A DNA stretch of 35,603 bases. Origin: an uncultured virus (IMG/VR IMGVR_UViG_3300005663_000039). Its lineage: Duplodnaviria > Heunggongvirae > Uroviricota > Caudoviricetes. Position numbers and translations under genes: made by a program. The stretch lies in the IMG/VR virus record IMGVR_UViG_3300005663_000039. One strand, written 5' to 3'. Positions within the stretch are counted from its first letter, which is position 1. Each line of letters begins with the position of its first letter. Under the pieces are notes generated by a model that was given only the letters and a program-made list of their open reading frames with translations, did no database searches and was not told the origin of the DNA. Of this stretch, positions 1-35,603 are shown in pieces.

Positions 1-5
1 TGAGG

Positions 6-179
6 ATGAAAATAGGAGTTGAGACTGAGACGGCGCAGATATATTGGTGCATCGTCTGTCAGATGGGTAAGACACCAGAGCAAGGTGACACTTGTGGACA
101 CTGCACGGGTAAGATGGCCGCCGCTGTTCTTACCATCATCACCCCAACGGTTGAATCTGAGGTGGATAAGGAGGACTGA
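6..179 (+). CDS. Small zinc-ribbon protein (57 aa)
   Basis: Read by hand: MKIGVETETAQIYWCIVCQMGKTPEQGDTCGHCTGK...; two CxxC pairs; ends just before the next ATG. Confidence 0.6.
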   Translation: MKIGVETETAQIYWCIVCQMGKTPEQGDTCGHCTGKMAAAVLTIITPTVESEVDKED

Positions 180-180
180 T

Positions 181-393
181 ATGTGGGAGACACGCGAGAT
201 CGAGCCGATCGCTGAGGAGGACCAGCGCGCGATCCTCGAAGAGCACGCGGCTGTCGACGGGCCACTGAAAGAGCCGCCGCAGCCTGAGATAGATTTCTGC
301 TCGAAGTGCGGAGAGCACGCTGAGTTTGAGTGGGATGAGGACGATGGATTCTTGTCTGTCTGCTGTGGCACGAGGCCGCATAGCCATGAATAA
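181..393 (+). CDS. Acidic Cys-containing hypothetical protein
   Basis: AAGGAGG RBS before ATG 181; CSKC...CC motif. Confidence 0.7.
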   Translation: MWETREIEPIAEEDQRAILEEHAAVDGPLKEPPQPEIDFCSKCGEHAEFEWDEDDGFLSVCCGTRPHSHE

Positions 394-559
394 GGAAGAT
401 TGGTTCGCACACTACGAAGAAGTACTTGCCGATCATCCTGAGCTGACCGAGGATGAGGCGGTAGAAATGGCCTTTGATCGACAACGAGACGCTTACGCTG
501 CGCTCGCTGATCGTATCAATGATGAGATGAAGGACCCACTACTAAAGAGGAAAGTATGA
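386..559 (+). CDS. Hypothetical protein
   Basis: Overlaps previous stop; helical acidic product MNKEDWFAHYEEVLADHPEL... Confidence 0.7.
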   Translation: MNKEDWFAHYEEVLADHPELTEDEAVEMAFDRQRDAYAALADRINDEMKDPLLKRKV

Positions 560-714
560 GTAAGGACGAGGTCTTCATTCTGTTCGGGCTGGTCTGCATC
601 GCCGTGATAGTTCTGCTTACAGCCTGGGTCTGTCGCGCGATCAGGTCTTACGAGATACATAGACAGTATGAGATGTACTTTGGGAAGTTTAACGAGGAGG
701 AGGATGATGGCTAG
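556..714 (+). CDS. Small single-pass membrane protein (52 aa)
   Basis: ATGA overlap; MSKDEVFILFGLVCIAVIVLLTAWVC... hydrophobic stretch. Confidence 0.65.
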   Translation: MSKDEVFILFGLVCIAVIVLLTAWVCRAIRSYEIHRQYEMYFGKFNEEEDDG

Positions 715-1090
715 TCCAATCGAGTATCAAGGTAAGCCGATGACATTCGACCCAACCAATATCTCTGTCTTGAGAGTGGTTCAACTGTTGTACCGAGGCA
801 CACCCCAGGTAGTGATCCTGGAGCCTGGAGACGCGACTAGGTATGTCTTACTGTTGGTCCCTCTAGGTACTGGCATAGCCCCTTATCTAGGTGACTACGG
901 TATTCTTTCTAGAGAATCAAACCAGTACCTTTTTGTGAGCAAGCTGGCAGGTGAAGAGTGTCTAGGGACTTGGATACCTTTTGGTCAAGATCGAGTCGTC
1001 CGCACCCACAATGTTGTGCCACTTAGTAATAACGAGTGGTCCAGACAGTTTTTAGCGTGGTGGTTTACTTCTCTGTATGAATATTTGTAA
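707..1090 (+). CDS. Hypothetical protein, paralogue of 18604-18987
   Basis: GGAGG RBS; 127 aa, aligns without gaps to the minus-strand gene at 18604-18987. Confidence 0.9.
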   Translation: MASPIEYQGKPMTFDPTNISVLRVVQLLYRGTPQVVILEPGDATRYVLLLVPLGTGIAPYLGDYGILSRESNQYLFVSKLAGEECLGTWIPFGQDRVVRTHNVVPLSNNEWSRQFLAWWFTSLYEYL

Positions 1091-1101
1091 GGAGAAAGAC
1101 G

Positions 1102-1467
1102 ATGGCTGAGCTGCGTGATGTAGAGACTTGTGGTCACGAGTCTGACGGCGGTTGGATGTACCTGCACTCCAAGTGTCATGACAGTGAACCAACATGGGCA
1201 CGTGTGAAAGGTCGCACCCTAGAGGTGATATGTGGAGAGTGCGACAAACAAGTTACTACATTCTTACTCGCTGAAGAGACAGAAGGTCCTGAGTTTGAGG
1301 AGTTTCAACGTGACAACGAAAGTCACGTTGATGCTGTTGCACAGGTGATCCACGGCCTCCCGGGCTGGGCTGAGCTGCATCTTGAGGATAAGGAATTCTC
1401 TATCGAGAGTGCACGACGGGTGATCGACACCTTCTACGTTCTTTCAAGAGAGGAGAACGATGACTAG
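1102..1467 (+). CDS. Zinc-binding hypothetical protein; N-terminal domain related to 17609-18184
   Basis: AAGGAG RBS; WMYLHSKCH...TW...CGEC matches WVYLHAVCH...TW...CKEC. Confidence 0.8.
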   Translation: MAELRDVETCGHESDGGWMYLHSKCHDSEPTWARVKGRTLEVICGECDKQVTTFLLAEETEGPEFEEFQRDNESHVDAVAQVIHGLPGWAELHLEDKEFSIESARRVIDTFYVLSREENDD

Positions 1468-1618
1468 AGCCCCAACGAAGATGATCGACGGTGTCACTGT
1501 TCTTGACAACGAGTCTGGGAACAAGTTCTTTCACAAGCATAAGAGCCCGAAGGCTAGGTTGAGTAAGAGGAAGAACCGCAAGCGGACGAAGGTTAGTCGA
1601 AAGAGAAACCGAAGGTAA
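1460..1618 (+). CDS. Small highly basic protein (52 aa)
   Basis: AGGAG RBS; ends KARLSKRKNRKRTKVSRKRNRR. Confidence 0.6.
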   Translation: MTRAPTKMIDGVTVLDNESGNKFFHKHKSPKARLSKRKNRKRTKVSRKRNRR

Positions 1619-1619
1619 G

Positions 1620-2099
1620 ATGCCCAAGATTAACCTCGAACTGAAAGACGTTGGGTGTCGTAAGCCTGGGTGTCAAAGGCGGATGGAACCGACTAGCCGT
1701 CACCACCGCCAGAACGAGAGCTTGTTCATCAACGCTTTCGGCGACCGTCACGCCAAGATGAGAACCAAGACGTACAAGGCTCTCGTCCAACGCTATGCTT
1801 CCTTCGATGAGCGGGACATCATCAGGATCTGCAACTGGCATCACTGTGAGATCCACCTTATGTACGATGAGGCGATCAACGAAGACAGGCAGTTGCACTT
1901 AAAGCCTATGCTTGAGTATACTTGGCAAGAGGCCAACTCGTTGATGAGAGCCTTGCGTAAACTGTGCTACAAATGGGAGAAAGAGGAGACACCTGGCAGG
2001 GATCCTGCGGACTGTACCTTCGCGAAGAGATTCCCTCTACTCGTCGCTCCTCGGCAGGTGCAGAAGCGGGGACGGCGTAATAGAAAGGCTAAGAAATGA
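1620..2099 (+). CDS. HNH-like nuclease-fold protein
   Basis: C-x4-C...RHH...ICNWHHCEIH resembles the zinc-bound HNH pattern. Confidence 0.55.
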   Translation: MPKINLELKDVGCRKPGCQRRMEPTSRHHRQNESLFINAFGDRHAKMRTKTYKALVQRYASFDERDIIRICNWHHCEIHLMYDEAINEDRQLHLKPMLEYTWQEANSLMRALRKLCYKWEKEETPGRDPADCTFAKRFPLLVAPRQVQKRGRRNRKAKK

Positions 2100-2341
2100 A
2101 GACTCGACGGATGAAGATTCATAACATGAAGATAGAAGCACCTCAGCCTGAGACTATGGACGAGCTGCGGGAGTTCGTGAGCGATGAAGATGATCTGTTC
2201 TTCCTTGCTCTTAGAGGTTTCGACCAGGTTCGTATGACCTTTCTGCGTACTCAGATAATGAAGGGATCTCTTAGTAGGGTGTCTATACGTAGACTGGCCA
2301 AGCTCTATCACTATCACCGCCAAACTAAATTTCAGCCCTGA
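2096..2341 (+). CDS. Hypothetical protein
   Basis: ATGA overlap with previous gene. Confidence 0.65.
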   Translation: MKTRRMKIHNMKIEAPQPETMDELREFVSDEDDLFFLALRGFDQVRMTFLRTQIMKGSLSRVSIRRLAKLYHYHRQTKFQP

Positions 2342-2357
2342 ACATCCCGAGTCTGGG

Positions 2358-2387
2358 TTGACAAGATAGCCCTCTGGGGGTTATATT
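2358..2387 (+). promoter_or_regulatory. Sigma70-type promoter
   Basis: TTGACA (2358-2363), 18-nt spacer, TATATT (2382-2387) in an intergenic gap. Confidence 0.65.
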
Positions 2388-2417
2388 CATAAACCAATCC
2401 CCACCCTCGAGGCGAGT

Positions 2418-2786
2418 GTGAACGAGAAAAAGGATGTCATCACCGTTTGGATCGCCAACGAGGCAGGTCACCCTTACCACAAAGTAAGAGAGAAGCTGGG
2501 TGACGATGTACTTATCAAACCACTCAGCCTTGGAGACATAAACCCTCTCCGAACTGACCGTATCGCGTGGCACTTAGGCAATGGTATAGCGAAGTTCGTG
2601 AAGGAGACCGACTGTTTACTGATCAGCGGTACTCCCATAGTGAACGCGCTGGCTTTAACAATGTGGCTGCAAATGTTTCCGATGGTACGACTCGCTCTCT
2701 GGGACGCGAAGAAGCGTGAATACATTATCTCCACAGTCGAGCGAGAGAACCTAGCGAGGATTCTGCAGCGGCACGTAGAGAGGTGA
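2418..2786 (+). CDS. Conserved phage alpha/beta protein, distant homologue of 22674-23006
   Basis: GTG start; VWIANE...DCLLISGTP...LWD pattern is shared with VFIIQE...DFILPNGDP...KFD. Confidence 0.7.
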   Translation: MNEKKDVITVWIANEAGHPYHKVREKLGDDVLIKPLSLGDINPLRTDRIAWHLGNGIAKFVKETDCLLISGTPIVNALALTMWLQMFPMVRLALWDAKKREYIISTVERENLARILQRHVER

Positions 2787-2787
2787 G

Positions 2788-3003
2788 ATGGAGGATGAGG
2801 CAGACGTTGTCACTATCACCGCTAGGCTTCCGAAAGAGCTTGGAGATTGGGTGAATGAGGAATTTCCGCGTGGGTTCAAGCAACGATTCATGCACCAGTG
2901 CTTTGACTCACTGCGTCACGTTCTGACTACAGGAGAGTTACCGCCCGAGAGTGAATACGCTCGGCTGGCCTCTCTCGAAGCAATGAAAAGGATGGCAAGC
3001 TGA
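2788..3003 (+). CDS. Possible ribbon-helix-helix DNA-binding protein
   Basis: GAGGT RBS; VTITARLPKELGDWV resembles the CopG/Arc strand-helix start. Confidence 0.5.
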   Translation: MEDEADVVTITARLPKELGDWVNEEFPRGFKQRFMHQCFDSLRHVLTTGELPPESEYARLASLEAMKRMAS

Positions 3004-3215
3004 TGACTGACGTCGATCCGTGGAAACACCGGAGCGAGAACATGAGCTGCTACAGTTGTATGTGGTTCGTGGAGAAAGCAAGGACGAATCCTGCCCCTGA
3101 AGAGCAGGCACCTCTCGGTCGCTGTCGCCGGCGTTGTCCAACGATGAACGGTTATCCAGCTGTATTCGCCCACGATTGGTGCGGTGACCACAAGCTGGAC
3201 GAGAACAAGATCTGA
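3003..3215 (+). CDS. Cys-rich small phage protein
   Basis: CxxC...GRCRRRCP...DWCGDH metal-binding pattern. Confidence 0.75.
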   Translation: MTDVDPWKHRSENMSCYSCMWFVEKARTNPAPEEQAPLGRCRRRCPTMNGYPAVFAHDWCGDHKLDENKI

Positions 3216-3220
3216 GAATT

Positions 3221-3378
3221 AGGTGAGCCGATGCTGATGGGTTACCTAGAGGAAAGAACCCACAAGCGCCAACTTGTTCACCTTGCTGTTTGATATACTG
3301 TCCCTGAGCCGATTGTGATGGGTTATCCTGCTAAGATATCTCCCACACGGTAGTTTCTTGCTTCGGGACTTTACTTTG
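3221..3378 (+). ncRNA. Candidate tandem structured RNA motif (two related hairpins)
   Basis: TGAGCCGATNNTGATGGGTTA at 3224 and 3305 (19/21 identical). Each copy pairs TG(A)TGGG with CCCACA and is closed by a different outer stem; a T-rich tract follows. Confidence 0.5.
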
Positions 3379-3392
3379 AAGGGAGGTGTCCA

Positions 3393-3488
3393 ATGACACA
3401 GCCGGTACCTATTAACGGCAACGAGAGGCGGACAGCGGGTCGCCACCGCAGCCTCCCTTCATCCGTCCTCGTCTCAGCAAGGTCTTAA
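3393..3488 (+). CDS. Putative 31-aa peptide
   Basis: Strong GGGAGGT RBS; MTQPVPINGNERRTAGRHRSLPSSVLVSARS. Confidence 0.45.
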   Translation: MTQPVPINGNERRTAGRHRSLPSSVLVSARS

Positions 3489-3502
3489 CACGGCGCCTTG
3501 AT

Positions 3503-3595
3503 CTGAGAAAGCCACTGTGGATGCAGTAGCAGCCTGTGAACGGTGTGAGCCGTTTAAGCTTCAGAAGCACAGGCCGGGGGCTTGCTCTAGCTCAG
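3503..3595 (+). ncRNA. Candidate multibranched RNA structure
   Basis: Nested pairings CTGAG/CTCAG, AAGCC/GGCTT, ACTG/CAGT, GCCTGTG/CACAGGC, AACGG/CCGTT. Confidence 0.35.
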
Positions 3596-3642
3596 AGGAC
3601 TAAAAGTATGAAGCGGGTAAGATGTTCAACCAATGAACAACT

Positions 3643-4176
3643 ATGACAGATCTACAAGTCGTCTCGACTAAGGGACAAGATCTGCTCGAACGATTTGCCT
3701 TAATACCTAAACCCCCTCCCGTCATCGACGCGTCCATGCTCAGCGCTTCAGAGAGGTTACTCAGTAAAGCTATTCTTGATAAAGACACTGATTGTTGGCT
3801 CTGGATTGCTTCCAAACACTCAAGCGGCTACGGAGCGTTTTGGTTCAACTGTAGGATGGACAACGCCCACAGGGTTTCATATAGAATATTCGTAGGGTAT
3901 ATCCCTCTAGGTCTCTTTGTTCTTCACCGATGCGATGTAAGGATCTGCATAAATCCAGCCCATTTATTTATAGGGTCACAGTCAGATAATATAAGAGACG
4001 CGATATTTAAGGGACGTATCTCTTCAGAAATATTAGCTACTAAACTAACAAGAAATGAAGCGAATGAAATACGTTGGCTGAAGGGAAAGAGGTCGCAAGG
4101 AGAACTCGCCAAAACTTACGGAGTAAATCAATCTCATATCAGCCGTATTCAGTCCGGCAAGGTCTGGACAACATGA
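3643..4176 (+). CDS. HNH homing endonuclease with C-terminal HTH, fused to the first 34 codons of the exonuclease gene
   Basis: CWLW...GYG...AHRVSY...VLHRCDVRICINPAHL...DN motif; HTH SQGELAKTYGVNQSHISRI; AT-rich relative to flanks. Confidence 0.92.
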   Translation: MTDLQVVSTKGQDLLERFALIPKPPPVIDASMLSASERLLSKAILDKDTDCWLWIASKHSSGYGAFWFNCRMDNAHRVSYRIFVGYIPLGLFVLHRCDVRICINPAHLFIGSQSDNIRDAIFKGRISSEILATKLTRNEANEIRWLKGKRSQGELAKTYGVNQSHISRIQSGKVWTT

Positions 4177-4274
4177 CTGATCTTCCAGTAGTCTCAACCA
4201 AAGGACAGGATTTGCTGCAGAAATTCGGCTTAATTCCTAAGCCGCCCCCCGTTATAGATGCATCTATGTTATCT
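3643..4274 (+). repeat. Protein-level direct repeat: 3643-3744 versus 4173-4274
   Basis: 30 of 34 amino acids identical, but only 9 of 34 codons identical (21 synonymous changes). Confidence 0.95.
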
Positions 4275-5141
4275 ACTTTTATGGACTGCCCTTCCAAGTT
4301 CTACCTTCGCTACGTTCTCGGCCTTCGGCCAAAGCGAAAGGACCCCACCAAAGACGGTAACCTTGACTGGGGCACTTGCTGGCACGAAGCAATGTTCGCC
4401 TTCATGGAAACCGCTGACGAAGGGAAAGAGGCACGAATAATCGCTGGCCTAAAAGCGATTGACGAGACCTATCCTGTCTATCTCACACCTGACGTTGATA
4501 AGGTGAAGCGGTCGAAGGATCGGATGATCGAGCAGTTCTTTGCCTATGTCGAGAGGTGGCTCAAGAAGGAGAATGAGTACGAGGTCCTTCGGAATGAGCA
4601 GTACTTCGATGTGCTAGATGAAGAGACCGGCCTTCGCTGGTGTGGTCGGATGGACTCTATCCGTCGAGTGCTTCGTAACAAAAAGGTCAGAGTGTGGGAT
4701 TACAAAACTACCAAGGCGATGGGAGACACGTACTTCGATCAGTTCGAGATCTCCTTTCAGTTCCCGGGGTACGTCTGGTCTGCCGGGCAGATGATGACTG
4801 ACGACGTTTGGGAGATAACTGTCGACGTGATGTACACTATCTCCAAGTCGTTTAACTTCTTTGAGCGTACCTTCCGATACGATGAGTTCCGCCTGGCTGA
4901 GTGGCAACGTAACGTCAAGCGCATCGTCGATCGGATTCACTTCATGCTCGAGAACCATCTCTATCAGCCTGAGATGTGGGACAAGAACTGGGGTGACTGC
5001 ACGCGGTACGGTAAGTGCAGATTCTTCGTTGTTCACTCTCTCAATCCCCGGGGTGAAGGTAGACTCCTTGAGTTGAGAGATAACTTCGACATAAGCAGAT
5101 GGGATCCTTCAGCAGTCGCAGGAGAGGAGACAGACCAATGA
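4173..5141 (+). CDS. PD-(D/E)XK exonuclease (Cas4/RecB-like)
   Basis: SMLSTFMDCPSKF, WGTCWH, GRMD, VWDYKT motifs; C-terminal C-x5-C-x5-H; starts at an ATGA overlap with the HNH stop. Confidence 0.88.
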   Translation: MTDLPVVSTKGQDLLQKFGLIPKPPPVIDASMLSTFMDCPSKFYLRYVLGLRPKRKDPTKDGNLDWGTCWHEAMFAFMETADEGKEARIIAGLKAIDETYPVYLTPDVDKVKRSKDRMIEQFFAYVERWLKKENEYEVLRNEQYFDVLDEETGLRWCGRMDSIRRVLRNKKVRVWDYKTTKAMGDTYFDQFEISFQFPGYVWSAGQMMTDDVWEITVDVMYTISKSFNFFERTFRYDEFRLAEWQRNVKRIVDRIHFMLENHLYQPEMWDKNWGDCTRYGKCRFFVVHSLNPRGEGRLLELRDNFDISRWDPSAVAGEETDQ

Positions 5142-6088
5142 CAACGACCCTGGCATATTCCGGACTGAGTAGTGGGACGCTAGGCAAGCGCCTGCATCTC
5201 ATGATATACGGCCCGTTCGGTACTCGGAAGACGCCTATCGCACACGGCCTGCCTCACACCAGAACTCTTGACTTCGACGATGGTATGCAGTCTGTCGAGT
5301 GGGCGATCTTGGCTGGCAAGCTCAATCGTACCTTGGACGACATCGTCTACGAGACAATCACTCCGCCTCCCTCCCTCGACGAATCGAAGAACGTGACATT
5401 CGATTATGCCAACGATAAGATCGACGAGTGGGTAGCGGACGAGGACGTCGATCCGAAGGACTGGCCTGAGTACTGCGCGGAGAAGAACGATGGCCGCGTA
5501 TTCAACCAGTTCTGGGACACGTTGATAATTGACTCTGGTACCAGTCTAACTACCGGGGTTATTGTCAAGGCACTGCAAGAAACACACCGTCTTGAGTTGT
5601 CCAAGAGTTGGTCTAAGCGGAACAAGAAGGGATTGACTCCTGTGATGATTCAAGATCGCGGCGCTGTGAACATTCTCTTCAGTAAGTTCATGACTGTGTG
5701 CTTTGGCACAGGGAAGAACATCGTCCTCATCTGCCATGAATATCAGAACGTGAACAAGAAGGGAGCCCTCCAAGGGGTCGAACCCCTCCTCTCAGGACAG
5801 CTTCGCCAAACAGTCCCAAAGGACTTTGACGAGGTCTGGTACTCCCGCATCAAAGGGACAGTGAAGGACAATCGAGGTGTCCTCCAAACCGCTGCTGACC
5901 CAATGAGGCGGTGTCGTTCTCGCCTCGGATGCCTCGACCCGATGGAAGAAGGGGACTTCGGGAAGATAAAAAGTAAAGTGGCGGAGTTTTACGGTGTTCA
6001 CGTAGACGACCTGTGGATCGCCTCGCATGGTACTGCAGAGGCTAGGGCGTTCGCCGAGGAGGAGGTCGAGAATGCGGTGATGGCTTAG
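5138..6088 (+). CDS. Sak4-like / AAA_24 P-loop ATPase (recombination)
   Basis: IYGPFGTRKT Walker A variant, LDFDDG, LIIDS Walker B, LICHE, FDEVWY; sits between exonuclease and SSB. Confidence 0.85.
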   Translation: MTTTLAYSGLSSGTLGKRLHLMIYGPFGTRKTPIAHGLPHTRTLDFDDGMQSVEWAILAGKLNRTLDDIVYETITPPPSLDESKNVTFDYANDKIDEWVADEDVDPKDWPEYCAEKNDGRVFNQFWDTLIIDSGTSLTTGVIVKALQETHRLELSKSWSKRNKKGLTPVMIQDRGAVNILFSKFMTVCFGTGKNIVLICHEYQNVNKKGALQGVEPLLSGQLRQTVPKDFDEVWYSRIKGTVKDNRGVLQTAADPMRRCRSRLGCLDPMEEGDFGKIKSKVAEFYGVHVDDLWIASHGTAEARAFAEEEVENAVMA

Positions 6089-6143
6089 AAGTACCTGTTG
6101 ACCGAAGGAACAAAAATTAAACTTAATATCAAGGAGCTGCAGT

Positions 6144-6536
6144 ATGCCGAGAGTCAATCTAAACCTGACGGAGGCCGAGAGCCTAAAGCCGATCCCAGAA
6201 GATGCTTATCCCGCTACCGTAATGGAGTGTGGAGAGCTGGCCGAGGGGCCGAAGGCTCACTATGTCCCCGTGAAGGTTGCGATCTCCGAAGGCGAGTGTG
6301 AGGGGCGGACGTTCTACGTCAACCTGCCCATTGAGGGTAAGGGGGCTGGGATCTTCGTCGACTTTATCAACAAGTGCCTCGACACTGATTACGACGTTGA
6401 CGACTTGGAGGAACTCGCCTTCGACACCGATGAATTGATCGGTGCAGAGCTGATCATCAACATTAAGAACGAAGAGTACCCGAAGGGTTCGGGCGACATT
6501 CGTTCCGGTGTGAAGTCGACCGCTCGCGCGGCGTAA
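6144..6536 (+). CDS. DUF669-like single-stranded DNA-binding protein
   Basis: AAGGAG RBS; PIPEDAYPATV...EGRTF...ELIG pattern; typical partner of Sak4. Confidence 0.75.
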   Translation: MPRVNLNLTEAESLKPIPEDAYPATVMECGELAEGPKAHYVPVKVAISEGECEGRTFYVNLPIEGKGAGIFVDFINKCLDTDYDVDDLEELAFDTDELIGAELIINIKNEEYPKGSGDIRSGVKSTARAA

Positions 6537-6561
6537 CCCTTCTCCCTCCTTCTCAGTTAAC

Positions 6562-7158
6562 GTGCTAGATCGTCCTGTTCAGATAGCAGAAGACTTAACC
6601 CGCAGAGCTGACACACTTAGTATGCTCGGGGAGTATGTACTGATCGAGTGTAATCAGAATGACTTGATGATCGGTAGTCTTCATATTCCATTAGAGGCCG
6701 CAGAAGTATACCCTACCTCAGGGTGGGTATTCGCACTCGGCCCAAAAGTTCAAGAAGAGCTATCTGTAGGCGACTTCGTGTTGATTGAGGAGGAGGGAGT
6801 AGATATTGACCATACGTACTATGACATGTTCGAGATCATACTGCGCATGGGAGACGGAAGTCTCGAAACAATCTGGGCTGAGATCGAGGTCGAGCCTGTA
6901 ATCAGAGAGCACGTATCTACGTTCCGACAAGGTGGAGGACTGGACAGTACTATCTCGTTAAAGGACACCAGAGTTGACGGGTCGATCTCATTCAATTGCT
7001 CAGATGTGGTAGATTGGCAGATAGGCCAGATGGCTAACCCTATCTACAGTCTCACCTACGTTCCAGTCTTTATGTTCTTCTTCCTTAACGAAGACGACGA
7101 ACAAGCCCTTTTCTACGTGACCAAGCCGAATAAAATTATCTCTAGAGTGGAGTACTGA
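6562..7158 (+). CDS. GroES/Cpn10-like co-chaperonin with a large insertion
   Basis: LGEYVLIE...GSLHIP...SGWVFALGP...LSVGDFVLI and C-terminal KIISRVE match GroES strands; about 100 extra residues between them. Confidence 0.7.
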   Translation: MLDRPVQIAEDLTRRADTLSMLGEYVLIECNQNDLMIGSLHIPLEAAEVYPTSGWVFALGPKVQEELSVGDFVLIEEEGVDIDHTYYDMFEIILRMGDGSLETIWAEIEVEPVIREHVSTFRQGGGLDSTISLKDTRVDGSISFNCSDVVDWQIGQMANPIYSLTYVPVFMFFFLNEDDEQALFYVTKPNKIISRVEY

Positions 7159-8510
7159 TGACCCAAACTATCAGTCCTGCAGATATTGAAATCAAGCCAC
7201 GGCAGAGAAAGATCCTAACCCTGCCTCAAATTGAGAAGATGGCGGCCTCCATCGAGAAGTTTGGGCTGTTCAGTCCTCCTGTCATGGTGCCTGGGTCTGA
7301 GCCAGGAAAGGTACAACTCGTCTCCGGGTTCACTCGCTTGCAAGGTATGATGTACCTAAAGTGGGAGGAGATTCCATACACCTTGTACGAAGAAGCAGAT
7401 GAGATCACTATCAAGGAAATGGAGTTGGAGGAGAACATTCAGCGAACTGATCTCGAGTGGTGGGAGAAAGCTGAGGCTGTCGCTGAGATTCACGAGCTTC
7501 GCATGAGTCAAGACCCCACCTGGAATATGAGAAAGACAGCCGAGATGACAGGCGAGGCTCTCGGCACGGTCTCTCAATCAGTCCAGCTTCGGGATGAGGT
7601 GAAGACCAACCCTGAGATGAAGACTGAGAAGACCCTTCGTGGTGCTCTCCAGAAACTGGACGTCAAGAAGAAGCTGGTCGAGAAGAGGAAAGACATTGAA
7701 AGGAGGGCGAAGGGACTGACCCCATCGTTACGGGCCGAGATTATAGTCGGAGACGCGGCTGAGCTAATCAAGCTGGAGCCTGATGAGAGCTTCGATGCTA
7801 TAGTTACCAACCTTCCTTTCGGTATAGACCTTGAGTTCAAGGGTGGTCATAAGCCCTACGAAGATGACGAGCAGCTCATCATCGACCTAGTTCAAACTGT
7901 CGTGGTCGAGTCCTTTCGAGTCCTCAAAGATGACAGCTGGTTTGCAGCCTGGTTCGACATCAGGAAGATCACGTACTCCAATGCCCAGCTCCAGTTGTAT
8001 AAGAAGCTGGCAGGCTTGACGAAGCTGGCTGATTACAAGAAGTTGTTCTTCGACTCGATGGGCCTGAACTTCTGGCTTCAAGAAGCCGGCTTCTCGTATG
8101 TCACCCTTGTCCCTGCTCTCTGGGTTAAGCCAAACAAGACTCAGGGTATGATAGGTGATCCGAGAAAAGGTATGATTGTAGCTGCCGAAGCGATGGTCTT
8201 GGCATCGAAAGGTGGTGCCTTTCTCATGAAACAGGGACGGAACAATGTCTTTATCTACGACTCCCTCTCTGGGTCAGAGCGTGATTATAGTATGCAAATG
8301 CCAGCGGACCTCTGCACGGAGGTTGTTAGCATGGTTAGCCTTTCTGGGGGTAGAATACTCGACCCTTTCGCCGGATCAGGTTCGATTGGACTTGGAGCAC
8401 TTAACCGCGAGTGTGAGTTCAAAGGGTACGAGTTAAACCCAGAGGCTGCGTCTATAGGTAATATGCTTCTCAAGCAGCATCACTTAGCAGGGCAGGAGAA
8501 AGATGGCTGA
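7158..8510 (+). CDS. ParB-like domain + HTH + N6/N4 DNA methyltransferase fusion
   Basis: ParB: LVSGFTRL, ELEENIQRTDL; MTase in beta order: IVTNLPFG then ILDPFAGSGS. Confidence 0.88.
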   Translation: MTQTISPADIEIKPRQRKILTLPQIEKMAASIEKFGLFSPPVMVPGSEPGKVQLVSGFTRLQGMMYLKWEEIPYTLYEEADEITIKEMELEENIQRTDLEWWEKAEAVAEIHELRMSQDPTWNMRKTAEMTGEALGTVSQSVQLRDEVKTNPEMKTEKTLRGALQKLDVKKKLVEKRKDIERRAKGLTPSLRAEIIVGDAAELIKLEPDESFDAIVTNLPFGIDLEFKGGHKPYEDDEQLIIDLVQTVVVESFRVLKDDSWFAAWFDIRKITYSNAQLQLYKKLAGLTKLADYKKLFFDSMGLNFWLQEAGFSYVTLVPALWVKPNKTQGMIGDPRKGMIVAAEAMVLASKGGAFLMKQGRNNVFIYDSLSGSERDYSMQMPADLCTEVVSMVSLSGGRILDPFAGSGSIGLGALNRECEFKGYELNPEAASIGNMLLKQHHLAGQEKDG

Positions 8511-8817
8511 GCGAAGACCGCTGGGGGAATTTGAAGATCGGCAGATGATTCCATGGCTGGTGGGCTTGGGCTATCGCCTAGAACGCCTCGATGGAACAGA
8601 ACCACCCGAAATCCAGCAGATCATCGCTCGCCTGCGTGAGTTCGAGGGGACGGTGATTGAGGGGTGGGCGTGGCCCGAGGCGTTCCGGGCATTCAGGGAA
8701 GGACCGGATTATGCGTTGACGGTTTATCCTATGACCAACCAACACTCAAGTCATTCCCACGCCATCCCCCTCCTCATCCTCAAGAATCCCCAGGAGCCAG
8801 AAGACAATGAAAATTGA
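8503..8817 (+). CDS. Hypothetical protein
   Basis: AGGAG RBS; overlaps neighbours. Confidence 0.65.
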   Translation: MAERRPLGEFEDRQMIPWLVGLGYRLERLDGTEPPEIQQIIARLREFEGTVIEGWAWPEAFRAFREGPDYALTVYPMTNQHSSHSHAIPLLILKNPQEPEDNEN

Positions 8818-9022
8818 AGTACCTAACAAGAAGTTTGAAATGATGGACTTGATCCTTCCAACCCTAGACCTACCAGATCCCTGCTCGATCAAAATAGAGA
8901 TCAGAGATGATTCTGTCTTCCTGTATATCGGAGCAAGGGACTGGCAATGGGACTTTGGGGATGAAAGACTGGTAGGGTGTGGCACGACCGTCTCTCCTCA
9001 AGGAGACAAGGCTGATGAGTGA
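8807..9022 (+). CDS. Hypothetical protein
   Basis: RBS and overlap with neighbours. Confidence 0.65.
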   Translation: MKIEVPNKKFEMMDLILPTLDLPDPCSIKIEIRDDSVFLYIGARDWQWDFGDERLVGCGTTVSPQGDKADE

Positions 9023-9335
9023 TGATTTAACTAGACACCCTCTATATCGCACGCCCAGGAAGTCTATAGATGAACTTGAAAAAGAATATGAGACGGCCCG
9101 TCAAGAACGGGCGGAGCAAACTGAGCCGAAGAACGAGCGGGTGTGGGAATTTGACGATGGCTCTCGGTGGGAGTTGGGCGATAGCATGGCGGGTGGTGCT
9201 CATGCTGACAGCAGAACCATAAACGGTCAAATGGTACCCGGCTTCATCACGATGCGCATCGTCTCAGCTGATGGCGAGGAACAAGAGCACATGTATGTCC
9301 TCACCGCCGAGCCCCCAGCGAAGGAGGAGACATGA
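9015..9335 (+). CDS. Hypothetical protein
   Basis: AAGGAG RBS before ATG 9015. Confidence 0.6.
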   Translation: MSDDLTRHPLYRTPRKSIDELEKEYETARQERAEQTEPKNERVWEFDDGSRWELGDSMAGGAHADSRTINGQMVPGFITMRIVSADGEEQEHMYVLTAEPPAKEET

Positions 9336-9664
9336 GCACTTGGACAAAGCTAAAGCCCTTAGAGGGTGGGAATAATCCATGTCGGAACTGTCCCCCGATT
9401 TATCCCAAGCTCAAAATGCACAGACGGATTGCTGTAGGCTTCGGATTCGCTGGTGTGTCAAAAGGGGGCGAACAAGTTTGGACGGAGAACGGTAACGAGG
9501 AGTGGGCGGATATGCCCACGCTGATGACGTTCGAGAACATGGCTCGTAAGGACCCCGACCACAGTTGGGAAGTGGTAATGCACGGTCCCCTTCACGGCGA
9601 AACCTACCAACGTCAGGGTCGCAACCTTTGGGTGTTGATTGAGAAGAACGAAGGTTTCGCATGA
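9332..9664 (+). CDS. Conserved phage hypothetical protein
   Basis: GGAGG RBS; IAVGFG...DPDHSW...GPLHGETYQRQG...W pattern. Confidence 0.75.
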   Translation: MSTWTKLKPLEGGNNPCRNCPPIYPKLKMHRRIAVGFGFAGVSKGGEQVWTENGNEEWADMPTLMTFENMARKDPDHSWEVVMHGPLHGETYQRQGRNLWVLIEKNEGFA

Positions 9665-9689
9665 TTCCTCCCACCGAGCAGGAGCCAGG

Positions 9690-10235
9690 ATGATGGGTGA
9701 GCGATGCGGTACCTGCGACAGTACACTCATGAAATTCGGCGGCTACGGCAAACAGTGTGGAGTGTGCGGTCACCCGTGGATGCCCAGGATTGATCCCAAG
9801 CCCCCAGCAGCCACCGAAAGCGATACAAGCGGTGGGGGGGAGAAGAAATGTGAACTGGGATGCATCCTTGAGGCTCCCCACACTGGGACATCATGTAGGG
9901 GCTCGTTTGATCCACACAATGTCGGTGTATTAAGAGCCAAGGCCAAGGCCGACGCCAAGGCAGCCACCGAGGAGCGGGGAGAGCCCGAGAAGCCCATCCA
10001 GCTAGAAACTGATGTGGTGAAGCGTATCGTGCATTTCCGCAGCTTGAAGAAGGATTGGGATAGTTACGGCGCAGAGCCCATACCCGATGCGGTAGCAGAC
10101 CTCGCCTTGGTTGTCGTGCAGCGGATGGCGGGCGGCGTCCATGAAATCACTTGGGCCGGACCAACGAACGACGAAGGCATCCAACTAGATACCAAAAGCG
10201 GAATGGGAATCGAAGTGAGTAGATATGGCAACTAA
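9690..10235 (+). CDS. Composite hypothetical protein with N-terminal zinc ribbon
   Basis: CGTC...CGVC; C-terminal WDSYGAEPI module. Confidence 0.6.
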   Translation: MMGERCGTCDSTLMKFGGYGKQCGVCGHPWMPRIDPKPPAATESDTSGGGEKKCELGCILEAPHTGTSCRGSFDPHNVGVLRAKAKADAKAATEERGEPEKPIQLETDVVKRIVHFRSLKKDWDSYGAEPIPDAVADLALVVVQRMAGGVHEITWAGPTNDEGIQLDTKSGMGIEVSRYGN

Positions 10236-10938
10236 AAAACCAGCCCCTGATCCGGTCATTGGTGGGGAGCGAGAGAGTGAACACACAAGCTGGTGTCGTT
10301 CGAATGAGTTGGATTTGTGCTCTGGTTGTTCCGTCAAAAAAGGTTGGGACCGCAATGGCGTGACGGGTGAACCGACAACGTGTCGCGACGGGGTGCCCCA
10401 CGAATGGCCCCCACGTCCATGCAACTGTGGGCCGAATGATAAACGCAAGGGGGACCGTCGTTTCACCCACCCACCAGCGCCCAGCGATGGGCTGCGGGAA
10501 AATGTGGTGAGGTGCAAGGCTGTATCGCGGGAAACTGGACGGCAGTGCGTACGGTTTGCTGGGAGTGGCGCTGGGATTTGTGAGGTGCACAGACGTGGCG
10601 ATGCCACGGGGCTGATCGACGCGGATCATAGCCGCGAGCAGCTAGACGATGGGCTGCGGGAGGCTGAGGCGGCGTTCATTCGTGCCTCTGGTCCGACGGA
10701 AGCCAAGCTGCGTGAGGCTCTGGAAGCCATCGAGAGCGTTATCAAGGGTGGCGCACACGAGAACACGAAGATCCCGGCAATCGCCGAGATCGCCCGCACC
10801 GCTCTCGACGGGGTGAGGCCGGGTGACGGACCTCTCAAGAGGTACCGAGAGGCGCTAGAGAAGATCTCGAACCACGAGGTCGAGGAGCCCGCGCAGTTCG
10901 CGGAGGACACGCTCAACCGAGCGCGAGAGGAGGCTTGA
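10225..10938 (+). CDS. Composite Cys-rich hypothetical protein
   Basis: RCKAVSRETGRQC...ICEVH zinc module plus repeated (L/Y)REALE helices. Confidence 0.6.
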   Translation: MATKKPAPDPVIGGERESEHTSWCRSNELDLCSGCSVKKGWDRNGVTGEPTTCRDGVPHEWPPRPCNCGPNDKRKGDRRFTHPPAPSDGLRENVVRCKAVSRETGRQCVRFAGSGAGICEVHRRGDATGLIDADHSREQLDDGLREAEAAFIRASGPTEAKLREALEAIESVIKGGAHENTKIPAIAEIARTALDGVRPGDGPLKRYREALEKISNHEVEEPAQFAEDTLNRAREEA

Positions 10939-10939
10939 C

Positions 10940-11137
10940 ATGTGGGAGACCAGGACGATCAGCCTCGAGGTGAGGCTGCCGCACGACATCGCCAGGCAGG
11001 CCGAGGAGGTCCAGCGGACCGACCCCGAGTTCCTGTCCCGGGTGGTGCTGTACGGCCTCACGCGACGGAGCACCTACCGTCAGCTCAGGGCGCGTTCACG
11101 TGATGATGACGCATTATCTGTCCCAAGCTCCCTATGA
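10940..11137 (+). CDS. Small putative ribbon-helix-helix regulator
   Basis: GAGGAGG RBS; ISLEVRLPHDIARQAEEVQRTDPEFLSRVVLYGL; first strongly GC3-rich gene. Confidence 0.7.
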   Translation: MWETRTISLEVRLPHDIARQAEEVQRTDPEFLSRVVLYGLTRRSTYRQLRARSRDDDALSVPSSL

Positions 11138-11292
11138 AACACATTACGATCAAACGGCACCAGCGCGAAATCAAGCAGGAGGAACTCATTAGGGAAGCCG
11201 ACAAAGCTGACCGGGACCACGAACCCGAGCACGCAAACAGGCTGCGTGAGGCCGCCAAGCACTTTGACTGGCGTCCAGGTATCGACGAATGA
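11134..11292 (+). CDS. Small charged protein (52 aa)
   Basis: ATGA overlaps at both ends; MKHITIKRHQREIKQEEL... Confidence 0.6.
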   Translation: MKHITIKRHQREIKQEELIREADKADRDHEPEHANRLREAAKHFDWRPGIDE

Positions 11293-11477
11293 AGGGCCTG
11301 GCGAGGTTGGAGCACCGACGTCGTTGCGGCCGGCTCTGGACCTGGAACCGCGCCGCCGGCACGTCGTACGAGATCACCCTGGAGGAGCGCGAGGCCCTCC
11401 GGGACAAGAGCCGGCACCGAGCCTCGCGGGCCCGGGCCAAGAACCACCGCAACTACACCTCCAGACAGGAGACATGA
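11289..11477 (+). CDS. Small basic protein
   Basis: ATGA overlaps at both ends; GC3-rich codons. Confidence 0.6.
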   Translation: MKGLARLEHRRRCGRLWTWNRAAGTSYEITLEEREALRDKSRHRASRARAKNHRNYTSRQET

Positions 11478-11683
11478 ACATGACGCACCGACACCTGCCC
11501 GGCAACCGGGCCGTGATCGAGCAGAACGTGGACCGTGACCCGGTGGGCCGGCGGCTGACGCCGGAGGCCCGCCAGGAGGCCGTGGACGTCGCCATGCGGG
11601 TCTGGCGGGGAAACATGGGCAACGGCGAGGCCGCCCAGATCGGGATCGAGCAGGTCACCTCCCGCATCTTCAGGGACGAGTGA
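11474..11683 (+). CDS. Hypothetical protein
   Basis: AGGAG RBS; MNMTHRHLPGNRAVIEQ... Confidence 0.7.
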   Translation: MNMTHRHLPGNRAVIEQNVDRDPVGRRLTPEARQEAVDVAMRVWRGNMGNGEAAQIGIEQVTSRIFRDE

Positions 11684-11940
11684 CGATGAACCCCCAGGGA
11701 CAGAACTCCCGCTGCACCGCCCAGACGTTCCACAGGCGCCGGTGCCAGAACCGCGTGATCGACGCCGACCCCCTCTTCTGTCACCGCCACTCCAAGGACC
11801 ACGCCTACGAGCGCTGTGGCGTGATCGATCGACGGAGCGGCCGGCCGTGTAACCGGAAGGCCGTCGAGCATGGCGAGCCCTGCGCGGGCCACATGCCGGT
11901 GACGGTCCGCAGCTTCGAGACCGGGCGGTTCCGAGGATGA
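11680..11940 (+). CDS. Tandem C3H zinc-finger protein
   Basis: Two RC-x8/9-C...CxxH modules. Confidence 0.7.
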   Translation: MTMNPQGQNSRCTAQTFHRRRCQNRVIDADPLFCHRHSKDHAYERCGVIDRRSGRPCNRKAVEHGEPCAGHMPVTVRSFETGRFRG

Positions 11941-12200
11941 GCCGCATGACGACGGGGAAGCTGAACGAGCGCCTCCACGAGCTGGACCTGGAGCTGGACG
12001 ACGGGGCGATCGCCCACCTGGCCTCGCACAACGACGTGGGCGAGCCGTTCGAGACCCACGACGTCGAGCGGCTCCCGCTCCTTGAGGGCCACACCGTGCT
12101 CAACCTCTCGTGGCTCACCGCGATGGCGCTCAGCCGCCAGGAGAAGGACTGGCCGTTCCACGTCCGGGAGCAGCACTACGTGGGCGACGCCGATGTCTAA
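11937..12200 (+). CDS. Hypothetical protein
   Basis: ATGA overlap; GC3-rich frame. Confidence 0.65.
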   Translation: MSRMTTGKLNERLHELDLELDDGAIAHLASHNDVGEPFETHDVERLPLLEGHTVLNLSWLTAMALSRQEKDWPFHVREQHYVGDADV

Positions 12201-12507
12201 GCCCCCGCTGATCTTGGAGATCCCCCAGGACGAGGGCGACGAGTTCCCTGACTACGTGCTGATCCGGCAGGGCAGCTACGCCCGAGCCTACGCCTACCCG
12301 CCGGGCGACGACGCCAGCGAGATCTTCCTCGGGTACCAAGAGGCGCTGGCGTGGGTCTGTCGGCGCGCTGACGCCAGCGAGGGCCCATTTGGTCTCGACA
12401 TCCGGGACGAGATGATCAGGCGCGGGATCCTCATAGAAATCCCAGATCACCCACTTGACCCGGATATGGGCATAGCAATGGTCCTGGCCTGGGAAAAAGA
12501 TGCCTAG
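12193..12507 (+). CDS. Hypothetical protein
   Basis: Overlap with neighbours; MSKPPLILEIPQDEG... Confidence 0.6.
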   Translation: MSKPPLILEIPQDEGDEFPDYVLIRQGSYARAYAYPPGDDASEIFLGYQEALAWVCRRADASEGPFGLDIRDEMIRRGILIEIPDHPLDPDMGIAMVLAWEKDA

Positions 12508-12775
12508 GGCCGTTGCGCCTAGGGTCGGCTGCCGCGAGATCATGATGGCCGAGGAGCAGCCGGAGTACCTCACCTGCTGCGTGGCCGTGGTGGAGTACAG
12601 CGACGGCACGGTGGGCACCATGACCCGCTGGAAGCTGGACGACGCCGAGCGGGCCGAGATCGCCGCGGGCGAGGACGTCTACCTGACCCTCATGTGCTTC
12701 GGCCAGCCCATGCAGCCGATCCAGCTGGAGATCGGCCGCCCCGACTGGGCCCCTGACGAGGAGGCTAAAAAATGA
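12500..12775 (+). CDS. Conserved phage hypothetical protein
   Basis: EEQPEY...TRWKL...ER...G..VYL...FGQPMQP pattern. Confidence 0.7.
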   Translation: MPRAVAPRVGCREIMMAEEQPEYLTCCVAVVEYSDGTVGTMTRWKLDDAERAEIAAGEDVYLTLMCFGQPMQPIQLEIGRPDWAPDEEAKK

Positions 12776-12960
12776 GCCTTGTAAAGACCTTCACAAATGA
12801 AGAACTCATCGCGCTTGAGGGGTACCTTCCCGGCTGCACGGCTGAGATCACCGACCGGTGCCTGGCCCCGGAGTCAGGCTGGAGCAACGGGGCGCTCTGT
12901 AAACGGCATCGTCTGTTCGAGACCGTGAAGATCCTCATAGCCGGAGAGAAAGCGACGTGA
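12772..12960 (+). CDS. Hypothetical protein
   Basis: GGAGG RBS; overlaps both neighbours. Confidence 0.6.
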   Translation: MSLVKTFTNEELIALEGYLPGCTAEITDRCLAPESGWSNGALCKRHRLFETVKILIAGEKAT

Positions 12961-13310
12961 CCACCCAGAAGACCTACGCGATCGCCAAGGCCGTGCGGGC
13001 CGAGATCACGTCCCTCTTCGGCACGGCCGCGAACGCCGCGGCCAAGCTCAAGCTGGACCTCAGCTACCACACCGTGAACCAGGCTCTCCGCGGCCTCCCC
13101 GTGCGCCCTGGAGACGGCGAGGCGATAGTGAGGGCCTGGCGCGAGTGGAAGGCCCACTACGTGCGCGGCGAGACCCTGGGGCTGCGACCCCACACCGAGC
13201 ACTTCGAGCGCGTCTCCCAGAAGGCGGCCGACGTGCTCACCGACCAGGAGACCGAGGAGTGGACCCGACGCCTGCGACCGACCGGCAAGAAGACGAGGAT
13301 GAACCTGTGA
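12957..13310 (+). CDS. Possible Cro-like HTH protein
   Basis: FGTAANAAAKLKLDLSYHTVNQALRG helix-turn-helix-like segment. Confidence 0.55.
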   Translation: MTTQKTYAIAKAVRAEITSLFGTAANAAAKLKLDLSYHTVNQALRGLPVRPGDGEAIVRAWREWKAHYVRGETLGLRPHTEHFERVSQKAADVLTDQETEEWTRRLRPTGKKTRMNL

Positions 13311-13513
13311 GACTTCAAGAGCACGAATTACGCGCGCTGGTGGAACGCAACCGAGAACGCAAGCATCCTCTAACGCATCGGCTTGGGTTTGGCGTTCGCG
13401 CTCGTGATCCCAACGGTGACCGCTACCTAAATCCAGGCGAAGCACTGAGCCCAGAACGTGCCGAGGAACTTGAAAATCTTCGCGCGCTTGCCTTGAGGCG
13501 CAGACTGAGATAA
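13307..13513 (+). CDS. Hypothetical protein (lower-GC insert)
   Basis: GTGA overlap; MRLQEHELRALVERNRERKH... Confidence 0.55.
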   Translation: MRLQEHELRALVERNRERKHPLTHRLGFGVRARDPNGDRYLNPGEALSPERAEELENLRALALRRRLR

Positions 13514-13553
13514 TGCGGATAGAACAGCGATCGAAGAATATCCGGGCTCTCAC

Positions 13554-14153
13554 GTGACCGACCGCCCCTCGATGGAGGAGACGATGATGTGCGTGGCGAG
13601 GCTCATGGCCCGCCGGGCTACGTGCGCCCGTCTCAAGGTCGGCTGCGTGGTCGCCGACGCCCGGCTGACCGCGATCTACTCCATCGGCTACAACGGCAAC
13701 TACCGCGGCGGCCCCCACGCCTGCGATCGCGAGGAGCCCGGGAACTGCGGCTGCCTCCACGCCGAGGACAACGCGCTGGTCAAGCTCCGGACCGAGGAGC
13801 GCGGCCTGGTCCTGTTCACGACGATCTCCCCCTGTACCGCCTGCGCCAAGCGGATCGTGAACCAGGGGAACGTCGAGACCGTGTGGTACCAGGGACGGCA
13901 CCGTGACGAGGAGGCCGGCGTCGCGATCCTGAGGGCCGGCGGCGTGGAGGTGAGGGTGCTCGGCTCCGGGACCGGCGCCCAGGCCGAGGAGCCCGAGCTG
14001 CGGCTGTGTCTCCACTGCCGGACGAAGTACGAGGCCGACCCCGCCCTCCACGCCGGCGGCTACTGCCCCAGCTGCGGCTCCGCGAACTACGAACTGGCCG
14101 TGGCCAGCGTCTACGAGGGCGCGGGCGAGCTGAAGCGGCCGGTCGATGGCTGA
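13554..14153 (+). CDS. dCMP deaminase (ComEB/DCTD family) with extra C-terminal zinc ribbon
   Basis: RRATC...VGCV...GYNG, HAEDNAL and SPCTACAK catalytic motifs; tail CLHC...CPSCGS. Confidence 0.92.
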   Translation: MTDRPSMEETMMCVARLMARRATCARLKVGCVVADARLTAIYSIGYNGNYRGGPHACDREEPGNCGCLHAEDNALVKLRTEERGLVLFTTISPCTACAKRIVNQGNVETVWYQGRHRDEEAGVAILRAGGVEVRVLGSGTGAQAEEPELRLCLHCRTKYEADPALHAGGYCPSCGSANYELAVASVYEGAGELKRPVDG

Positions 14154-14409
14154 GACGTCGGGCGAGGCGCTCCGCGAGGTGGCCGACGCGCTCGACGGCC
14201 TCCGGGACGCGGTGATCAGCCAGAGCCGCGAGGAGCTGGGGCGCATGGCCCAGCGGCTGCGGGCCCTGGCCACGGCGGAGCGCCACCTGGACGAGGGCTG
14301 GGAGGGCGAGGTGGGCGACTGTGACCACTGCGGGTCGAAGCTCGTCTTCCGCGGCCGGAACCCCAGCGTGCTGACCTGCCCGCTGGGCTGTGACGAGACC
14401 GGACCATAA
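14146..14409 (+). CDS. Coiled-coil + zinc-ribbon hypothetical protein
   Basis: CDHC...CPLGC; overlaps previous stop. Confidence 0.65.
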   Translation: MAETSGEALREVADALDGLRDAVISQSREELGRMAQRLRALATAERHLDEGWEGEVGDCDHCGSKLVFRGRNPSVLTCPLGCDETGP

Positions 14410-14423
14410 CCAAGGAGGCTGAC

Positions 14424-14663
14424 GTGGTTGACCCCGAGCTGGAGACCGACCCGATCGACGACCTGATGGACCACCTGGAGGCGCTGCTGGTTGACCCGGA
14501 GCGCGACACGCTGACGCTCCGCGCCGACGAGAGCGGCGGGCTTCAGCTGAGCTGGGCGTCGCGAGGCGTGAACGAGACGATGAAGCTCGACCGCGTCGAG
14601 CCCAACCCGCGGCTGATGCTGCTCAGCGCCCTGCGTCTCATGCGGCAGGCGACCGGCCGATGA
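14424..14663 (+). CDS. Hypothetical protein
   Basis: AAGGAGG RBS before GTG. Confidence 0.7.
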   Translation: MVDPELETDPIDDLMDHLEALLVDPERDTLTLRADESGGLQLSWASRGVNETMKLDRVEPNPRLMLLSALRLMRQATGR

Positions 14664-15106
14664 GCCTCTGGGAGCGGATGGTTCAGCACGGCCTGATGAC
14701 CGAGGGCGACGGCGTCGTGGCCTACGCGATGCTGACGGCGCTGACCCGGCACGGCTACTCCACCAAGACGCTCGTGACCCAGCTGGCTCAGCTGATCCCA
14801 GAGACGTCGGTCCCCGCGATGGAGGCGGAGGTGAAGAACATCATAGAGGCCTTGACGGCGAACGGGTTGCCGACGACTCTAGCCGCGGAGACGGGCACGC
14901 TGGGCGTCGGCGTGGCGATCTGGCGCCGCGGAGAGGGCCGTGGACCCATGTGGAAGGGTACCGTCGGTGAGTTCTTGAACCGCTCTGACTATCAGAGCGG
15001 CACATGGCTGATCGACGGTGGCTGGGGCGGTCCACCGGGTCCCATAGAGGTTGACTGGGTTGACGGCCAGTGGGTCAGCCAAGGCTACTTGGGAGAGCGG
15101 AGGTGA
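14660..15106 (+). CDS. Hypothetical protein
   Basis: ATGA overlap. Confidence 0.65.
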   Translation: MSLWERMVQHGLMTEGDGVVAYAMLTALTRHGYSTKTLVTQLAQLIPETSVPAMEAEVKNIIEALTANGLPTTLAAETGTLGVGVAIWRRGEGRGPMWKGTVGEFLNRSDYQSGTWLIDGGWGGPPGPIEVDWVDGQWVSQGYLGERR

Positions 15107-15195
15107 TCGCGAACATAGTTGGGGTCGCGTTGGTCGGGGCAGCCGTCTGGGTGGTCGTCGTCTTCGTGCTTCTCACGCTGGACGAGCTGCTGTGA
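15103..15195 (+). CDS. 30-aa membrane peptide
   Basis: GTGA overlaps at both ends; MIANIVGVALVGAAVWVVVVFVLLTLDELL. Confidence 0.55.
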   Translation: MIANIVGVALVGAAVWVVVVFVLLTLDELL

Positions 15196-15677
15196 CCGAG
15201 GAGACGTTCTGGGCGAACCACGTCAAGCCGGCCCTCACCTCGACGCACTTCGGGCGACGCGCCTGGAAGGTGGGCACGAGCACGCGGGCGGGCGTCCCCG
15301 ACGTGGCCTACCGGCCGCCGGGCCAGATGGCCTGGCTGGAGCTGAAGTACGTGCCGCACTGGCCGGTCCGCGACGCGACGCCCCTGACGCTGGGGCTCAC
15401 CCTGGAGCAGCGGGCCCACCTCCGCGACTGGTGCGAGGACGACGGCGGTCGCGGGTTCGTGGTCGTCCTCGTCGACAGGGACGTCCTCGTGCTTCCCTGG
15501 TACGTGCCCGACGTCATCCAACGTGAGAACCTACGGGAGCTCACGCTGGCTCAGATGGCGTTGAAGGACGTGAAGAACCTGCTGGCCCGAGAGCTCGACG
15601 CCCTCATCTTCGCGAACCGGGGTGACGCCAAGGTGACGGACGGGACCTGGGTTGATCTAGGAGAGAGGTATGAGTAA
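15192..15677 (+). CDS. PD-(D/E)XK nuclease, Holliday junction resolvase / VRR-NUC-like
   Basis: E near the N-terminus, GVPDV...WLELK, LTLEQRAHL...GGRGFVVV. Confidence 0.82.
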   Translation: MTEETFWANHVKPALTSTHFGRRAWKVGTSTRAGVPDVAYRPPGQMAWLELKYVPHWPVRDATPLTLGLTLEQRAHLRDWCEDDGGRGFVVVLVDRDVLVLPWYVPDVIQRENLRELTLAQMALKDVKNLLARELDALIFANRGDAKVTDGTWVDLGERYE

Positions 15678-15846
15678 CCTATCTAAAGGAGGCACCTTGT
15701 CTACGCGACTCTGTCTCATACTGGGGTTTGTGCTGTGGGGAGTTGCCTGCTCTTCTCCCGTCGAACTTAGGTATACCGTGACCTACCGCTGCGAGGTAGA
15801 CATCCGTGGGCACGTGGAGTGCCACAAGGTGATGGTGTTCGAATGA
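15670..15846 (+). CDS. Putative small lipoprotein
   Basis: In-frame TTG at 15697 with AAGGAGG; hydrophobic signal ending LWGVAC (lipobox-like). Confidence 0.5.
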   Translation: MSNLSKGGTLSTRLCLILGFVLWGVACSSPVELRYTVTYRCEVDIRGHVECHKVMVFE

Positions 15847-15926
15847 GATCCTGGAACGCATACTTTTGGCTGACGGTGGCGCTGGGCTTCGTGTTGGGCG
15901 TGGCCTTCTGGGAGATCGCAACATGA
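15843..15926 (+). CDS. 27-aa membrane peptide
   Basis: ATGA overlaps; MRSWNAYFWLTVALGFVLGVAFWEIAT. Confidence 0.5.
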   Translation: MRSWNAYFWLTVALGFVLGVAFWEIAT

Positions 15927-16024
15927 GACCATGGCTGGTGGTGGCAGTGACCCTGCTGATGGTAACATTCTTAATTGCGTTAATGTATCTTGGGTTCATG
16001 ATGCTGACCGCCCCAAGGATGTGA
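15923..16024 (+). CDS. 33-aa membrane peptide
   Basis: ATGA and TGATG overlaps; MRPWLVVAVTLLMVTFLIALMYLGFMMLTAPRM. Confidence 0.5.
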   Translation: MRPWLVVAVTLLMVTFLIALMYLGFMMLTAPRM

Positions 16025-16275
16025 TGGCCAAGAACCCATTCTGCCCCAAGCCCCGAGATGACGACGACTTTCACTGCGGCCATGAGATCCACCGGCACCA
16101 TAGAACGATAGGCGAGGCCACAACGCGGCTAACGGCCCGGTGCTGCTGGTGCGACGCGCTCGTGGAGGTAACGTTCTCCATCGTAAAGATCGCCTTCCCT
16201 GGCCACGGCATGGGGAGCGCGTACGAGGATAAGGTCTGGGATCTGCCGCTCGGCTGGCACAAGGGTGATGCCTAG
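16024..16275 (+). CDS. Cys/His-rich hypothetical protein
   Basis: TGATG overlap; FCP...HCGH...RCCWC...GHG. Confidence 0.6.
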   Translation: MAKNPFCPKPRDDDDFHCGHEIHRHHRTIGEATTRLTARCCWCDALVEVTFSIVKIAFPGHGMGSAYEDKVWDLPLGWHKGDA

Positions 16276-16608
16276 GTGGCCAAGCTGAGGACGGAGCGCG
16301 TGCTGAGCGCCGGCCGCTTCGAGGTCCGGCTCCACGACAGCGAGGACCGCGTGACGCTCTCCCATAGGAAGGAACGGGTGGTCGTCCTCAGGCGAAAGAC
16401 CCTGGAGCGGCTCCGCGACCTGCTGACCCCAAGCCCTCGCGGAACAAAGAACCCCCCTGAACCGATGCCGCTGGTTCAGGGGGCCGACCGCGCCGCTGGG
16501 GACAGGAGAGTCCTAGCGCACGATCCTCAACCTCCTCTTCTCGCGCCTAAGCATCGCGGCCCAGGCCTCGGTGTACTCGTCGAGAGGCTCGATCACGCGG
16601 CCCGCTAG
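16276..16608 (+). CDS. Hypothetical protein; 3' half doubtful
   Basis: First ~50 codons look coding; the rest runs through a terminator and into the opposing gene. Confidence 0.35.
   Translation: MAKLRTERVLSAGRFEVRLHDSEDRVTLSHRKERVVVLRRKTLERLRDLLTPSPRGTKNPPEPMPLVQGADRAAGDRRVLAHDPQPPLLAPKHRGPGLGVLVERLDHAAR
16443..16483 (-). terminator. Rho-independent terminator of the leftward operon
   Basis: Perfect 11-bp stem CCCCCTGAACC/GGTTCAGGGGG, followed on the minus strand by GTTCTTTGTT; lies at the convergence point. Confidence 0.75.
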
Positions 16609-16788
16609 AAGCTGGTTCGTGGGAACCTCGAGCATGTTCCCGTCACCATCGTCGTACACCCAGGTCGTCTCCCCTGATTCCTCGACTAGGATGACCGGCT
16701 CCTCGTCAAAGCCTTCTGCCTTGTCAACCTTTAGAAGGACCACCATCCCGGTCTCGAGAAACCCGAACCGCGTCGGAAGATCACTCAT
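16513..16788 (-). CDS. Hypothetical protein
   Basis: Last gene of the minus-strand chain; overlaps upstream stop. Confidence 0.7.
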   Translation of the reverse strand: MSDLPTRFGFLETGMVVLLKVDKAEGFDEEPVILVEESGETTWVYDDGDGNMLEVPTNQLLAGRVIEPLDEYTEAWAAMLRREKRRLRIVR

Positions 16789-16963
16789 GGTGGGCCTCGT
16801 AGATCGCTCGCTGGACGCGTGGCGGCTCCTTGGCCAGCTCTGGCGTGCGCTCGCCCTCGGTTCTGCTCTGGAGCGGCTCCGCGTAGCCCAGCTCGCACTG
16901 GGCTGCCTCTAGGAGCGTAGCGGGTCGTGGCCTGAACATCGGGATCTGGTCGCCTCTAGCCAT
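16781..16963 (-). CDS. Hypothetical protein
   Basis: GAGGAG RBS; overlaps both neighbours. Confidence 0.55.
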   Translation of the reverse strand: MARGDQIPMFRPRPATLLEAAQCELGYAEPLQSRTEGERTPELAKEPPRVQRAIYEAHHE

Positions 16964-17204
16964 CGGTCTCTCTCCTCGTTCTCAGGGTCTCGTAGATCTC
17001 TCTCTTGGCGGCCCGACCGTCGTACAGTCGGGCCCGGTAGGTCAGCGGGTTCTCACGTCCCGCCATCACGAGGGTCTCGTACGCGCTGAGGCTCGTCTCC
17101 TGCGCCTTGACGACCGCCTCCTCCTCGGTGACGGCCGTCCACTCCTCGCCGTCCTCCCTCAGCCACGCGCCGCCCGTCCGGGCGCACCACACGCCCCAGC
17201 TCAC
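16956..17204 (-). CDS. Hypothetical protein
   Basis: GTGA overlap with GGAGG RBS; MSWGVWCARTGGAWL... Confidence 0.65.
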   Translation of the reverse strand: MSWGVWCARTGGAWLREDGEEWTAVTEEEAVVKAQETSLSAYETLVMAGRENPLTYRARLYDGRAAKREIYETLRTRRETDG

Positions 17205-17365
17205 GACCGCCTCCGTAGGGGCCACGTGTAGGATGCGATGAGGCAGTCGCACGTGCCGTCGTCCAGGAGAGCGTCGTGCAGGGGCGTCGTCGCGGCGCAG
17301 AGGATCCGGCCGCTGGGGTACGCCTTCCATGGATGTCCGTCTCGGTCCGTCGTCATCGTCGGCAT
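17201..17365 (-). CDS. Small hypothetical protein
   Basis: GGGAG RBS before ATG 17365. Confidence 0.5.
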   Translation of the reverse strand: MPTMTTDRDGHPWKAYPSGRILCAATTPLHDALLDDGTCDCLIASYTWPLRRRS

Positions 17366-17382
17366 CAGTCTGTCTCCCGGCA

Positions 17383-17622
17383 CTAGTGGTTGTAGACCGT
17401 CTCAAGCCCCCTCCCGGTTGTTCCAGGCTTCCACTCTCGGCCGTCCTCGGTCCAGTCCAGCCTCACATCGGTGGCCTCTACAAAATTGTAGCCACCGAGT
17501 TCCTCACCGGCTCTTGTCAAAGCCTCTTGTAAACCCACCTCCGGGTCGTTGGCCTGAACCGTGATGTCGAACTCCAGGGTCACCGTGAACCGGCACCGTA
17601 CGTCGCCGCTAGATCGGCTCAT
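17383..17622 (-). CDS. Hypothetical protein
   Basis: AAGGAGG RBS; MSRSSGDVRCRFTVTLEFDITV... Confidence 0.6.
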   Translation of the reverse strand: MSRSSGDVRCRFTVTLEFDITVQANDPEVGLQEALTRAGEELGGYNFVEATDVRLDWTEDGREWKPGTTGRGLETVYNH

Positions 17623-18184
17623 AGTCGCAGCCCTCCTTGTGTCCGGCGGCTCGTCGACAGATCTGGAGACCCAGGTCGCTGTCGTGGGCCGCGCCGCAGA
17701 TCCCGCCGCCCGTGCGCAGGTGTAGGCGACACATGTCATGGCCCTCGGCCGCGGACCGCTTACAGCGCCAGCCCTCCTTGGTGCGAGCCCTACACTGCCC
17801 TGGCTCGTAGTCCGGCGGCAAGGCGTCAAGGATAGCCTTCGATCGACAGGACGGGCAGGCCCAGGTCGTCGAGTCGCTCTGGAGCCAGCCCGCCTCGACC
17901 GCCAGTTGTACTGACGGAGAGAAGGTGAACACCGCCTCGCAGTTGTGGCAGACCACTCCGACCTCGGGAGCGAAGAACGGCTCCACCGCCTCCTCGTACG
18001 TCAGCCCCGGCTCGTGCGTGATGTTCTCGGCCTCGCCGCTCAGGACCCGGAACGCGGTGACGATCTGGCGGCACTCCTTGCACTCCAGGACGTGGGCGCC
18101 GTTGGGTCCGAGCCGCAGCCACGTGCCGGCGCCGGGGTGGCAGACCGCGTGGAGGTAGACCCAGTCCGACGCCTGGGCTACCAT
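17609..18184 (-). CDS. Multi zinc-finger protein
   Basis: GGAGG RBS; HAVCH...CKEC, CHNC...CPSC, CRARTKEGWRC...CRLH and a further Cys/His module. Confidence 0.75.
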   Translation of the reverse strand: MVAQASDWVYLHAVCHPGAGTWLRLGPNGAHVLECKECRQIVTAFRVLSGEAENITHEPGLTYEEAVEPFFAPEVGVVCHNCEAVFTFSPSVQLAVEAGWLQSDSTTWACPSCRSKAILDALPPDYEPGQCRARTKEGWRCKRSAAEGHDMCRLHLRTGGGICGAAHDSDLGLQICRRAAGHKEGCDYEPI

Positions 18185-18588
18185 CTCGGCCTCCTCCGTT
18201 CCAGGAACTCTCGGCTCCAGCTGCCCTGCCAGTCGCACCGGCCGCCGAACTTCCGGTGAAGCTTGGTCATCAGCGGAAGGTTGTCCTCGCACAGCTCGTG
18301 CCAGACCACGGACCAGCGGCTCCCGACCGGGTGCCGGAGGATGAACGCGTCCCCCTGAACCACGGCGACGCGACGAGGGTCAAGGTACGGGGCCACGTGG
18401 GCGATCACGTCGCGGTCCAGCTCCACCACCGTGACGCGTTCCGCGCCGGCCTGAAGTGCCATCCTGACGGCGCGGCCCTCCAGGGCGTAGTGCATCCGGC
18501 CCAGGCTCTCCTCCTCCACGGTAAAGCGCTCTCCCTCGGGGATCGCGTCGGCCCGGTAGAGCTCCGGGGTCCATCTCGGCTTGGTCAT
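18178..18588 (-). pseudogene. Internally deleted class I SAM-dependent methyltransferase (spermidine-synthase-like fold)
   Basis: Keeps VTVVELDRDVI and VVQGDAF but has no glycine-rich motif I; frame remains open. Confidence 0.55.
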
Positions 18589-18603
18589 CTGTCTGTCTCC
18601 TGT

Positions 18604-18987
18604 CTAGAGTAGCTCGTACAGCCTCGTGAACCACCAGGCCAGGAACCGCCTGCTCCACTCGTTGTCCGTGAGTGGTACGACGTCGTAGGTGCCCACCGTC
18701 AGGTCCGAACCGAAGGGCAGCCAGGTCCCTGGGCACTCCTCAGCCGCCAGCTTGCTCACGAACAGGTAGTTGTGCGCCTCCCTACGGGGGATGCCAAAGT
18801 CATCCAGGTGAGAAGCCACGTCGGTGCCCAGGGGGACCGCCAGCAGGGTGTACCTGGTCGCGTCCCCGGGCTCCAGGAGCACCACCTGAGGCGTGCCTCG
18901 GCGCATGAGCCGAAGCATGTCCAGGGTGGTGATGTTGATTGGCTCGAACCTCATCGGCTTGCCGTTGTACTCGATCGGGTCGGTCAT
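18604..18987 (-). CDS. Hypothetical protein, paralogue of 707-1090
   Basis: 85 of 127 residues identical by hand count, no gaps. Confidence 0.9.
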   Translation of the reverse strand: MTDPIEYNGKPMRFEPINITTLDMLRLMRRGTPQVVLLEPGDATRYTLLAVPLGTDVASHLDDFGIPRREAHNYLFVSKLAAEECPGTWLPFGSDLTVGTYDVVPLTDNEWSRRFLAWWFTRLYELL

Positions 18988-19097
18988 AGCTCAAGCTCCA
19001 GCGCGGCGACGAACTTGCCGACGCCGATCGCGACGACGATGATCACCTTGACGATAGCGTTCATGAACTCCGCCATCACGGTTTCCGTCTTGTTCAT
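18984..19097 (-). CDS. 37-aa hydrophobic peptide
   Basis: GAGGA RBS, ATGA overlap; AIVKVIIVVAIGVGKFVAAL. Confidence 0.5.
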   Translation of the reverse strand: MNKTETVMAEFMNAIVKVIIVVAIGVGKFVAALELEL

Positions 19098-19120
19098 GGG
19101 TCTGTCCTCTGTCTGAAGGA

Positions 19121-19147
19121 GGGGGAGGACCGGGCTGGCCCTCCCCC
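19121..19147 (-). terminator. GC-rich hairpin after the DUF932 gene (weak terminator or processing site)
   Basis: Minus strand GGGGGAGGGCC-AGCCC-GGTCCTCCCCC followed by TCCTTC. Confidence 0.45.
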
Positions 19148-19162
19148 GCACGTGGGCGCGTC

Positions 19163-20140
19163 CTAGTTCTTCGCCGCGATCTCCAGCAGCGCGCGACGCG
19201 TCCGGTTCTTCACGGCCTCGCCGCCGCCGAGCCACGCGTACGCCAGCCGGTTGTTGACCGACCGCCCGTACTCGTGGTCCAGGTACTGCGTGACGGCGTT
19301 GAGCAGGCCCCACGCGGTGCCCGAGGCGGACGGCAGGTCAGCGCCCATCCCCTCGCCCCAGAAGAGGTCGAGGACGCGACGCGTGCGCCGGTTCTGCGCC
19401 TCGTACTCGGGGTTCTCGGGGTCGCCCCGCATGACGCCGGCGGCGACCCTGATCGCGATGGGGTCCTCCAGCCCCGTCTTGCTCAGGAGCCTCGCCTCCT
19501 TCTCCGCGGCCTTCAGCTGCTCGCGAGCGATCCCGAGCCGACGCTTGGCCTCCTCCTGCCGCTCCTCGTTGAACTCCTTGTTGTGCCAGAGCCGGACGGA
19601 CTCGTTGCCGTCCCTGAGGGCGGCCGTCGCGGTGTTCCAGCAGACGACGCGCACCTCGGTCATCTTCAGGATGGCGGCCTTCCCGTAGAGGTGAGGGTTC
19701 AAGAGGAGCACCTTCCCCTGGACCTGGTCGGGGTTCCTCTTCGTCCCGACGTCGTAGCCGACGCCGAGGTCCGCCAGGGCCCAGACGTGCTGGCCGCCGT
19801 TCAGGCTGCCCACGGTCTCGATCACCGCGTCGCCCAGCTCCACGTACTCCTGGAAGAACGACAGGATCTCGTGGTTCTGGAAGGGCTGGTACTTCGGGCC
19901 GACCATGCTGAGGTCCTCGCCCGTGTCCGTCCGGTACAGGACCTGGATCTGGTCCGACGTCCGATACCTCTTCTTCCCCCTGAACGTGTACTCCCACTTG
20001 GCCTTGGCGGTGGCCACCTCCCAGTCCAGGCCGGCCGCCTTGAGCATGGCGTCGGCGCTGACGCCGGGCTTCACCTTCTCGCCCAGCCCGTGCCACGGGA
20101 CCTGGCCGACGTAGGCCATTGACTCGACTGCTGCGGGCAT
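19163..20140 (-). CDS. DUF932 family phage/plasmid protein (TIGR03299-like)
   Basis: VESMAYVGQVPWHGLG, AGLDWEV, YQPFQN, RVVCWNT, GTAWGLLNAVTQY; GAGGAGG RBS. Confidence 0.9.
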   Translation of the reverse strand: MPAAVESMAYVGQVPWHGLGEKVKPGVSADAMLKAAGLDWEVATAKAKWEYTFRGKKRYRTSDQIQVLYRTDTGEDLSMVGPKYQPFQNHEILSFFQEYVELGDAVIETVGSLNGGQHVWALADLGVGYDVGTKRNPDQVQGKVLLLNPHLYGKAAILKMTEVRVVCWNTATAALRDGNESVRLWHNKEFNEERQEEAKRRLGIAREQLKAAEKEARLLSKTGLEDPIAIRVAAGVMRGDPENPEYEAQNRRTRRVLDLFWGEGMGADLPSASGTAWGLLNAVTQYLDHEYGRSVNNRLAYAWLGGGEAVKNRTRRALLEIAAKN

Positions 20141-20161
20141 GATCCGCCTCCTCTCGATGTG

Positions 20162-20282
20162 GTGGTCTACTGTCTAAGATTGAAAGATACCACCTCCAGA
20201 CGTGTACGGACATAGTGCCGGTTTACAAGTGGCCAGGCGCGGTGTATGATGGTCCTCCGTTGCTACCCAGACAGCAGACCAC
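20162..20282. promoter_or_regulatory. Divergent promoter region bounded by an inverted repeat
   Basis: Rightward TTTACA (20222-20227)-17 nt-TATGAT (20245-20250); leftward extended -10 TGGTATCTT; AGACAGYAGACCAC on both strands (20162-20175 and 20269-20282). Confidence 0.7.
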
Positions 20283-20287
20283 GCCTC

Positions 20288-22060
20288 ATGATCCGCATCG
20301 AAAAGTTCGGGAACAACCTGGCGCTCGTCTCGCCCATCGAGGCGGTCAGCCTGGCGCGCTCACTCCCCGACCGCCGGTACTGGAAACCGGACTACGCGGA
20401 GGGCAACGGCGCCTGGATCTTCGTGCCCAGCGGGCCCAACGTGACCCGGGCGCTGGAGGCGTTCCCCGCCGCCGCCTGGTCCGAGCCCGCGGCCGCCATC
20501 CGCGAGAAGGTCGTCAAGCAGCAGGCCCACTCGGACGTGCTCCGGGAGAGCCGCAAGCAGGGGCTGCGGGCGCCCGACTTCAAGTTCAGCACCCGCCTCC
20601 CGCCGTTCGAGCACCAGGAGGAGGTCTTCGCCCTGAGCCGGGACCTGCCCGAGTTCGCCCTCTTCATGGAGATGGGCACGGGCAAGACGCGCATCGAGGT
20701 GGACACGGGCACGTACCTGCGAGCCAAGGGCGAGATCGCCGGGGTCCTCGTCGTCTGCCCCAACTCCGTCAAGGACACCTGGGAGGAGGAGGTCGCGCTG
20801 ATGGCGCCGGAGTGGTCCTCCCACGAGGTGGTGATCTGGTCGGCCCAGGCGAGGCGGGCCCAGCGCGACCGGATCGCCGCGTTCCTAACGGTAGACGCTC
20901 ACCCGAGCCCCGCTCTCAGGTGGTTCGTCGTCAACGTCGAGGGGCTCAGCTCCGACCGCGCCTACGAGGCCTGCGAGCGGTTCCTCCAGCTCCACCGCTG
21001 CCTGATGATCGTGGACGAGTCCAGCCGGATCAAGACGCCCAAGGCGAAGCGCACGAAGAACGTGATCAAGCTGGGCCAGCTGGCCGCCTACCGGCGCGTG
21101 ATGAGCGGGACGCCCGTCACCCAGGGCCCGCTCGACCTGTACACCCAGTTCAAGTTCCTCGACCCGGGCATCCTCGGCTTCTCCAGCTTCTACACGTTCC
21201 GGAACCGGTACGCCGTCATGGGCGGGTTCAACCTCAAGCAGGTCGTCGGCTACGCCAACCTCGAGGAGCTGGTCGAGATCATCGAGCCCTACTCCTACCG
21301 GGTCACGCGGGCCGAGTGCATCGACCTCCCGCCGAAGGTCTTCGAGCGGCTCCACGTCGACCTCGGCAAGGAGCAGCGCGTCGCCTACGACCAGATGAAG
21401 GCGGACATGTTCACCGACGTCGTGACGCGGCGGGAGGCGGTCCAGCGGGTGTCCGTCACGATCGTCCTCACCCAGCTCCTCCGGCTCCAGCAGATCGTCG
21501 GCGGCTTCCTGCCGATCACGACGTACAACGACCTGACCGAGCTGGAGGAGACCCACGTCGAGCCGATCCTGGGGACCAACGCGAAGATCGTCGCGCTGAT
21601 GGAGTTCCTCGAGGACCTGGCCGAGACGAGCAAGGTGATCATCTGGGCCCGGTTCCGGGCGGAAATCGCGCTGATCGCCGACGGCCTGGCGGCGCGGTGG
21701 GGCGAGGACGCCGTGACCCAGTTCCACGGCGGCACCAGCACCGTCCTCCGCACGGCGGGACGCAAGCGCTTCCAGGACCTGGCCAGCCCGACCCGGTTCT
21801 TCGTCGGGCAGACCGAGACGGGCGGGCTCGGCATCACCCTGACCGCGGCCGACACGGTCGTCTACTACAGCAACAGCTTCAACCTGGAGTCGCGCCTCCA
21901 GTCCGAGGACCGGGCCCACCGGATCGGCCAGGACAAGACGGTCACCTACGTCGACCTGGTCGCGCGAGATACCTTAGACAAGAAGGTCCTCGAGACTCTG
22001 CGGTCTAAGAAGAATCTCGCGGACCTGATCACGGGCGACTCATGGCGGGAGTGGATCTAG
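20288..22060 (+). CDS. SNF2-family helicase
   Basis: MEMGTGKT, IVDESS, SGTP, QSEDRAHRIGQ motifs; start placed downstream of the promoter. Confidence 0.93.
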   Translation: MIRIEKFGNNLALVSPIEAVSLARSLPDRRYWKPDYAEGNGAWIFVPSGPNVTRALEAFPAAAWSEPAAAIREKVVKQQAHSDVLRESRKQGLRAPDFKFSTRLPPFEHQEEVFALSRDLPEFALFMEMGTGKTRIEVDTGTYLRAKGEIAGVLVVCPNSVKDTWEEEVALMAPEWSSHEVVIWSAQARRAQRDRIAAFLTVDAHPSPALRWFVVNVEGLSSDRAYEACERFLQLHRCLMIVDESSRIKTPKAKRTKNVIKLGQLAAYRRVMSGTPVTQGPLDLYTQFKFLDPGILGFSSFYTFRNRYAVMGGFNLKQVVGYANLEELVEIIEPYSYRVTRAECIDLPPKVFERLHVDLGKEQRVAYDQMKADMFTDVVTRREAVQRVSVTIVLTQLLRLQQIVGGFLPITTYNDLTELEETHVEPILGTNAKIVALMEFLEDLAETSKVIIWARFRAEIALIADGLAARWGEDAVTQFHGGTSTVLRTAGRKRFQDLASPTRFFVGQTETGGLGITLTAADTVVYYSNSFNLESRLQSEDRAHRIGQDKTVTYVDLVARDTLDKKVLETLRSKKNLADLITGDSWREWI

Positions 22061-22062
22061 CC

Positions 22063-22677
22063 ATGCCGTACGTCGTATATGGGATATACCAGAAAGGTTC
22101 ACTGGTGTACGTCGGGCTGACCAAGCGGCCACTCAAACGTGAGCGTGAGCATAAACGAAAATTCAAGGGCGCAACGTTTAGGAGATTCGTACGGTGCGAT
22201 AGAGCGTATGCGCAGTGGCTTGAGAGGAAGCTCATCGACCTTTGGCGACCGAAGCGGAACCTTAACGCAGGTGGCTCAGGACCGGTGACCTACCGCCATA
22301 GCCCAGAGGCGAAATGTAGAATCAGCGAGGCCGTTAAGGTTCGTGTAGTCACTGACGATACAAGAAACAAAATGAGCGAAGCTGCTTTAAGAAGGCCCCC
22401 GGTATCTGAGGAAACTAGGCGTAAACTTCGTGGGTATAGGCACACCGAAAAAGCAAAAATTTGTATCGGAGAAAAGCTTAGGGGGGTTAAAAAGTCGCTT
22501 GAAGCTCGAAAAAATATGAGCCAATCGGCGCTTAAACGACCGCCTAGAACGCACAGTGACGAGACCCGGCGTCATATGAGTAGGGCGCAGAAGAAAAGGT
22601 TTAACGACCCTGACGCTAAACGCCGTCACCGAGAAGGACAGAGACGGAGACGAACTGCAGAAAAGGAGCGCAAATGA
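22063..22677 (+). CDS. Free-standing GIY-YIG homing endonuclease with NUMOD3 repeats
   Basis: VVYGIY...VYVGLT...R..EH...E...N; repeats of HSPEAKCRIS / SEETRRKL / HSDETRRHMS; AT-rich island. Confidence 0.88.
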   Translation: MPYVVYGIYQKGSLVYVGLTKRPLKREREHKRKFKGATFRRFVRCDRAYAQWLERKLIDLWRPKRNLNAGGSGPVTYRHSPEAKCRISEAVKVRVVTDDTRNKMSEAALRRPPVSEETRRKLRGYRHTEKAKICIGEKLRGVKKSLEARKNMSQSALKRPPRTHSDETRRHMSRAQKKRFNDPDAKRRHREGQRRRRTAEKERK

Positions 22678-23006
22678 AAAAAGGTAGAGTGTTCATTATC
22701 CAGGAGGATTCGCGCAAAAATTTCCTACCCGCTGCTGACTACGGCGAGCTGGTCTTTCTCCTGCCGGCCGGCGACCAGGTGTTCCTCAACGCGGTCCCCA
22801 CGATCCAGAAGATCAGGACCGCGTTGCGAGACTTCAGCGACGACGACTTCATCCTACCCAACGGTGACCCGGCGGGCATTGGGATCGCCTGCGTGGAGGC
22901 AGCGCGTGCCAACGGCGGTCGGTACGCGATGATAAAATTTGACCGCCAGATGAGCAAGGACCGCGGGGTGCCGGTGTATTACGTCGTCCCCTGCAACCAC
23001 GCCTGA
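22674..23006 (+). CDS. Conserved phage replication-module protein
   Basis: AAGGAG RBS; VFIIQE...YGELVFLLP...DFILPNGDP. Confidence 0.8.
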   Translation: MKKGRVFIIQEDSRKNFLPAADYGELVFLLPAGDQVFLNAVPTIQKIRTALRDFSDDDFILPNGDPAGIGIACVEAARANGGRYAMIKFDRQMSKDRGVPVYYVVPCNHA

Positions 23007-23022
23007 AGAGAGGAGGTACAGC

Positions 23023-23496
23023 TTGTTAGACCCACGCACGTTGCTCGCCGAGCACGAAGCTAAGGAGGTTGACCCCGCGAAGGCGTCGGCCGTCTTGGAG
23101 CTGGCTCGGCGCATGGCCACCGCCAAGGACCGTCTGGATGAGCTGACGGACGAGGCGAAGGGGTTGAAAAAGACCTACGACCACATCAGACTGGAGGAGC
23201 TGCCCGACGCCATGCACGAGGCCGGGATGGTCGCGGCCACCGGCAAGGGAGGCTTCACCCTCCAGGACGGGCGGAAGGTCTTCCTCCAGTCTGACATGCA
23301 CGTGGCGCTGCCCGCTGGAGATCGGCCGGCGTTCTACGTCTGGCTGGAGAAGAACGGGCACGGCGATCTACTGGTGGAGCACGTCCACCCGTCGACGCTC
23401 AAGGCGTTCTGCAAGGAGCAGGTCGCCGAGGGCAACGAGCTACCCGCTACGATTACCACCCACCCATTCCTGAAGGCTGTCCTCAGGAAGGCCTAA
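23023..23496 (+). CDS. Conserved phage protein (coiled coil, replication module)
   Basis: GAGGAGG RBS; LPDAM.EAG...WLEKNGHGDL...VHPSTLKAF. Confidence 0.8.
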   Translation: MLDPRTLLAEHEAKEVDPAKASAVLELARRMATAKDRLDELTDEAKGLKKTYDHIRLEELPDAMHEAGMVAATGKGGFTLQDGRKVFLQSDMHVALPAGDRPAFYVWLEKNGHGDLLVEHVHPSTLKAFCKEQVAEGNELPATITTHPFLKAVLRKA

Positions 23497-23523
23497 CACC
23501 ATCACACCTAGGAGAGTTTAGTC

Positions 23524-24354
23524 ATGGCCACACCAAGGAAAAAGAAGCCCGCCAAGAGCGTCGCGAGGAAGAAGACGGACACCGCCATCATCGGCGGCAT
23601 GAGCAGGGGAGAGATGGCGACCGCCTACGCCGGCGCCGGGAGCAAGGAGGTCGGCCAGGCCGAGATGGCCCTGCCGTTCCTCAACATCCTGCAGGCGCTC
23701 AGCCCCCAGGTCGCGAAGAAGGACGACGCCTACGTGGAGGGCGCCGAGCCCGGCATGTTCCACGAGTCCGTGAGCGGCGCCATCTGGGACGGGGACGAGG
23801 GCGTGATGATCATCCCCTGCCACTTCAGCCGCCACATCATCGAGTGGATCAAGCGGAAGGAGGGCGGCGGGTTCGTCGGGCTCCACCCGCCGGACATGCG
23901 GGAGGCCGAGGCCAACTGCAAGGACCTCGACAAGCACGACCTCGTGGACACCCACCAGCAGGCCGTCCTCGTACGGCTGCCGGACGGCAGCTGGAGCGAG
24001 GCCATCTTCCCCCTGAAGATGACGGGGCTCACGCCCTCGCGCCTGTGGAACACGGACATCGGCCGCCAGCGCCGAGAGATCGACGGCGTGGTCCACGCCG
24101 ACCTGCCCCGCTGGTGGAGCGTCTGGAAGGCGACCACCGTGGAGAAGGTCAACGACAAGGGCCGGTTCTTCGTGCTGAAGAAGCCGGAGTGCCAGGTCGA
24201 CCTCTTCGACATGGAGGAGGCGGGCGAGCTGGTGCCCAGAGCCAGGGGCTTCGAGGAGCTGATGGACGCCGGAGCCGGCCAGGTGGACTGGCGCCGGATG
24301 GACGGCGAGGCGATACCCGAGGCAGAGGTCGAAGACGGCGCTCCGGGCTTCTAG
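23524..24354 (+). CDS. Putative ssDNA-binding protein
   Basis: LPFLNILQALSPQV...YVEGAEPG; acidic tail ending in F; lies just before the primase. Confidence 0.65.
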   Translation: MATPRKKKPAKSVARKKTDTAIIGGMSRGEMATAYAGAGSKEVGQAEMALPFLNILQALSPQVAKKDDAYVEGAEPGMFHESVSGAIWDGDEGVMIIPCHFSRHIIEWIKRKEGGGFVGLHPPDMREAEANCKDLDKHDLVDTHQQAVLVRLPDGSWSEAIFPLKMTGLTPSRLWNTDIGRQRREIDGVVHADLPRWWSVWKATTVEKVNDKGRFFVLKKPECQVDLFDMEEAGELVPRARGFEELMDAGAGQVDWRRMDGEAIPEAEVEDGAPGF

Positions 24355-24360
24355 CCTGGG

Positions 24361-25920
24361 ATGTCGAGAGAGCGCTTCGAGCGTCTCTTCCGCGGCAACG
24401 AGGACTGGTACGGGCAGTACGAGGCCGACCCCAAGACAGGGGCGAAGCTGAACGCCTACACCAAGGCCGGTCCCATCCCCGACGGGGCGTGGGACCGGCA
24501 TCTGGCCGGGGACAAGACGGGCATCGGCATCGTACCGATCAGCGACGCGGGCACATGCCACTGGGGCTGCATCGACCTAGACGACGACGAGACGGACCAC
24601 GCGTCGCTCATCCAGGAGGTGGGCGTCCTCGGCCTGCCGTTCGTCATCTGTCGCTCCAAGAGCGGCGGCGCCCACCTGTTTCTGTTCTTCATGGAGCCGA
24701 TCAAGCCGGTCCACCTGCTCGCCAAGATGAAGCGGTGGAGCGAGCTGCTGGGGCTGACGAACCCAGCGGACGACGAGGGGAACGCCCCGCCCCTGGAATA
24801 CTTTCCCAAGCAGATCGCGCTCTCGCCCGGGCAGAAGGGCAACTGGCTCAACCTACCGTACTTCGGGAGCGACGACACCACCCGCTACTGCGTGGACGAG
24901 GCCGGCGAGGCGATGAGCCTCGAGGCGTTCCTCGATCACGCCGAGTCCATGCGGCTCACCGAGAACGAGCTGGACGTGCGTCAGGTCCAGCTGGGCGTCG
25001 ACCACGACGCCTTCTTCCTGGACGGGCCGCCCTGCCTCCAGACCCTACACCAAACGCAGATTGGCAAGGGCTCGCGGAACGGCGCCCTCCACAACATCGG
25101 GATCTTCCTCAAGCTGAAGTTCCCCGACAGCTGGGAGAAGGTCCTGGAGGACTACAACGAGAACAGCGGCGTGGTCACCCCGTCGCTCCCGGCCGACGAG
25201 ATCGAGAACATCGTCCGGAGCCTGACCCGGAGCGACTACGTCTACAAGTGCAAGGACGCGCCGATCGAGACGCTCTGCAAGAAGACGCTCTGCCGGAAGC
25301 GGGAGTTCGGGATCGAGCGCTTCAGCCGCGTCGCGGCCCGCGCCGCCTTCCCGCCGCTCGGCCGCCTGGTCAGCTTCGAGAACGGCCGCGACGACCCGCT
25401 ATACGAGCTGGAGCTGGCGGGCCGGCGGATGACGCTGACGCCCGACGAGCTGGGCTCCATGACCCTGTTCAAGCGTACGGCCTTCCGCAAGACGAAGATC
25501 CAGGTGCCCCAGCTCAAGAACGTGGACTGGGACACGAAGGTCCGCGACCTGATCGCCACCCACATCGTGGTGGAGGTGCCCGACGACGCCGGCCCGCTGG
25601 GCCAGTTCCTCCTGCGGCTGATGGAGTTCCTCATGCTGCGGATGAAGTCGGACACCGACGAGGACCTCCTGGACAACAAGCCCTGGGAGCACAAGGGCCG
25701 CGTCTACTTCCGCTCCCTCGCCCTCATCGAGTTCCTGGAGAACCGTCGCGCCCGGGACATGAACAGCGTCGGGATCTGGAGCGTCATCAGGAACGAGGGC
25801 GGCGGCTTCACGACCCTGAAGGTCGGCGGCGCGGACCTGGCCGTCTGGTGGATGCCGACGCCCACCAAGGAGCAGACCCAGGACTACAAGGAGAAGGGAC
25901 ATGACGGACCTGATTTTTGA
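24361..25920 (+). CDS. Archaeo-eukaryotic (AEP) primase with PriCT-like domain
   Basis: WGCIDLD (DxD), RSKSGGAHL, EYFPKQ...NLPY, GPPCL...RN. Confidence 0.85.
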   Translation: MSRERFERLFRGNEDWYGQYEADPKTGAKLNAYTKAGPIPDGAWDRHLAGDKTGIGIVPISDAGTCHWGCIDLDDDETDHASLIQEVGVLGLPFVICRSKSGGAHLFLFFMEPIKPVHLLAKMKRWSELLGLTNPADDEGNAPPLEYFPKQIALSPGQKGNWLNLPYFGSDDTTRYCVDEAGEAMSLEAFLDHAESMRLTENELDVRQVQLGVDHDAFFLDGPPCLQTLHQTQIGKGSRNGALHNIGIFLKLKFPDSWEKVLEDYNENSGVVTPSLPADEIENIVRSLTRSDYVYKCKDAPIETLCKKTLCRKREFGIERFSRVAARAAFPPLGRLVSFENGRDDPLYELELAGRRMTLTPDELGSMTLFKRTAFRKTKIQVPQLKNVDWDTKVRDLIATHIVVEVPDDAGPLGQFLLRLMEFLMLRMKSDTDEDLLDNKPWEHKGRVYFRSLALIEFLENRRARDMNSVGIWSVIRNEGGGFTTLKVGGADLAVWWMPTPTKEQTQDYKEKGHDGPDF

Positions 25921-26104
25921 GGCATTCATAGCCGCGGTCGTGGTGGTCGTCGGCCTGCTGATCGCCATCAGCGTGATCATCATACAGACGCTCCGGTCCG
26001 TCGAGATCGGCGACCAGCTGTGGCTGCCCTTGACGGCCGACGAGTACATGGCCCTGGACGACGCGGTCGTCGAGGCGGTCGGGCGAGAGCAGCGCGACCG
26101 ATGA
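25901..26104 (+). CDS. Small membrane protein
   Basis: N-terminal hydrophobic helix; RBS. Confidence 0.6.
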   Translation: MTDLIFEAFIAAVVVVVGLLIAISVIIIQTLRSVEIGDQLWLPLTADEYMALDDAVVEAVGREQRDR

Positions 26105-26190
26105 CCAGGTCGCTCATCAACTTCGCGGCCGCGCTGTTCACGTTCGTGGTGGCCGTGCTCGACCTCTGGAAGGAGTGGCGCGACCAATGA
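26101..26190 (+). CDS. 29-aa hydrophobic peptide
   Basis: ATGA overlaps at both ends; MTRSLINFAAALFTFVVAVLDLWKEWRDQ. Confidence 0.55.
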   Translation: MTRSLINFAAALFTFVVAVLDLWKEWRDQ

Positions 26191-27698
26191 ACCAGGTGAC
26201 CAAGATCTTCGGCCCGCCGGGCACGGGGAAGACAACCACGCTCCTCAACCTTCTCGAAGAGGCGCTAGAAGAAGGCACTCCCCCTGAACGAGTCGCCTAC
26301 GTCACGTTCACCACGAAGGCCCGCCGCGAGGCGGTCAGCCGGACGGTCGAGCGGTTCGGGTTCACCGAGGAGCAGATGCCGTTCTTCCGGACGCTGCACT
26401 CCATCGCCTACCGGGAGCTGGAGGTCAGCGGCCCGATGATGATCCACCACGGCGAGCTGCGAGAGTTCTCGGAGCTGATCGGCATGGAGATGACGGGGCC
26501 GAGCCGCGCCACGGAGTCCGGTCTGACCATGACCAACGGCAACCTCCGCGGCGACCGGTTCCTGACGTTCGACCACCTCCGCCGGCACCGCGGTCAGACG
26601 ATCGAGGAGGGCTATCGCGGGTGGCGCGAGGACGAGGACCTCTTCATCACCCGGCACTTCTGCGAGACCTACGCGAGGTGGAAGACGGACGAGGGGCTGC
26701 TCGACTTCACCGACCTCCTGATCAACGTCGAGGGCCCGCTGCCGGTGGACGTCGTCCTCGTGGACGAGGCCCAGGACCTGAGCTGGCTCCAGTGGCGCAC
26801 GCTGGAGCGGCTCGCGGCCGACGCCGAGAGGGTGTACGTGGCGGGCGACGACGACCAGGCGATCTTCGCCTGGGCGGGCGCCGAGCCCGAGGAGCTGCTG
26901 ACGCTGCAGGGGGAGGTCGAGGTGCTCGGCCAGAGCTACCGCGTCCCCGCCGCGGTTCACGAGCTGGCCGGCCAGATGGTCAGCCGCATCCGGCGCCGGC
27001 AGCCCAAGGAGTGGAAGCCCCGCGACGAGGCCGGCGAGGTCCGCTGGCTGATGAGCCAGGAGAACGTGGACTACGACCGCGAGGGCTCGTACCTGGTGCT
27101 GTACCGGAACCACTACCTCGGCCAGGCGGTCGAGGCGCGCCTGCGGAGCGAGGGCGTCCCCTTCGGCCACGGCCAGCGGCCGACCGTCGGCGGCGCCTGG
27201 TCGCACCCCATCGTGCTGTGGGAGAGCCTGCGGAAGCAGGGCCGCGTCTCGCCCGCCCAGCTGCACGAGGTCTACGAGGCGATGACCGTGGGCCGCGGCG
27301 TCTCCCTGGACGCTCGCGCCCGGCTGGAGCGATGCGAGCGCGAGAAGGTGGACCTGGACACGGCACGGGAGGAGCTGGGCCTGCTCACGGACGAGCCGTG
27401 GTTCGAGGCGCTGGACAAGATCCCCGACGACGAGGTCAGCTACATCCGGCGGGTGGTCCGGCACCACGGGGCCAAGGCGCTGACGGACGCCCCCAAGGTC
27501 TTCCTCTCGACGATCCACGCGGCCAAGGGCGGCCAGGCCGATCACGTCGTCCTCCTGACCGACCTGAGCCGGGTGATCCAGCGCGAGATCCAGCGCGAGC
27601 CGGACCACGAGCGACGCGTCTTCTACGTCGGCCTGACCAGAGCGAAAGAAACCCTTCAGCTCATCGGCTTCGACAACCCCCTATTCTCTCATCACTGA
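26187..27698 (+). CDS. UvrD/Rep superfamily 1 helicase
   Basis: GPPGTGKT, VDEAQD, GDDDQAIF, QSYR, STIHAAKG, YVGLTRAK. Confidence 0.94.
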   Translation: MNQVTKIFGPPGTGKTTTLLNLLEEALEEGTPPERVAYVTFTTKARREAVSRTVERFGFTEEQMPFFRTLHSIAYRELEVSGPMMIHHGELREFSELIGMEMTGPSRATESGLTMTNGNLRGDRFLTFDHLRRHRGQTIEEGYRGWREDEDLFITRHFCETYARWKTDEGLLDFTDLLINVEGPLPVDVVLVDEAQDLSWLQWRTLERLAADAERVYVAGDDDQAIFAWAGAEPEELLTLQGEVEVLGQSYRVPAAVHELAGQMVSRIRRRQPKEWKPRDEAGEVRWLMSQENVDYDREGSYLVLYRNHYLGQAVEARLRSEGVPFGHGQRPTVGGAWSHPIVLWESLRKQGRVSPAQLHEVYEAMTVGRGVSLDARARLERCEREKVDLDTAREELGLLTDEPWFEALDKIPDDEVSYIRRVVRHHGAKALTDAPKVFLSTIHAAKGGQADHVVLLTDLSRVIQREIQREPDHERRVFYVGLTRAKETLQLIGFDNPLFSHH

Positions 27699-27708
27699 GG
27701 TAGCGATC

Positions 27709-27870
27709 ATGGCGTTCTACCTGGTGAGGTTACTGGATACGTGTCAAGCGTCCGGCTGTCTCAGGCAGGCTACCTACGAGGTCCGGAGCAGCGGGACCGT
27801 CTCGTACGGATGTTTCTGTAAAAGACACGCTGAACAGAAGAAGAAGCTGCTCGAAAAGGCCCCGAGATGA
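27709..27870 (+). CDS. Small zinc-finger protein (53 aa)
   Basis: GAGGT RBS; CQASGC...FCKRH; ATGA overlap with the next gene. Confidence 0.6.
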   Translation: MAFYLVRLLDTCQASGCLRQATYEVRSSGTVSYGCFCKRHAEQKKKLLEKAPR

Positions 27871-28967
27871 ACGCGCTCGGAATATATATTTTTGGAGGCG
27901 GTTTTTCCATCGGCATGCGCGCCGCCGGGTTCGACGTGCTGGGCCATCTCGAGGACGGCCCGTTCGGCGTGGACACGGTCCGGCAGAACATGCCCGGTAT
28001 CGAGGTCCACACGAACCCGGAGACGTGGCCCTTCGACGCGTACCGCGGCCGCGGCGTGAAGGTGGTGTTCTGCAACCCGCCCTGCGCCCCGTGGTCGGGC
28101 GCCGGCATCCGACCCAAGCGGATGATCGACCACGACTTCAAGGACAACTATCGTCACGACCCCCGGGTCAGCTGCGTCTACAACGCCTTCGACGCCATCC
28201 GGTACCTGCGCCCGTCGGTCTGGTGCTGGGAGTCCGTGCAGGGCGCCTTCCACCGGGGACGCGAGCTGTGTGACGAGCTGGCCGAGGAGGCGGTGGAGCT
28301 GGGCTACTCCGTGAGCTACGTCCTCCTGAACGGCGTCCACGTCGGGCTGCCCCAGCAGCGCCGCCGGTTCTTCTTCGTGGCGCACCGCGTCAAGATCGAC
28401 TGGGAGTACCCTCACCTGGAGCCTGACCAGCAGGTCTCGGTCACGCGGGCCTGGCGAGCGGCCGGTCTCCTCAGGTGTCGCGCCCACGTCGCCTTCCGTC
28501 ACATGGAGAGCGCCGGGGATCGGGCGATGATGGAGGGCTGTCCGCCGGGCCAGGCGCTCCGGCTCCACTGGGAGGCGAAGATGCGCGCCACCGTCGGGCC
28601 CGAGGAGACCTGGCCCCGCAACAAGCTGGGCGCCGTCATCGGTCGGCCCGCGTTCACGTACCGACGTCTGCGGCCGAACGTGCCGTGCAAGACCATGATG
28701 GGCGGCACCCACCTCGTTCATCCCACCGAGGACCGCTGGCTCAGCGTCAAGGAGTCGCAGGTCCTCTGCGGCTATCCCGTGGACTACGAGTTCTCGCCGC
28801 CCACGCCCGAGGCGTGCTACCCAGAGGTGGCGCAGGCGGTGCTGCCGACCGTCGGCGAGTGGCTGGGCCACAACCTTCGCCGAGCCGTGGAACGCGGCCG
28901 GCGTCAACGCGGTCGGCGGTTCGTCGTCGACCTGGAGAAGGACCACACTGAGGAGATCATCACGTGA
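27867..28967 (+). CDS. DNA cytosine-C5 methyltransferase-like enzyme with atypical cofactor motifs
   Basis: PPC (IV), WESV (VI), PQQRRRFF (VIII), RWLSVKES...GYP (IX); motif I YIFGGG, motif X AQAV. Confidence 0.87.
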   Translation: MNALGIYIFGGGFSIGMRAAGFDVLGHLEDGPFGVDTVRQNMPGIEVHTNPETWPFDAYRGRGVKVVFCNPPCAPWSGAGIRPKRMIDHDFKDNYRHDPRVSCVYNAFDAIRYLRPSVWCWESVQGAFHRGRELCDELAEEAVELGYSVSYVLLNGVHVGLPQQRRRFFFVAHRVKIDWEYPHLEPDQQVSVTRAWRAAGLLRCRAHVAFRHMESAGDRAMMEGCPPGQALRLHWEAKMRATVGPEETWPRNKLGAVIGRPAFTYRRLRPNVPCKTMMGGTHLVHPTEDRWLSVKESQVLCGYPVDYEFSPPTPEACYPEVAQAVLPTVGEWLGHNLRRAVERGRRQRGRRFVVDLEKDHTEEIIT

Positions 28968-29695
28968 CCAACTTCGATTCCATTTACCGGATGCACCAGC
29001 ACCACCGCCTGCCGATCGAGACGGGCCCCACGTTCCTGTCCACGACCGACCAGCTCTTTCGGTCGGGCTTCATGCGCGAGGAGCTGCTGGAGTTCGACGC
29101 GGCCTGCCAGCGGGACGACCTGCCCGAGGCGGCAGACGCGCTGATCGACCTGGTGGTCGTGGCCATGGGCACCGCCGTGATGATGGGCCTCCCCTGGCAC
29201 GCGCTCTGGGCCGACGTCCAGCGAGCCAACATGTCGAAGGAGCGCGTGGTCAGCGAGCGCGCCTACGGCGGGTTCGACCTGGGCAAGCCCGAGGGCTGGG
29301 AGCCGCCGCGCTCGGCGCGCATCATCGACCGGGCCGTAGCGAGCGGCGTCCCCGCGCCGGTCTACTCGGCCGGGCCCAGGATCGTGTGCCTCTGCGGGTC
29401 CACGAAGTTCAAGGAGGCCTACGCTCGCTGGAACCGGCACTTCACCCTCGCGGGCTTCATGGTGCTCAGCGTGGGGTTCTTCTCCCACGCTGACGAGGAG
29501 GACGTGGACGCCACCACGAAGGCGGAGCTGGACCAGCTCCACCTACACAAGATCGACCTGGCTGACGAGGTGGGCGTCGTTAACGTGGGCGGCTACGTGG
29601 GCTCGTCCACCCAGGCCGAGATCGACTACGCCCGCTCACGAGGCAAGCCCGTGACGTTCCTAGAAAAGGAGACGACAGATGCTGACGATAGTTGA
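28964..29695 (+). CDS. MazG/DR2231-like dNTP pyrophosphatase fused to a nucleoside 2-deoxyribosyltransferase-like domain
   Basis: EELLE...DALID...ANMSK...KPEGWEPP; then VCLCGSTKF...KIDLAD...GYVGSSTQAEIDYA...GKPV. Confidence 0.85.
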   Translation: MTNFDSIYRMHQHHRLPIETGPTFLSTTDQLFRSGFMREELLEFDAACQRDDLPEAADALIDLVVVAMGTAVMMGLPWHALWADVQRANMSKERVVSERAYGGFDLGKPEGWEPPRSARIIDRAVASGVPAPVYSAGPRIVCLCGSTKFKEAYARWNRHFTLAGFMVLSVGFFSHADEEDVDATTKAELDQLHLHKIDLADEVGVVNVGGYVGSSTQAEIDYARSRGKPVTFLEKETTDADDS

Positions 29696-30578
29696 AGGCC
29701 CCGACGGCGCCGGTAAGAGCACGTTGGCCGACGACCTGGCCTACCGCTGGATCGGCGTCAACCGCCACCATCAGGGACCGTACCATCAGAACGTGTTGAC
29801 CGAGACGCTGGGCGCGATGTCCCGGAACCTGTACCAGCAGTCGCACGTGCTCTGCGACCGGCTCCACCTGGGCGAGCGGATCTACGGCCCGGTCTTCCGG
29901 CAGCACGACATGCTCGGCGACGACGGTCAGCGCGTGCTGGAGCGCGCCCTCCTCGGCCTGGGCGGCGTGGTCCAGGTCGTCTGCTACCCGCCCTACGACC
30001 CGCACGTCCGGGACGCGTGGCTGGCTCGCGAGCAGCTGGAGATGCTCGACACCCTCGACCAGCTGGAGTGGGTCTACCGGCTCTACAAGACGCAGGGGTC
30101 GATGCTGCCCACGACCACGTACGACTGGACCCGTCACACGGTGGAGCGGCTGTGTGACGACCTGGTCACGATCCGCTCGCCCGGCAACCACGGCCCGGGC
30201 GTCGGCTGGTTCGAGCACACCTCCGTCCTGCTCGTCGGCGAGCGGGCCAACGGGATCAACGTCAACCTGCCGGGCCCGCCGCTCCCGTTCGTCAGCACCA
30301 ACGGCTGCAGCGCGTGGCTCTCCGAGAAGCTGACCGGCGTGGACGAGCGCTGGCTGTACTGGGTCAACGCCCTCAGGCCGGACGGCCAGCCCGAGGACCC
30401 CAGCTTCATCGAGCGGCTGAACCCCCTCGGGATCATCGGGCTGGGCAAGGTGGCCCAGGACTGGCTGACGTCCCACGGCTTCGAGCACGAGCCCATGGAC
30501 CACCCTCAGTTCGCCAAGCGCTTCCATCACGGCGAGCCCTACCCCATCAAGGAGGCCATCGATGCCCTTCGTCGCTGA
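29679..30578 (+). CDS. Thymidylate-kinase-like P-loop NMP kinase fused to a uracil-DNA-glycosylase-superfamily domain
   Basis: IVEGPDGAGKST, DRLHLGERIYG; then LLVGER...PF...VN...IIGLGKVA...HP. Confidence 0.8.
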   Translation: MLTIVEGPDGAGKSTLADDLAYRWIGVNRHHQGPYHQNVLTETLGAMSRNLYQQSHVLCDRLHLGERIYGPVFRQHDMLGDDGQRVLERALLGLGGVVQVVCYPPYDPHVRDAWLAREQLEMLDTLDQLEWVYRLYKTQGSMLPTTTYDWTRHTVERLCDDLVTIRSPGNHGPGVGWFEHTSVLLVGERANGINVNLPGPPLPFVSTNGCSAWLSEKLTGVDERWLYWVNALRPDGQPEDPSFIERLNPLGIIGLGKVAQDWLTSHGFEHEPMDHPQFAKRFHHGEPYPIKEAIDALRR

Positions 30579-31803
30579 CTTCGAGGTCGACAGCCTGACG
30601 GACAGCTACGCCGCGATCGTACGCAAGGTCCTAGATGAGGGCGACGAGGTCTCACCCCGAGGCCTCAGGACCCGGGAGCTACGAGGCGTGACCATTCTGA
30701 TTCACGACCCCTCACGCGTCGTGCCGATCGGGACGGGGCGTAAGCTACGACTAGAGATCGGCGCCGCCGAGTCGGTACAGCTGATAGCCGGGCTCTCAGA
30801 CGCAGCCCAGCTGATCTCGATCACGAAGAACTTCACACAGTTCGTTGAGAGTGACCGTCTGCGCGGCGCCTACGGTCCCCGCACCTACGAGCAGTTTCCC
30901 CGACTCATCGAGCTGCTGGGACGAGACCCCGACACGCGTCAAGCCTGCGCGTTGATCTGGCGCCCGTGGGACAACAGGCTACCGTCCAAGGACATTCCCT
31001 GTACGCTCCAGTTTCAGTTCTTCATCAGGAACGGCCGACTCGACATGATCGCTACGATGCGGTCAAACGACGTCTTCTGGGGCCTGCCCTACGACGCCTG
31101 GATGTTCACAAACCTTCAACATGCAGTGGCCTACGCCCTGGCGGTTGACGTCGGTTGGTACCTGCATCAAACGGGAAGCCTACACGCCTACGTAGATCGT
31201 GACCTGGACGCGCTAAACGCGCTCCACGAGCCAAGCCGCGCCGAGGACTTACCGCCCATGTTCGTCGTACCTCGTCGTCTTCAGGTGGACAGCGGTGACC
31301 GCGCCGAGCAGCGGTGGGCGCGGGTAGTCAGATGGGCGAGAACCGCGGCCGGCGTGCCCGGGAGAAAAGGGAGCATGAGCACCAACCTCCCAGCCTCAGC
31401 GCGATGGTATCAAGACCAGCTTCAACCTCATCACTCTGACGGACTGTTGTGTAACACCTGCAGGTACGTGCTGCCGCGTACCGATGAGCACTACTGGCAG
31501 GGACACCAGACCGCCTCATCTCACCGATGTCGACGATGCTCGATCCTGATCAAGTACGACCTGGGGCCAGACGACTATCAACTACTTCTGCTGAGTCAAA
31601 ACGGCCTCTGCGGGATCTGCCAACGTGACGACCGTAGGTTGGTGATCGACCACGATCACCGAACCGGGGAGGTGCGCGGCCTCCTGTGTCGCGGGTGTAA
31701 CGTCTCGCTCGGTATGCTCGACGACGGGGCTTTCCTTCAGGCGGCACAGACGTATCTTCAAGCCACCCAGACAGCAGAGATAAAACAAGGAGGAGAACGA
31801 TGA
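30562..31803 (+). CDS. Thymidylate-synthase-fold (d)CMP hydroxymethylase/methylase-like enzyme fused to endonuclease VII
   Basis: GAYGPR, DTRQA, DIPC (C147), MRSNDVFWGLPYD (D178), GSLHAY; C-terminal QNGLCGIC...IDHDH..GEVRGLLCRGCN. Confidence 0.87.
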   Translation: MPFVADFEVDSLTDSYAAIVRKVLDEGDEVSPRGLRTRELRGVTILIHDPSRVVPIGTGRKLRLEIGAAESVQLIAGLSDAAQLISITKNFTQFVESDRLRGAYGPRTYEQFPRLIELLGRDPDTRQACALIWRPWDNRLPSKDIPCTLQFQFFIRNGRLDMIATMRSNDVFWGLPYDAWMFTNLQHAVAYALAVDVGWYLHQTGSLHAYVDRDLDALNALHEPSRAEDLPPMFVVPRRLQVDSGDRAEQRWARVVRWARTAAGVPGRKGSMSTNLPASARWYQDQLQPHHSDGLLCNTCRYVLPRTDEHYWQGHQTASSHRCRRCSILIKYDLGPDDYQLLLLSQNGLCGICQRDDRRLVIDHDHRTGEVRGLLCRGCNVSLGMLDDGAFLQAAQTYLQATQTAEIKQGGER

Positions 31804-32651
31804 ATCAGATGGCGACTGACGCCCTCGGCGAGAAGGTCGACGTGGGCACCCACGGATACGTCCAGCTCGTGGACGTGATGGGCGACGACGACCGGGTGGT
31901 GGACGCCGCCCGCATCAGCTACGGGAGGCACGGCGAGCGAGACGAGGCGGGTGACCGCCGCCTCCTGCGCTACATGATGCGGCACCACCACACGACGCCC
32001 TTCGAGCAGTGCGAGATGGTCTTCATCGTCAAGGTCCCGATGGACACCTGGCGCCAGTGGATCCGGCACCGAACGGCCAGCGTCAACGAGTACTCGACGC
32101 GGTATACCGCGGCGATCGACGACACGGCCGTGACGGCGCCTGACGCCTGGCGGCTCCAGAGCCAGGCGAACAGGCAGGGCTCGGATCAGGGCGTGGCGTC
32201 GAACGTCGGCGAGCGGCTGAGCCAGGAGGAGGTGGCCTTCCAGCAACGAGCGCGGTGGATATATAAGAGCCGGCTTGACGCGGGCGTGGCCCGAGAGCAG
32301 GCGCGGAAGGACCTGCCGCTCTCGACCTACACCCTGGCGTTCTGGAAGATCGACGTCCACAACCTCATGCACTTCCTGGGGCTGCGCCTGGACAGCCACG
32401 CCCAGGAGGAGATCCGCGAGTACGCCAACGTGGTCCTCTACTTCTTTCACCTGGCGTTCCCCACGATCAGCGACGCCTTCCACGACTACCGTACCGCGGC
32501 GGTCACGTTCAGCCGAACGGAGCTGCTGGCGCTGCGCGGCCTGGTGCTCACGCCCAACTGGAGCCTGGCGCGAGACGAGGTGCGGGAGTACGGCCTGGAG
32601 GGGCGCGAGGCCGACGAGTTCCTGGCCAAGCTGGAGGCGATCCGTGGCTGA
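31800..32651 (+). CDS. thyX: FAD-dependent thymidylate synthase
   Basis: AARISY, HTTPFE, RHRTASVNEYSTRY signature, AREQAR, HAQEEIR. Confidence 0.96.
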   Translation: MNQMATDALGEKVDVGTHGYVQLVDVMGDDDRVVDAARISYGRHGERDEAGDRRLLRYMMRHHHTTPFEQCEMVFIVKVPMDTWRQWIRHRTASVNEYSTRYTAAIDDTAVTAPDAWRLQSQANRQGSDQGVASNVGERLSQEEVAFQQRARWIYKSRLDAGVAREQARKDLPLSTYTLAFWKIDVHNLMHFLGLRLDSHAQEEIREYANVVLYFFHLAFPTISDAFHDYRTAAVTFSRTELLALRGLVLTPNWSLARDEVREYGLEGREADEFLAKLEAIRG

Positions 32652-32892
32652 CCCCGGCGACCTGAAAGAGCTGAGACGGCGCGCCGGCATCTACCTGCGC
32701 GGGATCGGGTTGACGGACGGCCAGGTCAGCGGCTTCTTCCGCAGCAAGCGCTGCCGGGTCTACGAGCTGCGCGAGGGTCGTCATCTCCGGCTGAGCTGCT
32801 TCGACCGCGACCTGAACCGGCGGCTCCACGAGAAGTACGGCATCGGCTCAAGAGAATTCCGCGAGACGATGTGGACGAGGACGCGTGGCTGA
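32644..32892 (+). CDS. Hypothetical basic protein
   Basis: GGAGG RBS before GTG; overlaps both neighbours by 8 nt. Confidence 0.65.
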   Translation: MADPGDLKELRRRAGIYLRGIGLTDGQVSGFFRSKRCRVYELREGRHLRLSCFDRDLNRRLHEKYGIGSREFRETMWTRTRG

Positions 32893-35539
32893 GTTCGTCG
32901 ACCTGGCCCGCGTCGATCGGATCGGCCTGGACACCGAGACGACCGGGGTGACGTACGACGACCGGCTGGTGGGGCTCTCCGTCTCGCTGCCGGACGGCTC
33001 CGACCACTACTACCGCTGGGGCCACGAGATGGGCGGCAACAACTGCTCCAAGCGGGAGGTCCTCCGGTGGGTCAAGCGGGAGGTGAACCGCTCTGACCTC
33101 ACCGTCTTCATGCACTCCGCCGGCTTCGACCTCCGGATGCTGGCCTACGAGCTGGGCCACGAGCACCCGTTCCCGCGAGCCCGGGTGGAGGAGACCGGGT
33201 TCATGGCCGCGCTCCTGAACGAGCTGGAGCCGGACCTCACGCTCGACGGCCTGGGTCAGCGCCACATCGAGATGGAGAAGGAGGGCGACGAGCTGTGGGA
33301 CTTCTGCTCGCAGGCGTTCGGCGGCGGCGCCACCCGCAAGGCCCAGGCCAAGAACATCTGGCGGGCCCACGGCGACGTGGTCGAGCCCTACGCGAAGCGG
33401 GACAGCCGCATCACGCTGGGGCTCGGTGACCACCTCGGCCCGCGGCTGGGCGAGGAGGGACTGGCCGACGTCTACGAGATGGAGCTACGGCTGATCCCGA
33501 TCCTCCTGCGGATGCACATGGTCGGCGTGCCGGTGGACGTGAACAAGGCGCTGGCCCTGAAGGATAAGCTGGGCCGGCTCCTCACCCGGGCCGAGCGGAA
33601 GTGGGAGAGTGACTTCGGTGACGTCAGCTACACCAGCACGGCCCAGCTCGCGACGCTGTTCGACAAGCTGGGCCTCCCGTACCGTCGGAACCAGCCCACG
33701 GAGAAGATGCTGGAGAAGGGCATCACGGAGGGCAACGCGTCGATCACCAAGGACGACCTGGAGTACGTGCAGCACCCGGTCGCCGAGGCGATCACGCGGA
33801 TGAAGAAGCTCAAGCACTTCAAGGGCACGTTCATCGACAACTACGTCCTCGCGAACGTCGACCCCAACGGCGTCATCCACGGCGAGTTCCACCCGCTCCG
33901 GAACCCGCGGTTCGGCACCCGGTCCGGCCGGTTCTCCAGCGGCGGCGGCCTCAACCTCCAGAACGTGCCGGCCCGGGACGAGGAGTGGGCGCCGCTGATC
34001 CGCGGGCTCTACGTCCCGGCGAGCCGGACGCAGGTCTGGGAGAAGGCCGACTACTGTCTGGTGGGCGAGACGATGGTGGAGACCCTCACCGGGCCCAGGC
34101 GAATCGACAGCCTGACGGCCGGCGACAGGGTGTTTACCTGGCACGCGGGCCGGGTGTCCTGGGGAGAGGTGTCGAGGTGGGCGCGGATCGGAAGGGCCCC
34201 CACGTTCAAGGTCACGCTCGACAACGAGGGGTCGTTCACGGCCACGGGCGACCACGAGATGGTGCTGAGAGACGGCGGCAAGGTGAGGGTTGAGGACCTG
34301 AGGCCCGGCGTCGGCTTAGCCGCCTTTCGTCGAGGCTCCGCCGGGGCTGGCTACGAGACCGTCTACAGCGCCTCCGCCTTCGAGTACCGCTATACCCACG
34401 ACCTGGTGGCCGAGGCGTACCACGGGCCCAAGCCGGTGGGCGCGGAGGTCCACCACGTAGACGAGGCCAAGCGAAACAACTCGCCGAGGAACCTGGCTTA
34501 CGTCGACCAGACGGAGCACAGGGCGCTCCACGCCTTCAAGACCGTCGACGAGCAGACGCGCCTTCGCGTGCTCAGGTCGGCCCTGAGACGGCGCCGCTCC
34601 TACGCGGGTAAGGGCAACCCCAACTGGCGAGGCGGCAAGGAAGATCAAACCTGCGTGGACTGCGGTGACGCGTTCTATCAGTGGCCGAGTCAGGTAAATG
34701 TACGTTGCGTCTCCTGTCGCCGGTGCGGTGCGCCCGCTGCCCTGAACCACCGGGTCGTCAGCGTCGAGCCAGCTGGAGAGAGAGTCGTCTACCACGTCAC
34801 GGTGGAGGGGGACCACAACTTCGCCCTCTCTTGTGGAGTGTTTAGTAAAAATTCTCAGATCGAGTTCCGGTACCTGGCCCACTACGCCGGCGGCCAGCTC
34901 GCCCGGGCCTACAACGAGGACCCGGACATCGACTTCCACCAGATATGCGCGGAGCTGGTCGGCATCCCGCGACGCCCGGCCAAGAACATCAACTTCGGGA
35001 TCGTCTACGGGATGGGCAAGAAGCTGATGGCCGCGAAGCTCGGCGTCAGCCTCCACGAGGCGGCGCTCCTCCTGGAGGAGTACCACGACCGCCTGCCCGA
35101 GGTGAGCCGCCTCTACAACCGCGCCGACCGCCGGGCGAACCAGCGCGGCTACATCGTCACCTGGGGCGGGCGGAAGCGCCGGTTCGAGAAGCGCGGCCGC
35201 GGCTACGCCCACACCCACAAGGCGCTCAACGCCCTGCTCCAGGGCAGCGCGGCCGACCTGATGAAGAAGGCGATGATCTCCGTCGCCGACGGCCTGGACT
35301 GGGAGACGACGCCCATGCACCTGACCGTCCACGACGAGCTGGACTTCAGCGTGCCCCGGGAGAAGCGCGCCCGGGGCCGGTTCAACCGGGTGCTCCGCGA
35401 GAAGATGGAGGACTTTCAGCTCCGCGTCCCGGTGGTGGTCGACATCGAGTTTGGAGAGGACTGGGGCAGCTGCAAGCCAGCCGAGGAGGGCACCTGGCGC
35501 AAGCGGCGGGCTGACCTGCCCAAGAGGGCGGAGGCGTGA
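32885..35539 (+). CDS. polA: Family A DNA polymerase (3'-5' exonuclease + polymerase) containing an intein
   Basis: LDTETTG (ExoI), RSGRFSS..NLQNVP, ADY/SQIEFR (motif A, split), AKNINFGIVYG (B), TVHDEL (C). Confidence 0.95.
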   Translation: MAEFVDLARVDRIGLDTETTGVTYDDRLVGLSVSLPDGSDHYYRWGHEMGGNNCSKREVLRWVKREVNRSDLTVFMHSAGFDLRMLAYELGHEHPFPRARVEETGFMAALLNELEPDLTLDGLGQRHIEMEKEGDELWDFCSQAFGGGATRKAQAKNIWRAHGDVVEPYAKRDSRITLGLGDHLGPRLGEEGLADVYEMELRLIPILLRMHMVGVPVDVNKALALKDKLGRLLTRAERKWESDFGDVSYTSTAQLATLFDKLGLPYRRNQPTEKMLEKGITEGNASITKDDLEYVQHPVAEAITRMKKLKHFKGTFIDNYVLANVDPNGVIHGEFHPLRNPRFGTRSGRFSSGGGLNLQNVPARDEEWAPLIRGLYVPASRTQVWEKADYCLVGETMVETLTGPRRIDSLTAGDRVFTWHAGRVSWGEVSRWARIGRAPTFKVTLDNEGSFTATGDHEMVLRDGGKVRVEDLRPGVGLAAFRRGSAGAGYETVYSASAFEYRYTHDLVAEAYHGPKPVGAEVHHVDEAKRNNSPRNLAYVDQTEHRALHAFKTVDEQTRLRVLRSALRRRRSYAGKGNPNWRGGKEDQTCVDCGDAFYQWPSQVNVRCVSCRRCGAPAALNHRVVSVEPAGERVVYHVTVEGDHNFALSCGVFSKNSQIEFRYLAHYAGGQLARAYNEDPDIDFHQICAELVGIPRRPAKNINFGIVYGMGKKLMAAKLGVSLHEAALLLEEYHDRLPEVSRLYNRADRRANQRGYIVTWGGRKRRFEKRGRGYAHTHKALNALLQGSAADLMKKAMISVADGLDWETTPMHLTVHDELDFSVPREKRARGRFNRVLREKMEDFQLRVPVVVDIEFGEDWGSCKPAEEGTWRKRRADLPKRAEA
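34055..34852 (+). mobile_element. Intein (266 aa) with HNH endonuclease, inserted in polymerase motif A
   Basis: Starts CLVGETMV; block B TGDH; ends VYHVTVEGDHNFALSCGVFSKN followed by Ser; internal HDLVAEAY...VHHVDE...NN...NL. Confidence 0.93.
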
Positions 35540-35603
35540 GGTACGCCACCCGACAGATGAGCGACGGACACGTGGCCGAGGTGGTCCCCCCCCCCCCCCC
35601 CCC

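What the first reader, a model, noticed from the sequence alone, without database searches (positions are those of the whole stretch)
3643..4274. Homing endonuclease that captures its target's 5' end and supplies a recoded replacement
Seen: the HNH ORF begins MTDLQVVSTKGQDLLERFALIPKPPPVIDASMLS. The exonuclease directly behind it (ATGA overlap) begins MTDLPVVSTKGQDLLQKFGLIPKPPPVIDASMLS. 30/34 residues match but 21 codons differ synonymously; in the last 8 codons all 7 non-Met codons differ (GTC ATC GAC GCG TCC ATG CTC AGC versus GTT ATA GAT GCA TCT ATG TTA TCT). Inference: the element inserted in frame after codon 34, uses the target's translation start, and restores the gene with an AT-rich recoded copy. 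That copy would resist re-cutting and deletion by recombination. This is splicing-free intragenic homing; comparable behaviour is known for some fungal mitochondrial endonucleases, but I do not know it as a well described phage mechanism.
Basis: partly seen in the sequence, partly recalled or inferred. Interest (0 to 1): 0.8.

Follow-up and report, generated by a model that had tools for sequence, protein, structure and literature searches.

The report
Nuclease gene carrying replacement gene start
A selfish DNA-cutting-enzyme gene sits inside the start of a phage exonuclease gene, borrows that gene's original first 34 codons as its own beginning, and carries a differently spelled copy of them so the exonuclease stays whole; this layout is known from fungal mitochondria.

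Summary
Copy 1 (3643-3744) and copy 2 (4173-4274) share 30 of 34 residues but only 72 of 102 bases, with 21 synonymous codon differences.

- **What is there.** The ORF between the copies is an intact HNH_3 endonuclease. The ORF behind it is a PD-(D/E)XK exonuclease.
- **HNH-free relatives.** Sixteen related metagenomic loci have one 5' end and no HNH at this site. Twelve were compared base by base. At codons 27-34, ten of the 12 match copy 1.
- **Where the recoding sits.** Copy 2 has 10 silent departures in codons 28-36, across the insertion point. This is the most of 313 nine-codon windows, in the stretch most conserved among HNH-free alleles.
- **Start codons.** The only canonical starts for the HNH lie inside copy 1.
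- **Independent support.** A second study's contig spans both junctions.

Caveats:
- Two HNH-free relatives, L007 and L019, carry a copy-2-like site.
- Only one lineage holds the cassette.
- Cleavage is untested.

The closest known design is the fungal mitochondrial mobile-ORF gene hybrid, mirrored here to the 5' end. Seven literature searches found no phage description. This scan noted similar layouts before in other phage DNA. I rate it a new variant of a known kind.

The parts
3594..3646 (+). Shine-Dalgarno-like AGAGGA (3594-3599) and a 12-codon leader mini-ORF (3608-3646) whose TGA overlaps the ATG at 3643 (ATGA)
   Evidence: Twelve of 13 related native exonuclease starts show ATGA; L015 shows GTGA. 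Ten of the 13 have an upstream ORF with a start codon that ends in the overlap. Six of these 10 are 18-19-codon ORFs preceded by GGAGG.
3624..3638 (.). Palindrome GTTCA-N5-TGAAC just upstream of the native start. It stays upstream of copy 1 and is absent upstream of copy 2.
   Evidence: both arms are identical in 15 of 15 native upstream regions, while the spacer varies.
3643..3744 (+). Copy 1: the displaced native first 34 codons of the exonuclease gene, now the N-terminus of the HNH ORF. It holds the only canonical start codons for the HNH (ATG 3643 and ATG 3736).
3745..4176 (+). HNH_3 endonuclease core (residues 35-177 plus the stop codon). AT-rich: GC 42%, GC3 40%.
   Evidence: PF13392, 34.5 bits against a cut-off of 24.8. 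(21 invariant columns kept). (model; best structural match I-HmuI). (composition).
4173..4274 (+). Copy 2: the replacement first 34 codons that head the working exonuclease ORF. Its start codon lies in an ATGA overlap with the HNH stop.
4254..4280 (+). Respelled stretch (codons 28-36, across the insertion point 4274|4275). It has 10 silent departures from the majority codons of HNH-free alleles and is the presumed endonuclease target in immune form.
4173..5141 (+). PD-(D/E)XK (RecB/Cas4-like) exonuclease gene, complete
   Evidence: PF12705, E 2.5e-19. (full-length relatives of 320-327 aa).
5138..6088 (+). AAA_24 ATPase gene. Its start again lies in an ATGA overlap (5138-5141) with the exonuclease stop. 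It is context and not part of the cassette.

Best explanation
A free-standing HNH_3 homing-endonuclease cassette lies inside the 5' end of the phage's PD-(D/E)XK exonuclease gene, in frame after codon 34. The cassette is the HNH core (3745-4172) plus a second copy of codons 1-34 (4173-4274). Its silent respelling runs on to codon 36 (4280). The native codons 1-34 stay attached to the native upstream signals and serve as the N-terminus and start codon of the endonuclease. The cassette-borne copy restores a complete exonuclease gene, which is probably translated by termination-reinitiation at the ATGA overlap. The replacement is respelled at silent positions exactly across the insertion point. 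The intact gene would therefore no longer contain the sequence the enzyme presumably recognises, and the two copies are too unlike (71%) to recombine easily. Shown here: the architecture, which copy sits in native context, the clustering of silent changes, and the dependence of the HNH on copy 1 for a start codon. Inferred: cleavage of consensus-type alleles, immunity of copy 2, translational coupling, and spread by double-strand-break repair.
For: (1) The enzyme is an intact HNH_3 protein. It passes Pfam's cut-off and keeps all 21 invariant columns of a 15-sequence alignment, including H76, R77, H95, C97, D98, C102, H107 and N116. The best structural match of its model is the phage homing endonuclease I-HmuI, though weakly (E 3.8e-3, TM 0.34).
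(2) It is sporadic. A tblastn of the HNH core against 24 loci and the window hit only the window and its three identical copies, plus a 36% relative elsewhere in L018. Sixteen loci have one exonuclease 5' end and no HNH at this site.
(3) The 34 residues are an add-on. Thirteen homologues start 2-10 residues before invariant R38. Residues 1-20 of the model have pLDDT 51-57, against 91-93 for residues 31-50.
(4) The only canonical in-frame starts before the conserved core are ATG 3643 and ATG 3736, both in copy 1.
(5) Copy 1 sits in native context. L007 190-464 aligns to window 3464-3738, and the GTTCA-N5-TGAAC palindrome lies upstream of copy 1 and not of copy 2.
(6) Over 102 nt, copy 1 is closer than copy 2 to 11 of 12 HNH-free alleles, although for L007 only by 72 against 71. 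At bases 79-102, 10 of 12 alleles favour copy 1.
(7) Codons 28-36 of copy 2 carry 10 silent departures from the majority codons. This is the single highest of 313 nine-codon windows. It lies in the region most codon-conserved among HNH-free alleles, where windows between codons 29 and 44 score 0.82-0.86.
(8) The composition of copy 2 matches the HNH and not the gene body.
(9) The same fusion occurs in a 97%-identical variant protein with an identical 34-residue head. It also occurs in a contig from an independent study that spans both junctions.
(10) No intron RNA family was found.
Against: No cleavage or homing data exist.

Only one lineage (two close variants) carries the cassette, so repeated homing is not shown.

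L007, the closest relative (88% aa), and L019 are HNH-free yet copy-2-like at the site. They favour copy 2 by 7 against 2 and by 6 against 2 informative bases, and depart from the majority codons at 8 and 7 bases. The respelled site may therefore be a pre-existing natural allele.

In bases 1-78 the preference for copy 1 is modest: summed over the 12 alleles it is 120 against 72, with 48 matching neither. L008 and L019 favour copy 2 there.

No near-isogenic HNH-free allele was found, that is, a copy-1 head joined to this exonuclease body.

Relatives are 70-83% identical, so silent sites are near saturation and the direction of change cannot be firmly assigned.

From recall, I-HmuI-type enzymes nick DNA and can cut both occupied and empty alleles.
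Confidence: 0.72

Rival explanations
1. This was a one-off capture and not an evolved strategy. A donor phage carried a free-standing HNH gene directly upstream of its own exonuclease gene, coupled by ATGA, and that gene had an immune site. After the window's ancestor was cut near codon 34, its left end joined the 5' end of the HNH gene by illegitimate recombination. The result was the fusion and the duplication. The layout would be an accident that happens to be viable. This rival concerns origin and is compatible with later homing.
For: The exonuclease start lies in an ATGA overlap with an upstream ORF in 12 of 13 related native starts (L015 has GTGA). The HNH stop uses the same device. That fits an HNH that once occupied the slot directly upstream of an exonuclease gene. 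Free-standing HNH_3 genes do sit in intergenic slots in this phage group (L018). The junction lies within a few codons of the family's usual N-terminus. Copy-2-like sites exist in HNH-free relatives that could resemble the donor. Only one lineage has the fusion.
Against: No donor with a free-standing copy of this HNH upstream of an exonuclease gene was found. The fusion has persisted long enough to diverge: a 97% variant exists, and a second study's contig shows 10 differences in 605 nt. This scan's earlier notes report the same layout in other phages, which argues for a recurrent outcome.
Confidence: 0.2
2. The polarity is reversed. Copy 2 is the resident 5' end of this phage, and the import is copy 1 (or its 3' part) plus the HNH, brought in by recombination at or upstream of the start codon.
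For: The closest relative, L007, shares 18 of 18 bases (GTT ATA GAT GCA TCT ATG) with copy 2 at the site. L019 favours copy 2 overall, 15 against 8 informative bases.
Against: The GC3 of copy 2 (41%) matches the HNH core (40%) and not the gene body (65%). L007 is copy-1-like in bases 1-75 (12 against 6) and switches to copy-2-like in bases 81-97 (0 against 6), with Fisher p = 0.014. This looks like a mosaic and not vertical identity with copy 2. The silent changes cluster on the insertion point, which this rival does not explain.
Confidence: 0.06
3. A tandem duplication formed in place when the HNH inserted, and the two copies then diverged. Alternatively, the feature is an assembly artefact, or the HNH lies in an intron or intein.
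For: The duplication is direct and in frame.
Against: Twenty-one of 30 conserved codons differ silently, while the whole cassette differs by only 10 of 605 bases between two studies. Copy 2 shares derived states with other lineages. The region is letter-identical in three public records and is bridged by independent contigs. No group I or group II intron was found. The HNH ORF ends in a stop codon, and Pfam reports no intein domain.
Confidence: 0.02

Closest known systems
Mobile-ORF (mORF) gene hybrids of fungal mitochondria: Allomyces macrogynus atp6; Glomus sp. atp6, atp9, cox2, nad3 (PMC3630166, passages read)
   Same: An endonuclease ORF is inserted in a coding gene without an intron. The cassette brings a duplicate of the gene end it displaces. 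The inserted and native copies agree in protein but are only 64-81% identical in DNA (71% here). The native copy is closer to relatives. [quoted passage not shown]
   Different: The fungal cases replace the 3' end and leave the native end downstream, often unexpressed. Here the 5' end is replaced, and the displaced native piece is put to use as the endonuclease's start and N-terminus. The fungal enzymes are LAGLIDADG or GIY-YIG, not HNH. The host here is a phage.
Free-standing homing endonucleases of T4-like phages and 'intronless homing' (SegF, SegG, MobE; PMC2988022, passages read; the SegF and SegG details are recalled)
   Same: A phage-borne endonuclease gene with no intron or intein. It is sporadic among relatives and sits next to a conserved target gene, whose own copy differs in sequence at the presumed site. 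It relies on existing expression signals; the review describes several such genes as promoter-less cassettes.
   Different: T4-type genes lie between genes, or split a gene into two polypeptides (mobE in nrdA of Aeh1, mobA in gene 60). The review's text has no occurrence of words beginning 'duplicat', or of 'in-frame' or 'fusion'. Here the gene is kept whole by a duplicated, respelled 5' end.
I-HmuI, the intron-encoded HNH homing endonuclease of Bacillus phage SPO1 (PDB 1u3e)
   Same: It is the best structural match of the model. Both have an N-terminal HNH nuclease followed by helical DNA-binding parts.
   Different: The match is weak (E 3.8e-3, TM 0.34, 13% identity), and there is no sequence-level match to any solved chain. 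I-HmuI is intron-encoded.
Synthetic gene drives that carry a recoded rescue copy of an essential target gene (recalled; only a related title was seen in the listing)
   Same: The logic is the same: cut the wild-type allele and supply a functional, cleavage-immune, respelled copy.
   Different: Those are engineered, use CRISPR, and work in animals. This one is natural, protein-guided, and lives in a phage.

Membership tests
HNH_3 / His-Me finger endonuclease | Match to the family profile above its curated threshold | tested here: met
   PF13392: 34.5 bits against a cut-off of 24.8, residues 75-116.
HNH_3 / His-Me finger endonuclease | Catalytic and metal-binding residues conserved | tested here: met
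   H76, R77, H95, C97, D98, C102, H107, N116 and D119 are invariant across 15 sequences. The assignment of roles to these residues is from recall.
Homing endonuclease gene (free-standing) | Sporadic presence among close relatives, at a conserved site of a conserved gene | tested here: met
   Present in one lineage. Sixteen related loci lack it at this site. The flanking codons 29-44 are the most codon-conserved stretch of the gene.
Homing endonuclease gene (free-standing) | Site-specific cleavage of the empty allele and one-way transfer of the gene | not testable with these tools
Homing endonuclease gene (free-standing) | The carrier's own target is not cleavable (disrupted or variant site) | tested here: inconclusive
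   Copy 1 keeps only the left half of the site. Copy 2 has 10 silent changes across it. Whether this prevents cutting is not known.
Fungal-type mORF gene hybrid (design, not homology) | The endonuclease ORF brings a duplicate of the displaced gene end, and the native copy is closer to relatives than the imported copy | tested here: met
   Over 102 nt, copy 1 is closer in 11 of 12 alleles. At the site it is closer in 10 of 12. L007 and L019 go the other way at the site.
Fungal-type mORF gene hybrid (design, not homology) | The 3' end of the host gene is the part replaced | tested here: not met
   Here the 5' end (codons 1-34) is replaced.
Group I/II intron-encoded endonuclease | A ribozyme surrounds the ORF | tested here: not met
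   No intron family appeared at gathering score over 1-12000, or at E <= 1 over 3200-4500.
Intein | In-frame insertion without a stop codon, with splicing domains | tested here: not met
   The HNH ORF ends in TGA at 4174-4176, and there is no Hint or intein Pfam match.
'Genes in pieces' created by endonuclease insertion (mobE in nrdA of Aeh1) | The host gene is split into two separately translated polypeptides | tested here: not met
   The exonuclease ORF 4173-5141 is full length (322 aa against 320-327 aa in relatives).

The most novel reading that the evidence does not exclude
The cassette is a natural 'cut and rescue' drive adapted to phage gene expression. It cuts consensus-type exonuclease alleles at codons 28-36 and copies itself in. 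It takes over the target's leader-coupled translation start for its own enzyme and hands ribosomes on to an immune, respelled copy of the gene through a second ATGA overlap. Its traffic leaves HNH-free but respelled 'scar' alleles in the population, made either by loss through recombination between the two copies or by repair from copy 2 without the HNH. L007 may be one: it is copy-1-like 5' and copy-2-like 3'. L019 may be another. Together with this scan's earlier notes on other phages, this would make end-replacement cassettes a general, undescribed mode of phage homing.
Probability: 0.35. Interest if true: 0.75.

Novelty: new variant of a known kind. Interest (0 to 1): 0.6.

Why it matters
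Homing endonucleases that land inside genes normally need an intron or intein to keep the gene working, or else they split the gene. This layout is a third solution. The element brings a respelled copy of the gene end it displaces and reuses the displaced piece as its own start.

In phages I found no description of it in seven full-text searches and three papers consulted by passages. If the mechanism holds, three things follow:
- It explains local runs of silent changes and mosaic boundaries at the ends of conserved phage genes.
- It gives a simple search rule for finding such elements: a nuclease ORF that shares a terminus with its neighbour at protein level but not at DNA level.
- It provides a natural counterpart of engineered 'recoded rescue' gene drives.

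Tried and rejected
- **Close phages in INPHARED.** Only two distant matches at 25-26% identity.
- **The window's own assembly.** It is not held.
- **More carriers in IMG/VR.** Three scans found only the same record: the HNH protein, the exact copy-2 site and a degenerate copy-1/HNH junction pattern.
- **A near-isogenic empty allele at protein level.** Of 72 relatives with E <= 1e-60 and four members of the 90% cluster, none joins a copy-1-type head (Q5, E16, R17, A19) to this gene body.
- **Read laying.** No contig joint skipping 3745-4274 was listed, but 25 pieces and 21 loose ends were not shown. In the independent run, the HNH-bearing contig has word depth 5.2, against 13.3 for the copy-1 contig and 11.5 for the gene-body contig. 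Contigs break at 3741/3742 and 4286/4287. This might mean a co-existing HNH-free allele, but contig depths sum related organisms, so I do not count it as evidence.
- **Solved structures.** No match by sequence. By fold there was no match at E <= 0.001.
- **Rfam.** The only hit at E <= 1 is a sub-threshold nematode sRNA model at 3219-3284, taken as chance.
- **Microhomology at the junction.** CTTCA occurs on both sides but one base out of register, so I dropped it.
- **Literature.** Seven full-text searches and passages of PMC10448857, PMC2988022 and PMC12724721 gave no phage example of this layout. Subscription journals are not covered.

Full report
**1. The observation**

- An ORF at 3643-4176 (177 aa) is followed by an ORF at 4173-5141 (322 aa). 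The two share an ATGA overlap.
- The first 34 codons of the two ORFs give 30 identical residues but only 72 of 102 identical bases.
- Twenty-one codons differ synonymously and four non-synonymously (Q5P, E16Q, R17K, A19G).
- In codons 27-34 every non-Met codon differs.
- After codon 34 the similarity ends abruptly.
- Copy 2 is more AT-rich than copy 1 (GC3 41% against 53%). It resembles the HNH core (GC3 40%) and not the remainder of the exonuclease gene (65%).
- Bases 3001-5200 recur letter for letter in an IMG/VR record and in a 97.6-kb metagenome contig. The feature was therefore not produced in this window.

**2. What the genes are**

- Pfam places the first ORF in HNH_3 (34.5 bits, cut-off 24.8, residues 75-116).
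- Pfam places the second ORF in PDDEXK_1 (E 2.5e-19).
- The next gene is an AAA_24 ATPase.
- In an alignment with 14 homologues, the HNH protein keeps all 21 invariant columns, among them H76, R77, H95, C97, D98, C102, H107 and N116.
- A model built on that alignment has mean pLDDT 81.8. Values are low only in residues 1-20 (51-57) and high in the core.
- The model's best structural match is the phage homing endonuclease I-HmuI. The match is weak (E 3.8e-3, TM 0.34), and no match reached E <= 0.001. No solved structure matches by sequence.

**3. The 34 residues are an add-on**

- Thirteen homologues of 144-160 aa begin 2-10 residues before the invariant arginine that aligns to R38. They start with forms such as MERF... 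or MSLLERF....
- The window's protein carries 34 extra residues in front of that point.
- In its reading frame, the only canonical start codons before the conserved core are ATG 3643 (codon 1) and ATG 3736 (codon 32). Both lie in copy 1. The next ATG (codon 72) would remove invariant residues.
- Starting at codon 32 would give a protein of ordinary family length. I cannot tell which start is used.

**4. Relatives without the HNH**

- Scans with the exonuclease protein returned 5 IMG/VR loci and 18 metagenome loci.
- A tblastn of the HNH core against all 24 loci and the window hit only the window and its three identical copies (L001, L006, L024). It also hit a 36% relative at another place in L018.
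- The 34-residue head hit twice in the window and its copies, and once in each of 16 other loci.
- I compared 12 loci with a complete gene, or with its first 162 codons, base by base: L002, L003, L007-L012, L014-L016 and L019.
- The region upstream of copy 1 is homologous to the region upstream of these alleles. L007 190-464 aligns to window 3464-3738 at 79%.
- A palindrome, GTTCA-N5-TGAAC, lies just before the start codon in 15 of 15 native upstream regions. It is absent upstream of copy 2.

**5. Which copy is native**

- Over the 102 bases, copy 1 is the closer copy in 11 of 12 alleles. Examples are L002 (76 against 63) and L003 (70 against 57). For L007 the margin is only 72 against 71. L019 goes the other way (65 against 72).
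- I split the 30 bases where the copies differ into two parts.
  - Bases 1-78: 10 of 12 alleles lean to copy 1, some narrowly. L008 and L019 lean to copy 2.
  - Bases 79-102: 10 of 12 alleles favour copy 1 (5-8 against 1-4). L007 (2 against 7) and L019 (2 against 6) favour copy 2.
That condition is not met, but the picture is not clean.

**6. The respelling is centred on the insertion point**

- Nine of the 12 HNH-free alleles depart from the majority codons ATC GAC GCG TCC ATG CTC AGT ACC TTC (codons 28-36) at only 1-2 of 27 bases. These genes are otherwise 70-83% identical overall.
- Copy 1 departs at 1 of its 21 bases.
- Copy 2 reads ATA GAT GCA TCT ATG TTA TCT ACT TTT. That is 10 departures, all silent: 8 to the left of the insertion point and 2 to the right.
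- Among 313 nine-codon windows of the gene, this is the single highest count of silent departures. It falls in the stretch most codon-conserved among HNH-free alleles, where windows between codons 29 and 44 score 0.82-0.86.
- A conserved target, disrupted in one copy and silently rewritten in the other, is what a homing endonuclease and its immune carrier allele would produce.

**7. The awkward alleles**

- L007 is the closest relative (88% aa, about 82% nt). It shares GTT ATA GAT GCA TCT ATG with copy 2. It departs from the majority codons at 8 bases, 6 of them shared with copy 2; the other two make its Cys codon 33.
- L019 shares TCT ATG TT. TCT ACT with copy 2 and shows 7 departures.
- L011 is intermediate with 4 departures.
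- L007 is copy-1-like in bases 1-75 (12 against 6) and copy-2-like in bases 81-97 (0 against 6), with Fisher p = 0.014.
- There are three possible readings, and the data do not decide among them:
  - The HNH was lost by recombination between the two copies.
  - A cut allele was repaired from copy 2 without taking up the HNH.
  - The immune-type allele is older than the cassette, and copy 2 came from it.
- The first two readings are by-products expected under the main model. The third fits the origin rival below.

**8. Expression**

- The native exonuclease start lies in an ATGA overlap with an upstream ORF's stop in 12 of 13 related native starts examined. L015 has GTGA.
- The upstream ORF is often an 18-19-codon mini-ORF preceded by GGAGG.
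- The window has such a leader: AGAGGA at 3594-3599 and a mini-ORF at 3608-3646.
- The HNH stop overlaps the copy-2 start in the same way, and the exonuclease stop overlaps the AAA_24 start.
- I infer a chain of translational coupling: leader, then HNH fusion, then exonuclease, then ATPase. This coupling is not shown.

**9. Independent occurrence**

- A 97%-identical HNH protein (P0001, 177 aa) has the same 34-residue head and five substitutions in the core.
- In a run from a different study (X4), one 605-base contig covers 3712-4316 with 10 differences. It bridges the copy-1/HNH, HNH/copy-2 and copy-2/gene junctions.
- The runs with 99-100% of the sampled words may be the source of this DNA and do not count as independent support.

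**10. Origin**

- The ATGA device and the position of the junction fit a donor phage with a free-standing HNH gene directly upstream of its own immune-type exonuclease gene. The junction lies within a few codons of the family's normal N-terminus.
- The fusion would then have arisen when a cut recipient end joined the HNH gene illegitimately.
- I found no such donor.
- This rival concerns origin only.

**11. Alternatives excluded**

- Intron: no intron family was found.
- Intein: the HNH ORF ends in a stop codon, and there is no Hint domain.
- Split gene: the exonuclease is full length.
- In-place duplication followed by drift: silent saturation between the copies contrasts with 10 of 605 differences between the two studies' cassettes, and copy 2 shares derived states with other lineages.
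- Misassembly: the region is present in three records and in independent contigs.

**12. Comparison with what is known**

- The closest design is the mobile-ORF gene hybrid of fungal mitochondria. In Glomus sp. atp6, atp9, cox2 and nad3, and in Allomyces macrogynus atp6, an endonuclease ORF brings a foreign copy of the gene's C-terminal part. That copy is 64-81% identical in DNA to the native part, which lies downstream and is 91-98% identical to a close relative (PMC3630166, passages read).
- The present case is the mirror image at the 5' end. It has an added twist: the displaced native piece becomes the endonuclease's start.
- For phages, the T4 review describes intragenic free-standing endonuclease genes as splitting their host genes. 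Its text has no occurrence of words beginning 'duplicat', or of 'in-frame' or 'fusion' (PMC2988022, passages).
- Passages of PMC10448857 and PMC12724721 show nothing similar.
- Seven full-text searches found no phage description. Subscription journals are outside the library.
- This scan's own earlier notes report the same kind of layout in other phage DNA: a baseplate gene start, a capsid gene end and a capsid gene start. I did not check those notes.

**13. Verdict**

The structural interpretation is well supported. The functional claims (immunity, mobility, coupling) are reasonable but untested. It is a new variant of a known kind, and I rate its interest at 0.6.

Noticed in passing
window 9670-10300: GC content jumps from about 51% (1-10 kb) to about 66% (11-35 kb). 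The IMG/VR record that holds the low-GC part ends near window 9896. A different 63.8-kb virus record (G001) matches the window at 100% only from 9670 onward. The two records therefore overlap by about 226 bases. The 97.6-kb contig may be a chimeric join of two phage genomes, or the join may be a repeat at which other assemblies broke. No tRNA gene lies in the window.
   Followed up: partly
window 3624-3638; same place in L002, L003, L007-L012, L014, L016, L017, L019-L021: The palindrome GTTCA-N5-TGAAC lies a few to about 25 bases before the exonuclease start. Its arms are identical in 15 of 15 native upstream regions and its spacer varies. Invariant arms with no compensating changes suggest a protein-binding operator more than an RNA hairpin.
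   Followed up: partly
window 3608-3646, 4173-4176, 5138-5141; L002 979-1035 and others: There is a chain of ATGA stop/start overlaps. In many relatives an 18-19-codon mini-ORF with a GGAGG ribosome-binding site ends in the exonuclease start codon. The exonuclease itself has no evident ribosome-binding site.
   Followed up: partly
L018 1713-2072 and 2069-3016: A distant (36%) and short (119 aa) HNH_3 gene stands free directly upstream of the AAA_24 gene of a related phage. Where relatives have ATG, that ATPase gene reads ATA (or ATC one codon earlier), preceded by AAGGAG inside the HNH 3' end. This may be a second endonuclease that reshapes a neighbour's start.
   Followed up: partly
window 3216-3463: About 248 bases between the 70-aa ORF (3003-3215) and the exonuclease upstream region have no counterpart in L007. 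Contigs of the independent run break at 3463/3467. The stretch holds a 31-codon ORF (3394-3489) behind a strong GGGAGG site. It is possibly a small inserted gene.
   Followed up: no
window 3003-3215; L002 2324-2524, L009, L012, L016, L018 1525-1746: The 70-aa Cys-rich ORF lies upstream of the exonuclease gene in the window and in L007. In L002, L009, L012 and L018 it lies between the exonuclease and AAA_24 genes, and in L016 it lies just downstream of the exonuclease gene. This is a local rearrangement within the phage group.
   Followed up: no

Follow-up and report, generated by a model that had tools for sequence, protein, structure and literature searches.

What does a phage do with two genes that both look like thymidylate synthases? 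The stretch of DNA analysed here (the window, 35,603 nucleotides from an uncultured virus, IMG/VR IMGVR_UViG_3300005663_000039) encodes an enzyme of the ThyA fold and, next to it, the flavin-dependent thymidylate synthase ThyX. The original prediction was that the ThyA-like protein is not a redundant thymidylate synthase but a cytidylate-modifying enzyme. The results described below indicate that the gene probably encodes a dCMP hydroxymethylase of the T4 gp42 type.

The ThyA-like open reading frame (30562..31803, plus strand) codes for 413 amino acids, in which the ORF list and Pfam distinguish a ThyA-fold domain, a helical linker, a Zn-ribbon and an endonuclease VII domain. A ribosome binding site (AAGGAGG) lies 7 nt 5' of the ATG and the GC3 value is 0.72. 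The AlphaFold2 model of the whole protein had a mean pLDDT of 91.9 and a pTM of 0.90. The same protein is encoded by the near-identical sister genome G001 (100% identity, residues 1-413). The ThyA-fold catalytic domain, the predicted dCMP 5-hydroxymethylase, comprises residues 1-220 (30562..31221, plus strand) and was delimited by Pfam, phrog and PDB sequence and fold matches. Pfam PF00303 (Thymidylat_synt) matched residues 15-215 (E 2.5e-19, 69.9 bits vs a gathering score of 24.3), the match running from position 2 to position 216 of the 266 positions of the profile, and phrog_5131 matched the domain with E 3.8e-42. The feature had first been delimited as 30562..31200. This span does contain the ThyA-fold domain, but it represents the N-terminal domain alone, and the same frame continues to 31803 into endonuclease VII.

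Translation of 30562-31803 confirmed the two residues on which the prediction was built, the catalytic nucleophile Cys147 (codon TGT, 31000..31002, plus strand; E. coli C146) and, 31 residues away, the base-specificity residue Asp178 (codon GAC, 31093..31095, plus strand; E. coli N177, T4 D179). Asp178 is the final residue of the motif RSNDVFWGLPYD (residues 167-178). As had been stated, the Cys-to-Asp spacing of 31 recurs in the database records of E. coli ThyA (C146 and, in RSCDVFLGLPFN, N177) and T4 gp42 (C148, D179). Asp144 (30991..30993, plus strand), which corresponds to E. coli L143 and is a marker of hydroxymethyl vs methyl product, was present in 45/45 aligned sequences. Thr148 (31003..31005, plus strand), the equivalent of E. 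coli H147, agrees with the Thr of T4 gp42; the dUMP hydroxymethylases have Asn there. In the Ser168-Asn169-Asp170 segment (31063..31071, plus strand) the serine is that of the deoxyribose-preferring enzymes and Asp170 is kept. Cys147, Thr148, Ser168, Asp170 and Asp178 were each found in 120/120 best homologues, and the same was true for the ThyA-fold catalytic set E70, Y104, C147, R167, H208 and Y210. Since these residues are invariant, Asp178 is no chance substitution.

To place the protein among enzymes of known activity, 15 positions were compared (E. coli numbering: E58, Y94, R126, L143, C146, H147, R166, S167, C168, D169, G173, N177, D205, H207 and Y209). The window protein was identical to T4 gp42 at all 15, including Asp for L143, Thr for H147, the kept Asp169 and Asp for N177. 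From E. coli ThyA it differed at 143, 147, 168, 177 and 205, and the canonical set Asn177/Leu143/His147 is replaced by Asp178, Asp144 and Thr148. According to published residue rules, N177D goes with dCMP as substrate, an acidic residue at L143 with a hydroxymethyl product and D169N with the 5-hydroxy-dCMP (5hodCMP) synthases (PMC13326640 sections 24 and 28), and position 147 was the second top differential position in a metagenomic comparison (PMC8670742). The three replacements and the kept aspartate thus suggest an enzyme acting on cytidylate, as originally proposed.

The same conclusion is supported by profile and structure searches. The database search returned 278 homologues of the ThyA-like protein at E <= 1e-5. 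The names of the homologues read 'thymidylate synthase', that of the PW916 protein being deoxyuridylate hydroxymethyltransferase, and the expectation that automatic annotation would call the gene thyA was thereby borne out. None of seven NCBIfam thymidylate-synthase equivalog models reached its cut-off (73.4 bits vs 174.55 for the best, 56.8 vs 327 and 54.0 vs 108.35 for two others). Among solved structures the best relative was the CMP hydroxymethylase MilA of Streptomyces rimofaciens (PDB 5jnh, 5b6d, 5b6e, 5jp9), in the sequence search (E 1.8e-18) as well as in the fold search (Foldseek ranks 1-7, with E values between 2.2e-17 and 2.7e-16, a TM by target of 0.70-0.72 and about 305 aligned columns). 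MilA has Asp at 143 and 177, as does the window enzyme; its residues were read from its HMMER alignment. The T4 dCMP hydroxymethylase was absent from the 50 Foldseek matches listed, and T4 gp42 (246 aa) is about 23% identical to the window enzyme and is without its MilA-like C-terminal helical extension and endonuclease VII domain. A MazG-like C-terminal domain, suspected by eye in a 405-aa homologue (P0065), was rejected, as Pfam at E <= 0.001 gave PF00303 alone. Relatives of the primase at about 31% identity occur in phages of Proteobacteria, and the literature matches listed contained nothing relevant on hydroxymethylases of actinophages or Streptomyces phages.

The ThyA-like gene is part of an overlapping operon on the plus strand. 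Its first gene encodes a C-5 cytosine DNA methyltransferase (27867..28967; PF00145 E 2.5e-22) and is followed by genes for a MazG/PRA-PH-type NTP pyrophosphohydrolase with an extra C-terminal domain (28964..29695; PF01503 E 7e-11; phrog_671, phrog_18404) and a P-loop dNMP/thymidylate-kinase-like protein, likewise with an extra C-terminal domain (29679..30578; phrog_761 E 1.9e-10). The kinase-like gene overlaps the start of the ThyA-like gene by 17 bases. The stop of the latter is overlapped by 4 bases by the start of the adjacent gene (31800..32651), which is a true thyX, as had been claimed (PF02511 Thy1 E 5.2e-47, 160.6 bits vs a gathering score of 24.8). Farther downstream lies a family A DNA polymerase gene split by an intein with an HNH endonuclease (32885..35539, plus strand; PF00476, PF13392, PF14890, PF13403). 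A dCMP deaminase is encoded at 13554..14153 (plus strand; PF00383 E 1.1e-14; phrog_174 E 2.3e-35), 16 kb from the ThyA-like gene. In 69 of 80 related loci the deaminase gene is directly 3' of the ThyA(Asp) gene, a place occupied in the window by thyX, and in 55/80 a homologue of the kinase-like protein is encoded immediately 5'. The Atlas neighbours of the kinase-like protein were clusters of viral thymidylate kinases, part of which also carry a UDG domain, and comparison with PDB sequences gave nothing below E 0.24. The protein is not assigned as a DNA kinase, since with PaMx11 gp49 (5-HMUDK) it shares the P-loop alone (E 0.069).

The families of this gene set recur in viral contigs whose cytosines were found by experiment to be modified. 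Viral ThyA homologues that bear the Asp marker and occur with ThyX, dCMP deaminase and PRA-PH have already been described, and in the MetaGPA comparison of contigs selected for modified cytosine with unselected ones (supplementary table 2) the counts were 109 vs 303 for Thymidylat_synt, 99 vs 429 for dCMP_cyt_deam_1, 50 vs 179 for PRA-PH, 49 vs 275 for Thy1, 14 vs 191 for Thymidylate_kin and 11 vs 151 for Endonuclease_7 (PMC8670742). All six families are listed there as enriched; DNA_methylase (6 vs 846) is not enriched (PMC8670742). The operon (C5-methylase, MazG-like NTPase, dNMP-kinase-like protein, ThyA-like protein, ThyX) thus holds Pfam families enriched in cytosine-modified contigs. The MetaGPA homologues with Asp177 resemble the window enzyme also in the changed residue 147 and in the co-occurrence of PRA-PH, deaminase, ThyX and thymidylate-kinase-like genes (PMC8670742). 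The gene order methyltransferase, NTPase, kinase, ThyA(Asp), deaminase was found in MW202510, Pseudoxanthomonas phage PW916 and Stenotrophomonas phage AXL3, which include cultured and metagenomic phages. AXL3 gp28 (31.6% identical) has the active-site signature of the window protein save for Ser at position 168. Just two of the 37 restriction enzymes tried digested the DNA of AXL3, and both recognise A/T-only sites (PMC7504290).

From these signatures we infer that residues 1-220 act as a folate-dependent pyrimidine hydroxymethylase, which would convert dCMP and 5,10-methylene-tetrahydrofolate to 5-hydroxymethyl-dCMP. Cys147 would attack C6, Asp178 would bind and protonate the N3/N4 face of the cytosine, and the methylene group would pass to C5. 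Water let in at Asp144 (Leu in true thymidylate synthases) would then quench the exocyclic methylene, replacing hydride transfer. The neighbouring genes may complete a route like that of T4. By analogy, the MazG-like NTPase is predicted to be a dCTPase turning dCTP into dCMP, the role of gp56 in T4; the dNMP-kinase-like protein is the predicted kinase for the hydroxymethylated dNMP, and the PolA of the phage would incorporate the modified nucleotide, so that 5-hydroxymethylcytosine would be expected in virion DNA. Ordinary dTMP would come from ThyX, predicted from its sequence to be the phage's own source, together with dCMP deaminase. The logic of this pathway (NTPase, hydroxymethylase, dNMP kinase, own polymerase, separate dTMP source) is that of T4, in which dTMP is made by the ThyA-type td. 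It differs from T4 in the use of ThyX and in that no glycosyltransferase or glucosyltransferase was found by Pfam in the window or in G001.

Some observations speak against the dCMP reading. The C5-cytosine DNA methylase of the same operon would be without substrate in fully 5hmC-substituted DNA, and its Pfam family is the one that MetaGPA did not find enriched. AXL3 gp28, at 31.6% identity, is a distant relative, and T4 dCMP hydroxymethylase was missing from the listed fold matches. In the phylogenetic tree the window clade was placed by the dUMP hydroxymethylases and not by T4 gp42: its nearest neighbours were SPO1 gp29 and PaMx11 gp51, with weak support (82/63), and T4 gp42 joined E. coli ThyA on long, unreliable branches (4.3 and 3.2 changes/site) that were flagged as a possible false join. 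Finally, among the proteins of G001 is one of the HMUDK_hel type that is homologous to PaMx11 gp50 and whose relatives pair with Asn-type enzymes. At the loci of these relatives the ThyA-like neighbour had Asn at 177 in 20/22 and 39/43 cases; in the remaining 2 and 4 residue 177 was unreadable, and Asp was found in none. These counts derive from alignment-based searches; a single-sequence search gave 8 pattern matches, 0 of them confirmed. The pairing of a thymidine-hypermodification-type protein with an Asp-type enzyme in the sister genome is the less ordinary arrangement. It may mean, though we consider this unlikely, that 5-hydroxymethylcytosine is not the end product. The stand-alone HMUDK_hel (aGPT-Pplase-clade-1-like) protein would then have as its substrate 5hmC in DNA, or 5hmU arising from deaminated 5hmdCMP, and the outcome would be a cytosine-derived counterpart of thymidine hypermodification, while the fused endonuclease VII would make a two-function protein coupling the supply of modified nucleotide to the cutting of branched or unmodified DNA.

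The same genes could also be read as a pathway to modified thymidine, in which the enzyme hydroxymethylates dUMP, or its product 5hmdCMP is deaminated to 5-hydroxymethyl-dUMP, to feed thymidine-type hypermodification. In addition to the tree and the HMUDK_hel protein, this is suggested by the phage matches of known activity, which were SPO1-type dUMP hydroxymethylases (35.8% identity, E 7e-28), and by the dCMP deaminase, present in the window and 3' of the gene at most related loci; the ThyA-like/deaminase arrangement also suits hmU phages (PMC8989533). SPO1 gp29 and PaMx11 gp51 share with the window enzyme Asp at 143 and a long C-terminal extension. However, these two characterised dUMP hydroxymethylases have Asn at both 147 and 177, in contrast to the Thr and Asp that the window protein shares with T4 gp42, and their RSND...N loop is longer by one residue, so that the spacing is 32 instead of 31; PaMx11 gp51 differs further at 205 (Ser vs Asn). 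Asp178 was without exception among the best homologues, the adjoining ThyX already gives dTMP, and homologues of the P-loop 5-HMUDK or of aGPT-Pplase2 were not found in G001. The digestion pattern of AXL3 DNA, resistant to enzymes with G/C in the site and cut by A/T-site enzymes (PMC7504290), also argues against a thymidine modification. On balance this reading seems rather improbable.

Nor is it at all likely that the enzyme transfers a methyl group and makes 5-methyl-dCMP, as does the dCMP methyltransferase of the Xanthomonas phage XP12. Asn-to-Asp mutants (N177D/N229D) of true thymidylate synthases do methylate dCMP, as cited in PMC8670742, and PDB 1njc was among the matches; moreover, the rule by which residues tell methylating from hydroxymethylating enzymes is correlative. 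Against methylation, Asp144 takes the place of Leu143, a residue believed to keep water out, the best-matching structures belong to hydroxymethylases, and the PF00303 match stops short of the profile end, being limited to positions 2-216. The C-terminal segment that is missing here is the one that in thymidylate synthases folds over the folate so that hydride can be transferred.

MilA being the best solved relative by both sequence and fold, a CMP hydroxymethylase serving a nucleoside secondary metabolite or an RNA-related role had to be weighed as well. The C-terminus of the neighbouring MazG-like protein weakly matches nucleoside 2-deoxyribosyltransferase (E 0.095, below threshold), which is the fold of MilB. 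The sugar markers point the other way. Ser167 and Arg126 go with preference for deoxyribose, and Ala and Lys, found at these places in MilA, with ribose (PMC5175136). The marks of MilA and BcmA (Ala at Ser167, Lys at Arg126') are absent from the window protein; where MilA has Ala176 and Lys133', it has Ser168 and Arg126, like T4 gp42 and ThyA. The enzyme would therefore not be MilA-like in sugar preference, and whereas MilA comes from an antibiotic gene cluster, the window gene stands in a phage replication operon ending in DNA polymerase. The original reading as a cytidylate-modifying enzyme is thereby refined, the residues indicating dCMP and not CMP, and a MilA-type activity is very improbable.

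We consider a flavin-dependent 5-hydroxy-dCMP synthase of the RB69 gp48 or HY126 AfhB type just as hard to reconcile with the residues. RB69 gp48 has in common with the window protein Asp at 177 and an acidic residue at 143, and PDB 9iqc and 9iqu ranked 8 and 11 by fold. But the mark of the RB69 gp48 and DLP3 gp80 type, Asn for Asp169, is absent, Asp170 being kept in all the best homologues; Gly173 and Tyr209 are also unlike RB69 gp48, the two proteins differing at 143, 168, 169, 173 and 209 altogether, and the Pfam search for glycosyltransferases in the window and G001 was negative. A redundant ordinary thymidylate synthase, for which the PF00303 score above gathering and the names of the homologues could be cited, is scarcely credible in view of five active-site positions unlike E. 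coli ThyA, seven equivalog models under cut-off and a translationally coupled ThyX downstream.

The predicted dCMP hydroxymethylase domain is fused to a second enzyme domain, which the original prediction had overlooked. The Zn-ribbon and endonuclease VII domain comprises residues 288-405 (31423..31776, plus strand; phrog_2914 E 1.2e-24), and PF02945 (Endonuclease_7) matched residues 328-400 (E 1e-18, 67.4 bits vs a gathering score of 23.6). There are four CxxC motifs at residues 297, 323, 350 and 376 and a DHDH at 363. The CxxC pairs at 350/376 and the DHDH are presumably the Zn-binding pairs and catalytic residues of endonuclease VII, and the domain is intact and of the four-way-junction resolvase/HNH-like type. 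It is most likely a DNA debranching enzyme of the phage, or else a mobile nuclease fused in frame. The fusion was present in 16/120 best homologues; the ThyA(Asp) proteins of the AXL3/PW916 module, in contrast to the window protein, have 266-272 aa and no nuclease domain. No title or abstract among the literature matches listed describes a fusion of hydroxymethylase or thymidylate synthase with endonuclease VII, and endonuclease VII is absent from the main text of PMC8670742, with a single occurrence in its supplementary table 2.

The enzyme predicted here is a dCMP hydroxymethylase of an already published type, and the principle is not new. Conversion of dCMP to 5-hydroxymethyl-dCMP is a familiar means by which phages protect their cytosine bases against nucleases of the host. 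What is gained is a proper name for the gene throughout a large uncultured clade (the 278 homologues). Two leads can be tested, the fusion of hydroxymethylase and endonuclease VII, which recurs among the homologues, and the unusual company of a thymidine-hypermodification-type protein. If the enzyme is a dCMP hydroxymethylase, the phage DNA would be predicted to contain 5-hydroxymethylcytosine or a derivative, and with DNA so modified the workable restriction, CRISPR and sequencing chemistries would change.

The ThyA-like gene is a single open frame of 413 codons (30562-31803, + strand), with an AAGGAGG ribosome-binding site 7 nt upstream of its ATG. The encoded protein contains two Pfam domains, Thymidylat_synt (residues 15-215 against profile positions 2-216 of 266, E 2.5e-19) and Endonuclease_7 (residues 328-400, E 1e-18; PHROGs concur). 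The original prediction had described a ThyA-fold enzyme with a cytosine-specifying Asp at 30562-31200. The observation was confirmed but the extent was not: the frame reaches 31803, and the endonuclease domain had been missed. Translation placed the catalytic Cys147 at codon 31000-31002, and RSNDVFWGLPYD at residues 167-178 with Asp178 at codon 31093-31095, as predicted. The predicted Cys-to-Asp spacing of 31 was also found, and is the same in the records of E. coli ThyA (C146/N177) and T4 gp42 (C148/D179). The neighbouring gene (31800-32651, + strand), whose ATG overlaps the stop codon of the ThyA-EndoVII frame, encodes a true ThyX (Thy1/ThyX E 5.2e-47), as had been claimed.

The protein was aligned with enzymes of known or reported product, and the published diagnostic positions were read off in E. 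coli ThyA numbering. Positions 58, 94, 126, 143, 146, 147, 166, 167, 168, 169, 173, 177, 205, 207 and 209 were E, Y, R, D, C, T, R, S, N, D, G, D, S, H and Y, respectively. T4 gp42 has the identical residue string at all 15 positions. Asp178, Cys147, Thr148, Ser168 and Asp170 (numbers of the window protein) were each present in 120/120 of the best 120 of 278 database homologues (40-100% identity), indicating that the active-site residues are not idiosyncratic in sequence; Asp144 and Arg126 were invariant in 45 aligned sequences. Every published sequence rule applied agreed on conversion of dCMP to 5-hydroxymethyl-dCMP, which is therefore the likely reaction. The identity with T4 gp42 at these positions, together with the five differences from E. 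coli ThyA, supports the claim that this is a cytidylate-modifying enzyme and not a thymidylate synthase.

Other products fared less well. The dUMP hydroxymethylases SPO1 gp29 and PaMx11 gp51 have Asn at both 147 and 177, where the window protein has Thr and Asp, and PaMx11 gp51 additionally has Asn at 205 instead of Ser; a dUMP hydroxymethylase is thus unlikely. The RB69 5-hydroxy-dCMP synthase differs in Glu143, Gln168 and the published diagnostic Asn169, and also at 173 and 209; Asp is kept at 169 in the window protein, and this assignment failed as well. Ribose preference of the MilA type is unlikely given Ser168 and Arg126, which replace Ala176 and Lys133' of MilA. A thymidylate synthase proper failed both tests: the protein scored under the cut-offs of all seven NCBIfam thymidylate-synthase equivalogs, and E. 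coli ThyA differs in Leu143, His147 and Asn177 and also at 168 and 205.

The AlphaFold2 model of the whole protein, built on an alignment of 45 sequences, was confident (mean pLDDT 91.9, pTM 0.90). In a Foldseek search of the PDB its best matches were seven MilA chains (E 2.2e-17 to 2.7e-16, ~305 aligned columns), followed by the HY126 dCMP monooxygenase and ordinary thymidylate synthases; no T4 gp42 structure was among the 50 matches listed. For the ThyA domain, a maximum-likelihood tree was calculated from 10 references and 35 of the 120 homologues (45 rows in all, leaving out AXL3 and the other 85 homologues). The window protein fell inside a 35-row clade with Asp in every row. Adjoining it were a four-row clade with PW916 and MW202510 (Asp) and the SPO1 gp29/PaMx11 gp51 pair (Asn; 100/99), although support for uniting the three groups was weak (82/63). 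T4 gp42 paired with E. coli ThyA, both having very long branches that were flagged as unreliable by the program. The enzyme, predicted to work like T4 gp42 and modelled in the shape of MilA, therefore appears to stem from a distinct pyrimidine hydroxymethylase lineage with the MilA shape, in which the 147/177 pair would separate Asp forms from Asn forms.

Five + strand genes overlap or abut here, the ThyA-EndoVII frame being the fourth. It is preceded by a C5-cytosine DNA methylase (27867-28967), a MazG/PRA-PH NTP pyrophosphohydrolase (28964-29695) and a P-loop thymidylate-kinase-like protein (29679-30578), the last two with extra C-terminal domains, and followed by ThyX. That of the MazG-like protein (~110 residues) gave only a sub-threshold nucleoside 2-deoxyribosyltransferase match (E 0.095). 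That of the kinase-like protein (~140 residues) is conserved and has no Pfam match; the atlas neighbours of this protein are viral clusters with a UDG (PF03167) domain in 12-100% of members. Downstream of ThyX lies a family A DNA polymerase (32885-35539) with an HNH intein (HNH_3 endonuclease; Hint_2, Intein_splicing and HNH_3 matches between residues ~391 and 655). Upstream are genes for a UvrD-type helicase, AEP primase, SNF2 helicase and dCMP deaminase (13554-14153), and the region is a module for phage replication and nucleotide metabolism.

From the observed signatures, fold and synteny we infer the following pathway. The MazG-like enzyme would hydrolyse dCTP to dCMP, the role of gp56 in T4. 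The ThyA-fold domain would hydroxymethylate dCMP using methylene-THF, the kinase-like protein would make the diphosphate, and 5hmC would enter DNA through a host NDP kinase followed by phage PolA, while ThyX and dCMP deaminase would keep up the dTTP supply. Replacement of C may be partial, because the C5 methylase of the operon needs unmodified C. This methylase, the sequence-based assignment of the lineage and an HMUDK_hel protein in a sister genome (see below) are the main doubts about dCMP hydroxymethylation.

Related loci have a similar arrangement. Among 80 IMG/VR loci, picked by an Asp-requiring pattern and hence silent on Asp frequency, the ThyA(Asp) gene was directly preceded by a kinase-like homologue in at least 55 and directly followed by a dCMP deaminase in at least 69 (lower bounds from single-sequence phmmer, E < 1e-5). 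The annotated order in the metagenomic phage MW202510 is methyltransferase, NTPase, kinase, ThyA(Asp), deaminase, polymerase, and most of it is present in the cultured phages PW916 and AXL3. The PW916 'deoxyuridylate hydroxymethyltransferase' (L094 3280-4098) and the AXL3 'thymidylate synthase' (L096 1043-1852) carry the Asp177/Thr147/Asp143 signature, and because of it are probably mis-named dCMP hydroxymethylases; AXL3 gp28 has the signature of the window protein apart from Ser at 168. AXL3 is reported to encode ThyX too, and its DNA to be uncut by 35 of 37 restriction enzymes, the cutters TasI and Tru1I having A/T-only sites (PMC7504290).

In MetaGPA, viral contigs with modified cytosine were selected experimentally, and 177 and 147 are reported to rank first among the differential residues of thymidylate-synthase family proteins (PMC8670742). 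Enrichment (selected vs unselected contigs) is reported there for Thymidylat_synt (109 vs 303), dCMP_cyt_deam_1 (99 vs 429), PRA-PH (50 vs 179), Thy1 (49 vs 275), Thymidylate_kin (14 vs 191) and Endonuclease_7 (11 vs 151, corrected p 0.013), and not for DNA_methylase (6 vs 846). The window operon is therefore a textbook case of the published signature.

The ThyA-EndoVII fusion is real and no assembly artefact: the frame is unbroken, model confidence is high throughout, and both Pfam domains occur in 16 of the best 120 of 278 homologues (48-100% identical in the ThyA part), most of which sit in the window's own subclade of the tree. With four CxxC pairs (297, 323, 350, 376) and DHDH at 363, the endonuclease VII region (~288-405) looks intact. 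The WY...CxxC ribbon preceding the nuclease is common to 40 of the same 120 homologues, and many of the ribbon-bearing proteins examined have no nuclease core. GC3 is 0.72 in this gene vs 0.90-0.94 in the four flanking genes, which suggests that the whole fused gene was acquired horizontally later than its neighbours. This foreign composition and the HNH intein in the adjacent PolA would fit one of three roles considered, a mobile nuclease of the homing type joined in frame. A second is a nuclease whose function is tied to modification; the Endonuclease_7 enrichment reported by MetaGPA is compatible with it but could merely reflect shared ancestry. The third role considered was that of the phage's junction resolvase.

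The window itself is probably chimeric, with a junction at 9670-9896. The stretch 1-9896 matches the end of another viral contig (47.8 kb, ~50% GC) at 100% identity, and from 9670 on the sequence is that of a 67% GC phage. The first 9.7 kb (~50% GC) encode an exonuclease, a Sak4-like annealase and a ParB-N6/N4 methylase fusion, and are absent from the sister genome G001, a 63.8-kb viral record that matches 9670-35601 at 99.985%, has a 100% identical ThyA-EndoVII protein, and otherwise carries terminase, portal, capsid, tail and lysis genes. Another contig, L177, crosses between high and low GC in the opposite sense inside the same shared stretch, at 10664. This suggests either chimeric assembly across a short sequence common to two phages or real mosaicism. 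The two Pam3_gp32-like genes (2418-2786 in the low-GC part, 22674-23006 in the high-GC part) fit two related replication modules from different phages. The fusion lies 20 kb from the junction and is therefore unaffected.

Outside the window, G001 encodes a 321-aa stand-alone protein (27361-28326; L007:7364-8326:-) with the helical domain of 5-hmdU DNA kinase (HMUDK_hel, PF18723; E 4e-35). Its phage relatives include the product of a Bacillus phage gene with the annotation 'aGPT-pyrophosphorylase clade 1' and PaMx11 gp50, which sits between gp49, a proven 5-hmdU DNA kinase, and the hydroxymethylase gp51. Among loci found with an alignment of its homologues, 22/80 from IMG/VR and 43/80 from metagenomes, with some contigs in both sets, had a ThyA-like gene no more than 10 kb away. 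Position 177 was Asn in 20 of the 22 and 39 of the 43, and Asp in none (2 and 4 unreadable). The sole PF00303 gene of G001 is of the Asp type, and no match to PaMx11 gp49 or gp46 was found in this record, a negative of little weight because the record is rated 84% complete. Possibly the protein works on 5hmC-DNA, deamination of 5hmdCMP yields 5hmdUMP, or the record lacks a partner gene. Its presence in one genome with the Asp-type enzyme is the basis of a further reading, which we consider improbable: 5hmC would not be the end product, the HMUDK_hel protein would act on 5hmC or on deamination-derived 5hmU, and the fused endonuclease VII would make a two-function protein.

No description of the ThyA-EndoVII fusion was found in the literature searched at title and abstract level. 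Asp177 ThyA homologues beside ThyX, deaminase and NTPase genes were already published in 2021 as a marker of cytosine-modifying phages; the fusion and the pairing with HMUDK_hel are the sole parts that may be unexpected to the specialist.
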